A stretch of 64,000 nt of DNA from an uncultured delta proteobacterium (GCA_963842085.1 CAWJET010000002.1:1568001-1632000); one strand, 5' to 3'. Positions 1-64,000 are shown, numbered from the stretch's first letter. Notes: a model not told the origin generated them from the letters alone. Numbers and translations: made by a program.

Positions 1-186
1 GTTTACCTTCGCGGCCGCCGCCTACAACTTGGTGAGGATGCGCAACCTCTTGCCAATCGCCACCTGAAGCGAACACCAGAACCTGTCGGCGCTCCACTGC
101 GCTGGCCCTTAGATGCTCGCTCAATAACACTAACAACTACCCGGAGTGGACAAATTCATAACTAACCGGACTTTTTCCGCAGCCTG
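1..186 (+). mobile_element. Right end of an IS5-family insertion sequence (transposase C-terminus 2..67, right IR 172..186, CTAG target site 187..190)
   Basis: Frame 2 reads FTFAAAAYNLVRMRNLLPIAT*, typical of IS5-family transposase C-termini. The IR TTTTTCCGCAGCCTG is followed by CTAG, and ppk2 coding sequence resumes immediately after. Confidence 0.8.
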
Positions 187-790
187 CTAGAGTCTTCCGG
201 CTCGTTGCGCTGCCGGCGCCGACCGAGCGCGAAAAATCACAGATGTACGTCCAACGGTACATTCCGCATCTACCAGCGGCAGGAGAAGTGGTCATCTTCG
301 ATCGCAGTTGGTACAACCGTGCCGGCGTCGAAAGGATTATGGGATTCTGCCCGGAAAAAGAAGCAGTTCGCTTTCTCGAGATGTGCCCGGAGTTTGAACG
401 CGCGGTGATTCAGAGTGGAATTGTACTTATTAAGTATTGGTTCGAGGTGAGTCAGCAGGAACAGACTAGCCGGTTCCTCGCTCGCATCAACGATGGGCGA
501 AAAATTGGAAACTCAGCCCGATGGACCTCGAGTCACATAGGCGATGGTACGATTATTCCCGGGCGAGAGACGATATGATGCTTGCTACCGACACTCCATT
601 TGCCCCCTGGTACATCGTTAACGCCGACGACAAACGGCGTGCTCGACTGAATTGCATATCTCATCTCCTGAGCTTGATCCCTTATGAGGAGACCACACGA
701 GAACCGGTGAAGCTGCCAAAGAGGCAAAAGCCGCACGGTTATGCCGAGCCAAAGAATCGGCGATACAACATTGTACCCGACGTGTGTTGA
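187..790 (+). pseudogene. ppk2: Polyphosphate kinase 2, 3' part; interrupted by IS5 and frameshifted near 505
   Basis: Reads RVFRLVALPAPTEREKSQMYVQRY...FDRSWYNRAGVE. GRKI(W)KLSPMDLES is split between ORFs 243..578 and 521..790 by a 1-nt loss. Confidence 0.9.
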
Positions 791-819
791 TGGCGATCTG
801 CCGTTGGATTTCCGCGACA

Positions 820-930
820 GTATCTCCGCAACGAAGGTCGGAAACCAGTCGAGTCCGGAGATGATCCCCGTTTCGACCGTGTCAGCGGGCACATGGCCGG
901 GCCAGCGAATCATCGCGGGCGCGCGGAAAC
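820..930 (-). pseudogene. Arylsulfatase fragment
   Basis: GFRAPAMIRWPGHVPADTVETGIISGLDWFPTFVA is a sulfatase C-terminal-half motif; no start codon or remainder of the gene is present. Confidence 0.6.
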
Positions 931-1085
931 CTGTGCTCCGCAAAATTATTCGGAGGGGCGGCCAATAACCTCGCATCGTGAGGTTTTTTGCATCGGGTGA
1001 GGTCCGGGCTGAACAGGCGCGGTCTTGCCTCGAGGCTTGTTCTACTCCTCCGGTCGGCGATGTGAGGTCGCCTCATGATCAACCG

Positions 1086-2282
1086 TGTGTGTGGCGAATT
1101 CCAATTCAGGCAGCAACTGGTGTCTGAAACAAGCCCTTGCAGTGCTGTCGCCAGCGATATGAGTCTAAGCGCACGTGCGGGGGCTGGAGTGCGCCACTCC
1201 GCTGCGCCGGCGTTACTCCTGCCAACCCCGTATGACAGCGATATTGGTTGTAGAACACCTGGTAGTCCTCGAGCTTCCCTTCGAGATCGGTCTGGCTCCA
1301 AAACCAGATCCGATCAAGATACTCGCGCCGGATTGTTCCGATCAGCCGCTCGACGAAAGCATGCGAACGGGGCGTTGCGGGAATGGTCTTGATCTCATCG
1401 ACTTCGAGCACCCGAAGGTTCGCTCGCCAGCGATGAAAGCGAAACAGCGGATCATGGTCCGAGGATAGATACCTGGGCATAGTCTGCCGGGCGATCGCGC
1501 GATTGAACATCCGGCAGACTCGGATGCCATCGAGATTGGCAGGCGCTACGCCGAAGCCGACGATCCGACGGGTGTATACGTCCATCACCACCATGACCCA
1601 ATAGCTCTTGAGCAAAAGTGATTCAGTGCGGAAGAGATCGACACTCCACAGACGGTCTCTGGCCTGTCCGATTACCGAGAGCCAGGACGGGCCACCGCCG
1701 TCAGGTCCCGGTCGATAGTATCGGATCAGAATACGCCGGACGACGTCCTTGTTGAGTCGATGCCAAAGGCATTCGAGATCTGCTCGGCGATCTTGCGGCA
1801 GCCGAAGTATGGGTTGCGCCGTTTCATGTCGACTACCGCGGCGATCAGCTCTCTGGACGGACCCTTGGGTCCGGGGCGACCGCATCGTCTGGAGCTGTAA
1901 AGCAGACGATATTTGCGCTTGACCAAAGCTTGATGAAGGCGCAGGAGGGTCGAGGTCTTCAGGATCACGGAGATTTTGCCCCAGCGTCTGGGCGACACCA
2001 GCAGCGTACAGAATCCAAGAATCACTCGATCCCACGCGGTCAGATTCGGACTCCGGCGCTGCGAGCGCTTCATGATCAGCAACTGGTGTTTGACGGCTAG
2101 CGATTCAGCCGCGACCGCCCGAACCCCGCCGGGACGGGCGAGCCGCGCGAGAGTGACCAGCAGGTGCGCGATCAGAATAAACAGCAACCTCATCGGGAAC
2201 CGAGCTTTAGCCCGTTCCGACCGTTCCGCAAGTCTGCACAGCAGCTCGGTCTTTCGTCAGAATTACCAATTCGCCACACACA
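1086..2282 (-). mobile_element. IS481-like element with an rve/integrase-core transposase
   Basis: Perfect 15-bp terminal IRs TGTGTGTGGCGAATT (1086..1100) and AATTCGCCACACACA (2268..2282), with TGT...ACA ends, enclose the transposase. Confidence 0.75.
1106..2193 (-). pseudogene. Integrase-core-domain transposase, frameshifted near 1757
   Basis: The N-part 1726..2193 (GRPGPKGP..NPYFGCRKIAEQI) and the DDE part (WSVDLF, SDHDPLF, FVERLIGTIRRE) lie in different frames. Confidence 0.85.
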
Positions 2283-2679
2283 GGTTGACACCCATACGGC
2301 GGTTGACAAGCGGCGGTTGACGGTCCGTCTCGGTTGACGGGACAATAATAAAACAATGTTCGGAAGAGTGCGTCTAACCGGCCGATGGTCTGGAAGCCGG
2401 CGAACTCTTCCATCATTCCTTTCACACCCGAAGAAGTCCTGCGAGTCGCTACTGCTCCATAGAACTGCTTTTTTGCGCAAGGGCCAATTGCAATGTCGTG
2501 ATTGCATCGGGCTGCGGTGAACGCCGTGCCTAGATTGCTCCTGTCGGCCCGATAGAAAGATACCATTGTTTCCTCTCGCTGGCCTGCTCCCCAATTTCCC
2601 GCCAGTTATAAGTAGAGTCCGCCGGTTATTTCGCCCCTCCTGGGGCGCGTCGTTGGTGGTTTTGGTTTCATGTTCATCC

Positions 2680-2726
2680 CAGTTTTTCCGGCCGCCCTTC
2701 ACTCTCTGAGGGCGGCCGAAAAACTG
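2680..2726. repeat. Strong inverted repeat/hairpin at the distal end of the IS3 element
   Basis: CAGTTTTT(C)CGGCCGCCCT-10 nt-AGGGCGGCCG-AAAAACTG forms an 18-bp stem with one bulge. Confidence 0.7.
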
Positions 2727-3623
2727 TCAGGTTTTGGATCCGAGGCCGGCGCGCCTTGCACCGCGCCGGCCAGCGCTTGGGCTGGCCAAGTGGTGCGCGC
2801 GATGGCCGAGCTCCCTTGATTCCTTGCCGCGAACTCCTCCAGCGCCAGGTAGCCGAGACTCGAGTGCGGGCGCAGATGGTTGTAGTCGTGCCGCCACGCC
2901 TCGATGATCGTGCGCGCTTCCCCGAGGCTGCTGAACACGTACTCGTTAAGGCACTCGTCGCGCAACTTGCTATTGAATGATTCGATGAAGGCGTTCTGCA
3001 CTGGTTTGCCCGGCTCGATGTAGTGCCACGCCACCCTGCTCGTTGCCCAGCGCAACACCGCACCACTAGTCAGTTCGGTTCCATTGTCGCTTACTACCGT
3101 CGCCGGTGTGGCTCGCTCGACCGCGAGCCTTCCAGTTCGCGCACCACGCGTACTCCGCCTAGCGAGGTGTCGACCACCGCCGCCAGGCACTCGCGGCTGA
3201 AGTCGTCGACGATGCACAGGATGCGGAAGCGGCGGCCGTCGCTCAAGGTGTCGGAGACGAAGTCGAGCGACCAGCGCTGGTTGATCGCACTCGGCAGGGT
3301 CATCGGTGCTCGCGTACCTAGTGCCCGCTTTCGCCCTCGACGCCGGCGCACCATCAGCCGCTCTTCCCGGTACAGTCGATAGAGCTTCTTGTGGTTCAGC
3401 GCGTGGCCTTCGCGCGCCAACATCCAGCCTAAGCGCCGGTACCCGAAGCGCCGCCGCTCCGCGGCCAGTTCCCGCAGTCGTTGCCTCAATGCCGAGTCGT
3501 CCGGTCGTCTGCACCGGTAGCGTAGAGTCGAACGATCCAACCCCACCAGCTCGCACGCGTGTCGCTGACTCAGCCCGTGACGCTCCATTACCCGATTCAC
3601 TGCTACTCGCCGCGCCGCGGGCT
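2699..3623 (-). pseudogene. IS3-family transposase OrfB with an extra frameshift near 3125
   Basis: RRFGYRRL and WSLDFVSD are in one frame; SDNGTEL and PVQNAFIESFNSKLRDECL are in another. Confidence 0.85.
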
Positions 3624-3890
3624 TCAGACGTTTTTTCCGAGCAGGTCCTTGAGCGCTGCGTTGTCCAACAGCGAGTCGGCCAACAGTCGCTTCAGGCGGC
3701 GGTTCTCATCCTCCAGCGCCTTCAGCCGCCTGGCGTCCGAGACCTCCAGCCCGCCGTACTTCGACTTCCACTTGTAAAAGGTCGCGCTCGAGATCCCGTG
3801 CCGCCGGCACACCTCTTCGGTCCTTGCCCCGGCCTCTTGCTCCCGCAGTACCCCGATGATCTGCTCCTCCGTGAAGCGGCTTCCTTTCAT
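3624..3890 (-). CDS. IS3-family transposase OrfA
   Basis: MKGSRFTEEQIIGVLRE...VCRRHGISSATFYKWKSKYGG...LEDENRRLKRLL. Confidence 0.95.
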   Translation of the reverse strand: MKGSRFTEEQIIGVLREQEAGARTEEVCRRHGISSATFYKWKSKYGGLEVSDARRLKALEDENRRLKRLLADSLLDNAALKDLLGKNV

Positions 3891-4043
3891 TGCCCGTCTC
3901 CTTTTCAGGCGACGGACTCTACCTCATTTCGGCGGAGTTTTCGGGGTGCAGGCCATCGCCACTGGAAGAGTCGAGCGAATCTGTATCGCAGCAAATCACC
4001 CAAGCCTTGAGGGATAGGTTGGCACCTCGCTTGCTGTTGCTTT

Positions 4044-4586
4044 CTAGGGCTGCGACTGGAACACCGCCTTCCCGGTCGTCAGATCGACCGGCACCGAAAC
4101 GTGCTCGTGCGCGATCAGCCACTCGCCTCCGAAATTCGCATAGCCATCGGTGACGCGAAAAATCATGTCGAGTTTCTTATCCTGCCGATTGGTGCAGCTG
4201 AAATGCTGGATGCTATGGCTGTAAGCGAATCGGTTGCCTCCATATGTCTCAAGTTCACTGATCTCAAAGTTTGGGTTGTCTTTGCACTCGGCTAGGAACT
4301 TCCTCCAATCTTCTTTGTAAGCTTTCCAGCCGGTGTACTCGCGCGGTGGAATAACATCAAAAACGACAAGGTTCTCGCTCACCGCGTAATGCGACATGAT
4401 CTTGTCGATGTCTTTGTCTCTCACAGCCCTTGCAAAACTATCTTCCAACGACCGGATCGCACCTTGCACATCAGTGGCTGACACTTCCGTGCGGCTCGCG
4501 AGTACCAATAGCAGGATGCCGATCACTGTCGCTACAATCTTTGCTATGAGTTTAGACACTTTAGCTCCTCCTCGCTTGAATGCCAT
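4044..4586 (-). CDS. Exported SnoaL-like/NTF2-fold (DUF4440) protein
   Basis: N-terminal hydrophobic signal; VFDVIPPREYTG, RVTDGY, WLIAHEHVSVPVD motifs. Confidence 0.8.
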   Translation of the reverse strand: MAFKRGGAKVSKLIAKIVATVIGILLLVLASRTEVSATDVQGAIRSLEDSFARAVRDKDIDKIMSHYAVSENLVVFDVIPPREYTGWKAYKEDWRKFLAECKDNPNFEISELETYGGNRFAYSHSIQHFSCTNRQDKKLDMIFRVTDGYANFGGEWLIAHEHVSVPVDLTTGKAVFQSQP

Positions 4587-4760
4587 TTCATTCAGTCAAA
4601 CACGAGCCGCCTAGCTATTTCGACAGCTCTGTCGAGGGCGGCCGTTGAATTCTCGTCGAAGTCGATGGCACAGAGAATCGTTTTGCACGGAAAAGCCATC
4701 GTAAATTACCTCAGGTCCGGTCTTACCGTGATGGTTTAACCTTCGCCGGGCCCAAGCTCT

Positions 4761-5213
4761 CTATTTCTCCTGCATCGTCTCGATGTAACGGGCGAAAGCC
4801 TCGACACGCTTTCTCACTGCCGCATCACTCTGCGGCGAGAACTCTGCGCCCGGCTTCTGCATGGTAACGCCCCAGAAGGGCATCTGGATTCGCTCGTGCC
4901 CGGGAATGTCGCGGCGACCATCGATGACCTCAACCACCTGCTCAAAGGGAAATCGGCCACCGTTCTTCTTCGCAAGTTGCGTAATATCCGGCATTTTCGT
5001 CGACACGAGCAAGCCCGCATCTTCACCGTTGCCTTTGCCAGTGAGTCCGTGGCAATCCGCACAGCGTTGGTCGTAATCCTGTTTGGCAGACTGGGCTTTA
5101 GCCGGCCGCACTCCAGCGACTAGTATAAGGGCCAGGGAGAATGCGATCGCGAGCGTCGAAACGGCGCCCCGGTGAGCGCCACCCCGCAAAGATAAAATCG
5201 AGTTAGTCTTCAT
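4761..5213 (-). CDS. Monoheme c-type cytochrome
   Basis: Signal peptide, CADCH heme motif, distal MPFWG. Confidence 0.85.
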   Translation of the reverse strand: MKTNSILSLRGGAHRGAVSTLAIAFSLALILVAGVRPAKAQSAKQDYDQRCADCHGLTGKGNGEDAGLLVSTKMPDITQLAKKNGGRFPFEQVVEVIDGRRDIPGHERIQMPFWGVTMQKPGAEFSPQSDAAVRKRVEAFARYIETMQEK

Positions 5214-5247
5214 TCGGTGAGCTCTCCCGTCCGCTGAAATTCCGGAA

Positions 5248-6879
5248 TCACGATCGCCGGATCGGGTTCTCCATGGCGTTCCACCATCCTCCGCCGAGCG
5301 CGACCAGAAGTGCACCGGTGTCCTGAAAGCGTTGGCCCATCGCCTGAATATAGCCGAGTTGCGCTTGCTGAAATTGGTAGTCCGCGATCAGCACCTGCAG
5401 ATAATTCACCGTCCCCGCCTGGTAGTTCGCCGCTATCAAGTGCAACGCTTCCGCCGCTGCGCGGAGGGCGTGGGATTGCGCCTCGACCGTTTGAGCGTCG
5501 TGTTCTAGCAGGTTGCGGAAAAAGGGTTTTTGACTCCTGATGACATTGATCCAAGACGCATTCTCGTGATCGTAGTAATGCTTACTCTTCGCCGAAATCG
5601 TCTTTCATTGAGTTTTTCCGCAACCTGCTAGAGCATCAAGAGCATCTGCCACTTGCGCGAAGGCCGCAAGAACGGTCTGCCGATAGTTCGCGAGCGCCTG
5701 CCGATATGCGTCGATAGCGGCTTTCCGCTGATACCATAGAGTAGGTCCCTGAATCACAGGTGTGGCGAGACTGGCGCCGAGCGTCCAGAATGCCGCACTG
5801 CTTCCGAACAGGGTTGAGAGAGATGTGCTGTTCAATCCGTAGTTGGCATTCAGGGAGAAACTCGGAAACAGCGCTGCCGTCGCCACTCCGATCTGGGCGC
5901 TGGCGACATGGAGCTGTGCCTCAGCCACGAGGATATCCGGACGCTGCCGAACCAGATCGCTGGGCAGGCTGACGGGCACATCATCGGGAAGCGTCAGCTC
6001 AGCAAAAGTGACTCGCGGCGGCGCCCAATCGCCCGACTCCACGCCGGCCAACGTCGCGAGCAGGTGCCGTGTGTGCGCCAATTGCTGGCGAAGAGGCGGC
6101 ATCGTTGCTTGAGTCGTTGCCAGCTCGCTCTGAATGCTGAGTAGATTGGAGTAAGGAACGACACCAGCTTCGGCTTGCGCCCCCGTGATGCTGGTCTGCT
6201 CCCGCAGAAATCCGATGATCTGTTGCGTCGCGTCGATCTCGGCCTCGTACGCTGCCTCTGCTACGATCGCGTTGACGACGTTGCCCGACAAGGTGAGATA
6301 AGTGCCTTCGGCGGTGTAGTACTGGACATCTACCTGCGCACCAAGGCTTTCAACAGTGCGCCGCTCGCCGCCAAACACGTCGAGCACGTAGGTTGCAGTC
6401 GTTGAGAGCGTGTATAGACTGAAGATGCTGGTCTCGATGTTCTCACCGAAGCGCGCGGGCGAAAACTGTTGGCGCGTCGGCTGGAAGCCGGCACTAATCT
6501 GAGGGAAGAAGATTCCATAGCCCGCACGAAGATTATCCTGACTCTGGCGCAAGCTCGCTTGGGCGGCTTGCAGACTAGGGTTGTTGGCGATGGACTCCAT
6601 CACAACCGCGTCCAGCTTGGGGCAGTTGAATAGTCGCCACCAGTCCGCGGCGATTTCCGCACCGCGGCTGAAGTGCTGTACTGTTTCGTCTGCCGCGATC
6701 GTGCCTGTCGGGTCCTCCTGATAGTTGTACGTCATCGTCGGCCTGGGCGTGGGGGGACGCACGAAATTCGGACCGACTGCGCACGCCGCAAGGCCGCAGG
6801 AAAGCATCATCGCGCCGATAGCTATCGACAATCGAGGTTGGCAACTCGCGACGAAGCTATTTTTCCGCCACGTACACAT
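5248..6879 (-). pseudogene. NodT/TolC-family outer-membrane efflux lipoprotein interrupted by a MITE
   Basis: Lipobox LAAC-AVGPNF, WWRLF, RQRPDILVAEAQL. Removing 5509..5631 restores ...ADALDAL-EHDAQTVEAQ...HLIAANYQAG in frame. Confidence 0.9.
5509..5627. mobile_element. 119-bp non-autonomous MITE, copy 1
   Basis: 15-bp perfect TIRs CAGGTTGCGGAAAAA/TTTTTCCGCAACCTG; CTAG duplicated at 5505..5508 and 5628..5631. Confidence 0.95.
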
Positions 6880-7801
6880 CGACCAACTGACCCGGATAGA
6901 CCGGAAGTTTGTCCGATTTTGCGAAACGGAAGATCACCGGCAACACGCGTACATCGACTCTTTCGAGTCGCTCATCCGACAATTCAATCTTGGGCGACAC
7001 GTAAGGCTGCACTCTCACGTATTGGAGTGGAACGCTGATGTTGGTACCGCGAATGAACATACGGGCTTCCATCTGCGATCCCAGCTTGAGCCTGTGAACA
7101 AGGATTTCGTCGACATAACAACGTACGCTGACGTAGTCTTCTGATGATCCCATGACGATGATGGGGTCGAAGCTCTGCGTGTAAGTATCGTACGTGCCTT
7201 GGGAAGTAACCGCATAGCTGCCAACTGCCGCCCGAATCGCCAGAACCTTGCCATCGGCCGGCGCCTTGATAGCGTACCAGGCAAGGAGGGCCTTGGCCGA
7301 GTTATAGTTCTTCTCATTAACCTCGAGGTTGGCTTTCGCCACCTTGGCCGCGTTTATCGTGTCGTCCAGGGTGTACTTGCTTACCGACTTAGGCTCTAAC
7401 CGGTAGGAGTACTCCTGCTTCGCGAGTTCGTCCTGGGCGTTCTTGAGTTGCGCACGTGCGTACGCGACTTGGGCCTTGGAAGCCTCCACGGTCGCCTTCT
7501 GGACTGAGTCATCAAAGCGCACGAGGATGGTTCCCCTACGGACCAATTGGCCTTCTTGGACAGGAATGTCCACGATGGTGCCCGACACGTTTGGATAGAT
7601 ATTTATGTTGGCGCCGCTGTCCTGGTAGCTTTCGACGATGCCCTCGGCGTACACGCCCTTGGCGTAGGGATCGGTTGCAGGATTAAACGCCGGCGGCTGT
7701 GGAGCAGCATGTAACCCATACACGTAGGCTCCGATCAAGCCGATAGTCAGTCCAAAGAAAGCGAGCAGCAATTCAGGCCTGGGCTTCATACGCTGCTCCA
7801 T
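6857..7801 (-). CDS. HlyD/DevB-family membrane fusion (periplasmic adaptor) protein
   Basis: N-terminal TM, lipoyl-like halves (VSGTIVDIPVQEGQLV; IKAPADGKVL), ERVDVRVLPVI. Confidence 0.85.
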   Translation of the reverse strand: MEQRMKPRPELLLAFFGLTIGLIGAYVYGLHAAPQPPAFNPATDPYAKGVYAEGIVESYQDSGANINIYPNVSGTIVDIPVQEGQLVRRGTILVRFDDSVQKATVEASKAQVAYARAQLKNAQDELAKQEYSYRLEPKSVSKYTLDDTINAAKVAKANLEVNEKNYNSAKALLAWYAIKAPADGKVLAIRAAVGSYAVTSQGTYDTYTQSFDPIIVMGSSEDYVSVRCYVDEILVHRLKLGSQMEARMFIRGTNISVPLQYVRVQPYVSPKIELSDERLERVDVRVLPVIFRFAKSDKLPVYPGQLVDVYVAEK

Positions 7802-8483
7802 GCTCGAAACCGGTTATCCGACCGTCTTCCATTCCCATAATTCTATCGCTGTACTCAAAAATTCGGCTGTCGTGCGTGACGATCAGCAGGCAGTGCTCGG
7901 CCGTCAGGATGTTCTCCTTGACGAACGAAACGATCATGCGTCCGGTCTCTCCGTCGAGCGAGGCGGTCGGCTCATCGAAGACAAGGATCCGCGGTCGATG
8001 GACAATCGCGCGAGCGATTGCGACACGCTGCTGCTCTCCGCCACTGAGTTTGTTCGGCGGAAGCTCACCCTTGCCGCTTAGGCCTACGATTTCCAGACAT
8101 CGGTCGGCGGCATCCAGCGCCACTTTCCAGCTTCGCTTCTGCAGGATCAGCGGAATCGCCACGTTCTCCGCGGTCGTCAGGCGCGGGAACAGGTGATAGT
8201 CCTGAAATACAAACCCGATCGTATTCAGGCGGAAGTCAGCGATCTCATCGTCGGACAAGCTCCAGAGATCGCGCCCGTCGACCTCGACCGAACCGGAATT
8301 AGGTCGCAGAATTCCGGACAGCATACTGAGCAGCGTCGTCTTGCCGCTGCCCGAAGGCCCCACAACATACAACATCTCTCCCCAATAGGCCTCGAAACTC
8401 GCTTCTTTGACTGCGTAGGTTCGGGCCTCGCCTTCGCCGAACCATTTGTTGAGCTTATTCGCCACAATTGCCGCCCTGGGCAT
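7773..8483 (-). CDS. ABC transporter ATP-binding protein (DevA/LolD/MacB type)
   Basis: GPSGSGKT, GFVFQ, LSGGEQQRVAIARA, DEPT, VTHD. Confidence 0.95.
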   Translation of the reverse strand: MPRAAIVANKLNKWFGEGEARTYAVKEASFEAYWGEMLYVVGPSGSGKTTLLSMLSGILRPNSGSVEVDGRDLWSLSDDEIADFRLNTIGFVFQDYHLFPRLTTAENVAIPLILQKRSWKVALDAADRCLEIVGLSGKGELPPNKLSGGEQQRVAIARAIVHRPRILVFDEPTASLDGETGRMIVSFVKENILTAEHCLLIVTHDSRIFEYSDRIMGMEDGRITGFEHGAAYEAQA

Positions 8484-8484
8484 G

Positions 8485-9624
8485 TCAGCCTCGAAAGATA
8501 TCGAACGGTTCGATTTTCAGCACGCGGCGCACGCCGGCATAGCCCGAGACACTTGCAATTATTAGTACCAGGCAAAAGGCAAGCCCCAGGTTGGCGTAGG
8601 TAACGCGAGAGGCGTACTCGGGCAGCCGGAACTTTGCGGCACCTATCAAGAGCGTCGCCAGCCCGATTCCCAGTCCGTAACCGACCAGCGCGGTAAAACC
8701 GGCCTGGAAAAGAATCACGTAGACCAACTCACGGCCCTTGGCGCCCATAGCTTTGAGCGCGCCGAAGTGTTCGAGGTTTTCGATAATGAAGGTGTAGAAA
8801 GTCTGACCGCAGATTGAGAGGCCCACCAGAAAGCTTATCACCGTCATCAGCAATGTGTTGGTGCCGATGCCGGTCTTGTATATGAGGTAGTTCTCGATTC
8901 CGTCCTGGAACTCGGTGTTCGTTTGTGCCAGATAGCCGAGCCGCGCAACCTGCTCTGTAATGTAAGGGATGTCAGAATCAGATTTTGGTTGCACCAAGAC
9001 ATATGAGGTGGTGAAGCGCATCGATGGTATGTACTGAATCGCCCTGTTGTAGGTGGTATAGAGCGTCGGAGTGCCGAACAGTGCCCCAGTGGCGACTCTC
9101 GCGATCCCGACAATGACTCCGCGATGGTCGTTCAGTTCGAATTCCGTCCCAAGCGTTGGATTTCCGAGCTTGGGGAATTCCTCGTCCTTCACGGCGATGA
9201 ATCCGTTCTCGGCAAAGATGTCGTCGATGTTGCCCTGGATCAGTTCCGGCCGTCCGAGCAAGCTTGTGTCATCAAGTCCGATCACCGTAGCGGACTGATA
9301 CGTACCGTCGTGTAGCTTCAGCAAAGCGGAACCCACGTAAAGAGGAACCGCGTAGTCGACACCGTCGATGCTGCGGACCGCATCGAGCACGTAGTCCGGC
9401 ATCGGAATGCTGCCGAAGACGGAATTCGTTGCGGCGGGATCCATGACCCGGATCTTCGCACCGATATTGATGACCGTGGCGGATGCTTTGGTCAGAATGC
9501 CAGCGAAGGAGGACGTCATCTGGACGATGAGGAAAACCGAAAAGGTGGTCCCGACCAGCAGCGCGGTGTACTTGCCTTTGTCTTTGACCAAAAGCTTGTA
9601 TGCGAGGATCAGGAGTTCCTTCAT
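8485..9624 (-). CDS. ABC transporter permease (DevC/FtsX-MacB family)
   Basis: One N-terminal TM, a periplasmic domain, three C-terminal TMs with FGALKAMGA, ending IEPFDIFRG. Confidence 0.9.
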   Translation of the reverse strand: MKELLILAYKLLVKDKGKYTALLVGTTFSVFLIVQMTSSFAGILTKASATVINIGAKIRVMDPAATNSVFGSIPMPDYVLDAVRSIDGVDYAVPLYVGSALLKLHDGTYQSATVIGLDDTSLLGRPELIQGNIDDIFAENGFIAVKDEEFPKLGNPTLGTEFELNDHRGVIVGIARVATGALFGTPTLYTTYNRAIQYIPSMRFTTSYVLVQPKSDSDIPYITEQVARLGYLAQTNTEFQDGIENYLIYKTGIGTNTLLMTVISFLVGLSICGQTFYTFIIENLEHFGALKAMGAKGRELVYVILFQAGFTALVGYGLGIGLATLLIGAAKFRLPEYASRVTYANLGLAFCLVLIIASVSGYAGVRRVLKIEPFDIFRG

Positions 9625-9939
9625 CGCCGTTCTTCCTATGTTTTTTAGTTGTGCAAGAAGCATGCGAGTTTCGGCACCGTTGCACGCAGAGATTGACAGG
9701 ATCATGCGACTTGAACTGTATCCAAACGCACCAATGGAGCGTTTCTGTGATTCCTTTCGGTTTGCTTACTCGGTCGTATTGCGAGAATCCCAATTGACCA
9801 CGAGTCTCAAAGGCTTAGCAGAGGCTAGGTGCAGCTCCCCAACTGGGGCGGGCAGTCGCTGCTCGTTTCCAATTCCGTTCCGAGCGACACCTCGAAGGGG
9901 ATTCGGAACAACGTTTGAATCTCCGACCATTTGTCAACC

Positions 9940-10352
9940 TATGTGGGCCCAAAGGTCCCTCCAGCGACCTGATTGCTGCGGTCATCGAGATGAAACAGCG
10001 CAACCCGCGCTTGGGCTGCCGGAAGATTGCCGAGCAAATCTCCAGTGCATTCGGCCTCGAGGTCAACAAGGATCTGGTCCGGCGCATACTCATCCGCTAC
10101 TATCGACCCGCGCGAACTGGGTGTGCTGGGAATGGACTTGATCTCGTCGATCTCAAGGACCCGAAGGTTCGCCAGCCAGCGCTGAAAAACCGACATCGCT
10201 GCCACACAGGATTGGCCGGAATCACGCCGGCTCAGCGCAGCGGCCATGCTGCCCATTCTATGGCAAACCTTGCCTCATACCGCTGGCGAAAACACTGCAA
10301 CGGCCTCTTTCAGACTCCGGCCGCCGCTTGAGTTGTATTTCGCCACGGACAG
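9940..10352 (+). pseudogene. Deleted and rearranged remnant of the same IS481-like transposase family as 1106..2193
   Basis: GPKGPSSDLIAAVIEMKQRNPRLGCRKIAEQI and SYRWRKHCNGLFQTPAAA*, followed by an IR-like TTTCGCCACGGACA. Confidence 0.8.
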
Positions 10353-10414
10353 CCGGCCGATTGCAAATTGGCCGGCCTCGTCGTAACTGAAAGCCGGAGT
10401 TTGGAAAATTCAGT

Positions 10415-10810
10415 ATGGAAGAAAAAACTTTCGTTGCTCTTCTGCTCGGCGTTGCCATACTCAACTTCAGTTCGATCGCGCGCTGCCAGCAGACCGGAAA
10501 ACACGACTACCAAACGCTCTGCGCTGCCTGTCACGGATTAACCGGGACCGGACAAGGACGCGACCTGGTCGAGGCGAATCCGCCCGATCTCACACAGCTC
10601 AGCCGAAACAATGGCGGGAAGTTTCCGTTCGATGCGGTCTACCGGACGATCGATGGCCGCGACATGAAGGGATCGCACAAGCGCTTAGCGATGCCGTTCT
10701 GGGGCGAGTATCTCCAGAAGGAGGGCGGGTCCACCCGTCAGAACGACGCCGCGGTGAAACAGCGAATCACAGACATCGTTCGTTATGTGGAAACATTGCA
10801 GAAGAAGTAG
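10415..10810 (+). CDS. Monoheme c-type cytochrome, paralog of 4761..5213
   Basis: Signal peptide, CAACH, PDLTQL..NGGKFPF..IDGR..MPFWG. Confidence 0.85.
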   Translation: MEEKTFVALLLGVAILNFSSIARCQQTGKHDYQTLCAACHGLTGTGQGRDLVEANPPDLTQLSRNNGGKFPFDAVYRTIDGRDMKGSHKRLAMPFWGEYLQKEGGSTRQNDAAVKQRITDIVRYVETLQKK

Positions 10811-11124
10811 CTCCGTATGCCGACTATGAAACGATCGACGCGATCGAGGGAGAGCCTACACTATTAGGACGCATCGACGGACGGTCTCCTTACACCAACG
10901 TGTATCGGCTGACCGACGGTTCGTTCTATCTCGTTGCTTCTGGTTAGGAGAAAGACGAAAAGACTGGCTTCCAGGTAGCCAGCATCGCGGGTTTCTCTGC
11001 AAGGTATAGATGATGCATCCAACTCTGGCAGAGGCCGAACATGAACAACGCGCGTCGCGAACGAGGTCTGTGACGATTGGTCACATCGAGCGATGTAAGC
11101 AGGCGCCCAAGGAAGGAACACAAT

Positions 11125-11682
11125 ATGCAGCGTCCACTCACGATCACGGCACGCGATTTTGTCCTGACTGAACCGATGGAGCAGCAAATTCGCGAAAAAG
11201 TCGCCGACCTCGGGTCGTACTACGACCGCATTACCGGCTGCGAGGTCGTGGTGGAAGGCGCCGTTCGGCACCATCACCGCGGCGGTCCTTTCCGCGTTCG
11301 CATCCGCCTCACGCTTCCGCGCGGTGAGTTGGAGGTTAATCGCCACTCCGCCGAAGATCTGGCAGTCGCGATTCGCGACGCATTCGACGCCGCACGCAGG
11401 CGTCTCGAAGATCACGTGCGCGAGCTTCGCCGACAGGTCAAAGCACATGAGGAGGCCGCCCATGGCCAGGTAAAGAAGCTCGATGCGAAGGAGGGATTCG
11501 GCTTTCTCGAGACGCCGGACGGCGACGAGATCTATTTCCATCGTAACAGCGTGCTTCCACCCGGCTTCGAAAGTCTGAAAATCGGAACCGAAGTCCGATT
11601 TGTACCGGAGATGGGTGAGCACGGCCCTCAGGCCAGCAGTCTGTCGATCATTCGACCGCGTCATAAGCGCAAGGCGTCGTGA
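11125..11682 (+). CDS. HPF/RaiA ribosome-associated domain fused to a cold-shock domain
   Basis: ITARDF..EDLAVAIRDAFDAARRRL (HPF); GFGFL..EIYFHRNSV..GPQAS (CSD). Confidence 0.9.
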   Translation: MQRPLTITARDFVLTEPMEQQIREKVADLGSYYDRITGCEVVVEGAVRHHHRGGPFRVRIRLTLPRGELEVNRHSAEDLAVAIRDAFDAARRRLEDHVRELRRQVKAHEEAAHGQVKKLDAKEGFGFLETPDGDEIYFHRNSVLPPGFESLKIGTEVRFVPEMGEHGPQASSLSIIRPRHKRKAS

Positions 11683-12380
11683 GCCTTAGGCGCGAGGTAT
11701 CACCGGGAAAACTGGTCGAAACCGTTGGCGGCCGCTTCTCAGCCAAGCTCGGAATCGATTTACAATCGCGTGACTCAAGCGAGCTCTTCAAATGGTTCCT
11801 CGCAGCGATGCTTTTCGGTGCGCGCATTTCCGAGACTCTTGCAGCTCGTACTTATGGCGAGTTTGCGAAGCGCCGGCTGCTAGAACCCAAAAGCATCACG
11901 CGGTGCGGTTGGAATGGCTTGGTTGAGGTGCTTGATGCGGGTGGCTATGCCCGTTACGACTTCAAAACCGCTAGCAAGCTGCTGGAAGTGAGTAAGAGCC
12001 TGACGGATCGTTATGCCGGCGACCTCAATCGGCTTCACGAAGCAGCGCTCGATGCTCACGACCTCGAAGACCGGCTGAAGAAGCTCGGCAAAGGCGTTGG
12101 CGATACGACGGTGGGAATATTCCTCAGGGAGCTGCGAGGCATTTGGGAGAAGGCAGATCCCGTTCCGTCGGAGCTTGTGATTGATGCAGCAACCTGCCTG
12201 CGCCTTATTCCACGAAGTCTGAAGAATCGACGCGCAATTCTCAATCTCCTCAAGAAAAAGTGGAGGATCGAGAGCAACCGGTCAAAAGACTTCGCAGATT
12301 TTGAGGCGGGGCTAGTTCGCTATGGCCTTGCGCTGCGTAGATCCAGACGGTCATCGAACAAGCTAGATTTCGGTAATTAA
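11679..12380 (+). CDS. Helix-hairpin-helix (HhH-GPD/endonuclease III-like) protein
   Basis: LFKWFLAAMLFGARIS, GGYARYD, LKKLGKGVGDTTVGIFLREL; 4-nt overlap with the upstream gene. Confidence 0.7.
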   Translation: MSLRREVSPGKLVETVGGRFSAKLGIDLQSRDSSELFKWFLAAMLFGARISETLAARTYGEFAKRRLLEPKSITRCGWNGLVEVLDAGGYARYDFKTASKLLEVSKSLTDRYAGDLNRLHEAALDAHDLEDRLKKLGKGVGDTTVGIFLRELRGIWEKADPVPSELVIDAATCLRLIPRSLKNRRAILNLLKKKWRIESNRSKDFADFEAGLVRYGLALRRSRRSSNKLDFGN

Positions 12381-12772
12381 ATCAGTTCGATGTTTGCGTA
12401 AAGTCCGAGCCCGGCAAGGGTCGGGTTATCAGAACGCCCAGCGGCTTCAGCGCCCAAGAATAGACGAGGCCGGCGGGCGCGACTCCAAACGCCACAACGT
12501 CCGACAAACTGTCTAATTCTGCGCCGAACGGGGCGGTCGAGCGTGATACGCGCGTGACCAGACCGTCGAGAACGTCACAGATCCAGGCAGACGTCGATCA
12601 ATGCCGCGGAACGCTCGAAGTGGCTGTCGAAGGCCGAAACCAGTGACAGGCATCCGAGAAGGAGGCCGACCAAGGTGACTGCATCAGGTAGCCAATCGAT
12701 ACGGAGGTGGCGATGGACCCCGCCGTTCTCGGAGGTCGAGGGTGTCTCCGCACCGGTGGGCATAGCGATCAT
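12381..12772 (-). pseudogene. pssA: CDP-alcohol phosphatidyltransferase (PssA-like), frameshifted and truncated
   Basis: WLPDAVTL..., then after a shift near 12580 DVLDGLVTR...FGAELDSLSDVVAFGVAP. Confidence 0.75.
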
Positions 12773-13716
12773 CGATGGCTGATGAACTCGTCGAGCGACT
12801 CTCCGACGTTGAGCCGCGAGACCACCTCGGCCAGCATCGGCGCTAGTGAGACCACTTGAGTTGGCACTGCCGGGTTGAGAGCCTGGACCACGCTGTCAGT
12901 CACAATTAAGCGCCTTAACTTCAGCGCCGCGAGCCGATCGTTGGCCGGACCTACTTGCAGGGCGTGGGTAGCAACAACAGTAATCTCTGGCGTGCATCCG
13001 GCAGCCGTTAGCGCGTGCGCAGCAGCCTCGATCGTAGCTCCAGTGCTGATCATATCGTCGATGATCATCGGTCGTTTGCCACGGACGTCGCCCACGACTT
13101 CGCGAACTTTCACGGCGGTTCCGCTCAGCCGAATTTTGTGAATGATTGCCATGGATAGGTGCAAAAGCTCCGCATAACGTTCCCCGAGTTTCACCGCGCC
13201 GAGGTCGGGCGCGACGATTACATGCTGCGGACCGACGAAGTCGCGCGCCGCATTCGCCAAGAGTCCCACCGCGCTTAGATGCTCGAGCGGGATAGCGAAG
13301 AATCCCTCGAGCGCACTGCTGTGGAGGTCCACGGCGACGATACGATCGACGCCGGCACGCGCTATCAAATCGGCAACGAGGCGCGCGCCAACGGCGTCAC
13401 GCCCCGACGCCCGGCGATCCTGCCGTGCATAGCCGAAGTATGGCATGATCGCCGTCAAGGTTCTGGCGCCGGCCCGACGGCATGCGTCACCCAGGAAGAA
13501 CAGTTCTATCAGGTGCTGATCAACCGGCGGGCTGGTAGGCTGCACGATAAAGACGTTGGCGTCTCTTACGGTTTCTTCGATCTCGACATGCAGCTCGCTG
13601 TCGGGGAACCGGGTCAAGCTCCTCCGACCGAGTCGCACAGCGAGGTTTTCGGCAATCGCCTCAGCCAGCGTGGGGTTCGCGGATCCGGTAAAGACGATCA
13701 GGTTCGGCGGGGGCAT
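12769..13716 (-). CDS. prs: Ribose-phosphate pyrophosphokinase
   Basis: FPDSE, PYFGYARQDR, VDLHS, APDLG, IIDDMISTGAT. Confidence 0.95.
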   Translation of the reverse strand: MPPPNLIVFTGSANPTLAEAIAENLAVRLGRRSLTRFPDSELHVEIEETVRDANVFIVQPTSPPVDQHLIELFFLGDACRRAGARTLTAIMPYFGYARQDRRASGRDAVGARLVADLIARAGVDRIVAVDLHSSALEGFFAIPLEHLSAVGLLANAARDFVGPQHVIVAPDLGAVKLGERYAELLHLSMAIIHKIRLSGTAVKVREVVGDVRGKRPMIIDDMISTGATIEAAAHALTAAGCTPEITVVATHALQVGPANDRLAALKLRRLIVTDSVVQALNPAVPTQVVSLAPMLAEVVSRLNVGESLDEFISHR

Positions 13717-13784
13717 CGGCTTCGCTCGTTGTTGTTCAGGGGGCGGCTGCTCGCGATTGCGACAAAAGCTGCTTTTCATGTTTA

Positions 13785-13799
13785 GCAGGGAGCGTGCCA
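13785..13799 (-). promoter_or_regulatory. Putative sigma54 -24/-12 promoter for prs
   Basis: TGGCAC-GCTCC-CTGC (GG-N10-GC) about 70 bp upstream of the start. Confidence 0.55.
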
Positions 13800-13962
13800 A
13801 GCTTTTCAGACCCGCCAGCGATTCGGTGGATATGGACGGACCCGAGCAGGGTCTTCGATGGATACGTCGTTCGTGTTTCCGGCAGAGCCAACTCACGGAA
13901 GGCCAACTGATTGGCTCGTTGTCAAATACGGCAAAGGTCCGTCTCCGCTACCGATCCTTTAG

Positions 13963-14081
13963 CAGGTTGCGGAAAAAGGGTTTTTGACTCCTGATGACAT
14001 TGATCCAAGACGCATTCTCGTGATCGTAGTAATGCTTACTCTTCGCCGAAATCGTCTTTCATTGAGTTTTTCCGCAGCCTG
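13963..14081. mobile_element. 119-bp MITE, copy 2
   Basis: Matches copy 1 except for one base in the right IR (GCAGCCTG); TTAG duplicated at 13959..13962 and 14082..14085. Confidence 0.95.
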
Positions 14082-14086
14082 TTAGG

Positions 14087-14101
14087 TGGCACGTTTGGTG
14101 C
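14087..14101 (+). promoter_or_regulatory. Putative sigma54 promoter upstream of pncB-nrdJ
   Basis: TGGCAC-GTTTG-GTGC (GG-N10-GC), followed by a GGAGG RBS and ATG at 14127. Confidence 0.55.
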
Positions 14102-14126
14102 TCACGTAGGCGCTGGAGGGAAAACA

Positions 14127-14300
14127 ATGAAGACATACCAGCGAGAAGCCTTGTTGGGGATTCCGGTCGGGCTGCTGCTGGCGCTGGCGTTATTCTCCTC
14201 ATCTCTGGCTCAAACATCGGTTGAAGTGAAATATGTTAAGGCTCGATCCGATTTTCGCGGCGCATTCAATAGGTGCTGTCGAAGGAAGCGATGCGCGTAG
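14127..14300 (+). pseudogene. Short ORF, probably the signal-peptide remnant of a truncated exported protein
   Basis: Good RBS; MKTYQREALLGIPVGLLLALALFSSSLAQ... runs into the pncB start region. Confidence 0.4.
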
Positions 14301-15694
14301 ATCTGAGATTCGATCCGAACGAAGTGCCGCTGATCACGGATCTGTATGAACTCACGATGGCAGCGAGCTACTTCGAACTCGGATTCAACGACCTGGCATG
14401 CTTCGGCATGAGCGCTCGCCGGTTACCTGCGCGTCGGGGGTTCCTGGTAGCAGCGGGTCTTGAGCGTTTGCTCGAAGCAATAGAGCAGTTTCAATTCGAG
14501 CCACCGATAATCGACTATCTTGATTCTCTCCAACTCTTCACCGCTGATTTCTTGCATTTTCTCGGGAAACTGCGGTTCAGGGGCGAGATTCATGCGTTGC
14601 CTGAGGGAACCATCTTCTTCGGCCAGGAGCCGATCGTCGAAATTCATGCTCCGCTGATCGAAGCGCAGTTGCTCGAGACTCTGGTAATCAATCAAGTGGG
14701 TATGGCGTCGCTGATTGCGAGCAAGGCCGCTCGTTGCCGAATTGCCGCGCAGGAAAAACGACTCGTGGATTTCGGGCTGAGACGCAGCCAGGGAGTCGAC
14801 GCTGGTCTTATCGCCGCGCGTTCAAGCTATCTGGCAGGATTCGATGGCACTTCGAATGTGCTCGCGGGCCGTCGGTATGGAATTCCGCTATCCGGCACCA
14901 TGGCTCACAGTTACATCATGGCCCACGATCGCGAGCGCGAAGCCTTCGAGCATTTCGTGCAGCACTTTCCAAAACTCAGCACACTATTGGTGGATACCTA
15001 CGATACTGTTCGTGGCGTCGAGAATGCGGCTCGCGTGGCGCGACAGATGAAAGGGCGCGGCCTGAATCTGCAGGGAGTTCGCCTTGATAGTGGCGATCTT
15101 GCCGACTTGAGCTTCAAGTCACGGCGAATCTTGGATGAGAACGGTCTCAACGAAACTTCGATCTTCGCCAGTGGAAATCTCAACGAATACAAGATCGCAG
15201 AGCTCGTGAAGGTGAGCGCTCCGATCGATACCTTCGGGGTAGGCACAGACATGGTCGTGAGCGCCGATGCGCCTGCGCTCGACGTCGCGTACAAGCTAAA
15301 TGAATATGCAGGAAAGCCGCGGCTCAAGACCTCGCAGGGCAAGTTGACACTGCCCGGCCGCAAGCAGGTGTTTCGTGCGATCGGTGAGGAGGGCGCTTTA
15401 GCGGGCGATATAATCGGTCTTGCGAACGAGAACCCGAAGGCTATTGCGAGGGAGTTCGCCTCCAGTCCTTCAAATGTGGCTTCGCTACTCAAGATTCATC
15501 TCAAAGAAGGGCACCGGATGGCGCCCCGGCCTACTCTTTGCGAGTCGCGGGAGCACTTTCTTCAGGCGCTCTCAAAACTGGAGCAGCGCTACAAGGACCT
15601 CGACGAGCCTGACGTCTACCCGGTCGCGTTCAGTCACGCCCTTGACGAAATGCTGTTGAACGAGAAGCGGCGCGCCGAACAAATCCAGGACTAG
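14273..15694 (+). CDS. pncB: Nicotinate phosphoribosyltransferase (start may be ATG 14291)
   Basis: TDLYELTM, DFGLRR, GTMAHSY, LLVDTYD, GVRLDSGD, FGVGT. Confidence 0.95.
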   Translation: MLSKEAMRVDLRFDPNEVPLITDLYELTMAASYFELGFNDLACFGMSARRLPARRGFLVAAGLERLLEAIEQFQFEPPIIDYLDSLQLFTADFLHFLGKLRFRGEIHALPEGTIFFGQEPIVEIHAPLIEAQLLETLVINQVGMASLIASKAARCRIAAQEKRLVDFGLRRSQGVDAGLIAARSSYLAGFDGTSNVLAGRRYGIPLSGTMAHSYIMAHDREREAFEHFVQHFPKLSTLLVDTYDTVRGVENAARVARQMKGRGLNLQGVRLDSGDLADLSFKSRRILDENGLNETSIFASGNLNEYKIAELVKVSAPIDTFGVGTDMVVSADAPALDVAYKLNEYAGKPRLKTSQGKLTLPGRKQVFRAIGEEGALAGDIIGLANENPKAIAREFASSPSNVASLLKIHLKEGHRMAPRPTLCESREHFLQALSKLEQRYKDLDEPDVYPVAFSHALDEMLLNEKRRAEQIQD

Positions 15695-15695
15695 A

Positions 15696-17432
15696 TTGGA
15701 CACCGCATTCTCAGAGACCGCTATGGCGGTGCTCGACGCGCGCTATCTCAGACGCGACGAAAGCGGCCGCCGAATCGAAGACCCATCGGAGATGTGGAGC
15801 AGGGTCGCAAGAGCGATCGCACAGCCGTGCGCGAAGTTCGGCGAAGATCCGGAATTCTGGCAGGAGCGGTTTCTCCACCGGCTCAAGCGGCTCGAGTTCC
15901 TGCCCAATTCGCCGACGCTTATGAATGCCGGGCTCCCGAACGGCCAGCTGGCGGCGTGCTTTGTGCTGCCCATCGAAGATGATCTGGATTCGATTTTTCA
16001 GACGCTCGGGTTGGCAGCGAAAATACAACGGAGCGGAGGCGGCACTGGCTTTTCCTTCAGCAAACTCAGACCACGAGGCGATGTGGTGCGATCGACCGGT
16101 GGAATCAGTTCAGGAGCGGTATCGTTTATGGAACTGTTTGACCGCTCCACCGCGCTTATCCGGGCGGGCGGGCGACGTAGAGGCGCCAATATGGCCGTCC
16201 TTCGCGTCGACCACCCTGATATCAGTGAGTTTGTCAGCGCCAAGAGTGTTTCGGGCAAACTCGAGAACTTCAACTTGTCGGTGGGGATGACCGATGAGTT
16301 CTTCTCCTGTCTTCATTCTGGCAAACCGTTGCCGCTCCGGGATCCCCGGAGCGGCGATGTCAAGCGCACATTGTCGGCCGCCGATCTGCTGCAGCAGATC
16401 GTCGAATCAGCCTGGGCTGGCGGCGACCCGGGCTTGGTGTTCCTGGATGAGATGAATCGCGCCAACCCGGTACCGTCGCTGGGGCGGATAGAGGCCACCA
16501 ATCCGTGCGGAGAGCAGCCGCTCCTTCCATATGAATCGTGCACGCTGGGGTCGCTCAACCTCGGCAAATTTGTGTCAGCCAGACAGCTCGACCGGAGCGC
16601 GCTGGCCGACGCGATACGAGACGCCGTGGTGTTTCTCGACAATGTGATCGAGACGAACAGCTATCCGGTGAACGCTATTCGGCAAACAACACTCGATACG
16701 CGCAAGCTCGGACTTGGGGTAATGGGTCTGGCTGACCTTCTGGCTGAAATCGGAGTGCCTTACGACTCCGAACAAGCAGTGCAGCTTGGCGGCGATATCG
16801 CGAAGTTCATCACCAAAACCGCCAGGAAAATCTCCACCGAACTTGGGCGAACGCGCGGTTCGTTTCCGGCATTTGGCGCGAGCGTTTGGCGTGAGCGTGG
16901 CTTCGACGCTATGCGCAATGCGACGGTGACGTGCGTGGCTCCAACCGGAACGATCGGAGTCATCGCGGGTGCTTCGGGAGGTATCGAGCCATTTTTTGCG
17001 CTCGCGGCAAGGCGGCGAGTGCTCGAGGGGCGGACGTTCATTGAGCTCAATAGATTCCTTGAGAGAAAATTGAAACAGTGTGGACCTGCCGGCGAGGCAG
17101 CCCTTGCACTGGCGCGCGAAACCGGCTCGATCCGCGAAGCGGTTGGTCTCCCTGAAGAACTTAGGCGGAGTTTTCCGATCGCGCTGGAAATCACGCCGGA
17201 ATTTCATCTGCGGATGCAATCGGCCTTTCAACAACACGTCGATGCCGCCGTCTCAAAGACAGTCAACCTTCCCACCGATTCCTCACCCGATATGGTCCGC
17301 GAGGTGTTTCTTCGAGCGCACGACCTCCGGCTCAAGGGAGTTACTGTCTATCGCTACGGATCGCGCTCGGGGCAAACTCTGAGCCTCGTGGACGAGGGGG
17401 CGTCCTCCGACTGTCGGGAGTGCTCGGTCTAG
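15696..17432 (+). CDS. nrdJ: Class II adenosylcobalamin-dependent ribonucleotide reductase (NrdJ/NrdZ type)
   Basis: FLPNSPTLMNAG, QLAACFV, GGGTG, TNPCGEQPL, CTLGSLNL, APTGT, SKTVN, KGVTVYR; C-terminal CREC; no beta subunit gene. Confidence 0.9.
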   Translation: MDTAFSETAMAVLDARYLRRDESGRRIEDPSEMWSRVARAIAQPCAKFGEDPEFWQERFLHRLKRLEFLPNSPTLMNAGLPNGQLAACFVLPIEDDLDSIFQTLGLAAKIQRSGGGTGFSFSKLRPRGDVVRSTGGISSGAVSFMELFDRSTALIRAGGRRRGANMAVLRVDHPDISEFVSAKSVSGKLENFNLSVGMTDEFFSCLHSGKPLPLRDPRSGDVKRTLSAADLLQQIVESAWAGGDPGLVFLDEMNRANPVPSLGRIEATNPCGEQPLLPYESCTLGSLNLGKFVSARQLDRSALADAIRDAVVFLDNVIETNSYPVNAIRQTTLDTRKLGLGVMGLADLLAEIGVPYDSEQAVQLGGDIAKFITKTARKISTELGRTRGSFPAFGASVWRERGFDAMRNATVTCVAPTGTIGVIAGASGGIEPFFALAARRRVLEGRTFIELNRFLERKLKQCGPAGEAALALARETGSIREAVGLPEELRRSFPIALEITPEFHLRMQSAFQQHVDAAVSKTVNLPTDSSPDMVREVFLRAHDLRLKGVTVYRYGSRSGQTLSLVDEGASSDCRECSV

Positions 17433-17863
17433 ATTAGACCGAGCATCGCGGCTCCCTCCACAAGTATTGTGCAGGTTCTCGGCGTGAAACTTCCAGCCTA
17501 CAGTCCAAATTCATCTCCAGGCAGGCCCGGAAAAATACTGCCACAAGCACTGTTCTATTATCCCACCCGCTGGCAGCGGCATGGAAACTCATGGCTCGAG
17601 CGGATCGAATCTCATAACAATGCGCACCAAGGGAACTGTGACTAAAGGCACCAGACCAATGATTTGAGATGGCGCATAAGGAAACACCATGAATATTGCG
17701 CGACTCGAAGAAATTGGCTGGCATACGGTTCGTCAGAAACCCCCGGGGGTAGCCAATAGCAAAGCACGTGCGAGCGATCAGCGGGCTTTCGTGGATGGGA
17801 GCTACCATCGGTCCCCACCGTCTTCCAGGGCATGGATGATGCATCTCGTATCGCGGGGCAAAT

Positions 17864-18172
17864 ATGAACAACAGCAGCACAGATCTCGACCCGATCGGAG
17901 CGTATGGCGATCTACTCGGGCAACAGTATTACGACATGGTCGGGTCACGCCGAACGCCTAATGGGCCGCGGACGCTGATGTTTGCCGTTTTGGAAGATGG
18001 CGTCCGCTGTTACCTGACAAACAAGAACGTCGTGCGAAGCTGCTTCCGCAGTCCTTCGGCGTCTATGTCCAACGTGTTACAGAGCGTCTCGAACGCGAAC
18101 GGCCCAACGGCCTTGCGGTCTTCGATTCATGTCTTGGCTTCTTCAAATCTCTGGCGCAGCCTGGGACGGCGG
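17864..18172 (+). pseudogene. Small hypothetical gene whose 3' half is inverted
   Basis: RTLMFAVLEDGVRCYL on +; the apparent continuation RLRQRFEEAKT*IEDRKAVGPFAFETLCNTLDIDAEGLRKQL is on the - strand at 18031..18172. Confidence 0.55.
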
Positions 18173-18322
18173 AATACCGGCTGAAGGCTATCGATGCAGT
18201 TATCACGACGACCGACGTGCTCAACGCACTAACGGCGGAGGACTGAAAGCGGCTACCGGACAGCGCCAGTCGCTTGCCGTGCCGTGGCCAAATCGCCAGA
18301 CCGCATACAGGAGGTGTTGACT

Positions 18323-18772
18323 ATGCAAGATCACGAATTCTTCAAAGAGGTTATGACGCGCATCGGATGTGACCTGCGTCGTGCGGAGGGGCTGACCTTC
18401 GTGGTCTTCCAGGAACTGCGCGATCGCATCACGCCGACGGAGGCGATGCACGTCGCCGCGCAACTCCCCAAGCATCTCAAAATGATGTGGATGTCGCTCG
18501 AATATCCCGATCGCAAGGTTCATCGCGTCGGCGGCGAGCAGTTCATATGGGAAGTGCGCCGGATGGCCGGACTCACCGATGACGTGGAGGCGGAACGCGC
18601 GGTATCCGCCGTTTTCGCCGCGCTGCAGAAGTTGCTCGGCAGCCCTACCGGCCAGGAAGGCGAGGCGTGGGACGTGATGAGCCAGCTTCCCAAGGACTTG
18701 AAAAGGCTGTGGGTTGATGCGCAGCGGAAGCATGAAACGGTCAACCCGTCAGGAGTTCAGCCGCTTCGATGA
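18323..18772 (+). CDS. DUF2267-family protein
   Basis: FFKEVMTR..LRDRITPTEAMHVAAQLPKHL...EAWDVMSQLPKDL internal repeat. Confidence 0.8.
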   Translation: MQDHEFFKEVMTRIGCDLRRAEGLTFVVFQELRDRITPTEAMHVAAQLPKHLKMMWMSLEYPDRKVHRVGGEQFIWEVRRMAGLTDDVEAERAVSAVFAALQKLLGSPTGQEGEAWDVMSQLPKDLKRLWVDAQRKHETVNPSGVQPLR

Positions 18773-19500
18773 ATGACTCAGCGGAAATCGTACGCGAGGT
18801 TCATGCGGCTCTCGGACGCGACCAGCGCCTAGACCTTCGCCGCCATCCGATTGTTATCCAATATGAACCGGATGGAAGCCTTCTCCTTCAAGGCGAAACC
18901 CAAAGCCTGGCTGCCAAGAAGATCGCGCTAGAACTGGCGGCTTCGGTTGGTCGCGTGACGGGAATCGTCGATCGACTCCGGGTGGCGCCGAGACAACCGA
19001 TGGGTGATGGTGCGATCCGGGATCACCTATCCGCCGCGATGTTCGAGGAAGGAGCTTTCAATCACTGCGGGATTCAAGCTGGCGAAGGTGGCCGTGCCAG
19101 AGCGGTCGACGAGGCCACCGCGGACCGGGGTAACCACATCGAAATCGCGGTCGCCGGCGGAGTCGTGACGCTCGATGGCCAGGTCGAAAGCCTGTCGCAC
19201 AAGCGTCTCGCGGAACTGCTCGCGTGGTGGGTCCCGGGCACTCGCGATGTCGTAAACGGAATCGAGGTCGAGCCCTACGAGGACGACAGCGACGACGAGA
19301 TCACCGACGCCGTCACGACGGCGCTTGAAAAGGATCGCCTCGTCACCCATGACTCGATCAAGGTCAGCACGCGAAACTCAATTGTGACTCTCGAAGGGGT
19401 AGTGCCCAACCGCCATCAGGCTGAGATGGCCGAAGCTGACGCCTGGTACATTTTCGGCGTCGACGGCGTCATCAACAATCTGCGCAGCGCCCAAGAGTAG
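18769..19500 (+). CDS. BON-domain protein (three BON domains)
   Basis: GVVTLDGQV..VPGTRDVVNGI; IVTLEGVV..GVDGVINNL. Confidence 0.85.
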   Translation: MNDSAEIVREVHAALGRDQRLDLRRHPIVIQYEPDGSLLLQGETQSLAAKKIALELAASVGRVTGIVDRLRVAPRQPMGDGAIRDHLSAAMFEEGAFNHCGIQAGEGGRARAVDEATADRGNHIEIAVAGGVVTLDGQVESLSHKRLAELLAWWVPGTRDVVNGIEVEPYEDDSDDEITDAVTTALEKDRLVTHDSIKVSTRNSIVTLEGVVPNRHQAEMAEADAWYIFGVDGVINNLRSAQE

Positions 19501-19520
19501 CCGCAGAAGGAAGAAGAACC

Positions 19521-20921
19521 ATGGAACGGAAACATACGAATGAGCAGGTAAGAATTCCTTCCGATGCGATCCTGCTGGAAGGCACGCTGACGGTACCCGC
19601 AGGCGCAAAGGGTGTCGTGCTATTCGCACATGGAAGCGGCAGCAGCAGGCTAAGCCCGCGCAACACTTATGTCGCAAAGGCGCTGCAGAAAGCCGGCATC
19701 GGCACGCTGCTCTTCGATCTTCTAACCGACGACGAGGCCGCGGACCGCGAGAACGTTTTTGATATCGATTTTCTCGGTCATCGGCTGGTCGATGCAACGC
19801 GATGGCTCCGTTCGCGGACCGGCTACGCGAAATATGCAATTGGATATTTCGGCGCGAGCACGGGCGCCGCGGCCGCGCTGGTGGCCGCCGCGCGGGATTC
19901 CTCGGTCAAGGCGGTCGTCTCGCGCGGAGGCCGCCCTGACCTCGCGATGAAAGTCCTTCATCGGGTGAAAGCCCCGACCCTTCTCATCGTTGGCGGCGAC
20001 GACAGCCCGGTCATCGAGATGAACCAGGAGGCATTTGAACGACTCGGATGCGAGAAGGAGTTGAAGATCGTTCCAGGCGCGACTCATCTGTTCGAAGAGC
20101 CCGGAACTCTCGAGGAGGTAGTGAGGTTGGCGCGCGATTGGTTTGCGAGGCATCTCTCAAAGGACACGGCCGAGCAAGAGGCGTCGCCAGACTGCCCCTA
20201 CGACGATGAGGGCCTCGTGTTCGCCGATCGCGTCGACGCCGGCCGTAAGCTCGCCAGGCTGTTACTGAAATACAAAGGCCAGAATCCCGTCGTGCTGGGC
20301 GTGCCGCGCGGGGGCGTTCCGGTAGCCTTCGAGGTCGCTCGCGCATTGAACGCGCCGCTCGACGTTATCATCGTGCGCAAACTGGGGGCGCCAGGCGAGC
20401 CGGAGTTAGGCTTGGGCGCGGTGGTGGACGGCGACCATCCTGAAAAGATTCTCAATCGCGAAGTGATGAGCGCACTGAGAGTTTCGCCCGACTATCTGGA
20501 ACGCGAGATCCACAACCAGCTCAAGGAAATCCATCGCAGGAATCTGGTTTATCGTGGCGGGCGCCAGCGCGTCGAACTCAGAGATCGCGTCGTGATCGTC
20601 GTCGATGACGGAATCGCGACGGGCGGATCGATACGTGCAGCGCTGCGCGGAGTTCGGCAACAGGCGCCGAAGAAAGTGGTTCTCGCCGTTCCGGTCAGCC
20701 CCGCTGATACCATCGACTCGCTCCGCGACGAAGTGGACGAAGTCGTGTGCTTGAGCACTCCGGCGATGTTTTTCGGAATCGGCGAATTCTACAGGGATTT
20801 TCATCAGCTGGCGGATTCCGAAGTTATACGCCTGCTTGAACTCGCACAGCCAGAGCGACCATCCGCTGAGGCGCGGCACCAAGCGCAGCCGCACCCGCCT
20901 TCGAGGCATGCTGAACGATGA
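19521..20921 (+). CDS. Dienelactone-hydrolase-like alpha/beta hydrolase fused to a type I phosphoribosyltransferase
   Basis: HGSGSSRLSPRN, GASTG, SRGGRPDL, HLFEE; then FADRVDAGRKLA, PRGGVPV, VVDDGIATG. Confidence 0.9.
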   Translation: MERKHTNEQVRIPSDAILLEGTLTVPAGAKGVVLFAHGSGSSRLSPRNTYVAKALQKAGIGTLLFDLLTDDEAADRENVFDIDFLGHRLVDATRWLRSRTGYAKYAIGYFGASTGAAAALVAAARDSSVKAVVSRGGRPDLAMKVLHRVKAPTLLIVGGDDSPVIEMNQEAFERLGCEKELKIVPGATHLFEEPGTLEEVVRLARDWFARHLSKDTAEQEASPDCPYDDEGLVFADRVDAGRKLARLLLKYKGQNPVVLGVPRGGVPVAFEVARALNAPLDVIIVRKLGAPGEPELGLGAVVDGDHPEKILNREVMSALRVSPDYLEREIHNQLKEIHRRNLVYRGGRQRVELRDRVVIVVDDGIATGGSIRAALRGVRQQAPKKVVLAVPVSPADTIDSLRDEVDEVVCLSTPAMFFGIGEFYRDFHQLADSEVIRLLELAQPERPSAEARHQAQPHPPSRHAER

Positions 20922-20967
20922 AAGCGCGAAAATTCAATCGCGCAATAAAACACTAAGGAGCGAGCAA

Positions 20968-21567
20968 ATGCTGGCAAATCAATTCACAGAAGCCTTCCGC
21001 GAGGAGCACCGCCAGATGCGCGATATGCTGCTCGGCCTGATGGACGCTATCGAAGCCAATGACGTCGAGTCGATTCGGCGTGGAATCGGCGAGATGGTGG
21101 CGCACGCCGGTCCGCACTTTCATTACGAAGAGCAGGTCCTCTATCCGGCGCTCGCTGAAATCTATGGAGACGAATACGTCGAGAAGCTTGGTGCAGAGCA
21201 CGACGCTGCGCTCGAGGCCGTGCAGGAGCTGGCCGAATTGGCCGAGGCTGAAGAGATCACTCCGGAGCAGGCGGGATACGGCCTTGAACTCATCCGTCGA
21301 CTCCTGCCGCACGTCAGTGACCGCGACGGGCTTGCAGTGATCGTAGAGGTGCTGCCTGAAGAGACTGTTCAAGAGATCGTGCGCGGGCGTGAGAAATCGA
21401 AGCGTTCCGGTAAGACTCTGCTCGAGCTGGCCAAGGGTAAGAAGAAGGGCCGGCGCGCTGCACTCCGTGCTCGCGGGAAGGCGCGCAAGGCCGCTGCGAC
21501 GGCGAAATCCAAAGCAGTCCCTCGCAAGGCCAGGGCGAAGGCGAAAAGAGCTGGAAAGAAACCGTGA
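20968..21567 (+). CDS. Hemerythrin-like (HHE) domain protein with a Lys/Ala/Arg-rich tail
   Basis: EEH, HFHYEEQVLYP, EH, PH motifs; C-terminal KKKGRRAALRARGKARKAAATAKSKAVPRKARAKAKRAGKKP. Confidence 0.75.
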   Translation: MLANQFTEAFREEHRQMRDMLLGLMDAIEANDVESIRRGIGEMVAHAGPHFHYEEQVLYPALAEIYGDEYVEKLGAEHDAALEAVQELAELAEAEEITPEQAGYGLELIRRLLPHVSDRDGLAVIVEVLPEETVQEIVRGREKSKRSGKTLLELAKGKKKGRRAALRARGKARKAAATAKSKAVPRKARAKAKRAGKKP

Positions 21568-21701
21568 TCAGGCGGGGCGAATGGCGCCTCCTCTGAGAAC
21601 GCAGTAAGAGGGCGTCAACAGGTACAGTCAAACCTAAGGAGGCCCGGACGACGTCTGTCGCGGCGGCGCATCGATGTGTCCTTGGGTAGCGCCCGCATGC
21701 T

Positions 21702-22928
21702 GTGAAACCGCGAGATCAAACTTGGAATCGTCAGCAACGACTCATCGTTGCCAGCCTGTTCCTAACGCTATTTCTGGTTTTCGGTTCCGGTTTCAACACC
21801 GCCGGGGTGTTTTTCGAACCGCTATTGCGTCAATTCCAGTGGACGCGTGCGCGGCTCTCCTCTCTACAAACTGTACTCGGGCTTAGCGCTGGCGTGAGCG
21901 CGCCCTTCTTCGGCTGGCTGCTCGACCGAGTGGACGCCAGCGTGGTGATAGCGTCTGGCGTATGCGTGAGCGGTGCGGCCTTCCTGCTTGCCAGCCGTGC
22001 AAATTCATACGACACCTTCGTGATCGCATACGCGATGCTCGGAGTGGGGATCGCCGCGGCCACCCTCTTGCCGTGCTCACAGGTGTTGGCGAACTGGTTT
22101 GGCGAACGGCGCGGCACCGCGCTCGGACTTGCGATGTCTGGCGCCTCGCTGGGCGGAATGCTGATGACGCTGGTTGCGGCTGACGCGATAGGACACGCAG
22201 GATGGCGCACAGCTTATGTTGCCTTGGCGCTTCCGATGCTTCTCATCAATGTGCCGATAGTGCTCGCGGTCGTGAGGACGAGGCCGGAGACCGGCGCTCT
22301 GGCTGAAGCTCCGTCGTCAGCCTCAGGGCTTGAGATCAGCGCGGCGCTGCGCGGTCGTTCGTTCTGGATGATCGCGGCAGTGCAATTCGCCTTTGCTTTC
22401 GCGATAACCGGCGGTTCGCTTCACATGGTCCCCTACCTGATCGGAATCGGGTACGCCCCGACACATGCAGCGTTGGTGCTGAGCCTGACGTTCGGCCTTG
22501 CTGCGCTCGGTAAGCCGCTGAGTGGAGCTATCGCGGACCGGATCAGCGGACGTTTGGCACTCGCAATCTCAATGGCGATTGCGGCGGCAGGACAAATTAT
22601 TCTGCTCGGGGCGCGCAACGTCGGCCTGCTTGCCGCATACACCGTCATTTTCGGCCTCGCCTCCGGAGCGCCGCTTGCGCTGGTCCCAGATTTGACGGCG
22701 GATTCGCTCGGGCTGAAGCGGTTCGGCACGCTCTTGGGCCTAAGCGGAGTGTTCACAACGATCGGAGCTGCCACGGGACCCGTCGCGGCCGGATCGCTCT
22801 ACGACGCGGCGCACAACTACGTTGCAGCCTTCGTGATCTTTGCCGCAGTGCTCGTTGCGGGAGGTCTCGCCACACTCGGATGCGTCCCGCTGACTGACGA
22901 CGCGCAGGTCAGTCCGGAACCAGAGTAG
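21702..22928 (+). CDS. MFS transporter (OFA/monocarboxylate type)
   Basis: About 12 TMs; GWLLDRV, NWFGERRGTALG, GAIADRISGR. Confidence 0.9.
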   Translation: MKPRDQTWNRQQRLIVASLFLTLFLVFGSGFNTAGVFFEPLLRQFQWTRARLSSLQTVLGLSAGVSAPFFGWLLDRVDASVVIASGVCVSGAAFLLASRANSYDTFVIAYAMLGVGIAAATLLPCSQVLANWFGERRGTALGLAMSGASLGGMLMTLVAADAIGHAGWRTAYVALALPMLLINVPIVLAVVRTRPETGALAEAPSSASGLEISAALRGRSFWMIAAVQFAFAFAITGGSLHMVPYLIGIGYAPTHAALVLSLTFGLAALGKPLSGAIADRISGRLALAISMAIAAAGQIILLGARNVGLLAAYTVIFGLASGAPLALVPDLTADSLGLKRFGTLLGLSGVFTTIGAATGPVAAGSLYDAAHNYVAAFVIFAAVLVAGGLATLGCVPLTDDAQVSPEPE

Positions 22929-22970
22929 CGAGTTGGGGCATCTGCATTGCCAGCGCTGAGCGTCGATTTC

Positions 22971-24665
22971 TCAATCGACGAGGTCCCGATACTCGGGCCG
23001 GTAGACCAGTGATCTTAGGAAGGCACTCAGATCGTGAGGTTCGTTCACGCGGGCAAGACCACGGGCGAAAATCACCTCGGCGATTCGCCCGGCGACGTGC
23101 ATTTCAGTTTCGAAGATAGCGGACTGCGGAGGATAAACCAGCCCGCTCGCCAAGTCAGCCGGCGTGACGCGCTCGGCGAGCGCGCGGGCGGCCGCCAAGA
23201 ACATCTCGTCGGTGGCTCGCTTCGCGCGAGTTGCATAGATAGCGAGACCCATCGCAGGGAAGATGTACAAATTGTTGCATTGGCCGGGAACCAGGCGTCG
23301 GTCGCCATATTGCACAGGTTGGAACGGGCTGCCGCTCGCAAATACTGCGCGCCCCGCCGACCACTGGTACGCTTCCTCCGCCGTACACTCGGAACGCGAA
23401 GTTGGATTGGACAACGCGAAGAGGATCGGACGGCGGTTGATTCTCGCCATCGCCTCTATGACGCTCTGGCTGAAGGCTTTCGCGGCGGTGCTAACCCCGA
23501 CAATCATGGTCGGCTTGAGCGATTCGATCGCGGCGACGAAGTCCCTCGTCGATGCGTGCCGATGCGCATACGGCCGCTGGAAATCAGTAACGTCATCGCG
23601 CGTCGATTCGACCAAGCCGTTGCGATTGAAGAGCCAAATCCGCGCGCGAGCCTGCTCGGCTGAAATTCCTTTCGCGATCATCGACTGAGTAAGTAGATCG
23701 GCGATGCCAACTCCAGCCGAGCCGGCGCCCAGGAAAAGAAACGTCTGGTCGATGAGACTTCCGCCCGTGATGCGCAAGGCGCTCAAGATCCCCGCGAGCA
23801 CGACCGCCCCGGAACCTTGAATGTCGTCGTTGAAGCAACAGATACGTTCGCGATAACGCGCAAGCAGCCGAAACGCGTCGGCCCGCGCCCAATCTTCGAA
23901 CTGGATGCAGCAGTCGGGGAATTCTTCCTGGACGGCGGCAACGAACTTCTCGACGAACGCATCGAGTTCGGCGACCGAAGGACGCGGCTGACGGAGCCCC
24001 GTATAAAGCGGGTCGCGAATCAACTTTTCGTTGCCGGTTCCGCAATCGATCATGACCGGTATCGAAAGCTCCGGCGGAACTCCGGCGCACGCCGTGTAGA
24101 GCGCAAGCTTGCCGATCGGAATTCCCATCCCGTCGGCGCCGAGATCGCCGAGGCCCAAAATTCGTTCGCCGCTGGTGACCACAATGAATCGCACGTCTCG
24201 CTCGGCGGGCCAGTTCCGGAGAATCTCGCGCACTTCGCCCTTGCGATTGATCGAGACGTAAAGGCCTTTGGGCCGACGCATGATGCGGCTGAATTGGAGG
24301 CACGCGTCGCCGACGGTCGGAGTGTAGACGAATGGGAGCAATCGCGCGGGGTCCGACGTCAGCAGCCTATAGAAGAGCGTCTCGTCGATGTCCTGCAGTT
24401 CCGAGAGATAGAGGTATTTGTCCAGCGGCGACGTTCGCTGTTCGAGTTGCAACCGCGCTCGCTCGACCTGCGTGTCGAGGTTTTCGACGCCCTCCGGAAG
24501 CAGGCCCTTCAGTTTCAGCCCGACCCGCTCGGTCTCGGTGAAGCCGGTGAATTTGTTCTGATGCGGGTCGCGCAAGAGGTCGGCGCCGCGCGGTCTTGTG
24601 GTCATCGGAGAGTTCTCACTTTCGAATGCGGCGCAAACGAGTTCCACGAGTTGCATCCGCTCCAC
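22971..24665 (-). CDS. maeA: NAD-dependent malic enzyme (start may be ATG 24605)
   Basis: YTPTVG, ERILGLGDLG, IQFED, FNDDIQG, GAGSAG, LSNPT, GQCNNLYIFP. Confidence 0.9.
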   Translation of the reverse strand: MERMQLVELVCAAFESENSPMTTRPRGADLLRDPHQNKFTGFTETERVGLKLKGLLPEGVENLDTQVERARLQLEQRTSPLDKYLYLSELQDIDETLFYRLLTSDPARLLPFVYTPTVGDACLQFSRIMRRPKGLYVSINRKGEVREILRNWPAERDVRFIVVTSGERILGLGDLGADGMGIPIGKLALYTACAGVPPELSIPVMIDCGTGNEKLIRDPLYTGLRQPRPSVAELDAFVEKFVAAVQEEFPDCCIQFEDWARADAFRLLARYRERICCFNDDIQGSGAVVLAGILSALRITGGSLIDQTFLFLGAGSAGVGIADLLTQSMIAKGISAEQARARIWLFNRNGLVESTRDDVTDFQRPYAHRHASTRDFVAAIESLKPTMIVGVSTAAKAFSQSVIEAMARINRRPILFALSNPTSRSECTAEEAYQWSAGRAVFASGSPFQPVQYGDRRLVPGQCNNLYIFPAMGLAIYATRAKRATDEMFLAAARALAERVTPADLASGLVYPPQSAIFETEMHVAGRIAEVIFARGLARVNEPHDLSAFLRSLVYRPEYRDLVD

Positions 24666-24698
24666 GATCCGGTCGAATGTCTCTCCCTCGAGTCTTGG

Positions 24699-25679
24699 CT
24701 AGCCGATTCGTATGTCGAGGCGTTTATCATCGTGGCTCCACTTCGCCGACGTGTTCAGGCTCGCACAAAGATCCTGCATCTTGTCCGCTATGTTCCGCGC
24801 GCGGGCTCCTGCCATTCGCGCCTGCTGATCGGCGATTATCGTCGGCCAAAGATGTATGCTTCGCGGACGACCAACATTGTCCAGATCGATCGAAAAAACG
24901 AACGACTCGTCATTGCGTTCGAATTCATCGATCGCGTAGTCGTCAATAAAATTTCCTGCGCAGTAGATAATCGGCCGTTCGCGATAGAGCTCGATTCCAC
25001 GGAAGACATGACCCGAGTGTCCGAAGATTACGTCGGCTCCTTCACCGATCATGCGATGCGCAAAACGGATGTGCTCCTTGGGAGGATCGTAGCCCCAGTT
25101 CGGTCCCCAATGCACTGATACGATAGCGACCGCGCCCTGGCTTTTTAGGCCACCGATCTTCGCGAAGAGCTCGTGTGCGCGATCGTCCCTGACATCGACC
25201 GGAACGTAGTAGATTCCCTCTCGGTGGGCCGTCGCCTCCCACTGCGGCTCGTTATCGGTAAAGGCGACTAGAGCGATCGTCGCCCCCTTGAGTTTTGAGA
25301 ACGCCGCCCCGCACGCTCCCGAATGATTTAGCCCCGCACCCGCGTGGTTGATGTGGTTGGCGTCCAGCAGCTCCAGCATCTCACGCATCGCATCGTAGCC
25401 GAAATCTAAAGTGTGATTGTTCGCCAGAGAGACCGCATCGATGCGAGCCGCCTTCAGCACGGCGATGTTCTTTGCGTCTGAGCGGAAGTGAAAGGCCTTC
25501 GGAGTGAAGCTCCATGGAACTCCTCGGTCTGACATCACACATTCTAGATTGCACAATTGCCAGTCCGCTGCATGAAAGAGTCGTAAGGTGTCTCCCCACG
25601 GATACTCGGAACGAACCTGCCTGAGCGTCGCGTTGACGCCCCGTCCCAGCATCACGTCGCCGACCAGAACCAATCGCAC
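24699..25679 (-). CDS. CapA/PGA_cap-family metallophosphoesterase
   Basis: GDVMLGR, NLEC, LANNHTLDFG, SVHWG, GHSGH, GNFIDDY. Confidence 0.9.
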   Translation of the reverse strand: MRLVLVGDVMLGRGVNATLRQVRSEYPWGDTLRLFHAADWQLCNLECVMSDRGVPWSFTPKAFHFRSDAKNIAVLKAARIDAVSLANNHTLDFGYDAMREMLELLDANHINHAGAGLNHSGACGAAFSKLKGATIALVAFTDNEPQWEATAHREGIYYVPVDVRDDRAHELFAKIGGLKSQGAVAIVSVHWGPNWGYDPPKEHIRFAHRMIGEGADVIFGHSGHVFRGIELYRERPIIYCAGNFIDDYAIDEFERNDESFVFSIDLDNVGRPRSIHLWPTIIADQQARMAGARARNIADKMQDLCASLNTSAKWSHDDKRLDIRIG

Positions 25680-25815
25680 TTCGCCTTATCTCCTCTTCGC
25701 GAACAACCCAGCTTCGACGCTAAATCACGCGACAAAACTTCCCTCGAATTCAGGCATTTCCTTTCACTACGATCTTGATTGTCGCTATGAAGAGAGCGGC
25801 CAAGTTCAGAGTTTG

Positions 25816-26349
25816 TTAACCAGTCTCACGCTTCCAGGTCGCGAACAAGCTGCTGTCTTCGTCCGACCAATTGTATTTCGCGCAACCGCCAAAGACCTTC
25901 TCGAGTTCCCGGGCGATACGATGAGCGAGCTTCTGCGACGTAGTCAGTATCTCGAGCGTCTTGCCATCCCAATCTGCGGACAGTATCCGTCGCTCGGGTT
26001 GATTAGCCCTCGCACGACTGTCGACGTTGCCAATGCGGCGGCGAATCTGATCCAGATGCTCGCGTCCGAAGGCGCCGCTTACCAGGACCTTGCCGTAGGC
26101 GATGCCACTTTTCGCTTCCGCACACGCTGGGCATATGACCCAAGCGGCGCCAAAAAGCTTGTCGGTGGTAATGCGACCCGCCCGATGCCAGCTCTTGCGT
26201 TCGTACACAGCCCCGCACCGCTCGCATATCGAGGGGTCTTTGAAAGCCCCTCGCCGCCGAGCGACAGGCGGGCTCTTGTCGAAGCTCGTACCTTTGCGAT
26301 TCAGGCTGCGAATCAGGCCTCTCCCTTTCGGTCTATCGGTGCCTTTCAT
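25816..26349 (-). CDS. BCAM0308-family (NMD3-like zinc) protein
   Basis: CERCGAVY..W..CPAC, PERRI, TTSQKLAHRIAREL, W at the C-terminus. Confidence 0.75.
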   Translation of the reverse strand: MKGTDRPKGRGLIRSLNRKGTSFDKSPPVARRRGAFKDPSICERCGAVYERKSWHRAGRITTDKLFGAAWVICPACAEAKSGIAYGKVLVSGAFGREHLDQIRRRIGNVDSRARANQPERRILSADWDGKTLEILTTSQKLAHRIARELEKVFGGCAKYNWSDEDSSLFATWKRETG

Positions 26350-26455
26350 TGTTGGATGTCTCCAGTCGTATTCGGCAACAGTGAAAGCATCAGGTGTGCC
26401 GAGGTTGGTGCCCGTTATCCTGGTTAAGAACTCGTTGATGGTGTTGAGCCCTGAT

Positions 26456-26470
26456 TGGCACATGTGATGC
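26456..26470 (+). promoter_or_regulatory. Putative sigma54 promoter
   Basis: TGGCAC-ATGTG-ATGC upstream of the 26675.. gene run. Confidence 0.45.
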
Positions 26471-26674
26471 TCAACTGGGAACGTCGGAGTAAGTTACCCA
26501 GCAATTTTCCATGAGAATTCGAATTGCCGACTCCGATCGAGCCACCAAAGACTTTGGGCTGTCACGTTTGGATACAGAAGATGAGCATTGACAGCCGGGG
26601 GAAGGAGCCACTCGTGAATTTCGATGCGGCCACGCCAATCGACACCGAGGCCTCTATTCAGGAGGTGACCGCCG

Positions 26675-27025
26675 ATGAATTTTGGCACATTTAGTTTTGG
26701 CTCAATTGAAATCGACGGCAAATCATACGAACACGATGTGGTAGTCGACCGCGGAAGAATTCGCAAACGCAAGAAAAAAGCTTCACAGAAGTTCCGCGAA
26801 CAGTTCGGGCATACTCCGCTTTCGTTGGAAGAGGAAATCCCCTGGAAATGTCGGCGGCTGATAGTCGGCTCCGGAAAATACGGCGAGCTCCCGGTGATGA
26901 AAGAAGTGAAACGTGAGGCACAGCGGCGCGACGTGGATATTACGATTCTGCCGACGGATGCTGCGATTAAGGAGCTCGGCAAGAATCCGGCGAAGACGAA
27001 TGCGATCCTCCACGTAACGTGCTGA
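26675..27025 (+). CDS. Mth938/NDUFAF3-like (DUF498) protein
   Basis: FGSIEIDGKSYEHDV, LIVGSGKYG, PTDAAI, ILHVTC. Confidence 0.85.
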   Translation: MNFGTFSFGSIEIDGKSYEHDVVVDRGRIRKRKKKASQKFREQFGHTPLSLEEEIPWKCRRLIVGSGKYGELPVMKEVKREAQRRDVDITILPTDAAIKELGKNPAKTNAILHVTC

Positions 27026-27055
27026 ATGGTCCACCCGGCGAAGGAGTTCCTCGCG

Positions 27056-27532
27056 ATGGCACTGAAGCTGACCTCTCCCGCCTTTAAGAATCGCAGCGAG
27101 ATACCCCCCGTTTACACTTGCGACGGAAACGATCTTTCTCCTGCCCTGACCTGGTCGAACGTTCCGGAAGGAGCGCAAAGCCTCGCTTTAATCGCGGATG
27201 ACCCGGACGCCCCCGATCCGGCTGCGCCAAAAATGACCTGGGTGCATTGGGTACTTTACAACCTTCCGCCCACGCTCGACGGCCTGCCCGAGGGGGCCGG
27301 TTCGGCCAAAATGCCAAGCGGTACCCTGCCTGGCGTGAATGACTGGAAGCGCACCGGTTACGGTGGGCCATGTCCCCCAATCGGACGTCACCGATACTTT
27401 TTCAAGCTCTATGCGTTAAACAGAATACTGCCTGACCTCAATCGGCCAACCAAAGCAAAACTTGAAGCGGCGATGAAAGGTCATATCCTGGCCCAAGCGA
27501 CGCTGATCGGAACCTATCAACGCAAGCGTTGA
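27056..27532 (+). CDS. YbhB/YbcL PEBP-family protein
   Basis: YTCDG, DDPDAP, WVHWVLYN, YGGPCPPIGRHRYFF. Confidence 0.95.
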   Translation: MALKLTSPAFKNRSEIPPVYTCDGNDLSPALTWSNVPEGAQSLALIADDPDAPDPAAPKMTWVHWVLYNLPPTLDGLPEGAGSAKMPSGTLPGVNDWKRTGYGGPCPPIGRHRYFFKLYALNRILPDLNRPTKAKLEAAMKGHILAQATLIGTYQRKR

Positions 27533-27539
27533 GGCGTCG

Positions 27540-28448
27540 GTGCCGTTAACCGGCAAAGATCATAACTCCTTAACTAGCGAGATATCGGTGGAGGATTCCA
27601 AGGTCACGTTCCCAGATGGTGGCGATGCCGAAACGTCGCGGCCGATTTTCATCGGCCGGTTCGCTTTTGTACTCACCTTCCTGGCGCTGTACCTGGGTGT
27701 GATAACGTCGATCGCGGTAGCGGGGGCTGCGTCAGAGCGCACAACGTCGGCGACGATTCTCGTCTATCATCGGTTCGGGCCGGTGGTTGCCGACAGCATG
27801 ACGGTCACGACTGCGGTCTTCGCATCGCAGCTCCAGTATCTTCACGACAACGGCTACACTGTCGTCCCTCTGCACGATGTCGTGAATTTTGCCACAGGTC
27901 ACGGCGAGTTGCCGCCTCGCGCCGTCGCAATCACCGCCGACGACGGCCATCGCACAGTGTTCAGCGATATGAGGCCGTTGATCGAGCGCTATCGAATACC
28001 AGTGACACTATTCATCTATCCTTCCGCGATTTCGAACGCGTCGTATGCGATGACCTGGGAACAACTGGCGGAACTGAAGGCCACTGGATTCTTTTCAGTG
28101 GAATCCCACACGTATTGGCATCCGAATTTTCACATCGAGAAGCGCCGACTATCGGCCAAGGAATACACGAAGTTCGTGGACAGCCAGCTTGGAAAATCAC
28201 GCGAGATCTTGGAGCGGCGGCTCGGCGGCCATGTGACGATGTTGAGCTGGCCCTTCGGGATCTTCGATGATGAGCTAATCGCCGCCGCCAGAAAGTCCGG
28301 TTACGGAGCCGCATTTAGCATCGACCGACGCAAAGTCGTGCGCGGCGACAATGTTATGGCGCTTCCCCGCTTCATCGTTACCAATGGCGACATCGGACAA
28401 AGATTCGAAAGTTTGCTGCCCACTCAAACGCCAACAGCCAGTAGGTGA
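27540..28448 (+). CDS. Exported polysaccharide deacetylase (CE4); start uncertain
   Basis: ILVYHRF, ITADDG, ESHTYWHP, SWPFG. Confidence 0.85.
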   Translation: MPLTGKDHNSLTSEISVEDSKVTFPDGGDAETSRPIFIGRFAFVLTFLALYLGVITSIAVAGAASERTTSATILVYHRFGPVVADSMTVTTAVFASQLQYLHDNGYTVVPLHDVVNFATGHGELPPRAVAITADDGHRTVFSDMRPLIERYRIPVTLFIYPSAISNASYAMTWEQLAELKATGFFSVESHTYWHPNFHIEKRRLSAKEYTKFVDSQLGKSREILERRLGGHVTMLSWPFGIFDDELIAAARKSGYGAAFSIDRRKVVRGDNVMALPRFIVTNGDIGQRFESLLPTQTPTASR

Positions 28449-28451
28449 GCA

Positions 28452-29755
28452 TTGCGGTCGATATCGATCATTTTCACGTTGTTTTTGTTTATCTTCACGT
28501 CGTTGTTCAGGCCTCCGTCGGCATTGGCTTACACGGGGACTGTCATCGATAGCTCGACCAGGCTGCCGGTGGAGAATGCGATCGTGACTCTTAAGGACGT
28601 CGAGGTGCGAACCGATCACAATGGCAAATTCCAGATCACTGGCAATGGCGACATCCTCGGCTTTAGGGCTTACGGCTACAAACGTGAATCGATTCCGGTC
28701 GGTGAGTTGCAGGATCATTCGGAACCCATTGCGCTTACTCCCATGACCCCGAAGGCGCTATATCTTTCATTCTACGGCATCGGCAGCGCGAAGTTGCGCG
28801 AGGCGGCGTTCGGTCTCATCGACAAGACCGAACTAAATGCCGTTGTGATCGACGTCAAAGGCGATCGCGGGATGATCGCCTTCAAAACGTCGCTTCCGCT
28901 CGCCGAGCAGGCTCATTCGAACGAACTGACGACGATGCGCGATGCGAAGGCGATGATCGAACGGCTCCATCACGACAACATTTACGCGATCGCACGAATT
29001 GTCGTCTTCAAGGATGATCCGCTTGCGACCGCGCGACCGGACTTGGCGGTCAAGCGCGCCACCGGCGCGATCTTCAGGGACCGCGAACACCTTGCGTGGA
29101 CCGATCCCTTCAACACCGAGGTCTGGGACTACAATATCGCAATCGCGCTCGAGGCGGCGCGTCTCGGCTTTGACGAAATCCAGTTTGACTACGTACGCTT
29201 TCCCGACGCGCCAGGGCTTAAGTTCTCGGAGCCAACCGACATGAAGAGTCGCCTTGCAGCGATCTCGGGTTTCTGGCCGAGGCGCGGCGGCGCCTCACTC
29301 CCTACAACGTATTTGTTGCCGCGGACATCTTTGGCTACGTGACGTGGAACCTCGATGACACCCATATCGGGCAGCGGCTCGAGGAACTCGCGCCCATCGT
29401 CGACTACATCTCGCCGATGCTGTATCCGTCGTGTTTCCAGTTTGGCATCCCCGGCTATCGCAATCCTGTTGCGCATCCTTATGAGATCGTATTTCTTTCG
29501 CTGCAGAACGCGCGCGAGCGCGGAATCCCTTCGAACCGGTTTCGCCCATGGTTGCAGGCTTTTCGCGACTATGCCTTCGACCATAGAGAGTTCACCGGCG
29601 TACAGATCAGGCAGCAGATTTCGGCCGCCGAAAAATTCGGCTCCGACGGCTGGATGCTGTGGAATCCGCGCAACCAGTACACCGCCGACGGCCTCAAAGT
29701 CGAGAATGCGCCATGCAAGGATGACGCTCCGGAAGTGATACAATGGCCGCAATGA
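28452..29755 (+). pseudogene. Putative glycoside hydrolase (DUF4015-like) with an N-terminal carboxypeptidase-regulatory-like domain; frameshift near 29273
   Basis: AVVIDVKGDRG, RIVVFKD, FDEIQFDYVRFP; ISGF(L)AEARRRL..SPMLYPS..RPWLQAF continues in another frame. Confidence 0.8.
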
Positions 29756-31715
29756 GAACCCCGACGGCGTCTTTCCCGCACCGTCTCATCGCGGCACTTG
29801 CGTTTCAGTTGTTTGCCGCGATTCTTGCAACATCGGCAACCGCAGACGGCGCCTTGTCCGCGCGCTTGCGCGAAGCGGACCTGCAGCAAATCGACACCAT
29901 CGTCCAGTCTGAGATCGATTCAGGGAGAACCCACGGCGCCGTCGTCGAGATAGGGCAGGGCAACCAGGTCCTTTATCGTCGCGCCTTCGGAAATCGCGAG
30001 CTCGAGCCCCGCCCAGTCGCAATGACACCCGATACGATTTTCGATCTCGCCTCGCTCACCAAACCCGTCGCTACCGCGGTTGCGATAATGCAGCTAACCG
30101 AGCGTGGCAGGATCGACCTCGACATGCCGGTTGCGACCTACTGGCCCGCATTCGCGCGCAATGGCAAGGAAGGCGTTACGATTCGCCAGTTGATGACGCA
30201 CTATTCCGGCCTCGCGGCAGACCTGGACCTGAGCCGCAAATGGACCGGCTACGCGACAGCGATGAAGATGATCGAGGATGCGAGGCCGATTCATCCTCCG
30301 GGAACGCACTACGAGTACAGCGACATCAATTTCGAGGCGCTCGGCGAGGTAGTTAGGCGCGTGGCTAAGCTTCCGCTGGACGAGTATTGCCGCATCAACA
30401 TCTTCAAGCCGCTCGGAATGGCTGATACCGGTTTTAATCCGCCTGCAAGAGAGCTCAATCGCATTGCACCGACTGAATTCATCGACGGCAAATTGCGCGT
30501 CGGAACAGTTAACGATCCGACTGCGGCGCGAATGGGCGGCGTTGCGGGTCACGCTGGACTGTTCTCTACAGCCGACGACCTGGCGATCTTCGCGCGGATG
30601 CTGGTTGACGGCCGGCGCGCTGGCGCGGTCACGATTCTTTCTCCGCTTTCGATCGACGAAATGACGATTCCTCAATCGCCGGTCGACGCGCCTGATGCAA
30701 GCCACTTGCGCGGGCTCGGATGGGATCTCGGCGCGCCGCTGTGTGCGAATCGCGAGCAGCTTCTGCCGGTCGGCTCATACGGTCATTTTGGATTCACCGG
30801 AACCATGCTGTGGATCGACCCCGTTTCTTCCACCTATGCGATCGTCTTGACCAACCGCACGTATCCAAACGGCGCGGGTGATGCGGGTCCGTTGCGGCGG
30901 GAACTGCTCACGTTGATTTCAGATCGACTCGGCGACCTGTCCGAGGATAGCATCGTCGAACGTCGGCCTTCGCTGAACTCCTTCTGCACGTTGGCCCAGC
31001 GCACTCCCACTCACACAACGGTTATGAGTGGCGCCGACGTTTTGGCGGGTGACGAATTCGCTCAACTCAAAGGGGCGCGCGTCGGATTAATCACCAACCA
31101 GACCGGCGTCATTCAGGCCGGTACTGGTGATATCGAAGCACTCTCACACTCGCGTGGCGTGACGCTGCGCGCGATCTTCAGTCCCGAGCATGGCCTGCAA
31201 GGCGATATCGATGAGGGCATCGCGTCTGGCATCGCGCCCGTGACGGGTCCGCACCTCTTCAGCTTGTATGGTGAGACGCTGCGTCCGAGTTCGGAAATGC
31301 TCGACGGCGTCGATGCGATGGTGTTTGACGTTCAGGACTCGGGCGCGCGCTTCTACACTTATGTCACGACCATGGCCTACGCGATGGAAGAAGCGGCGCA
31401 CCACGGCATCGACTTCTATGTGCTCGATCGCCCGAATCCGATTTCGAGCGCAGTCGTGCAAGGCCCGATCATGGATGCCGACTTGAAATCGTTTACCGGG
31501 TATTTTCCGCTGCCGACGCGTCACGGCATGACGGTCGGCGAGCTTGCCGAAATGTTTAATGGTGAAAACCACATGACGCGACCCTCTCGATGGTTGGTTC
31601 ACGCCAGACGCTCGAGCAAATCAAATCAGGCGTGGATCCGAAAGAGATCGTCGCGGGTTGGCAGGCGGACCTGGAGAATTTCCGCATTCTGCGAGCGCGC
31701 TATCTGATGTACTAG
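29743..31715 (+). pseudogene. Serine hydrolase (beta-lactamase family) fused to NamZ/DUF1343; internal deletion near 31575
   Basis: ASLTK, YEYSD, GHFGFTG; GLITNQTG, SPEHG, DVQDSGARFYTY, DRPNP, RHGMTVGE. The tail ...EIVAGWQADLENFRILRARYLMY* is out of frame and the intervening NamZ sequence is absent. Confidence 0.8.
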
Positions 31716-32158
31716 TCTTTGCTTTTCTCCTCTCCCTGCGAGCGTTAGCAAGTAAGGATGACCCCATGCTCGTGACGATTGCTGACGTTCGGCCAAGCTG
31801 AGCTTGCTAGACTCGAAGGCAATGTCGCCCGGCACCAGTACCTCCGCCGCAGACGCACTGCCTTCGCGTCGCGCACGACGCTAACTTCATGGGGCAGCAG
31901 TTTTCGCAGTGCGCCAGAGTCTGCTCGGCTCAGTGCCCTTGCCATAAGGAAAACACGCCGCTGCCTGTAATCACGGTGGGATTGCCTAGCCAATACCAGC
32001 TTCCTGGACATTGATGCATTAGGCGCCACAGGAATGTAGCGATCGGATACAGCAGGCCGTTGCTTGGGGGGTTTTCCAGTTGCTTTAAAACTGGCAAGGA
32101 GTTGCTGAGTATCACAGGCGAACGGAGCAAGAATCAGCCCGTCTACTCCTGAGAGTGC

Positions 32159-32368
32159 GTGACCATGCCGGACCGGCTCGATCTAACGGATACAGCGTGC
32201 ATGGCGGCCAAGCGCGCTGGAGTGAAACTGGTGATATCAAGCGATTCGCACTCGACGCGCGAGTTCGACTCGCTCGTCTACGGAGTCAATCAGGCGCGGC
32301 GCGGCTGGTTAGAAGCGGCCGATGTGTTGAATACGCGTCCGCTCAAGTCGCTGCATTTGCGGAGTTAG
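32159..32368 (+). pseudogene. polX: C-terminal PHP-domain fragment of DNA polymerase X
   Basis: PDRLDLTD..LVISSDSHS..YGVNQARRGWLEAADVLNTRPL. Confidence 0.8.
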
Positions 32369-32440
32369 ACGAGCGGTGAAAATTCCAATTAGAAACTCGA
32401 TGGCGGAAGAGACGCTGCCGGACCCTCAGGAGACGGTCCC

Positions 32441-32866
32441 ATGAAACAACTCTTTAAGACTATCGTCTGCCCGATCGATCTCGAGGCTCACATGAAGAGT
32501 GCTCTTGAAATGGCTCGGCAACTGGCCGAACAAAACGCAGCAAGGGTATGCCTGATTCATGTCGTCACTCCGCAGTTGCCCGGTCCCATAGAGCCGGCTC
32601 CGGGGTGGGAGAACAAAGCCCAGAGGAAACTTGACGCTATCGCGAGAGAAAATTTCGGCGACAAGGTTCAGTGGCAGGCCAGTATAGTTAAAGGCGAAGC
32701 GAGTTCGGCAATTATCCGAGCCGCCAAGCAACTCGGCGCTGATCTGATAGTGATGGCAACGCACAGGTACACCGGCCTGAACCGGGTGCTTCTTGGGAGT
32801 GTCACGGAACTGGTCGTTCGAGAATCGCCGATTCCCGTCCTCACACTTGGACCTGAGCGCAACTAA
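32441..32866 (+). CDS. Universal stress protein
   Basis: IVCPID, ADLIVMATH, LLGSVTELVVR. Confidence 0.95.
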   Translation: MKQLFKTIVCPIDLEAHMKSALEMARQLAEQNAARVCLIHVVTPQLPGPIEPAPGWENKAQRKLDAIARENFGDKVQWQASIVKGEASSAIIRAAKQLGADLIVMATHRYTGLNRVLLGSVTELVVRESPIPVLTLGPERN

Positions 32867-32944
32867 AGAACGCATCGGCCGTCCACCAGCGGAATTACGG
32901 AATTTTTCGGGGTTGGAAGTTCGAGAATCTCTGATTCAAGCAGC

Positions 32945-34381
32945 ATGGAATTAGTCAAGATCAACGATCATCTTTGGGAGATTCCCAGAACTGGCGCGAT
33001 GCTGGTCCCCGGGCGTATCTATGCCAACGCGCGGATGATCGCGGAGTTGCGAGATGATCCGGCGCTTGGCCAGGTCGCCAACGTTGCCTGTCTGCCCGGC
33101 ATCGTGGGTTACTCGCTGGCGATGCCCGACATTCATTGGGGCTATGGCTTTCCGATCGGCGGCGTAGCGGCCCTCGATGCTGACGTCGGTGTAATCTCGC
33201 CAGGGGGCGTCGGCTACGACATTAACTGCGGCGTGCGCTTGGCGCGTACAAATCTCGATTTCAAGTCGGTGCAGCCGCGAATCGATCGCCTTGCCGATGC
33301 ACTCTTCACAGAGATTCCCGCCGGCGTCGGCTCCGAGGGCGCGATTCCCGGCTTGTCGATTCAAGAACTCAAGCAAGTCGCCCGAGACGGCGCGCATTGG
33401 GCACTTGACCATGGATATGCCAGCGAGCGCGACCTCGAGCGCACGGAAGAAGGCGGAAGGCTCGAAGGCGCAGATCCTGAGAGCGTAAGCTTGCGCGCGT
33501 ACCAACGAGGATCGAAACAGATCGGCACACTAGGTTCCGGCAATCACTTCCTTGAAATCAGCCGCGTCGATCAAATTCATGACATCGAGGCTGCCGAAGC
33601 ACTAGGATTGGCGATGGATCAGGTTACGGTTCTCATCCACTCGGGCTCGCGCGGCCTGGGCCATCAGACCTGCGACGACTATCTGAAAACCGTCGAGCGG
33701 GCGATGACGCGCTACGAAATCAGACTCCCCGATCGTCAGTTAGCCGCGGCTCCGATCGACTCGCCCGAAGGGCAGGCGTACTTGGGCGCGATGGCAGCCG
33801 CTGCCAACTTCGCCTGGTGCAACCGGCAGGTCATGATGCACCTGGCGGAGCAGGCTTTCATCGAAGCGCTGTCAGTTAGTCCAAAAGAGTTGGGCTTCTC
33901 GCTGGTGTACGACGTCTGCCATAACATCGCCAAATTCGAAGAGCACATCGTGGACGGGCGCAAGCGCCGCCTTTGCGTGCATCGCAAGGGCGCGACACGG
34001 GCGTTCGCGCGCGGGAATCTCGCTCTGCCAGAGGCGCTGCGTCCGCTGGGTCAGCCCGTGCTGATCCCCGGCGATATGAGCCGCTACTCGTTCGTGCTTT
34101 TGGGACTAGAAGCGGCGATGCGCGAGACGTTCGGCTCGTCCTGCCATGGCGCGGGGCGGGTGATGAGCCGAATGAAAGCCAAGAAAGAGGGCCGCGGACG
34201 CGACCTGAGCGCCGAATTGAGAGCGGAGGGTATCACGGTGCGTGCCCACAGCCGCAGCGGAATTGCCGAGGAGATGCCCTACGCATACAAGGACGTGGCG
34301 GAGGTTGTCGAGGTTATGGAAGCGGCAGGGGTGACGCGCCGGGTCGCACGACTCAAACCTTTCGCCGTCATAAAAGGCTGA
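32945..34381 (+). CDS. rtcB: RNA ligase RtcB (archaeal/eukaryotic-like, archease-associated type)
   Basis: MPDIHWGYGFPIGG, GYDINCG, GSGNHF, HSGSRG, HNIAK, HRKGATR, HGAGR, EEMPYAYK. Confidence 0.95.
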   Translation: MELVKINDHLWEIPRTGAMLVPGRIYANARMIAELRDDPALGQVANVACLPGIVGYSLAMPDIHWGYGFPIGGVAALDADVGVISPGGVGYDINCGVRLARTNLDFKSVQPRIDRLADALFTEIPAGVGSEGAIPGLSIQELKQVARDGAHWALDHGYASERDLERTEEGGRLEGADPESVSLRAYQRGSKQIGTLGSGNHFLEISRVDQIHDIEAAEALGLAMDQVTVLIHSGSRGLGHQTCDDYLKTVERAMTRYEIRLPDRQLAAAPIDSPEGQAYLGAMAAAANFAWCNRQVMMHLAEQAFIEALSVSPKELGFSLVYDVCHNIAKFEEHIVDGRKRRLCVHRKGATRAFARGNLALPEALRPLGQPVLIPGDMSRYSFVLLGLEAAMRETFGSSCHGAGRVMSRMKAKKEGRGRDLSAELRAEGITVRAHSRSGIAEEMPYAYKDVAEVVEVMEAAGVTRRVARLKPFAVIKG

Positions 34382-34818
34382 TGTCCCCGAAACGCAACGA
34401 CGATGCGCCGCTATTCCGCGAGTTCGAGCACACTGGCGACGTTGGGATCGAGTTGAATGCTCCCAGCCGAGCCGGGCTGTTCCGGCGCGCGTGCGTCGCG
34501 CTCGCTTCTCTTCTGGTAAAGACAAGCGACGTCGAGCGGTCCGAAAAGCGGACTGTAAGGGTCCAAGCCGAGACCGATTCGGACCTGATGCACGATCTGC
34601 TCACTGAACTGCTCTGCCTTTTCACCGTGGAGAATTTCATCTGGCGCGATGCGTCGGTCAGGGAAGATCACGGATCTCTGCGCGTCACGCTGGAAGGCGA
34701 GCATTTCGATCCATCGCGTCACTCGTTTCGCGGCGAGATCAAAGCGGTGACTTATCATGAACTCGCGGTGACGAATTCATCCAAGGGATGGCGCGCGCGC
34801 GTAATCTTCGATGTGTAA
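34381..34818 (+). CDS. Archease
   Basis: EHTGDVG..EIKAVTYHEL..VIFDV; the ATG overlaps the rtcB TGA. Confidence 0.95.
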   Translation: MSPKRNDDAPLFREFEHTGDVGIELNAPSRAGLFRRACVALASLLVKTSDVERSEKRTVRVQAETDSDLMHDLLTELLCLFTVENFIWRDASVREDHGSLRVTLEGEHFDPSRHSFRGEIKAVTYHELAVTNSSKGWRARVIFDV

Positions 34819-34965
34819 ATGGCAGCTGCTACGCACCCGCGCGAGTATCTGATCGTCCCTCGGTGAATCCAAGAGTCCAGACTTTTCGCTGCTTTCGGAA
34901 TTTTTGGTAAGCACACCTGCTCAATCGCACGCGCTGGGTTGGACTCATGGCTGCTCGCTACTCGG

Positions 34966-35925
34966 CTACTTACCGCGCACGATCGAGCTTGGGTTGCGTT
35001 CGAGATAGTCGGTCAGCTCGCGCATCGAGCGTGCCGAGCGGGACACCTCGATTAGGGTTTGGTTGAGCTGGTAGGCGAGCGGCGCCTGCGGATCGAAGGT
35101 CGCTTGGAGATTGGCAAGGGTGGCTTGCGCCTGCGCCAGAGTCGCATTTGCCTTGTCGGCCGTCTGGCGCAAGCTCTGGGCCAGCGGGCCGGTTTGCGCG
35201 TTCATGTTGTTGGCGAGGCGGCGAACGCTTGACGCGGTAGCTGCCAGCTCCGCCGAAGCCTCTGCTAGATTGGCCACGGCATCCTGCAATTGCTGCGAGG
35301 TCGTAAACTTTTTTAGCGCCTCCAGCGTCGCACTCAGGTCGGACAACGCCTTGTCGAAATCGGCTCGTTGCAGATGCTCAAGAATCTGCGTGACCGTAAC
35401 TTGCGCCTGCTCTAGCGCAGTCGGAATCGTCGGAATTTCTACGTACTCCTCGTTCTGCTGCTGCACAAAGTTGGCGGGTGTGTCGGGCAGCATCTCGAGG
35501 TCTACGTACAGAATCCCCGTCAGGAGACTTTCCATCGCCAGCACGCCACGCAATCCGTGCTGCACGGCGCGCTTGATATGCTCTGGGTCGGCCAAATCGG
35601 TGTTACGGACGCCGCGCGTGCGCATTCTCTTCTCGTCGAGCTCGACGATCACCGCGATTTTGACTTTTGCTGGAATTTCCTCCACCGGCTCGCCGTGCGG
35701 ATTGAAGCCGAGCTGAATTTCCTTGACCGTGCCGACAGGCACACCTTCCATCTTCACAGCCGCCCCCACCAGTAGGCCGTTCACGCTGCCCGAAAAATAC
35801 ATCACGTATTGCTGGGTCTTTCGGAAGAGGCGTCCCGAGCCAAGCGCGATGATCGTGATGACGACGATCGCGATGGCTCCGACCAAGAATGCTCCGATCA
35901 GCGTCGGGCTTACGCGCCTACCCAT
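34966..35925 (-). CDS. MCE/MlaD-family protein
   Basis: TM, then FSGSVNGLLVGAAVKMEGVPVG, SLLTGILYVDL, coiled coil, ERNPSSIVRGK. Confidence 0.9.
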   Translation of the reverse strand: MGRRVSPTLIGAFLVGAIAIVVITIIALGSGRLFRKTQQYVMYFSGSVNGLLVGAAVKMEGVPVGTVKEIQLGFNPHGEPVEEIPAKVKIAVIVELDEKRMRTRGVRNTDLADPEHIKRAVQHGLRGVLAMESLLTGILYVDLEMLPDTPANFVQQQNEEYVEIPTIPTALEQAQVTVTQILEHLQRADFDKALSDLSATLEALKKFTTSQQLQDAVANLAEASAELAATASSVRRLANNMNAQTGPLAQSLRQTADKANATLAQAQATLANLQATFDPQAPLAYQLNQTLIEVSRSARSMRELTDYLERNPSSIVRGK

Positions 35926-36739
35926 CGGTCCGAGCCTCCGCGCGCTCTTCGAAGTCAGGACGGAGAAATCTTTGTACAGCCGGAATGTCGCAATGGTCGC
36001 GCAGTTCGCGCGGATCGCCTTGCGCAATCATCCGGCGCGATATCCCATCGAGGAACACGGAGTTGTTTGCGATCATGAAGATGCTGGCGAGGTCATGCGT
36101 GACGACCATGATCGTCGCGCCCAGACTGTCGCGGAGCTCGATGATCAGTTCATTGAGGAGTCGGGTGCTTATCGGATCGAGTCCCGCCGACGGCTCGTCA
36201 AAGAAGAGCACGTCCGGATCCAGCGCCATGGCGCGCGCCAGCGCGGCGCGTTTCTGCATGCCGCCGCTGATTTGGCTTGGATAATACTCTTCGAAACCCT
36301 TAAGTCCGACCAAAGCGAGCTTGAGCCGCGCGATTTCACGAATCTCGTCCTCGCTCAGATCGGTGAACTCGCCGAGCGGCAATCCGATGTTCTCTGCGAG
36401 TGTCATCGAACTCCAGAGCGCACCTGACTGATAGGTTACCCCGAAGCGCCGGAGCATCCGCTGGCGTTCCTCCGCTGACGCTCGGGTGAAGCTCACTCCT
36501 TCGTACAGGATTTCGCCGCGCGCCGGCTCGAGCAGCCCGATCATGTGACGCAGCAGCGTAGACTTGCCACATCCGCTCCCGCCCATCACAGTGACGATTT
36601 CACCGCGACGCACGATGAAGTTCAGGTCGCGCATCACCACAAAGTCGCCAAACGCCATTGTGAGGTCGCGAACTTCGATTCGCGCCTTGGAGGTGTCGGT
36701 GCGTGCCAGCGTCGCGCCTGCTTCGTTCGGTTTCGCCAT
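35918..36739 (-). CDS. MlaF-type ABC ATPase
   Basis: GGSGCGKS, QSGALW, SGGMQKRAALARA, DEPSAGLDP. Confidence 0.9.
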   Translation of the reverse strand: MAKPNEAGATLARTDTSKARIEVRDLTMAFGDFVVMRDLNFIVRRGEIVTVMGGSGCGKSTLLRHMIGLLEPARGEILYEGVSFTRASAEERQRMLRRFGVTYQSGALWSSMTLAENIGLPLGEFTDLSEDEIREIARLKLALVGLKGFEEYYPSQISGGMQKRAALARAMALDPDVLFFDEPSAGLDPISTRLLNELIIELRDSLGATIMVVTHDLASIFMIANNSVFLDGISRRMIAQGDPRELRDHCDIPAVQRFLRPDFEERAEARTDG

Positions 36740-36752
36740 TCGCTGTCCGGGC

Positions 36753-37904
36753 TCATATACCAAGCGCGTGATAGATGAACGCAAAGATGCCGCACGCAAT
36801 GACAATCATCACGATTCCGGTCGCGACCGCTGCGGTGGTCGCCTCGCCGACCGCCGACGAACTGCTGCCGCATTGAAATCCGCGCATGCATCCGGATAGC
36901 GCCACCAGCGCGCCGTAAACGGTGGCCTTGACGAGTCCGCCAATTATGTAACCTGCGGTTATCGAGCGGGCGGTTTCGTGCAAATAGACGGTCAGCGAAA
37001 TACCGAGCATCAGCGATCCGATGGTCGCACCGCCAAAGATGGCGATCAGATCCGAGTAGAGGCACAGCAGCGGCATCATCAATGTCAGCGCGATCATGCG
37101 GGGCAGCACGAGAAACTCGAGCGGCGAAATTCCCATCGTCGACAGCGCGTCGATTTCCTCGGTCACCTTCATCGTGCCGAGCGCCGCCGCGAACGCGGCT
37201 CCGGTGCGCCCGGCCATGATGATCGCCGTCATCATCGCGCCCATCTCGCGTGTGACGCCGATTCCAACCAGGTCGGCGACGTAGATTTGAGCGCCGAACT
37301 GACGGAGTTGGATCGCGCCCATGAAGGCCAAGATGATTCCGACCAGGTAGCTGATTAGCGCGACGATTCCGAGCGCGTCCGCGCCGCACTGCTGAATCGC
37401 GAGCATCAAGTCCGACCTGCGAAAGCGAGCCTGCCCGCGCATCATTCGGCCGAACGCAAGGATCACTTCTCCGATGAAATCCAGAGAGTCGGCGACCGAT
37501 TGACCGTAACCGATACTGACGGTACCAAGGCGCTCGAGAATCCCAGCGTGCCGAACCTCGCGGCGCGCACCTTCCGTTTCGGGCACCGCTCGCGCCAAAT
37601 CGAGCAGGCGTTGTACGCCCTCGGGCAAGCCGGCGCGGTCGACGGCGATCGAGCGCACATCGCAAGCTTCGATCAGTACTTCTACATAAGCGACGAGCCC
37701 GCTTCCCCACCCGCGCAGAGCGGTGGTGTCGAAGGTGATTCGTGCGGGGCGTGGCGCAGTGTCGAGTACTCTTTCGAACGGCACATCGGCCACGCCGGCG
37801 AGGTGGAGGCGCCACTCGCCCGCGAGCCGAACCATCACGCTCGCGTCAGTCGTGCGCGAAAACGAAACGTGAGCGGAGGCGGCGGTGCTTGGGGAAGAAA
37901 CCAT
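36753..37904 (-). CDS. MlaE-type permease with an N-terminal STAS-like domain
   Basis: REMGAMMTAIIMAGRTGAAFAAALGTMKVTEEIDAL, LVLPR. Confidence 0.9.
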   Translation of the reverse strand: MVSSPSTAASAHVSFSRTTDASVMVRLAGEWRLHLAGVADVPFERVLDTAPRPARITFDTTALRGWGSGLVAYVEVLIEACDVRSIAVDRAGLPEGVQRLLDLARAVPETEGARREVRHAGILERLGTVSIGYGQSVADSLDFIGEVILAFGRMMRGQARFRRSDLMLAIQQCGADALGIVALISYLVGIILAFMGAIQLRQFGAQIYVADLVGIGVTREMGAMMTAIIMAGRTGAAFAAALGTMKVTEEIDALSTMGISPLEFLVLPRMIALTLMMPLLCLYSDLIAIFGGATIGSLMLGISLTVYLHETARSITAGYIIGGLVKATVYGALVALSGCMRGFQCGSSSSAVGEATTAAVATGIVMIVIACGIFAFIYHALGI

Positions 37905-38710
37905 TGGCTTTCAGGTGTGCTTATTCAAAACCTCAACCCCGGACATATTGGTGCAAAGCTGGCCGAGGATTGGCATCGCCGTGACGCTAACAAAACTCGT
38001 GCGCCCGCTGAATATCTGTAGCATCTTTATTTTCGCAGTTGCGAGAATCTCCCCAGACAGTTCGTCGCGGTCTGTACGCCTCTTGCTGCCGCAAGAGCCG
38101 AAGCATTGCTCTTGCCTTAAAGTTGCCGATCGGCGGATAGACTTTTTCAGGGTCAAGATGACGAAGCGCCAGAGAATCGCGTCGAGCATCCAAGAGGGAG
38201 CGGTGCGGGACTGAATATTACCGATGGCTTCGGCTTCCCTAGTCCGTAATCCTCACACTCAACATAGGGCTCGATGATGTGTCGACCTTCGATGCCTTAC
38301 CTCTCTGGCATTGCTCCATTGCTTTGGTCGACTCGAGTGGCGCTCTCCTGGCGCTTTATCTCTGGAACGACAACGCATTCGTGAAGTGTCAGCGATTGTT
38401 TAAACATGAACTTCTTGCCGGCATTGGTGATCCGGCGCTAGAGCCGGTTGAGATTGTCGAATGCGCGCTTCACCTCTGCCGATGCTGCTCTGATCCGGAA
38501 ACCGAAGAACTGAATTCCGGGGCGCTTGGCCTCAGTCTCAGGACCACGCAGGCTGGAACTGAACAGCGTCATTACGTTTCGGCCGAGTCGTAAACCAAAC
38601 GATCACCGGCGCTCGGGATTTCAGTGCCTCGACGCGACGCGCAAACTTGACTCTTGCAGGTGCCGATGTGTGAACGAGAATTATCGATCGCGAATGTGAG
38701 CCCGCGCCTA

Positions 38711-38929
38711 TCATCCTCTCTTCCTTGTTTCCGCGCACCGTTTCTTCATCGCAAGTGATATTCGCTTCCTGGCCGCTGCAGACATGCGGCGGCGGGATGC
38801 CTCAGCTTTTGCTCTACGTGCTTTACGTGGAGTCGCTGCGGGCGATGCTGCTCCCGCCAGAGCTGCGATCGCGCGCACAAGCCGGTCTCGTTGGCTCTTC
38901 AATTCCGCTACGATGCCATCAAGATTCAC
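38711..38929 (-). CDS. Small basic putative DNA-binding protein
   Basis: GGAGG RBS; coiled coil IVAELKSQRDRL..AIAAL, then RRRMSAAARKRISLAMKKR. Confidence 0.65.
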   Translation of the reverse strand: MNLDGIVAELKSQRDRLVRAIAALAGAASPAATPRKARRAKAEASRRRMSAAARKRISLAMKKRCAETRKRG

Positions 38930-39384
38930 GAATGTACCTCCCCATGGGCCCGGCGCTCGAGGTCGTCTAAGGCGACGATAACGCTGAGCGCGCTTCGCTG
39001 AATAGGTCTATAAGCTGACAAAAGAGTCCACAACGTTCAACGTTTCGGCGCAGAGCCCATTGAAGGGCAAGTTTCACCCTGCGCCAAATAAATTTATTGG
39101 CCCGCTTTTTTTCGCAAATCACTGAACTCCAATCCTGAGCCGCCCCTTTCCCACTTTTGAGACCGCGGTACGCGCCTCCTGCTCCCTCAGCGCTCTGCGG
39201 ATACCAGCGCGCCATCGCACCCAACTCAGGAGTGCTTTTCGGCAGGGCCCTAAGATGTATTTTCGCGTGCGCGCGGATTAAATCTTGCGATCGAGTTAAA
39301 GAATACCGAAAGGTCCGTGCTTGCGACCTGGTGCCGCATCCGGCCAACTGGCGGAGCCATCCTGACAATCAGGCATCGGGGGGC

Positions 39385-39800
39385 AGGCCAGCTCTCCCGC
39401 CAGATCACAGAGGCATTTCCGTGGGACACCGCGCCACGCCACCTGCTGCGAGACCGCGACACCTCGTACGGGGGATACTTTCAGGAGCGAGTTCGGGTCA
39501 TGGGGATCACAGAGGTAGTTACGGCGCCACGATCGCCCTGGCAGAATGCCTACGTCCAGCGCGTCATCGGCTCGATTCGCGGCGAGTGTCTCGACCATGT
39601 GGTCGTGATTAACGAGCGGCACCTGCGCCGGGTCCTGATCTCGTACGCCAATTACTATCACCACTGGCGCGCCCATCTGTCGCTTGACAAAGACTGCCCG
39701 GATGCTCGCCCCGTCCAACCGCCAAACCGCGGCAAGGTCATCGCAATTCGCAAGTCGGCGGACTTCACCATCGTTACGAACGCCTCGCCGCCTGACCCTC
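39385..39800 (+). pseudogene. Integrase-core transposase fragment
   Basis: QITEAFPWDTAPRHLLRDRD..APRSPWQNAYV..IGSIRGECLDH. Confidence 0.85.
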
Positions 39801-39984
39801 TTTTAAGGCAGCGCAATCTCCAATAGTTGCCCTGCGTGGAGACCTTGCCATCGCATGCAAAATCCACATGGGGAATACCAACTACCCGGACTGACCAGCG
39901 CGATCGGGGATCAGGTCATACGTTTCATCGCACAGTACTCGCCGCAACTCGGAATCTCACGCGAAGATGGAGTTTTGCGCAACC

Positions 39985-40250
39985 ACAAGAGGTTCTGCGT
40001 TAATCCCTTCCTTGCGGCACAACTCGGCCACACTGTCCTCGCCGCGCAGGCTCACGATCCTGACCTTGTCCTCGGCCGAGAAGTGCCGCCGGGTCGGCGC
40101 GCCTTATATCGCGTACCGCCTTCTCCGCCTCTTACGACTGCGTATCGATTTTCGATCTCATCTCCCGCTCCTTCCGCGGTTAAAGATGAGCCAAAAATCC
40201 TCTCTTCCTCAATCGTCAGAAACTGTCCAACTTGTGCTGACGGGGAGCAC
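39985..40250 (-). pseudogene. Degenerate IS3-family orfA and left end
   Basis: RRHFSAEDKVRIV...EDSVAELCRKEGI across frameshifts. Confidence 0.6.
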
Positions 40251-40646
40251 GGCGAAGGCACGCGGTCGTGTGGTATAAAGAAAAGAATGCGTGCCAGGGC
40301 TCAAGCGGGGACCAAAGCGTACTTGTCAACAGCTGAAATGATCAGACGGTGACTCATACTTCTCACCGAGTAAACTGACCGCGAAGCATGGAGTGGTGGC
40401 GATGAGAAAAGCGCAAAGTATCACGACGTTTCAACGCATTGAGCGTTATCTTGCAGCTGGACACTGAAGCGCGGTCGAGGAGCCGACCCTTTCGATCTCC
40501 TGGGATCAATTGAAATCACGTGAGGTAATTTGAAGGGGGCGCTGCATTTGATTCACCATCGTGGTCGTCGAGTTTTGAGAGACAGTCGAACCTCAAACGT
40601 GCATCGGATTGTGCAGCATCGGCGATCGCTCCCGTCCTGCTTTCTG

Positions 40647-40892
40647 CTAGTGAGTGCGCGAGCGCAGGTAGGCAACGCAGCCGCTTAAGCTGGTCATTTT
40701 GGGATAGTCCGCCTCCGGAATATCGACTCCGGTCGCTTCGTGAATAGCGATCGCGAGGTTCAGGATGTCCATCGAGTCGAGGTCGACTTGTTCGCGCAGA
40801 TCGACCGCCGGGTCGATTTCGCTCAGCTCGACCTCGGGTGCGATCTTGTGCAGCTCGCGCAGGTAGAGCGCTTTTATCTCGTCGTCGGTCAC
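40647..40892 (-). CDS. Acyl carrier protein
   Basis: DLDSMD phosphopantetheine site, IPEADYP. Confidence 0.85.
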
Positions 40893-41490
40893 AGCTTCTC
40901 CGGCTCCTGCAATAGACGCTCGATGGCGGCCAGGAACAATGCGCCGCGATGACCGTCGCTCGCGCGATGGTCACCCGACAAGCTCGCCATCACGACGGGC
41001 CGCGCGCCGACCATTCCGCCGCTTGCCCACGGGCGCTCAACAATCTTGCCGAAACCGACCAGCGCAACCTGCGGCGGATAGATGGCTCCGAAGACGGTTT
41101 CGACGCCCTCGTCGCCGAGACTGGTAACGGTGATTGTTGCATCGGCGATCTCGGAACTGCGAAGCATGCCGGCGCGCACGCGCTTTACCAGATCGCGCAG
41201 ACTCACCATGATCTCGCTGAGGCTCTTCTGGTCAACATCGTGAATCGCCGGCGCGATAAGGCCGCCTTGCCGGATCGATATCGCGACGCCGACGTGAACC
41301 GCCGCGCTCGGCTTGAACGCACCATCGATCCAGAAGCCGTTCATCTCCGGTATCTCATGAACGGCGACTGCGACGGCCTTCAGCAGAAGCACGGAGTAGA
41401 GCAGCCTCTCCGTCACCGGCCGCCTAAGGTTCTCCGCCTGCAGCCACCCCATCGCCTTGCTCATGTCGACGTGCGTGCCGAGATAGTAAC
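40889..41490 (-). pseudogene. C-terminal catalytic part of a 2-oxoacid dehydrogenase E2 (dihydrolipoamide acyltransferase)
   Basis: [24 protein letters not shown]; lipoyl and E3-binding domains absent. Confidence 0.85.
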
Positions 41491-41612
41491 CCGAGAATTA
41501 GCCGTTCAGAAACCGTTCGAAAGAACCACCAGGCGTTTGGCGGCTGTATCCGAACGCGCCACCTATCGGCATCTATAGCCTGCGTTGCCGTTATTCGACT
41601 TCACTAATGCGA

Positions 41613-41627
41613 TGGCATGATCGATGC
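41613..41627 (+). promoter_or_regulatory. Putative sigma54 promoter for the CBS gene
   Basis: TGGCAT-GATCG-ATGC. Confidence 0.4.
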
Positions 41628-41802
41628 TGCGCTATAGATCGTGTTGAATCTTGATTACTGCCCTCGCGAACACACGAAGCAAAAATTGGTGCCAAGGAGA
41701 AAGCCAAAGCGCCAGTACTCACCAGCGCATTTCGTACATTCCGCACCTGCGATAGGGCGGGCGTGCAAAATATGAGGGCGACTCCCTCAAAGGAGAATCA
41801 AA

Positions 41803-42399
41803 ATGATAGTTGCTGACTTGATGACCCCAAGCCCGGCGACCGTCGTGCCAAATGATACGCTGGAAGCAGCACGTAAGAAGATGGAAGCCGGCCGATTCCG
41901 ACAGGTTCCAGTAGTGGATCAACAACGGCTAGTCGGTATTCTGACGGACCGTGATATGCGCCAGCATATCGGGCAGCTGGCTCATACGCGGGTCCATGCG
42001 GTTATGAGTGCCCATCCATTTTCGGTCCATCCTTCTACGCCCGTCGAGAAAGCCGCTCACCTGCTGACGGCCAATAAGATTGGCAGTGTTCCTGTGATCG
42101 AGGATGGCAAGCTGGTCGGCATCATAACCGCCACCGACATGCTGCGGGCGCTGGAGGCGGTTCTCGGCGCGAGTTCCGAAGCCACTTCCAGAATTGTTCT
42201 AGATCTGGATGGTTCCGGGGACATATCAGCCGCAATCAGTCTCGTCCGGTCGATTTGTCCTCTCATCAGTGTCGGGACGTACCGACGAAATGACTCGCAA
42301 GATGTGGTTCTATATGTGCTAGTTCCTTCGACCAGCGCCCAACGCGCGGCGCACGAGTTGAACGAATACGGCTTTAAGGTCCTTGCCGTCCGTCAGTGA
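41803..42399 (+). CDS. CBS-pair protein (AcuB-like, with an ACT-like C-terminus)
   Basis: VADLMT, PVVD..LVGILTDRD, PVIEDGKLVGIITATD. Confidence 0.9.
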   Translation: MIVADLMTPSPATVVPNDTLEAARKKMEAGRFRQVPVVDQQRLVGILTDRDMRQHIGQLAHTRVHAVMSAHPFSVHPSTPVEKAAHLLTANKIGSVPVIEDGKLVGIITATDMLRALEAVLGASSEATSRIVLDLDGSGDISAAISLVRSICPLISVGTYRRNDSQDVVLYVLVPSTSAQRAAHELNEYGFKVLAVRQ

Positions 42400-42491
42400 C
42401 GGAGGCGATAACGTTCCCGCGAGTTGGCCGGGAATGGCGTCTCGATCAAGCCCGTGCCGGAACTTCGCCATCGCGGCAAGATTCGGAGAGG

Positions 42492-42705
42492 ATGGATAAC
42501 TACGAAGTTGCGAAGGTCCTTGATGAAACCGATATGCTGGAGTTGGCGGTCTCAAATTTCTTTCTCGCGCGGGCATCTCGCGACGCGGCTCCAGCGATTC
42601 GCGATCAAACGGTGCAAGTCGCGGATCTGAGCGAAGAACAGATCGATTAAATCCCTGGCATCGGCGACGATCTGGCGGGGAAAATCACGACAATCCTTTA
42701 AAGAC
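42492..42705 (+). pseudogene. polX: N-terminal fragment of DNA polymerase X with an internal stop
   Basis: MDNYEVAKVLDE.DMLEL..NFF..A.RDAA..I..*IPGIGDDLAGKI (HhH). Confidence 0.75.
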
Positions 42706-43269
42706 TGCAGCCTGGGTCGAAATAGATGAGGTGCTCAAGATCCGACCGCGGAAAATTATGGCCCCGAGTCTGAAGCAGCCTATGTATCCTTCGGAAACAG
42801 CGCTGAGGCCTAAGGCAACAGCTGCTCCGAAGATCTTTTTGACAAATCTGCGTCAGGCAAGACGACAGCAGAACGACGGCGAGGTCATCGCTGCCGCAAT
42901 ATCGCACGTGAACACGGATACCAAACCCGTCGCTGCCACGCCGACGCCAGCGCTGCCCTCGAAACCCAGGAAGGCCGCACGGCGGCCACCGCGGTCATCG
43001 CGTGCGGCGGCCAAATCGGAGAAGTGGTCTGCCGAGTCTCCTTCTCGGGCCGGGGCTTCGGCGCGACCGGCCGTCCTCAGCACTCATTGCTCTGTCGCGC
43101 CGACATGGGAAGGCCTCTCACCTGGCGTACACTGGGACCTAGCAAAATCGTGCCCGGATAGGATTTGCCAGATTCTGGCGATTCGCGCCGGTTGACACTC
43201 AATGGCAAATTCAAACGCCGTTTGCAGACTGTGTTAACAAACGAGGCGTTCTGCACCCACCGCCCGTGC

Positions 43270-43352
43270 CCCGACTTATATAGGCGCCAACACTGCAACG
43301 GCCCCCTTTCAGACCCCGCCTGCCGCCTGAATTGGAATTCGCCACAGACAGG
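43270..43352 (+). mobile_element. 3' end remnant and IR of the IS481-like family
   Basis: RQHCNG..FQTP.AA* followed by ATTGGAATTCGCCACAGACA, matching the end at 1086..1110. Confidence 0.7.
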
Positions 43353-43901
43353 CTCCTAGGAAATCAGGTACCAGGGCTGCACTTCCAGCACAATTTCGTG
43401 TCCGGCCACTGCCGAAGTCTAGCCATGCAATGCGCGCAAGACTGTGACTGTCAGGTTCGGACCAAGCGATCACCAGCTCGGTGATGTCAGATCCGCCGCT
43501 TCAGCAGGAGAGTCTCCGGCTGCTTCCGACCCCTAGCGCCGCGCGCCCATCGTTTCCGATCTTAGGAAGAAGTCGGCCACACGAAAGTCAGCGAGCCAGC
43601 TCAGCCCCGCGCGGTCTTCATCGGTGGCCCGTTTGCTGAGACCAAGGAAGTGATGGATGGTTTTAAACCTGATTGAATTTCCCAACCGGTTGATCCTTCT
43701 CCTGAGATTAATGATCAGCCACAGCTGTCGCGTCAGGATTCGCAGATGGAGGTACCTGAATCGCGCCGGGATAGGTTTTGCCAGATTCTGGCGATTAACG
43801 CCGACCAAGGCGTTCTCCGGGTCCGCGCGTGATCGCAAATCGCGTGCGCACGCGCGGATTTCGATCGATTCTCCAAGATGTCCGGAAACCGAGAGACTGG
43901 A

Positions 43902-43926
43902 TGGTGGAGCGGAGTGGATTTGAACC
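43902..43926 (-). other. tRNA 3'-end fragment (att-like)
   Basis: Minus strand GGTTCAAATCCACTCCGCTCCACCA (T-loop, acceptor strand, CCA); no 5' half. Confidence 0.55.
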
Positions 43927-44356
43927 ATCGACCCACTTCGCCCTTTCATCGCAAAATTGTCCGCCAATTTAGCGACGAAGTTGCCTGCAGAATAAAGCAG
44001 CAGTGCTGCAGCGAACATTATCGCCCGGCATTCGCCTCCATATTCTGTTCTCCGGTCCGCATCGCGCGCATCTGCGGAGTTCAGCTAAAGCTCCGAACTG
44101 GAACAGCAGATAAGACGTCGATCGTATAGTCGCGCGCACCGGCAGAGTCAGTAGCTCATCGATGCTGAGATCTTTCAGCGAGTTCCCGCGCGGCGTTCCC
44201 GAACCAGCTTCAGCAATCTGGTTTGAGATGACTGATTAAGGCACGGGCCAACTCTCACCCCACATGCTGTTTCTTACTCTATCTTTGAGTCTGGTATCGT
44301 CTTTCGATCGTCGAAGCAGCTCAATTGAAATAGACTTAAATATCTCCGGAGGAGCC

Positions 44357-45370
44357 ATGGCAGCAAAATCACGCCCAATTCCGTCGCCGATGCAGATTTA
44401 CGCCGACCAGTGGGCAGCGTGGCGAACCTCAGCGCTCGCGGCGGCGGTCGAACTTGACATCTTCACCGCGATCGATGAAGGCAAGCGAACCGCCGACGCG
44501 GTGGCGTCACGCGCCGGCGCGAACGCGTCCACGGTCCGGCGGCTGCTCGATGTTCTGGTCGCGATGAAGTACCTGGCGCGTGGCGGAGAGCAATACGAGC
44601 TAAGCCCAGCGGCGCGAACGTTCCTTTCCCGCAAGAGCGACCTGTTCATGGAAGGCATCGACCAAGTTGTGAGAATGCTCTCGACGAGCTGGCAGCAATT
44701 GGCGCAGGCCGTTCGCGACGGACATCCAGCTGTCCAGGGCGGAGCATCCCGTGGAGAGTTTTTCGCGGTGCTGGTGAAGAGCATCTTCCCGCAGAGTTAC
44801 GCCGCCGGAAAAATCGCGGCGCGCGGGATGGCGCCCCAGACGCGCAAGCGAATCAGGAACGTCCTCGATGTCGGCGGCGGCGCCGCGTCATGGTCGATTT
44901 CAATTGCCCAGGATCTGCCCGGCGCGCGCGTGACGCTGGTGGATTTGCCGCAGGTCGTTCCGGTCGCTCGCCAATATACAGAGCGCTATGGAGTCGCGGA
45001 CCGCTTCGATTATCGCGAGGGCGACTTCCGCGAAGTGGACTTCGGCGCGGAACAATTCGACCTCGTAGTCCTCGGCCACATCATCCATGGCGAGGGCGCC
45101 GAATGGGGCAAGCGGCTCATCGCGCGATGCGCCGCGGCGCTGCGCAGCAAGGGCATGCTCCTCATCGCGGAGTTGATCCCGAACGACGCGCGAACGGGCC
45201 CCGCAATACCGATGCTGTTCGATTTGAACATGATGCTGCACACGCCGGCCGGCGCGACCTTTACGATGCGTGAGTATCGCGAGTGGCTCAAAGAGGCGGG
45301 CTTCGGTGCGCTCAAAATCATCAAGTCGGCAGCGCTGCCTTCGCCGCTGATCCTCGCCACCAAGCCGTAG
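44357..45370 (+). CDS. SAM-dependent O-methyltransferase (dimerisation domain plus Methyltransf_2)
   Basis: AAVELDIF, VLDVGGG, DLPQV, EGDF, HIIH, FDLNM. Confidence 0.9.
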   Translation: MAAKSRPIPSPMQIYADQWAAWRTSALAAAVELDIFTAIDEGKRTADAVASRAGANASTVRRLLDVLVAMKYLARGGEQYELSPAARTFLSRKSDLFMEGIDQVVRMLSTSWQQLAQAVRDGHPAVQGGASRGEFFAVLVKSIFPQSYAAGKIAARGMAPQTRKRIRNVLDVGGGAASWSISIAQDLPGARVTLVDLPQVVPVARQYTERYGVADRFDYREGDFREVDFGAEQFDLVVLGHIIHGEGAEWGKRLIARCAAALRSKGMLLIAELIPNDARTGPAIPMLFDLNMMLHTPAGATFTMREYREWLKEAGFGALKIIKSAALPSPLILATKP

Positions 45371-45548
45371 CAGGGGTTTTGAGCCGGCTGGTGGTTTAGC
45401 CCCTGTGACACTGAGTTGTCCCCTGTCCAGAGAAGCGAATTGAAAAACAAGAACGGCCTCTGCCATGGCGACGCGAGGACCGAGAATATTGCGCAAAAGG
45501 AAAGGGACCGAGGGTTTGAGCGCCCGATCCCTCCTGTAGCTCCCGGCA

Positions 45549-45788
45549 CTACTTCTTGGTCTTCGTCGTCTTGGTCCGCGACGCCGAGCCGTACCGCTTG
45601 CCGAAACACTTCCGGCAGCGGCGATCGCGTCGCTTGATGAAGCTCGGAGCGAGATCGTCACTCCCGCAGTAGCGGCACACGAGCTTCTCTGCTTTGGGCT
45701 TGCCCTCCGCCTTCTTCACCGGCGTTCTTCCAGACCTGGTGTTTAGCGCCCCAGTTTTCTTGGCGCCGACCAATTTCGCGTGTTCCAT
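45549..45788 (-). CDS. Small basic Zn-ribbon protein
   Basis: AAGGAG RBS; CRYC...CRKC; Lys/Arg rich; divergent from DUF2924. Confidence 0.65.
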   Translation of the reverse strand: MEHAKLVGAKKTGALNTRSGRTPVKKAEGKPKAEKLVCRYCGSDDLAPSFIKRRDRRCRKCFGKRYGSASRTKTTKTKK

Positions 45789-45984
45789 TTTCACGATCTC
45801 CTTCAGCCATATCGGCTGGCGTCGGATGTTTGCTCTGACGCGGCGACGAAGCGAGCGCCGAGCGCACATTTTCTCGTACCCTCAAAGGCGATGGGAAGGC
45901 GAATGAGGCGCGAACAGCGCGACTGGCTTCCGGTGCCAACCAGAGCGATGTGTGTGTCTGCCCGCGCGAGGAGGCGGGGCACAC

Positions 45985-46470
45985 ATGCAGGACGAGAGAT
46001 CTTTCAGGTCGCCGGAGCCGATCCCACAGCGGATCGCAAGGCTGAAGTCGTATTCGGTCGCCGAGCTGAAACAGCAATGGCAGGCGCTCTACCACTCCGA
46101 TCCACCACATCGCATCAGTCGCGAGCTTTTGACCCGTGCCGTGGCGTATCGCATCCAGGAGCAAGTCCACGGAGGGCTCAAACCCTCCACCCGCAGAATG
46201 CTAATTCGTCTAGCCAACGACGCGCGATCAGGACGGCCGCTCAGACCTGAGCCGGCCGCCGGAGCGCCGGCGGGGACTGTATTACTGCGCGAGTGGCATG
46301 GCGTAACTCATGAGGTGAGAGTGCTCGATTGGGGAGTGCTGTTCAAGCGAAAGCGCTATCGCTCGCTCACCGAGGTCGCCCAGCTGATCACCGGCGCGCA
46401 CTGGAATGGGCCACAGTTCTTCGGTTTGCGAGGCAGGCGAAAGCAGGAGACAAGTCATGAATCGAAGTGA
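45985..46470 (+). CDS. DUF2924-family protein
   Basis: AYRIQEQVHGGL, GTVLLREWHG..HEV, YRSLTEVAQLITGAHWNGPQFFGL. Confidence 0.9.
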   Translation: MQDERSFRSPEPIPQRIARLKSYSVAELKQQWQALYHSDPPHRISRELLTRAVAYRIQEQVHGGLKPSTRRMLIRLANDARSGRPLRPEPAAGAPAGTVLLREWHGVTHEVRVLDWGVLFKRKRYRSLTEVAQLITGAHWNGPQFFGLRGRRKQETSHESK

Positions 46471-48228
46471 CGGCGCTCCGAACCGGTGTGCGATCTATAC
46501 GCGCAAGTCCTCCGAGGAGGGGCTCGAGCAGAACTTCAACTCGCTGCACGCGCAGCGCCAGGCCTGTGAAGCATTCGTCAAGAGCCAAGTCGGCGAGGGC
46601 TGGCGCCTGATCAAGACAGCGTATGACGACGGCGGATTTTCCGGCGCGACCATGGATCGACCGGCCCTGAAAGCCCCGGTCGCCCACGTCAAGGAAAAGC
46701 GCATCGACGTGGTCGTGGTCTACAAAGTCGACCGTCTCACCCGGTCGCTGGCCGACTTCGCCAAGATCGTGGAAATCTTTGATGCCCACGGAGTTTCGTT
46801 TGTCACGGTCACGCAGCAGTTCAACACCACCACGTCGATGGGCCGATTAACCCTGAACGTGCTGCTCTCATTTGCACAGTTCGAACGCGAGGTGACCGGC
46901 GAGCGCATCCGCGACAAGATCGCGGCGTCCAAGCAGAAAGGGATGTGGATGGGAGGCACGCCGCCGCTGGGCTACGACCTGCGCGATCGTCGTCTAGTGG
47001 TAAACGAAGCCGAAGCTAAGACGGTGCAATTGATCTTTAAGCTCTATCTCGAATTCAAGACCTTGCGTAGGGTCAAAAAAGAACTGGACCGCAGGTCGAT
47101 TCTCTCCAAGCAACGGGTGTCGAGAGGTAGTGTACGGCACGGCGGTTTCCCTTTCGGACGCTGCGCGCTCTATCACCTGCTCGCCAATCCGGTCTACGTG
47201 GGCGAGATCCGGCACAAGAATGTCACCTACCCGGGTCAGCACGAAGCGATAATCGAAAGAGTGACTTGGCAGCAGGTTCAGGAGATGCTGAGCCAGAAAG
47301 CCGCTCACCCTCGGGGACGAACGGTCAGAAGAAGCCCTGGCCTCCTCATGGGCAAACTCTTCGATCAGAGCGGCGAGCCGCTGTATTCCTGCTGGGCGAA
47401 AAAAGGACAGCGGCGCTACAGGTACTTCGTCTCGAAGAGGCTGGTCAGGGGAACCGCGAAGCCGGATGAACGTGGGTGGCGCCTGCCTGCCGAACGAACT
47501 GAACTGGCGGTAATGGCCGGCACAAGACCAATGCTCTCGGATCGCGGGGCGCTGGCCTCAACCCTCAGAGCTTTTGGCTTCGCTGCTGCAGAACTCAAGC
47601 AGGCGGTCGGGGCAATCGATTCGAAGGTCAAATCTCATCAGCGGGTCGAGACGGCAGAGGATACGGGGACGCTCATAGAGCGAGTCGAGCTAAGGCGGGA
47701 CGGAATGCAGATCACACTCAATCTACGAGCGCTTCTGCCACCCGATCGGTTCCCCGCCGGCGGAGCCAACCTCCGAATGACCCGTCTTGTTCCGCTGCAG
47801 ATGAGGCGTCGTGGCGTGGAAACGCGCTGGTGCTCCCAAGCGAAGCGGTCGTAGCTCCGCGGACAGATCCTGCCCTGCTTCGAGCATTGGCCCGCGGGTA
47901 CCAGTGGTTCGGCGAACTCGCGGCAGGAACTGCCACTTTAACCAGTCAGATCGCCATTCGAGAAGGTGTGAGCGAAAGCTATGTGCGTCATATGGTGCCG
48001 CTAGCCCTGCTCGCTCCAGCAGTCGTTGAATCTATCTGCGCCGGGCGGCAAGGCGTCTGCCTCTCGGCCGAGCGCCTCAAGGTTCTGGCCGGCGTTCCTA
48101 TCGAATGGGATGCACAGCAGCGACTGCTGGCGGATTTAGAAACGTCCCCCCTTTTCCTTCTCCCTTCTGAGACCTCCAGGGCCCCCATCGATTCTGGCGA
48201 AAGATCAAGCGTCCAAGGCGCCAACTAG
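46457..48228 (+). pseudogene. Large serine recombinase; frameshift near 47828 separates the C-terminal tail
   Basis: CAIYTRKSS, YDDGGFSG, VYKVDRLTRS, FAQFERE, GGTPPLGY, YRYFVS; the tail DPALLRALARG..W is in the next frame. Confidence 0.85.
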
Positions 48229-48505
48229 AGGAGGGCTCGGCCCGTGGGACCGAGTCTTTTCCAAACAGAGAGGAATTGCGCTGAATTGGCAATTTATGAG
48301 CATTGCTCCCTCTCTCCGGTGCCACGAATTGAGCGAATCGGCCCGTCCACGCGCCAATTTGCCGCCTTCTCCGAATTGTATGTGAATCCTACAAACTGTG
48401 TGGCGGATGAGGCAGTTCTGGATCGAACCCTTCTCTGCGATTTCGAGCGCGATCCAAGCCGACATCGACCCGAAAAGCCGTGGATCCGCCTAGGTTTTTT
48501 GGGCA

Positions 48506-48597
48506 AATTCCCTACTCAACTGAACAGGGAATTATTTTTCGGTAACAGGGATTTATTTCCGCGGATCAGGGAATTTACAGGATGGATCAGGGAAATC
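48506..48597 (+). repeat. Four CAGGGAwwT motifs at exact 21-bp spacing, preceded by an inverted copy
   Basis: CAGGGA at 48525, 48546, 48567 and 48588; AATTCCCT at 48506. Confidence 0.85.
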
Positions 48598-48794
48598 AGT
48601 AATTCGCCGCACACAGTGATCTGAATCGACGACGTAACGCTGTTTCCAGTACGGCTCCATCCAGGCTCTTTTCTCCACGCTTTTGCTTGGACGATAGCCC
48701 AGATCGGCGGCCTCTTGTCAGCCACAGAAGGTCTGTTCTCGGACGCTCAGCTCCCGTGCACAACCTCCCATGACCTCGCACCTATGTCGATCCA

Positions 48795-51080
48795 TCAGAG
48801 ACCGACCTTCCTCAGCCTTAGCGCGTTGGCGATCACCGACACGGAGCTCAGACTCATCGCGGCGCTCGCGATAATTGGACTCAGCAGCACACCAAATGCC
48901 GGATAAAGAACGCCGGCTGCGATTGGTATACCAAGGACGTTGTAGATAAACGCAAAGAAAAGGTTCTGCCGGATGTTTCGCATCGTCGCGCGGCTGAGGC
49001 GCCGCGCCTTCACGATACCGCGCAGATCCCCCTTGACCAGGGTGACGCCCGCGCTCTCCATTGCCACGTCGGTGCCGGTGCCCATCGCAATCCCGACCTG
49101 TGCCTGCGCCAGCGCGGGTGCGTCGTTGATCCCGTCACCGGCCATCGCGACGATACGTCCTTCCGCTTGCAATCGCTTGACTACCGTGGCCTTCTGATCG
49201 GGCAACACCTCTGCCTCGACCCGATCGATGCCGAGTTTCTTCGCGACCGCCGCCGCTGTGATCTGGTTGTCGCCGGTCAGAAGAACGATCGTCACACCGT
49301 CATCCCGCAGCATCCTGAGTGCTTCCGGAGTGGACGGCTTGATCGGGTCGGCAACGCCGATGAGTCCGGCGCGGCAGCCATCGACAGCGACGAACATCAC
49401 GGTCTGCCCATCTTTTCGCTGAGCGTCCGCATCGGCGGAAACACCGATAGTGACGCCCAACTCGCGCATCATGTGCTGATTCCCGAGCGCAACTGGGCGG
49501 CCTTCGATGCGCCCGGTCACTCCTTGTCACGTCACGGATTTGAAGTCCTCGGCGGTCGCAAGCGTCAGCTTGCGCTCTTCGGCGCCGGCGACAATCGCTG
49601 CTGACAGCGGATGCTCGCTGCCCCGCTCAAGGCCGGCGGCGAGCCGCAACACCTCGGCGTCCGTGAAGCCGTTGAGCGCGGTGACCGAGACTAGCCGCGG
49701 CTTTCCCTCGGTCAGAGTCCCGGTCTTGTCGACGACGAGCGTGTCCACCTTTTCGAGAATCTCGAGCGCCTCAGCGTTCTTGATCAGTACGCCCGCAGTT
49801 GCGCCGCGGCCGGTGCCGACCATGATCGACATTGGAGTTGCAAGGCCTAGCGCGCATGGGCACGCGATGATCAGGACCGCGACCGCGTTCACGATTGCGT
49901 AAGCCATCCGCGGCTGCGGACCGACAATCGCCCAGACGATGAAAGTAATTACGGCCGCCAAAATGACGGCCGGGACGAAATACGATGCAACGATATCGAC
50001 GAGCCGCTGAATCGGAGCGCGGCTGCGTTGAGCATCGCTCACCATGCGGACGATCTGTGCGAGCAGAGTATCGCTGCCGACCCGCTCGGCACGCATGATG
50101 AATCCACCAGTTTCGTTGATGGTCGCTCCGATCAGCCTGTCGCCCGGTTTCTTCTCGACGGGTATTGGCTCGCCGGTAACCATCGACTCGTCAACCGAGC
50201 TGGTCCCCTCCAGAACTCCGCCGTCGATGGGGACTTTCTCGCCGGGACGAACGCGCAGCCGATCTCCGGGGACGACGCGATCGAGTGGGATGTCCTCTTC
50301 GCGTCCGTCAGGCCTGATCACGCGCGCGGTCTTCGGCGCCAATCCCAGCAACGCTCTGATCGCGCTGCTGGTGTTGCTTCGAGCACGAAGCTCGAGGACC
50401 TGTCCGAGCAGTACCAGCGCAGTGATTGCGGCAGCGGCCTCGAAGTAGACCGGAACGGTGCCATCAGCGGCGCGGAACGAATCGGGAAACAAACTCGGGA
50501 AGATAGCTGCGATCAGGCTGTAACCGTAGGCGACGCCAACGCCCATCCCGATCAACGTGAACATGTTGAGACTGCGGTTGACGATCGATTGCCAGCCGCG
50601 AACGAACAGCGGCCAGCCCGCCCACAGCACGGCGGGAGTTGCGAGCGCCAATTCGATCCAGGTCCGCAGCGACGCGGGCATCACGCGCTGAAGAGGACGG
50701 CCCGAAATCATGTCCGACATTTCGATCGCGATCAGCGGGATCGTGAGCGCGACGCTCATCCAGAAGCGCCGCGTCATGTCCGCCAGTTCCGGGGAAACCT
50801 CCTCACCGGCGCTGACAACGCGCGGCTCCAGCGTCATTCCGCATATTGGACAATTGCCCGGCTCGGAACGAACGATCTGCGGATGCTTCGGGCAGACGTA
50901 TTTGGTTTTTGAGACCGCCGGCATCGGCGCGACCGGTTCCAGCGCCATGCTGCACTTGGGACACGAACCCGGATGGTCCTGCCGAATCTCGGGATGCATC
51001 GGACAGGTGTAGTCGCGAGTCTCGCCGGCGCTCGCCACAGAATGCGCGGCCGAATTTTCGACTCCGTGCAGGTCGTTCAT
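48795..51080 (-). pseudogene. copA: Cu(I)-translocating P1B-type ATPase with an in-frame TGA at 49527..49529
   Basis: [52 protein letters not shown]; both halves are in the same frame. Confidence 0.9.
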
Positions 51081-51087
51081 GGCACGC

Positions 51088-51350
51088 TCACCCGCCGGCC
51101 GAGGCCTCCGGGGACCGACGACTGTGTCCGCGATGCTCTGACCGCCGGACCTCGCGTGACAGCTTTTGCGATTTTAGATGTTCGTACACACTCGACCATT
51201 CGTACACACTCGACCAAAGGAAGCCGAGGGTGAACGCGAAGGCCAGCTCTTCCACGGGGATTCCCAACACCAGAGCTCCAGAGATCGCCGGCAGATTCCA
51301 TACGAGCCGTACCAGACGTGGTTCGATCGCGGCGCTCGCGATCTTGGCCG
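51088..51350 (-). pseudogene. C-terminal remnant of a lycopene-cyclase-domain membrane protein, with an 18-bp tandem duplication (51181..51216)
   Basis: WNLPAISGALVLGIPVEELAFAFTLGFLWSSVYE-WSSVYE; TTCGTACACACTCGACCA occurs twice. Confidence 0.55.
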
Positions 51351-52154
51351 CTAAACGCGCCGCGCGATAAACCGCGCCTGTGCGATTTTGCCCGCGCCCG
51401 CCATCTCGCCGATGAAACGGAACCCGTCGATGAGCGCCTCCAGCAGGTCGGTGCGGAACCCTACGGTCCGCAGGGCATCGTACCCAAACTGCATCTCGAC
51501 CATGTCGAGATATAGATCCACATGGCGTGCAAACCGTCCGGTGTCTTCCGCAACGCGCACCTCGCAGCCGTTTCCTGACAGCAGTTTGGCGTAGCCCGCA
51601 ATGTCCTCGACGTTGGCGAACATCATCGTGCCGAGAAAGCGCTGGGCCTCCGAACCAGTCAGTCCCACAGGCCCTTCGACCCAATCGGTGAAAGCAATCA
51701 CGCCCCCGGGCCGAACAATGCGCACTGCCTCCGCAATCAACCTCGGCTTGTCGGGGACGTAGCACCATGCGTCCTCGCTCCAGACGAAATCCGCGCTGGC
51801 CGACGGCAGGCCGCTCTGACAGGCATCGGCTAGAACAAACCGGATTTTATCGTCCATGCCCTCTTCATGGGTCAGCCGCCGACCGCGCTCGACGATTGCC
51901 TCGGTTATGTCCACGCCGACCATCGAGGCGACATGGCGAACCCTCACCAGAAAGCGCATGTCCGCGCCGTTGCAGCAACACAGATCGACCCCGCCCATCC
52001 CGGCCCTGATTCCGGCGCGTTCCGCCAGATCGATCGACGCCTTCATTCCTCCTATGTGAATTTGCTGCCCAAATATAAGTTGAAAGAGGTCGCCCGGCGC
52101 ACTGCTATAGACGGAGACTACATCCGTCACCCCGACGCCGGTTATAGACTTCAC
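51351..52154 (-). CDS. Class I SAM methyltransferase resembling sarcosine/dimethylglycine and phosphoethanolamine N-methyltransferases
   Basis: IFGQQIHIGG, VDLCCCNG (motif I), GVDIT, ADFVWSEDAWCY..DK, VRPGGVIAFTD; AAGGAGG RBS; 4-nt overlap with the upstream gene. Confidence 0.85.
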   Translation of the reverse strand: MKSITGVGVTDVVSVYSSAPGDLFQLIFGQQIHIGGMKASIDLAERAGIRAGMGGVDLCCCNGADMRFLVRVRHVASMVGVDITEAIVERGRRLTHEEGMDDKIRFVLADACQSGLPSASADFVWSEDAWCYVPDKPRLIAEAVRIVRPGGVIAFTDWVEGPVGLTGSEAQRFLGTMMFANVEDIAGYAKLLSGNGCEVRVAEDTGRFARHVDLYLDMVEMQFGYDALRTVGFRTDLLEALIDGFRFIGEMAGAGKIAQARFIARRV

Positions 52155-53176
52155 GATTGTTTCCTCCTTTCACCTTGAATCGCGCCGCTGGCCGCGCGGA
52201 TACCCTCGCGCATCTGCGGATCGCCATCTTTGAAAGTGAAATTCGTCAGCCACAGACGCAGTAGGTGCCGTTTTCTCTCCGGTTCCTTCCAGTCCTCATA
52301 TTCCGTGCGCGCGTGCAGGATCACTGCGTTCTTGAGGAACTGCATGTCGCCGGGCTCGAAGTCCATTTCTTGGTAAAAGGCCGGATCGTTTGCGATCGTG
52401 TCGATCAGATCCAGTAATTCAGTCTGAGCGGCAGTCAGGCGCGGCACTTCCGGGAACCGCTGTGCGTTGCGGATATACCAACCGATATAGAACGTGCCGA
52501 GACGCCCGTTCTCGTACCTGCAAATCGGAAAATTGAAATACCGCGGCTCTCCCGGTCCCGCTTCAGCCTCCCGATCCCAGAAGAAGTTTTCGAAAAGCAA
52601 GGGCGCCAGGTCGGGCCGCCGCCGCATCAGTTCGTTGAATATCGAAACCGAGCTGGCGATTCGGCTTAGTCCTCCCGATTTCGCGCGGTTGAGGCACATC
52701 AGGCCGATGATGTCGGCGCCGTCGGTGTGAAAGTCGAGTTTCATCCGCGTGCGATATAGCCGGATTCCGGGTTGCGTTGGGTCGGCTCCATCATCGCGCA
52801 CATGGCCCAGCGCATCGCCCTTGCGATTTTGGGGAACCGGGCACCCCATTTGCAGACCGATGAGCCAGTACGCGAATGATGCTTCCGCTTCAGTGTGATC
52901 CGCCGCCGGAAATCCTCTGACCAGGAAAAAGCCCCGGCCATCGTCCAGCTCTCGCATCCACGCCGCGATGGCAGGACCGAGCACCGGAAGCGGGTAGTCC
53001 GACGCGGAGATTTCCCTCAGCGCCTTGCCCATCCGCCGATACGCTTGTATAGCGGAATCGAGCTCCGCATTCTCCGCGTCGGACAGGACATGGATCCAGT
53101 CGCTTCGCTTGCTCTGCTGGGGGCCGAGCCATGCGGCCGGGCTACTTACGAATTTATCTGGAATTCTATTGGCCAT
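52151..53176 (-). CDS. TauD/TfdA (clavaminate-synthase-like) Fe(II)/2-oxoglutarate dioxygenase
   Basis: GRGFFLVRG, FHTD, GGLSRIASS, PGDMQFLKN, LHARTEY, RHLLRLWL. Confidence 0.9.
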   Translation of the reverse strand: MANRIPDKFVSSPAAWLGPQQSKRSDWIHVLSDAENAELDSAIQAYRRMGKALREISASDYPLPVLGPAIAAWMRELDDGRGFFLVRGFPAADHTEAEASFAYWLIGLQMGCPVPQNRKGDALGHVRDDGADPTQPGIRLYRTRMKLDFHTDGADIIGLMCLNRAKSGGLSRIASSVSIFNELMRRRPDLAPLLFENFFWDREAEAGPGEPRYFNFPICRYENGRLGTFYIGWYIRNAQRFPEVPRLTAAQTELLDLIDTIANDPAFYQEMDFEPGDMQFLKNAVILHARTEYEDWKEPERKRHLLRLWLTNFTFKDGDPQMREGIRAASGAIQGERRKQS

Positions 53177-53191
53177 CGAATCTGTCTCGCG

Positions 53192-54004
53192 TCAGCTTCG
53201 CGCCGGCTTGCGGGCCCGGACGAAGGCGCTTATGAATTTGCCGTTCGCCATTTGCGCGAATTTCTCGAGGTCTGGATTTTCCGCAAGAAATCCTTGCGCG
53301 TCGGCCGCCGTATAGATCCGCGTCGCTTCCACTTCGATTTGTTCAAATCCCGCCGCAGCGAGCTTCGATTGGTATTCCGACTCGTTCAGCGCCCCGGCGA
53401 TGCATCCGGCCCACAGCTCGACGCGGCGACGAATCTCGCCCGGCATCTCACCGCGGACCACGATGTCCGAAACGGCGAATCGTCCCCCTGGCTTCAGCAC
53501 GCGGAACGCCTCGTGCAGCACCCGATCCTTGTCGGCCGACAGATTGATCACGCAGTTTGAGATGATTACATCCACCGAATTGTCGGGCAGCGGGATATGC
53601 TCGATCTCGCCTTTGAGGATTTCGACATTCTGGACACCCGCTTTGCGTTGGTTGTCGCGCGCAAGGGCGAGCATCTCGTCAGTCATGTCGAGCCCGTACG
53701 CCTTGCCCGCCGGCCCAACTCTTCGCGCTGAGAGCAGCACGTCGATCCCGCCACCTGAGCCCAGGTCGAGCACGATTTCGCCCGGCTTCAGCTCGGCGAG
53801 CGCTGTTGGATTCCCGCATCCCAGCGACGCCGCAAGCGCCTGGGCGGGAATCAATGCGGTCTCACTCTCGCGGTAGAGATTCGAGGTGATCGGGTTTCCC
53901 GCGGGCGCTGCCGAGCCGCAGCACGAGGCGCCCTGTTCGGTGACTCGCCGCGCCGCTTGCGCGTACTCTTCCCTGACCTTCTCCCTTATCGATTCATTAC
54001 TCAT
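53192..54004 (-). CDS. arsM: Arsenite S-adenosylmethionine methyltransferase
   Basis: SCCG, SLGCGNP, LDLGSGGGID, GLDMTDEM, ISNCVINL, WAGCIAGAL: all conserved ArsM Cys positions are present. Confidence 0.95.
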   Translation of the reverse strand: MSNESIREKVREEYAQAARRVTEQGASCCGSAAPAGNPITSNLYRESETALIPAQALAASLGCGNPTALAELKPGEIVLDLGSGGGIDVLLSARRVGPAGKAYGLDMTDEMLALARDNQRKAGVQNVEILKGEIEHIPLPDNSVDVIISNCVINLSADKDRVLHEAFRVLKPGGRFAVSDIVVRGEMPGEIRRRVELWAGCIAGALNESEYQSKLAAAGFEQIEVEATRIYTAADAQGFLAENPDLEKFAQMANGKFISAFVRARKPARS

Positions 54005-54368
54005 CGTGACCTCCATGCCTGCCCGTTATTTTGCGGGAGAGGCGATTAGCTGATAGCGAACGATCTGGCGATGCGCCCGGCGTCTTGTGAAGACCGGCGC
54101 AACAGTCCTCGGTCATGAACTGGATCAACTTGGCGGCTTGCGGCCAATTGACTGCGTAATAGATGAATCGTCCCGCGCGCTGCGCCGTCAGCAGCCCGCA
54201 TCTGGTCAATGCGTCCAGGTGATGAGACAGCGTCGAGCCCGGCATCTTGACCCGGCGCTTGATCTCCTCCACGCAGGTTCCTTGCGGCCCGGCGCGCACC
54301 AGCAGACGGAAGATCTCGAGCCGGCCAGATTGCCCCAGAGCGCTGAATTGTTCGACGTATCGATTCAC
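53997..54368 (-). CDS. arsR: ArsR-family repressor with a C-terminal Cys pair
   Basis: ALGQSGRLEIFRLLVRAGPQG, STLSHHL, GRFIYY, TEDCCAG. Confidence 0.9.
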   Translation of the reverse strand: MNRYVEQFSALGQSGRLEIFRLLVRAGPQGTCVEEIKRRVKMPGSTLSHHLDALTRCGLLTAQRAGRFIYYAVNWPQAAKLIQFMTEDCCAGLHKTPGASPDRSLSANRLSRKITGRHGGHDE

Positions 54369-54375
54369 TACGACT

Positions 54376-54398
54376 TTTCTAGTATCATCGAAATGATA
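54376..54398 (-). promoter_or_regulatory. Putative ArsR operator overlapping the promoter
   Basis: Overlapping dyads TATCAT-N4-ATGATA and TTTCGA-N6-TAGAAA just upstream of the arsR GTG; TTGCTT -35-like hexamer upstream. Confidence 0.55.
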
Positions 54399-54429
54399 AA
54401 TAAGCAAGCGCTGTAAGCGCCGGAGAGAA

Positions 54430-54982
54430 AATCCCTCAGTGAAGCGGCCGGACAGGCTGGCCGCGCCGGAGTAAAACTCCAGCACGAGATAGCCCTTCAG
54501 CCTGGAGGGTTGAAGGCCACTCAGTCCCTACTCCGCCAAGGCCACAAACGAGGTCGAACCGCCGAAGATTCCGCCGTAGAAGAGCCGAACCGAATCGGTT
54601 CGCGAGATTCCCAACTCCTCGAGATGCCGACCGACTCCGCGAACATCCCGCTTTGCTCATAGAGCGGCTCGGTCCAGCTCAGCACCGGCAGCCACAGCGT
54701 GTCGGCGATCTTTACCCCGACGCCCATCCTTGCCAACAACCCCTTCCAATGATCGCCGTAGAGAGTCTCCGCATCGATCGCTGTCTGGCCCAACAGCCTG
54801 GCCTCTTCGCGGCCCATCTCCTCGTACGAACCATAGAGGTACAGCACTATCAGGCCGCCTCGATCCTCACGGCGAGGCACTCTGTTGGAGGCGTGTTGGG
54901 CCGGGCCCAGATGGCAGCCGACCAAAAGCAGCCAAGCGATTGAAACGATCCTGCGAAGACCTGAAAGCTGATTAACGGTCAT
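54430..54982 (-). pseudogene. N-terminal remnant of a C45-peptidase-like lipoprotein
   Basis: LLLVGC lipobox-like, VLYLYGSYEEMG; frame breaks downstream. Confidence 0.4.
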
Positions 54983-55027
54983 AGGTCTTGCAGCGGGATC
55001 CCGGTTCCCCGATCTGACCCGTACCGC

Positions 55028-55468
55028 TCAAGGCTTTCGCCGTCGGAAGACCAGGACCGAGCACGGCGCGGCGCGCACCAGCTTCTCGGCCACGCTTCCG
55101 ATCATTAGATGCTCGATGCCGGTCCGCCCGTGGGTTGCGAGCAATATCAGATCGATCTGTTGCTCCTTCGCATATTCGATCAGCTTCGGGACCGGCGGTC
55201 CGACCATCACTTGAGTGAAGACCTTGGCGGAATTTCCGCAATCGTCTTTCCTGATGCGCGCGAGTTCCTCTTCGGCCTCTTCCACCATCAGGGTCTCGCG
55301 CGCCTGCTCGCGCATTTTGTCGAATAACGCGAAATGAGGCGCGACTACATGCACGATGTGCAGCTCACCGTCGAGGTCCTTTGCCAGTTCCATCCCACCG
55401 CGTAACGCTTCCATCGAGTATTCCGAAAAGTCGATCGGAGCCAGGATTTTCTTCACATTTCGAATCAT
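55028..55468 (-). CDS. Universal stress protein
   Basis: KILAPIDFS, DLILLATHGRTG, IGSVAEKLVR. Confidence 0.95.
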   Translation of the reverse strand: MIRNVKKILAPIDFSEYSMEALRGGMELAKDLDGELHIVHVVAPHFALFDKMREQARETLMVEEAEEELARIRKDDCGNSAKVFTQVMVGPPVPKLIEYAKEQQIDLILLATHGRTGIEHLMIGSVAEKLVRAAPCSVLVFRRRKP

Positions 55469-55594
55469 AAAGGCCTCCGAGAATTCGGCGCGGTGGCGAA
55501 GAAACCTTCGTCCCGGAAAAGGCGAAGCCGCTCAGGTCCGGGCGGCATTGGTTCAAGAAATGTGGTGCTTATCGTTAGGTCCTTTCCATTAGAA

Positions 55595-55700
55595 TCCTCA
55601 TGCCGCTTTTTCCGAAACCACGCCGCACCTCTACTTTGACGGCGCCAGTGGCGACCAACTGCTTGATCTTGTGAGCGGCGCCCTCCGAAAGTGAGATCAC
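55595..55700 (-). pseudogene. iscA: IscA N-terminal fragment
   Basis: VISLSEGAAHKIKQL directly after iscU, then diverges. Confidence 0.5.
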
Positions 55701-55712
55701 AGCCACGAACTC

Positions 55713-56134
55713 CTATGCCTCCTTCTTGGGCGGTTGCTCTTGCGAAACGGGCTCATCTCCCTTACGCCTGCGCCAGTCGGTGATCGCAGCCTTGATCGCG
55801 TCTTCGGCCAGCACGGAGCAGTGAATCTTGACGGGCGGCAGGTTCAGCTCCTTGACAATGACCGTGTTCATGATCGCCATCGGCTCGTCGATATGCTTAC
55901 CCCTGACCAGTTCGGTGACGTAGCTCGAACTTGCGATCGCGCTTCCGCACCCGAAGGTCTTGAACCGCGCGTCCTCGATCACGCCGGTCTCGCTAATCTT
56001 CAGCTGCAGTTTCATCACGTCGCCGCACTCGGGAGCGCCGAAGGCCGGTGCCGACGCCCGGCTCGTCCTTCGCAAAGCTGCCGACGTTGCGCGGATTGTT
56101 TGTAGTGCTCGATAACCTTATCTGAGTAGGCCAT
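55713..56134 (-). pseudogene. iscU: Fe-S scaffold IscU with frameshifts in the 5' part
   Basis: MAYSDKVIEHY..NPRNVGSF..GVGTG..GAPECGDVMKLQ..KTFGCGSAIASS..LPPVKIHCS; indels near 56098 and 56043. Confidence 0.9.
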
Positions 56135-56239
56135 GATTTTTCTCGGACTGCAAATTACCTGTCACGAAACGGCCCAGGTGGCTCCATCGGATGCATCCGG
56201 ATCCGTGAGCGAAGGCGAATATCGTTCATCGCCAAACGG

Positions 56240-56593
56240 CTATCTCACCCGCGTGGCTCGGGCGCCTCGACTTCTCGGAGCGACGCCCTTCAGTACGTCG
56301 TCAATCCACGTAAGCCCGGCCATCATCCGTGGGAATCCGACCGTGGTCAGGCCCAGAAGTGCGACTTGGCGGATCTCTTCGCGTGTAGCGCCAGCTTCCA
56401 ATGCACGTCGCGCGTGAGAATGGACCGCGCCCTCTTGGGAAGAGGCGACCGCCATACCCAGTTTGATCAACTGAACCAATTTTTCATCGAGTGGGCCATC
56501 CTCAGCAGTCAGTCGCCCGATCGCATCGTAAGCCTGGCTAATCTTTGGGAACTCCTCCTTGAACTGCTGATACCTTCCCGGTAGCTTTTTCAC
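56240..56593 (-). CDS. Carboxymuconolactone decarboxylase/AhpD-like protein
   Basis: GPLDEKLVQLIKLG, AVHSHARRALEAGAT.EEI, TTVGFP. Confidence 0.9.
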   Translation of the reverse strand: MKKLPGRYQQFKEEFPKISQAYDAIGRLTAEDGPLDEKLVQLIKLGMAVASSQEGAVHSHARRALEAGATREEIRQVALLGLTTVGFPRMMAGLTWIDDVLKGVAPRSRGARATRVR

Positions 56594-56701
56594 CTTCGAG
56601 ACACCTCCAAAGAACCGTTCCTGAAGTCCTTCATCCGCGGCCTAGCCGATGAACGGCAGAGCCAGAATAGGCAAGCGATGCCGACCTCGCGGTCGAAGCG
56701 T

Positions 56702-56716
56702 GCATACTACGTGCCA
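56702..56716 (-). promoter_or_regulatory. Putative sigma54 promoter (CMD gene)
   Basis: TGGCAC-GTAGT-ATGC. Confidence 0.5.
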
Positions 56717-56857
56717 CGACTCACGACGTGCAGATAGAGCTTTATCTCCTAAACATGGTGCCGATCGCTCCACTGGCTGCCACTATTAGTGACAGTGTCG
56801 GTGCAAACAAGAGCCGTTCAACTCGAAAACTCGATTGTCGACGGAAAGTTAATTTCG

Positions 56858-56872
56858 TGGCATGGCCGATGC
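56858..56872 (+). promoter_or_regulatory. Putative sigma54 promoter (molybdoenzyme operon)
   Basis: TGGCAT-GGCCG-ATGC, divergent from the 56702 motif. Confidence 0.5.
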
Positions 56873-57013
56873 ATTTATCGCACAGACAATCGGAAGGACC
56901 GAGATTGACGACTAACACGAGCTGAGCCGCACTCCATCTAATCCGAACGAGCGAGCGGCCAAATAACGGCGTGCGAGGCAATTTGTCTTCGCGAAGGACC
57001 AAGGGGTAGTGCA

Positions 57014-58135
57014 ATGAGCCAACGGCAACTTGCGATGGTAATCAATCTCGACAAATGCATCGGGTGTCAGACTTGTACCGTGGCCTGCAGCACCCACCGC
57101 CTCAATCATCCCGGCACCGAAATGCTCCGCTACATATGGTGCGAAACCAAGCCCGGCGAAGGTTGGCCCAAGGGATGGATGGAGCTGGGGCGCAAGGTTC
57201 CGGATCGCGTGCGAGACTACGGTGGAACCTGGACCTTCAACTGGGAGGAGGTCTATACCTCGCCGGTCGGGACCAAGTACCTGCACCCAATCGTCAAAGA
57301 AACCGGCGAACCGGCGAAGTATGGGCCGATATGGGAAGAAGATCAGGGCGCCGGTGAGTGGCCCAATGGATACTTCTTCTATATGCCCCGGCTCTGCAAT
57401 CACTGCACGGATGCTCCTTGCATAGAAGTCTGTCAAGGCCACTTCGCACGAGGCGGCGGGCTGCCGACCGCCCAAGCGAACGGGCACAAGAACTCGATGC
57501 GCAAGCGCGAATCGGACGGGATCGTCATGATCGATCCGAGTTCGTGCGACGAGTGCGGGCTGTGTGCGGCTGCATGTCCCTACAAAATCCCGATGGAGAA
57601 CCTGCTGGCGGGCACCTACGAGATGTGCGACTTCTGCGCGGGCCGGGTGGAAAACCAGTACGCTCCGGTATGTGCGAAGAGCTGCCCCGCGCGCGCGATG
57701 TACTTCGGTTACCTGGACGACAAGGAGAGCTACGTCTCCAAGCTCGTCAACGAATACAAAGTTGCCTTGCCGCTGCGTCCGGACTTCGACACGGGTCCGA
57801 ATGTCTACTACATACCTCCCTTCATCCGGCCAACAACTTTCGCAGCCGACAATAAGCCGACCGGTCAGGCCGATATTCCGACCGATCTGCTTCGTAAGTA
57901 CTTCGGACCGGGCGTTGATCAGGCGATGGCAACGCTCAAGGAGCATCGCGCACGCGCCGAGCGCGGAGAACATTCCGAATTGATGGATCTGCTCATCATT
58001 TACAAATGGTCGGACGCCTTCGCCCCGTTCAACGTCTTGGCTCCCGTTGAGCCGATCGAACAGGGTGTCGAGGCTAGTAGGGGAAGCCAGCCGATCGAGC
58101 AGGGTGTCGAGGCTAGTAAGGGGCACCGGTCATGA
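57014..58135 (+). CDS. NarH/EbdB-like Fe-S beta subunit of a DMSO-reductase-family type II enzyme
   Basis: LDKCIGCQTCTVAC, ETKPG.G.P, PRLCNHCTDAPC, CDECGLCAAACPYK, CDFC..CAKSCP, LPLRPDFDTGPNVYYIPP. Confidence 0.9.
   Translation: MSQRQLAMVINLDKCIGCQTCTVACSTHRLNHPGTEMLRYIWCETKPGEGWPKGWMELGRKVPDRVRDYGGTWTFNWEEVYTSPVGTKYLHPIVKETGEPAKYGPIWEEDQGAGEWPNGYFFYMPRLCNHCTDAPCIEVCQGHFARGGGLPTAQANGHKNSMRKRESDGIVMIDPSSCDECGLCAAACPYKIPMENLLAGTYEMCDFCAGRVENQYAPVCAKSCPARAMYFGYLDDKESYVSKLVNEYKVALPLRPDFDTGPNVYYIPPFIRPTTFAADNKPTGQADIPTDLLRKYFGPGVDQAMATLKEHRARAERGEHSELMDLLIIYKWSDAFAPFNVLAPVEPIEQGVEASRGSQPIEQGVEASKGHRS
58050..58123 (+). repeat. 39-bp tandem duplication at the beta-subunit C-terminus
   Basis: PIEQGVEASRGSQ-PIEQGVEASKG; units start at 58050 and 58089. 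Confidence 0.9.
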
Positions 58136-60987
58136 GCAAGCAGAAGGGTGAAGAAAATCCTGTGGCTCGGCAAGCAACCGCCGAAGCCCCCGAGAACTAC
58201 TGGCAGTGGGATAGGTGCCGATGGGGAACGCATCGCGTCAATTGCTATCCCGGCAGTTGTCCCTTCCGTGTCTATGCCAAGGACGGCCACGTGATTCGCG
58301 AGGAAATCTCGTGCACCTATCCCGAGTTCACCGACCCCGACTACAAGGTGCCTGACTACAATCCGCGTGGATGCCAGAAAGGCTACCAGCACTCGAAGGC
58401 GATGTATGGCCCCGATCGGCTGCTATACCCGATGAAGCGCGTAGGCGAGCGGGGCAGCGGTAAGTGGGAGCGAATCAGCTGGGATCAGGCCTGCGATGAA
58501 ATCGCCGGCAAGTTTGTCGATATCATCATAAAATATGGGCCGCATGCGATCTCCGACGACCATGGAACCAATGGCGCTGGCGTGTTGCGCGGCGGGGGCG
58601 AAGGCGCCTCGACCGGATTCGTGTCGCGCTTGGGCGGGGTCAGCTACGACCTCAATTTTCTCATCGGCGATTTCAACCCCGGTCAGTACCTGACCTTCGG
58701 CCAGTTTCAGCATGCTCCGGGAATCGAGACCTGGTTCCTGGCCGACACGATCATAGCTCTTTCAAATCCGGCTTATGGGAACATTCCCGACATCCACTAT
58801 ATTCTCGAGGCGCGCTACCGCGGCGCCAAGGTAGTTGCGATCGCGCCTGACAAGAATGCCACTGCGCAGTTCGCTGACATGTGGCTGCCAGTCAACTGGT
58901 CTGCCGACCCGGCGTTGTGGCTCGGCGTCTGCAATATCCTGATCGAAAAAGGATGGCTTGATATCGAGTTCATGAAGGAACAGACCGATCTCCCGGTGTT
59001 GGTCCGCATGGACAATCAGCAGTTCCTGCGCGGGTCCGACTTACGCGAGGGCGCGGATATGGAGCAGTTCTATGCAATCGACAGCGCCACCGGCAAGCCC
59101 GAGCAACTGCCCAAAGGCACGCTTGCGATGCCGTTCGACTATGCGCTTGAGGGCAACTGGAAAGTCACCCTGAAGGACAAGAAGCAGGTCGAGGTCACAA
59201 CGGTCTACGAGCTGCTCAAGAAGCGAGTCGCTGAATACACGCCGGAAAAGGTCCATGAGATCTCCGGGGTCCATCCCGATCAGCTCGCCCAATTGGCCGA
59301 ACTGGTCAAGCCACCGCGCAAGGTGTTCGTCTTTGTCAACTGGAACGCCGGCAAGCTTTACCACGGCGATCTTCTCGAGCGCTCTTACTGTTACATGCTC
59401 GCGCTCACTGGAAACGTCGGCAAGGCTGGCACAGGATCACGAGGATGGTCGGCCGGCGCTGAGTACATCGGCGGCGCCGCGGTCGTTGGCGGGATGCCCA
59501 ATGAGGTGCTCGAGACCGGCAACCCGCTGCTTCACGCCATGAATATGTCGCAGAAGATACAGGAGGACTATCGGACGCAGTTCAAAATGGACCCGACGAT
59601 GCCTCAGGCCGAGGCTGCTTTGGGTGCGCTCCGCGAAGGTCTCAGAGCGGGCGGCACACTCTCGCCGCCGGTTTGGCTCTGGTACCACCACGCCGGGTAC
59701 AAGGAGGTGTGGGACAAGTACCTCGACGACCCGAACGCGCCCAGGAAAATCAGCGAGTACGCGGAGGAAGCGCTTGCCAACGGCTGGCAGAAAGGATTCG
59801 TTCCCAACAAGGACGTCAGTCCAAAGGGGATGCTGGTATCCGGATCGAATCCGCTCCGCCGTCACCGCGGCGGCATGAACACCTACTTGCAGACTCTGTG
59901 GCCAAAGCTCGAATGCATCGTGGTACTTGATCCGCGCTGGAGCACCACCGGACTTTACGCCGACTACGTTCTGCCTGCCGCATCGTTCTACGAGTATGCC
60001 GACTCGAAGTACTCGACTCCGGCGACGCGCTTCAGCACTTTCACGGATCAGACCGTGCCTATGCTCGGCGAGTCCAGATCAGACCGCCAGATCACGCTCG
60101 CCCTGCTCAAACGCATCCAGGAGCAGTTCCTGAAGAGAGGCGTGGAAAAGTACAAGTCAGGTGACCGCGAGATCGTGGTCAAGGATCTCTACTGGCGCGC
60201 CACCTTTGGCGGACGCTACGGCGAAACTAACGAAGACGAGGAGGTGTTGGTAAACGACACCTTTAACGCGCTTGGACAGATGGGTTGGTTCGAGAGTCTC
60301 GACGGTGAGGAACTCACGATCGACAACCTGCGCAAGAACGGGAAAGCCTGGCTTACCGGCCGCCCCGCCTGGCACGCTACCGTGGTCCAGAACTCGGACA
60401 TGGTTTCAGGCAGTATTTTCTGGCCCTTCCGCGATCAGCTCGAGCAAAAGGTGCCATACGCAACTACGACGCGGCGCATGGAGCTATACCTCGATCATCC
60501 GTGGTTCATCGAGGCCGATGAACATCTTGTTCGCTACAAGCAGCCGCCCAACATCGGCGGCGCCCAGGGCTTGCGGCTTACCAGCGGACACCTGAGATGG
60601 AGCATTCACTCTAACTGGGTAGTGTCCTACGAGATGCTGAAGCTGCATCGCGGCGAGCCATTTGCTTTCATCAACGAAACCGTCGCGAAGAAAAAAGGCA
60701 TCGCGGATCATGACTACATCCGCGTTTACAATGACTACGGCTCCTTCATAACCAGGGCGAAGCTCAGTTCCTGCACGCGGCCTGACCAGCTAGTGATCTA
60801 CCACGCGTGGGAACCGTATCAGTATCCGAATTGGATGCCGTACGACGGCTTGCTGCCAGGCCCACCCAAGGGCCTGCACTTCGCGGGCGGCTATCGCCAT
60901 TTCGAATACACGCTGTGGAACTGGTCTCCTTCGCAGTCGGATCGGCAGACCAATATCGACTTCGAAAAGGCCGAACTTCAGAACTAG
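58132..60987 (+). CDS. Molybdopterin (Mo/W-bisPGD) catalytic subunit 1, EBDH/steroid C25 dehydrogenase-like
   Basis: THRVNCYPGSC..NPRGCQKG (FS0), GDFNPG Asp ligand region, ADYVLPAA, SGHLRWSIHS; no Tat leader. Confidence 0.9.
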   Translation: MSKQKGEENPVARQATAEAPENYWQWDRCRWGTHRVNCYPGSCPFRVYAKDGHVIREEISCTYPEFTDPDYKVPDYNPRGCQKGYQHSKAMYGPDRLLYPMKRVGERGSGKWERISWDQACDEIAGKFVDIIIKYGPHAISDDHGTNGAGVLRGGGEGASTGFVSRLGGVSYDLNFLIGDFNPGQYLTFGQFQHAPGIETWFLADTIIALSNPAYGNIPDIHYILEARYRGAKVVAIAPDKNATAQFADMWLPVNWSADPALWLGVCNILIEKGWLDIEFMKEQTDLPVLVRMDNQQFLRGSDLREGADMEQFYAIDSATGKPEQLPKGTLAMPFDYALEGNWKVTLKDKKQVEVTTVYELLKKRVAEYTPEKVHEISGVHPDQLAQLAELVKPPRKVFVFVNWNAGKLYHGDLLERSYCYMLALTGNVGKAGTGSRGWSAGAEYIGGAAVVGGMPNEVLETGNPLLHAMNMSQKIQEDYRTQFKMDPTMPQAEAALGALREGLRAGGTLSPPVWLWYHHAGYKEVWDKYLDDPNAPRKISEYAEEALANGWQKGFVPNKDVSPKGMLVSGSNPLRRHRGGMNTYLQTLWPKLECIVVLDPRWSTTGLYADYVLPAASFYEYADSKYSTPATRFSTFTDQTVPMLGESRSDRQITLALLKRIQEQFLKRGVEKYKSGDREIVVKDLYWRATFGGRYGETNEDEEVLVNDTFNALGQMGWFESLDGEELTIDNLRKNGKAWLTGRPAWHATVVQNSDMVSGSIFWPFRDQLEQKVPYATTTRRMELYLDHPWFIEADEHLVRYKQPPNIGGAQGLRLTSGHLRWSIHSNWVVSYEMLKLHRGEPFAFINETVAKKKGIADHDYIRVYNDYGSFITRAKLSSCTRPDQLVIYHAWEPYQYPNWMPYDGLLPGPPKGLHFAGGYRHFEYTLWNWSPSQSDRQTNIDFEKAELQN

Positions 60988-61005
60988 CGCCGGGAGGGCG
61001 GAAAA

Positions 61006-63861
61006 ATGGCAACCCAAGTGGACACGTCCGCCGTGCATCCCTCGCGACGAAACTCTGTGCAGGAGCAGCGCCAATATTTTGAATGGGATAGCTGCAAGTG
61101 GGGTACCCATCGGGTGAACTGCTACCCGGGAAGTTGCCCCTTCCGGGTCTACGTCAAGGACGAGAAGGTGGTGCGCGAAGAAATCTCGTGTACCTATCCG
61201 GAGTTCAACGATCCCGAGTCTAAGGTGCCCGACTACAATCCGCGCGGATGCCAGAAGGGCTATCAGCATTCGCGTGCGATGTACGGGCCGGACAGGATAT
61301 TGCATCCGATGAAGCGCGCGGGCGAGCGCGGCAGCGGAAAATGGGAACAGATTTCCTGGGAGCAGGCTTTCGAAGAAATCGGCGAGAAGATCGCTAATGT
61401 TATCCAGAAGTACGGACCCAAGGCGCTGGTTGACGACCACGCCGCCAACGGCATCGGAGTGTTTCGCGGCGCCGCCGAGGGCTCGACCACCGGCATGACT
61501 TCGTTACTCGGTGGAGTGAGCTTCGATCTCGACTTCGTGACCGGAGACTTCAAGGTCGGCCAGTGGCTGACTTTTGGGGAGATGCATCACGCGCCAGGCA
61601 TCGAGAACTGGTTCCTACCGGATACCATCATCCTGATGTCCAACCCGGTCTATGCGAACATTCCGGACGTCCATTACCTCCTGGAAGCCCGGTATCGCGG
61701 CGCCAAGATAATCGCCGTCGCACCGGACAAGAATCCTTCCGCCCAGTTCGCCGACATCTGGGTACCCATCGACTGGTCGGCGGATCCTGCGCTGTGGCTC
61801 GGGGTGGCAAAGATTCTGATCGACAACGGATGGATCGACACGGAGTTCGTCAAGGAACAGACCGATGCGCCAATCCTGGTTCGATCGGATGATGGCCGGT
61901 TCTTAAGAGACTCCGACTTGCGCGAGGTCGGAGACCCCGAGCAGTTCTATGCGATCGACAGCGCGAACGCGCAGCTGGTGCAGATGCCCAAGGGCACGCT
62001 TGAAATGGCCGCCGACTATGCTCTCGACACGCGCACCGGTGTGCTCCTGAAAGACGGCACTAAGGTCGAGGTCCGAACCGTTTTCAATCTGCTCAAGGAG
62101 CGTCTGCTCGAGTACACGCCGGAGAAGGTCCACCAGATGTCGGGGGTTCACCCGGACATGCTCCACCAGATCGCCGATCTCTGCCGGCCGCCCCGGAAGA
62201 TTTTCGGCTATATCAACTTCATTACCGGCAAGCTCTATCACGGCGATCTGCTCGAGCGCTCCTATTGCTACATCCTTGCGCTGACCGGGAACGTCGGCAA
62301 ACCGGGTACCGGCACCCAGGGCTGGTCGCCGGGAACGGAGATCTCGGCCTCGATGGCGGCGGTCGCCGGGATGCCCAAGCAGGTGATCGAATCGGAGAAC
62401 CCGATCGCCGCGGCCGCGACCTTGTCCCAGCTGATGATGGAGGATTACAAGACGCGCCTTAAGATGGACCCCACGATGCCGCCGGTCGAGGCCGCTAACG
62501 GCGCGACGCATGAGGGCCTCAAGTCGTCGGGCACGCTCACGCCCGGGGTTTTTCTCTGGTATCGCCACGCCGGATACAAGGAAGTCTGGGACAAGCATCT
62601 GCACGATCCATATACCGACAAGAAGATCAGTGACTACGCCGAAGACGCAGTCGCCAGGGGCTGGTGGGACGGATTCGACCAGAAAGTCACGCCGCGCGCC
62701 ATGTTCGTATCAGGATCGAATCCGCTGCGCCGTCATCGCGGCGGCATGAATACCTATATAAAGACCCTATGGCCGAAGCTCGAAACGATCGTCGTATTCG
62801 ATCCGCGCTGGAGCACGACCGGTCTTTATGCGGACTATGTATTGCCGTCCGCGTCCTACTACGAATATGCGGACGTTAAGTATTCGACCCCCGACACACG
62901 GCTGCTATGCTTCACCGATCAGTCGGTGCAGCCGCTTGGCGAAAGCAGGTCGGATCGCCAGATTGCCCTCGGCGTGTTGAGCAGCATCGCGAAGCACCTG
63001 AAGGCCCGCGGCATCGAAAAGTACAAGGCGGGCGAAAACCGTGAGGTCATCGTCGACGACCTGTACTGGCGCGCGACCTACGGCAACCGCTATGGCGAGA
63101 CCAACGCGGACGAAGAGCGCATGGTCGATGACTGCCTCCATGCTCTTGGCGAACTGGGATGGCTCAGCAGCCTGGACGGTGAAGACGTTAACCTCGACAA
63201 CATGCGCAAGAACGGCAAAGCCTGGCTGAGCGGGCGCCCGCCCTGGCACGGTATGGTATGCCAGAGCTCGGATATGGTCCCGCGCCAGGTCCATGTGCCG
63301 ATGAGAGACCAGGTCGAAATGAAGGTCCCCTACGCGACTACCACGCGGCGCATCGAGCTCTACATCGATCACCCGTACTTCGTCGAGGCGGACGAGGCTT
63401 TGGTGCGGCATAAGCGGCCGCCCGATATTGGCGGTCACCAGCCGCTGAGAATCACCGGTGGTCATGTCCGATGGAGCATTCACGCCAATTGGCATACTTC
63501 GCTCGAAATGATGAAGCTGCATCGGGGCGAGCCGTTCGCGTTCATCAATAATACTGCCGCGCGCAAAAAGGGCATCGAGGACCATGACTTCATTCGTGTA
63601 TACAACGACTACGGCGCATTTCTGGTGAGAGCGAAGCTGTCCGCCTGCGTGCGGCCGGATCAGTTGGTTATCTACCATGCCTGGGAGCCGTATCAGCATC
63701 CCAACGGCATGCCCGCCGACGGCCTGATGCCCGGCCCGCCCAAGGGGCTTCACTTTGCCGGCGGCTATCGGCATTTTGAGTACACGTTGTTTAGCTGGGC
63801 GCCGTCGCAGAACGACAGGCAGACCAATATCGACTACGAGAAGGCCGAGTTTCAAGGATAG
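61006..63861 (+). CDS. Molybdopterin catalytic subunit 2, paralog of subunit 1
   Basis: Same motifs (THRVNCYPGSC, GDFKVG, GGHVRWSIHA); same 951-aa length. Confidence 0.9.
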   Translation: MATQVDTSAVHPSRRNSVQEQRQYFEWDSCKWGTHRVNCYPGSCPFRVYVKDEKVVREEISCTYPEFNDPESKVPDYNPRGCQKGYQHSRAMYGPDRILHPMKRAGERGSGKWEQISWEQAFEEIGEKIANVIQKYGPKALVDDHAANGIGVFRGAAEGSTTGMTSLLGGVSFDLDFVTGDFKVGQWLTFGEMHHAPGIENWFLPDTIILMSNPVYANIPDVHYLLEARYRGAKIIAVAPDKNPSAQFADIWVPIDWSADPALWLGVAKILIDNGWIDTEFVKEQTDAPILVRSDDGRFLRDSDLREVGDPEQFYAIDSANAQLVQMPKGTLEMAADYALDTRTGVLLKDGTKVEVRTVFNLLKERLLEYTPEKVHQMSGVHPDMLHQIADLCRPPRKIFGYINFITGKLYHGDLLERSYCYILALTGNVGKPGTGTQGWSPGTEISASMAAVAGMPKQVIESENPIAAAATLSQLMMEDYKTRLKMDPTMPPVEAANGATHEGLKSSGTLTPGVFLWYRHAGYKEVWDKHLHDPYTDKKISDYAEDAVARGWWDGFDQKVTPRAMFVSGSNPLRRHRGGMNTYIKTLWPKLETIVVFDPRWSTTGLYADYVLPSASYYEYADVKYSTPDTRLLCFTDQSVQPLGESRSDRQIALGVLSSIAKHLKARGIEKYKAGENREVIVDDLYWRATYGNRYGETNADEERMVDDCLHALGELGWLSSLDGEDVNLDNMRKNGKAWLSGRPPWHGMVCQSSDMVPRQVHVPMRDQVEMKVPYATTTRRIELYIDHPYFVEADEALVRHKRPPDIGGHQPLRITGGHVRWSIHANWHTSLEMMKLHRGEPFAFINNTAARKKGIEDHDFIRVYNDYGAFLVRAKLSACVRPDQLVIYHAWEPYQHPNGMPADGLMPGPPKGLHFAGGYRHFEYTLFSWAPSQNDRQTNIDYEKAEFQG

Positions 63862-63863
63862 TC

Positions 63864-64000
63864 ATGTCCAAGGTCGGCGGGGCGTTGCCATCCTGGTACT
63901 GGCCGGTGGGCGTGCCGCGTCGTGTTCCGGTAGCACAGCAGCCGCTCGGCCGAGTGTTCCGTCAGAAGTTTTTGGCGGCGAAAGATCGCCCGGCAGTCGT
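63864..64000 (+). CDS. Start of the next operon gene, possibly an AMP-dependent acyl-CoA ligase (partial)
   Basis: ATG 2 nt after the alpha-2 stop; MSKVGGALPSWYWPVGVPRRVPV..RPAV resembles ANL N-termini; open to the window edge. Confidence 0.35.
   Translation, partial: MSKVGGALPSWYWPVGVPRRVPVAQQPLGRVFRQKFLAAKDRPAV

Follow-up and report, generated by a model that had tools for sequence, protein, structure and literature searches.

A TauD-family oxygenase and a second methyltransferase in an arsR-arsM operon as candidates for new steps in arsenic metabolism

The window analysed here, the whole stretch of 64,000 nucleotides from an uncultured delta proteobacterium, contains four intact, co-directional genes on its minus strand, namely arsR, arsM, a gene for a TauD/TfdA-family Fe(II)/2-oxoglutarate (2OG) oxygenase and a gene for a class I methyltransferase, referred to below as MT2 (Table 1). 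The host is a soil bacterium. The genes are tightly coupled through a 15-nt gap, overlaps of 4 nt and 8 nt, and ribosome-binding sites: the arsR stop codon (TAA, 53999-53997) lies inside the overlap with arsM, the arsM stop codon (TGA, 53194-53192) is separated by 15 nt from the oxygenase ATG read at 53176, and GTGA at 52154-52151 is common to the oxygenase stop and the MT2 start, with AAGGAGG upstream. Open reading frames, domains and junctions agree with the four intact, coupled genes described in an earlier note on this DNA, with small corrections to two starts. Because the longest arsR frame crosses the conserved putative promoter/operator region, translation of arsR probably begins at GTG 54368, giving a product of 123 aa, and arsM probably starts at ATG 54004, 5 nt after GGAGG, to give 270 aa and the 8-nt overlap with arsR.

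Table 1. Features of the operon and its flanks, in positions of the window.
Feature	Coordinates	Strand	Basis or remark
arsR	53997..54368 (longest ORF to 54485)	-	NF033788, PF01022; start inferred
arsM	53192..54016, likely start ATG 54004	-	NF008823
TauD/TfdA-family Fe(II)/2-oxoglutarate oxygenase, 341 aa, FrbJ/TtnM-like subgroup	52151..53176	-	PF02668, PDB relatives, neighbourhoods
MT2, class I SAM methyltransferase, 267 aa, PEAMT/SDMT-like fold	51351..52154	-	generic methyltransferase domains, PDB and fold matches
Conserved putative promoter/operator region upstream of arsR	54381..54408	-	contains dyad 54383-54398 and block ATTTCGATGATACTAGAA
Heavy-metal P-type ATPase, flanking context outside the operon	48795..51080	-	in-frame stop 49527-49529
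Large serine recombinase, flanking context	46406..47854	+	PF00239, PF07508

The dyad TATCATcgaaATGATA, previously proposed as the operator, is indeed present upstream of arsR; 0.04 chance matches would be expected in the window with at most one mismatch, and a match was obtained in 4 of 100 shuffles. However, its exact form was found in none of the related loci and is confined to the host genome, so that it was dropped as the operator and a conserved block was taken instead. This block, ATTTCGATGATACTAGAA-N2-ATCG, lies directly upstream of the GTG start and is kept in 24 related loci as well as in the second copy that the genome carries. A consensus sigma-70 scan of the arsR upstream region gave no match, so that the region is a putative promoter only.

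The predicted ArsR passes the ArsR/SmtB model NF033788 (67.8 bits, cut-off 55) and contains the winged helix-turn-helix of PF01022 (34.1 bits, cut-off 22). It carries a C-terminal vicinal Cys pair, Cys128/129 (ORF numbering), in the motif EDCCAG, with no third Cys after it, and an ArsR with a vicinal pair only may resemble the methylarsenite-selective type. ArsM passes the arsenite methyltransferase model NF008823 (365.8 bits, cut-off 263, model positions 2-270 of 272). Arsenic binding by ArsM needs four conserved cysteines, and the protein has Cys 32/33, 67, 155 and 205 in the motifs where they would be expected.

An ACR3/ArsB efflux pump and an arsenate reductase are both missing from the operon, which hence does not qualify as a canonical ars resistance operon. 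The claim that the window contains no arsC, acr3 or arsB holds over its 48-58 kb part, but this means little, since the genome encodes both arsC and acr3 elsewhere, in an arsR-arsC-acr3 set at C1:1067122-1069082. Gene remnants had been proposed on both sides of the operon, which is borne out in part; the P-type ATPase gene downstream is broken by one in-frame stop, whereas the 153-aa ORF upstream matched no family. The serine recombinase gene nearby hints that the region is mobile.

The oxygenase matches PF02668 (TauD family) at 119.4 bits (cut-off 27) over model positions 6-267 of 267, and its HxD...H iron triad and 2OG arginine (H150, D152, H288 and R303) do not vary across 25 homologues and align with the equivalent residues of 7n7v and 5eqn. 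None of the equivalog models for taurine dioxygenase or carnitine-pathway hydroxylases is passed: scores for TMLD (18.4 bits, cut-off 268), TmpA (17.2, cut-off 400) and BBOX (16.7, cut-off 415) remain below threshold, and the NCBIfam taurine dioxygenase model gave no match at E up to 0.01. The ESM Atlas returned only generic names for both the oxygenase and MT2. Among solved structures, FrbJ (PDB 5eqn, titled 'phosphonate hydroxylase') and TtnM (PDB 7n7v, tautomycetin hydroxylase) come nearest to the oxygenase; both are encoded in antibiotic gene clusters. An assignment of entry 7N7V to DfmD was ruled out, as the DfmD paper states that no crystal was obtained. Since FrbJ is a phosphonate hydroxylase, the subgroup accepts small alkyl oxyanions, and since TtnM tailors a polyketide, specificity for phosphonate-like substrates is no trait of the subgroup. 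The alignment of 25 homologues contains no conserved Cys pair. Only W73, L140, G153, W233 and F315 differ between the ars-side and the non-ars clade, and no obvious arsenic ligand was found among these five positions.

Oxygenase neighbourhoods were compared in 81 loci, namely the best 80 among at least 586 relatives, with locus L001 added; ORF calling was crude, with the oxygenase ORF uncalled in five loci and called on the wrong strand in two. Within this set of the best 80 relatives and L001, ArsC, ArsI, ArsM or ACR3 genes lie within 4 kb of the oxygenase in 33 of the 81 loci, or in 38 when ArsR is counted, and the remaining 43 have no ars gene or ArsR nearby. The co-occurrence of the TauD clade with ars genes elsewhere, whose absence the earlier note had listed among its refuting conditions, was thus found. 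In the same 81 loci, recurrent neighbours within 4 kb include ArsR (24 loci), LMW-PTP ArsC (19), ArsI/CadI (13), ArsM or MT2 (12), ACR3 (11) and MIP channels (8), and no other family occurs more than three times among 113 further neighbours within 1.5 kb. In a tree of 77 rows, a clade of 25 (SH-aLRT 95) contains no ars-linked member, and 38 of the 52 rows outside it are linked to ars genes or ArsR; linkage is complete both in an Acidimicrobiia clade (10 of 10 rows) and in the clade of the window (5 of 5). The ars-linkage label changes 8 times on the tree against 25.2 times in shuffles, none of 500 being as low.

The ars-linked loci span several phyla, several gene orders and three ArsR cysteine types. 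The oxygenase gene follows arsM in the order of the host and in Myxococcota, stands between arsR and arsM in Acidimicrobiia, follows arsI co-directionally in six loci (with spacings between a 4-nt overlap and a 259-nt gap), and also occurs in the order arsR, oxygenase, arsC, MIP. A vicinal Cys pair is present in 12 of the 13 ArsI-like neighbours, and trivalent methylarsenic is a substrate common to ArsI and ArsM. Judged by these neighbourhoods, the oxygenase clade itself is an ars gene, accompanied across several phyla by genes for ArsR, ArsI, ArsM, ArsC, ACR3 and aquaglyceroporins.

Two explanations would deprive the oxygenase of an arsenic substrate. It could be a passenger, horizontally inserted into an arsR-arsM-MT2 operon with no functional link. 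In keeping with this view, a close homologue turned up in 5 of the 151 genomes sampled from the order, while the 43 other genomes of the genus had none, and a serine recombinase and a broken ATPase are encoded nearby. Nevertheless, the ars linkage recurs in other phyla and in different gene orders, and tight coupling has been kept despite the insertion, leaving the passenger explanation with very little probability. The substrate could also be a phosphonate or sulfonate, scavenged while arsenate interferes with phosphate or sulfur metabolism, with the gene merely co-regulated with ars. While FrbJ, the closest solved relative, is titled a phosphonate hydroxylase, a PstS-like binding protein is encoded upstream in locus L004 and no ars link is seen in a sister clade whose neighbours are LysR and TctC, a phosphonate-cleaving partner or phosphonate transporter is never recurrent among the neighbours, and the immediate partners are ArsI, ArsM and ArsR, often overlapping or at very short spacing. 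We regard such a substrate as improbable.

The arsenic-type cysteines of the linked regulators bear on a further alternative, in which the oxygenase would oxidise trivalent organoarsenicals, e.g., MAs(III) to MAs(V), as a functional analogue of ArsH, and so guard the cell from the toxic intermediates of ArsM or from MAs(III) released by neighbours. The adjacency of the oxygenase to two proteins that handle MAs(III), ArsM and ArsI, the host ArsR with its vicinal Cys pair only and the absence of an ArsH-like cluster among the recurrent neighbours would all be consistent with this role. Three different arsenic-type motifs occur in the linked ArsRs, however, and many of them are of the As(III) type (three Cys or CVC); furthermore, enzymes of the TauD family do not usually oxidise heteroatoms, and the oxygenase has no conserved Cys pair to hold a trivalent arsenical. 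A role like that of ArsH is accordingly unlikely in our judgement.

MT2 contains generic class I methyltransferase domains only and fails the SDMT equivalog model NF041675 (47.1 bits against a cut-off of 550). Its predicted model (pLDDT 90.4) reaches TM 0.80-0.85 to 5wp4, 2o57, 4kri and 3uj6, with the core and C-terminal lid as in PEAMT/SDMT, and its structural neighbours also include O- and C-methyltransferases. Of the SDMT/PEAMT-like, onium-type assignment made earlier, the fold (5wp4, 2o57) is retained but the onium chemistry is not, and the predicted likeness appears to be a resemblance of fold only. Among 28 loci at 70% identity or above, arsM lies directly upstream of MT2 in 24, which bears out the expected linkage of this methyltransferase to ars genes elsewhere, and arsR-arsM-MT2 without the oxygenase is the common arrangement in the order of the host, where MT2 is what usually follows arsM. 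Around 52 more distant homologues, ArsR, ArsC, ArsI, ACR3 and the oxygenase were found nearby in none, and two of the 52 lie near a 42% ArsM-like gene. MT2 is nearly unchanged in homologues without ars linkage, therefore its chemistry may not be arsenic-specific. Binatia-specific cysteines were looked for in MT2, and none was found.

These distributions also bear on the idea that ArsM, the oxygenase and MT2 form a single biosynthetic route, in which an organoarsenical is oxidatively tailored and methylated to a quaternary arsonium (arsenobetaine or tetramethylarsonium, for example). Translational coupling of all three genes is seen here and also in two further genomes (L004 and L005), MT2 has the PEAMT/SDMT-like fold (TM 0.80-0.85 to 5wp4/2o57), and the biosynthesis of arsenobetaine is stated to be unknown in the abstract of PMC9609160. 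Yet the oxygenase is missing from 23 of the 24 arsM-MT2 loci, MT2 is missing from most ars-linked oxygenase loci (L001 and L006 consist of arsR-arsM-oxygenase only), the methyltransferase falls far below the SDMT cut-off and has O-/C-methyltransferase fold neighbours, and there is no gene for the synthesis of a C2 side chain on arsenic. Nothing was found that points to the arsenobetaine- or tetramethylarsonium-like product suggested in the earlier note, and its single shared pathway found no support either: in other phyla the oxygenase accompanies ArsR, ArsI, ArsC and ACR3 without MT2. As the accessory genes are mostly found apart, they need not form one pathway, and we consider the arsonium route quite improbable.

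Both accessory genes very probably have an arsenic-related function. Our tentative proposal as a whole is an arsenic-responsive operon in which the oxygenase would cleave C-As bonds and MT2 would work with ArsM. The arsR-arsM-oxygenase-MT2 operon would respond to arsenic and be repressed by the ArsR with the C-terminal Cys pair, ArsM would methylate As(III), and the oxygenase would act on pentavalent methyl- or alkyl-arsenicals, dimethylarsenate or methylarsonate for instance, by hydroxylating the carbon beside arsenic. Spontaneous breakdown of the resulting alpha-hydroxy compound would yield an aldehyde and a trivalent arsenical, much as TauD frees sulfite from taurine, and the trivalent product would pass to ArsM for more methylation and volatilisation or to ArsI for final demethylation, with MT2 as a second methyltransferase partnering ArsM. 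The specific C-As cleavage mechanism is possible but doubtful; a demethylase beside ArsM looks like a futile cycle unless it returns pentavalent species to the trivalent pool. If true, it would provide an aerobic demethylase for dimethylarsenate and methylarsonate that works without prior reduction and feeds ArsI or ArsM. It is rather unlikely that the TauD clade would prove the first cleaver of C-As bonds in pentavalent methylarsenicals and MT2 a new metalloid methyltransferase using its Cys triplet; in that case the ars toolkit would gain both as new gene families.

A literature search yielded no report of a TauD-family enzyme paired with ars genes, in line with the earlier statement that no ars operon combining such an enzyme with an SDMT/PEAMT-like methyltransferase is known, although catalogue tables, e.g., those of AsgeneDB (PMC9623898), could list one; nor did it yield a paper giving the oxygenase or MT2 an arsenic function. 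The oxygenase and MT2 both adjoin arsenic genes in other bacteria without a described role, which makes each a good candidate for a new step in arsenic metabolism. Arsenic methylation and demethylation govern the toxicity and mobility of arsenic and its uptake into rice; according to excerpts of the respective papers, the mechanism of dimethylarsenate demethylation remains unclear (PMC10579292) and the pathways are sparsely studied (PMC6426599). The oxygenase clade resides in ars operons of aerobic soil bacteria of several phyla, often beside ArsI or ArsM, and this setting makes it a concrete and cheaply testable candidate for a missing step. MT2, which regularly accompanies arsM in a soil lineage that is widespread but uncultured, is a second candidate. 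Both families merit the status of ars genes even if the proposed mechanism is wrong, and they could join the arsenic-gene catalogues used for metagenomes.

In comparison with known arsR-arsM operons, the locus has the same ArsR repressor gene followed by a model-passing arsenite methyltransferase gene, and differs in the two extra enzymes translationally coupled behind arsM. The oxygenase belongs to the same TauD/clavaminate-synthase-like fold subgroup as FrbJ and TtnM (profile E 4e-63 and 3.9e-64; Foldseek probability 1.00; query TM 0.71-0.72, target TM up to 0.89), with the iron and 2OG ligands common to all, whereas the Foldseek identity is 27-31% and the context of its clade is ars operons. 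TauD, of the same Pfam family, hydroxylates beside a heteroatom, after which a reduced oxyanion is spontaneously released (sulfite from taurine); the chemistry proposed for the oxygenase would be this established mechanism, with an arsenical as the substrate instead. With the C-As lyase ArsI the outcome would be common, namely oxidative C-As cleavage with O2 and Fe(II), but ArsI has a glyoxalase/VOC fold and a Cys pair that holds its trivalent substrates, whereas the oxygenase is 2-oxoglutarate-dependent and without a conserved Cys pair. For MT2, PEAMT 5wp4 (E 8.7e-16, TM 0.80) and the putative SDMT 2o57 (TM 0.85) are the best sequence and fold matches, whereas identity is 17-22%, motif I reads DLCCCNG, which is unusual, and the gene is found with arsM, or with a dehydratase-like operon in other phyla.

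The gene content proposed in the earlier note was borne out by ORF calling: arsR, arsM, a TauD/TfdA-family Fe(II)/2OG oxygenase and a second methyltransferase (MT2) form four intact ORFs in the same direction on the minus strand. The junctions are also as described there, with overlapping arsR and arsM, 15 nt between the arsM stop and the oxygenase ATG, and GTGA common to the oxygenase stop and the MT2 start, preceded by AAGGAGG. The most likely arsM start is ATG 54004, 5 nt after GGAGG, and that of arsR is most likely GTG 54368, giving 123 aa, because the longer ORF crosses a block conserved upstream of arsR in related loci. The putative dyad operator is present at 54383-54398 and would seldom arise by chance; the exact dyad occurs in no relative. 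The conserved element, which precedes arsR in 24 related loci and in the genome's second copy (L085), is ATTTCGATGATACTAGAA-N2-ATCG. Within 54368-54408, only about 12 nt separate the end of this block from the arsR GTG, which leaves no room for a ribosome-binding site, and arsR may be translated from an mRNA with little or no leader.

Genes of the cassette and downstream features (window coordinates)
Feature	Position	Strand	Description
arsR	53997-54485 (longest ORF)	-	ArsR/SmtB model NF033788, 67.8 bits (cut-off 55)
arsM	53192-54016 (longest ORF)	-	Arsenite methyltransferase model NF008823, 365.8 bits (cut-off 263)
Oxygenase	52151-53176	-	PF02668 (TauD), 119.4 bits
MT2	51351-52154	-	Generic class I methyltransferase domains only
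Heavy-metal P-type ATPase	48795-51080		Downstream of cassette; otherwise full-length, split by a single in-frame stop (49527-49529)
Large serine recombinase	46406-48228 (with a short overlapping ORF after it)		Resolvase and recombinase domains; beyond the ATPase, 3 kb from the cassette

A pattern scan over one genome per prokaryote species gave at least 586 oxygenase relatives, of which the best 80 were fetched together with one locus found earlier; a simple script with GC3 weighting called the ORFs, all 716 neighbours lying no more than 4 kb away were grouped into clusters, and cluster representatives were annotated. Among these 81 loci (the best 80 of at least 586, plus one), ArsR-family regulators lay within 4 kb in 24, low-molecular-weight-phosphatase-type ArsC in 19, ArsI/CadI in 13, ArsM (in a cluster also holding MT2) in 12, ACR3 in 11, LysR regulators in 10, MIP channels in 8 and TctC receptors in 6. 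The linkage to ars genes recurs elsewhere, since 33 of the 81 contained at least one of ArsC, ArsI, ArsM and ACR3, and 38 were linked when ArsR was also counted. When 113 further neighbours lying up to 1.5 kb away in the ars-side loci were tallied by Pfam family, no other family came up in more than three of them. As internal controls, the same queries found no ArsR, ArsC, ArsI, ACR3, MIP or oxygenase in 52 distant loci fetched with MT2, and likewise no ars neighbours in a clade of 25 oxygenase homologues. The neighbours of the oxygenase also included one phytochelatin synthase, and in a related genome a PstS-like phosphate-binding protein (L004 3633-4679) lies just upstream of an arsR-arsM-oxygenase-MT2 cassette.

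The oxygenase tree comprised 77 rows, leaving out five loci with no ORF called over the match and including two antisense miscalls on long branches (L015 and L033). The 25 non-linked homologues, with LysR, TctC or nothing recurrent beside them, formed one clade (SH-aLRT 95), and 38 of the 52 rows outside it were linked to ars genes or ArsR, including all 10 of an Acidimicrobiia clade, all five of the window's clade and several Myxococcota, Alpha- and Gammaproteobacteria. The ars-link label requires 8 changes on the tree against a shuffled mean of 25.2, with none of 500 shuffles as low, a figure that overstates independence because kin share labels. More weight should be given to the differing gene orders between lineages: arsR-arsM-oxygenase(-MT2) in the bacterial order to which the window belongs, arsM-oxygenase in Myxococcota, arsR-oxygenase-arsM in Acidimicrobiia, co-directional arsI-oxygenase in six loci (the two genes overlapping by 4 nt at the closest and lying 259 nt apart at the widest), and arsR-oxygenase-arsC-MIP in an alphaproteobacterium. 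Adjacent regulators fell into three types by their cysteines (a CC at the C terminus, with a third Cys present or absent; a CVC within the DNA-binding region; and a CCP at the C terminus), and 12 of 13 ArsI-like neighbours carried a vicinal Cys pair.

The iron triad H150/D152/H288 and R303 of the oxygenase are invariant across 25 homologues, and no NCBIfam equivalog was matched, the best scores being far below cut-offs. Among solved structures, only 7n7v and 5eqn gave strong sequence scores, and these were also the top two in structure comparison of the AlphaFold model (mean pLDDT 84.7), namely the 'phosphonate hydroxylase' FrbJ (5eqn) and TtnM of tautomycetin biosynthesis (7n7v), with amino-acid hydroxylases and TmpA far behind. 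Since FrbJ and TtnM are its nearest solved relatives, the oxygenase belongs, by sequence and model, to a subgroup that hydroxylates small molecules, including at least one alkylphosphonate, which is a lead and not a substrate assignment. Only five positions differ between ars-side and non-ars sequences, none of them telling.

As is established, ArsM adds methyl groups to trivalent arsenic, ArsI breaks the C-As bond in trivalent organoarsenicals, and TauD hydroxylates the carbon adjoining sulfur, after which sulfite leaves spontaneously. Because the oxygenase is repeatedly partnered with ArsM and ArsI, both users of trivalent methylarsenic, and its nearest solved relative acts on an alkyl oxyanion, we propose that it could hydroxylate the carbon bound to pentavalent arsenic in dimethylarsenate, methylarsonate or perhaps alkyl arsenicals of larger size. 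An aldehyde and a trivalent arsenical would form as the hydroxylated product breaks down; ArsI could then complete the demethylation of the arsenical, or ArsM could take it on to volatile trimethylarsine. The main rival is that the oxygenase oxidises trivalent methylarsenic; the window's two-Cys ArsR fits such an oxidation if regulators of this type are methylarsenite-selective. Hydroxylation of pentavalent arsenicals, if true, would explain the use of the gene beside either ArsI or ArsM, and would make a separate reductase unnecessary.

By sequence, the best solved relatives of MT2 were plant and parasite phosphoethanolamine N-methyltransferases, MitM, a sugar O-methyltransferase and a putative sarcosine/dimethylglycine methyltransferase (SDMT), and its confident model (pLDDT 90.4) agreed with this by fold (TM 0.80-0.85). 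On the SDMT equivalog model, MT2 scores far below the cut-off. Its motif I, DLCCCNG, is conserved across the family. With MT2 as the query, 80 loci were fetched, 28 at ≥70% identity and the other 52 at 57-65%. Its linkage to ars genes also holds elsewhere, with arsM immediately upstream in 24 of the 28 and arsR nearly always ahead of arsM, and the oxygenase lay between arsM and MT2 in only one of the 24 (a contig also seen as L005). The biosynthetic arsonium route through ArsM, the oxygenase and MT2 suggested in the earlier note is possible, but nothing specifically supports it.

The 52 distant MT2 loci, mostly from Planctomycetota, Lentisphaerota and Anaerolineales, contained no ars genes except a 42% ArsM-like gene in two. 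The MT2 homologue there (L138, L143, L145, L150, L166, L172 and others; match at about 6001-6798 in most) heads a conserved operon with three 2-hydroxyacyl-CoA-dehydratase-like (HGD-D) proteins (in 23, 16 and 17 loci) and a BcrAD/BadFG ATPase (10 loci), often adjoined by selB (11 loci) and selA (6 loci). This operon may include a selenoprotein or have a metalloid as its substrate, and MT2 itself hardly differs between this context and the ars one. In eight loci of the window's lineage (L122 576-1136, L005 7027-7551, L097, L106, L108, L114, L116 and L119), a protein of roughly 180 aa, of no Pfam family and with a weak sub-threshold match to the membrane protein DUF2306, lies between arsR and arsM or between the oxygenase and MT2.

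Among 151 sampled genomes of the order, the window's own included, a close oxygenase homologue occurred in five, namely its own genome and 4 of 7 of another genus; the remaining 43 genomes from its own genus yielded none. MT2 occurred in 33 of the 151, including 23 of those 43 (a tally with one unpublished genome, G065). ArsM and MT2 of the window share 88-93% identity with their counterparts in arsR-arsM-MT2 loci (L094 and L098, for example), and no relative found exceeds 80% identity to its oxygenase. In the simplest history, the oxygenase gene would have entered a resident arsR-arsM-MT2 operon, or the module would have been exchanged; the nearby serine recombinase fits either and hints at a mobile island. 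The in-frame stop in the ATPase marks either a recent pseudogene or an assembly error, and upstream of the cassette lie an ORF that matches no family, a gene for a universal stress protein and further genes of unrelated kinds. The 4.93-Mb genome (two contigs, 100% complete) carries a canonical arsR-arsC-acr3 set on its other contig and no ArsI above the model cut-off. It also holds a second arsR-arsM copy (G000 C1:2584013-2585377; loci L003 and L085), a truncated version of the cassette, with 80% DNA identity over 1360 nt to 54395-53086, where homology begins at the operator, spans arsM and breaks off some 90 nt inside the oxygenase gene.

No paper tying a TauD-family enzyme to ars genes was found in full-text searches of main articles, largely from outside the subscription journals, and a search for arsM in Binat* lineages returned nothing relevant. 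Passages of a 2025 review of Bacillus arsenic mechanisms name ArsI alone as a dioxygenase. The cassette is an ars operon whose two accessory enzyme families have no assigned role, at least in the literature searched.
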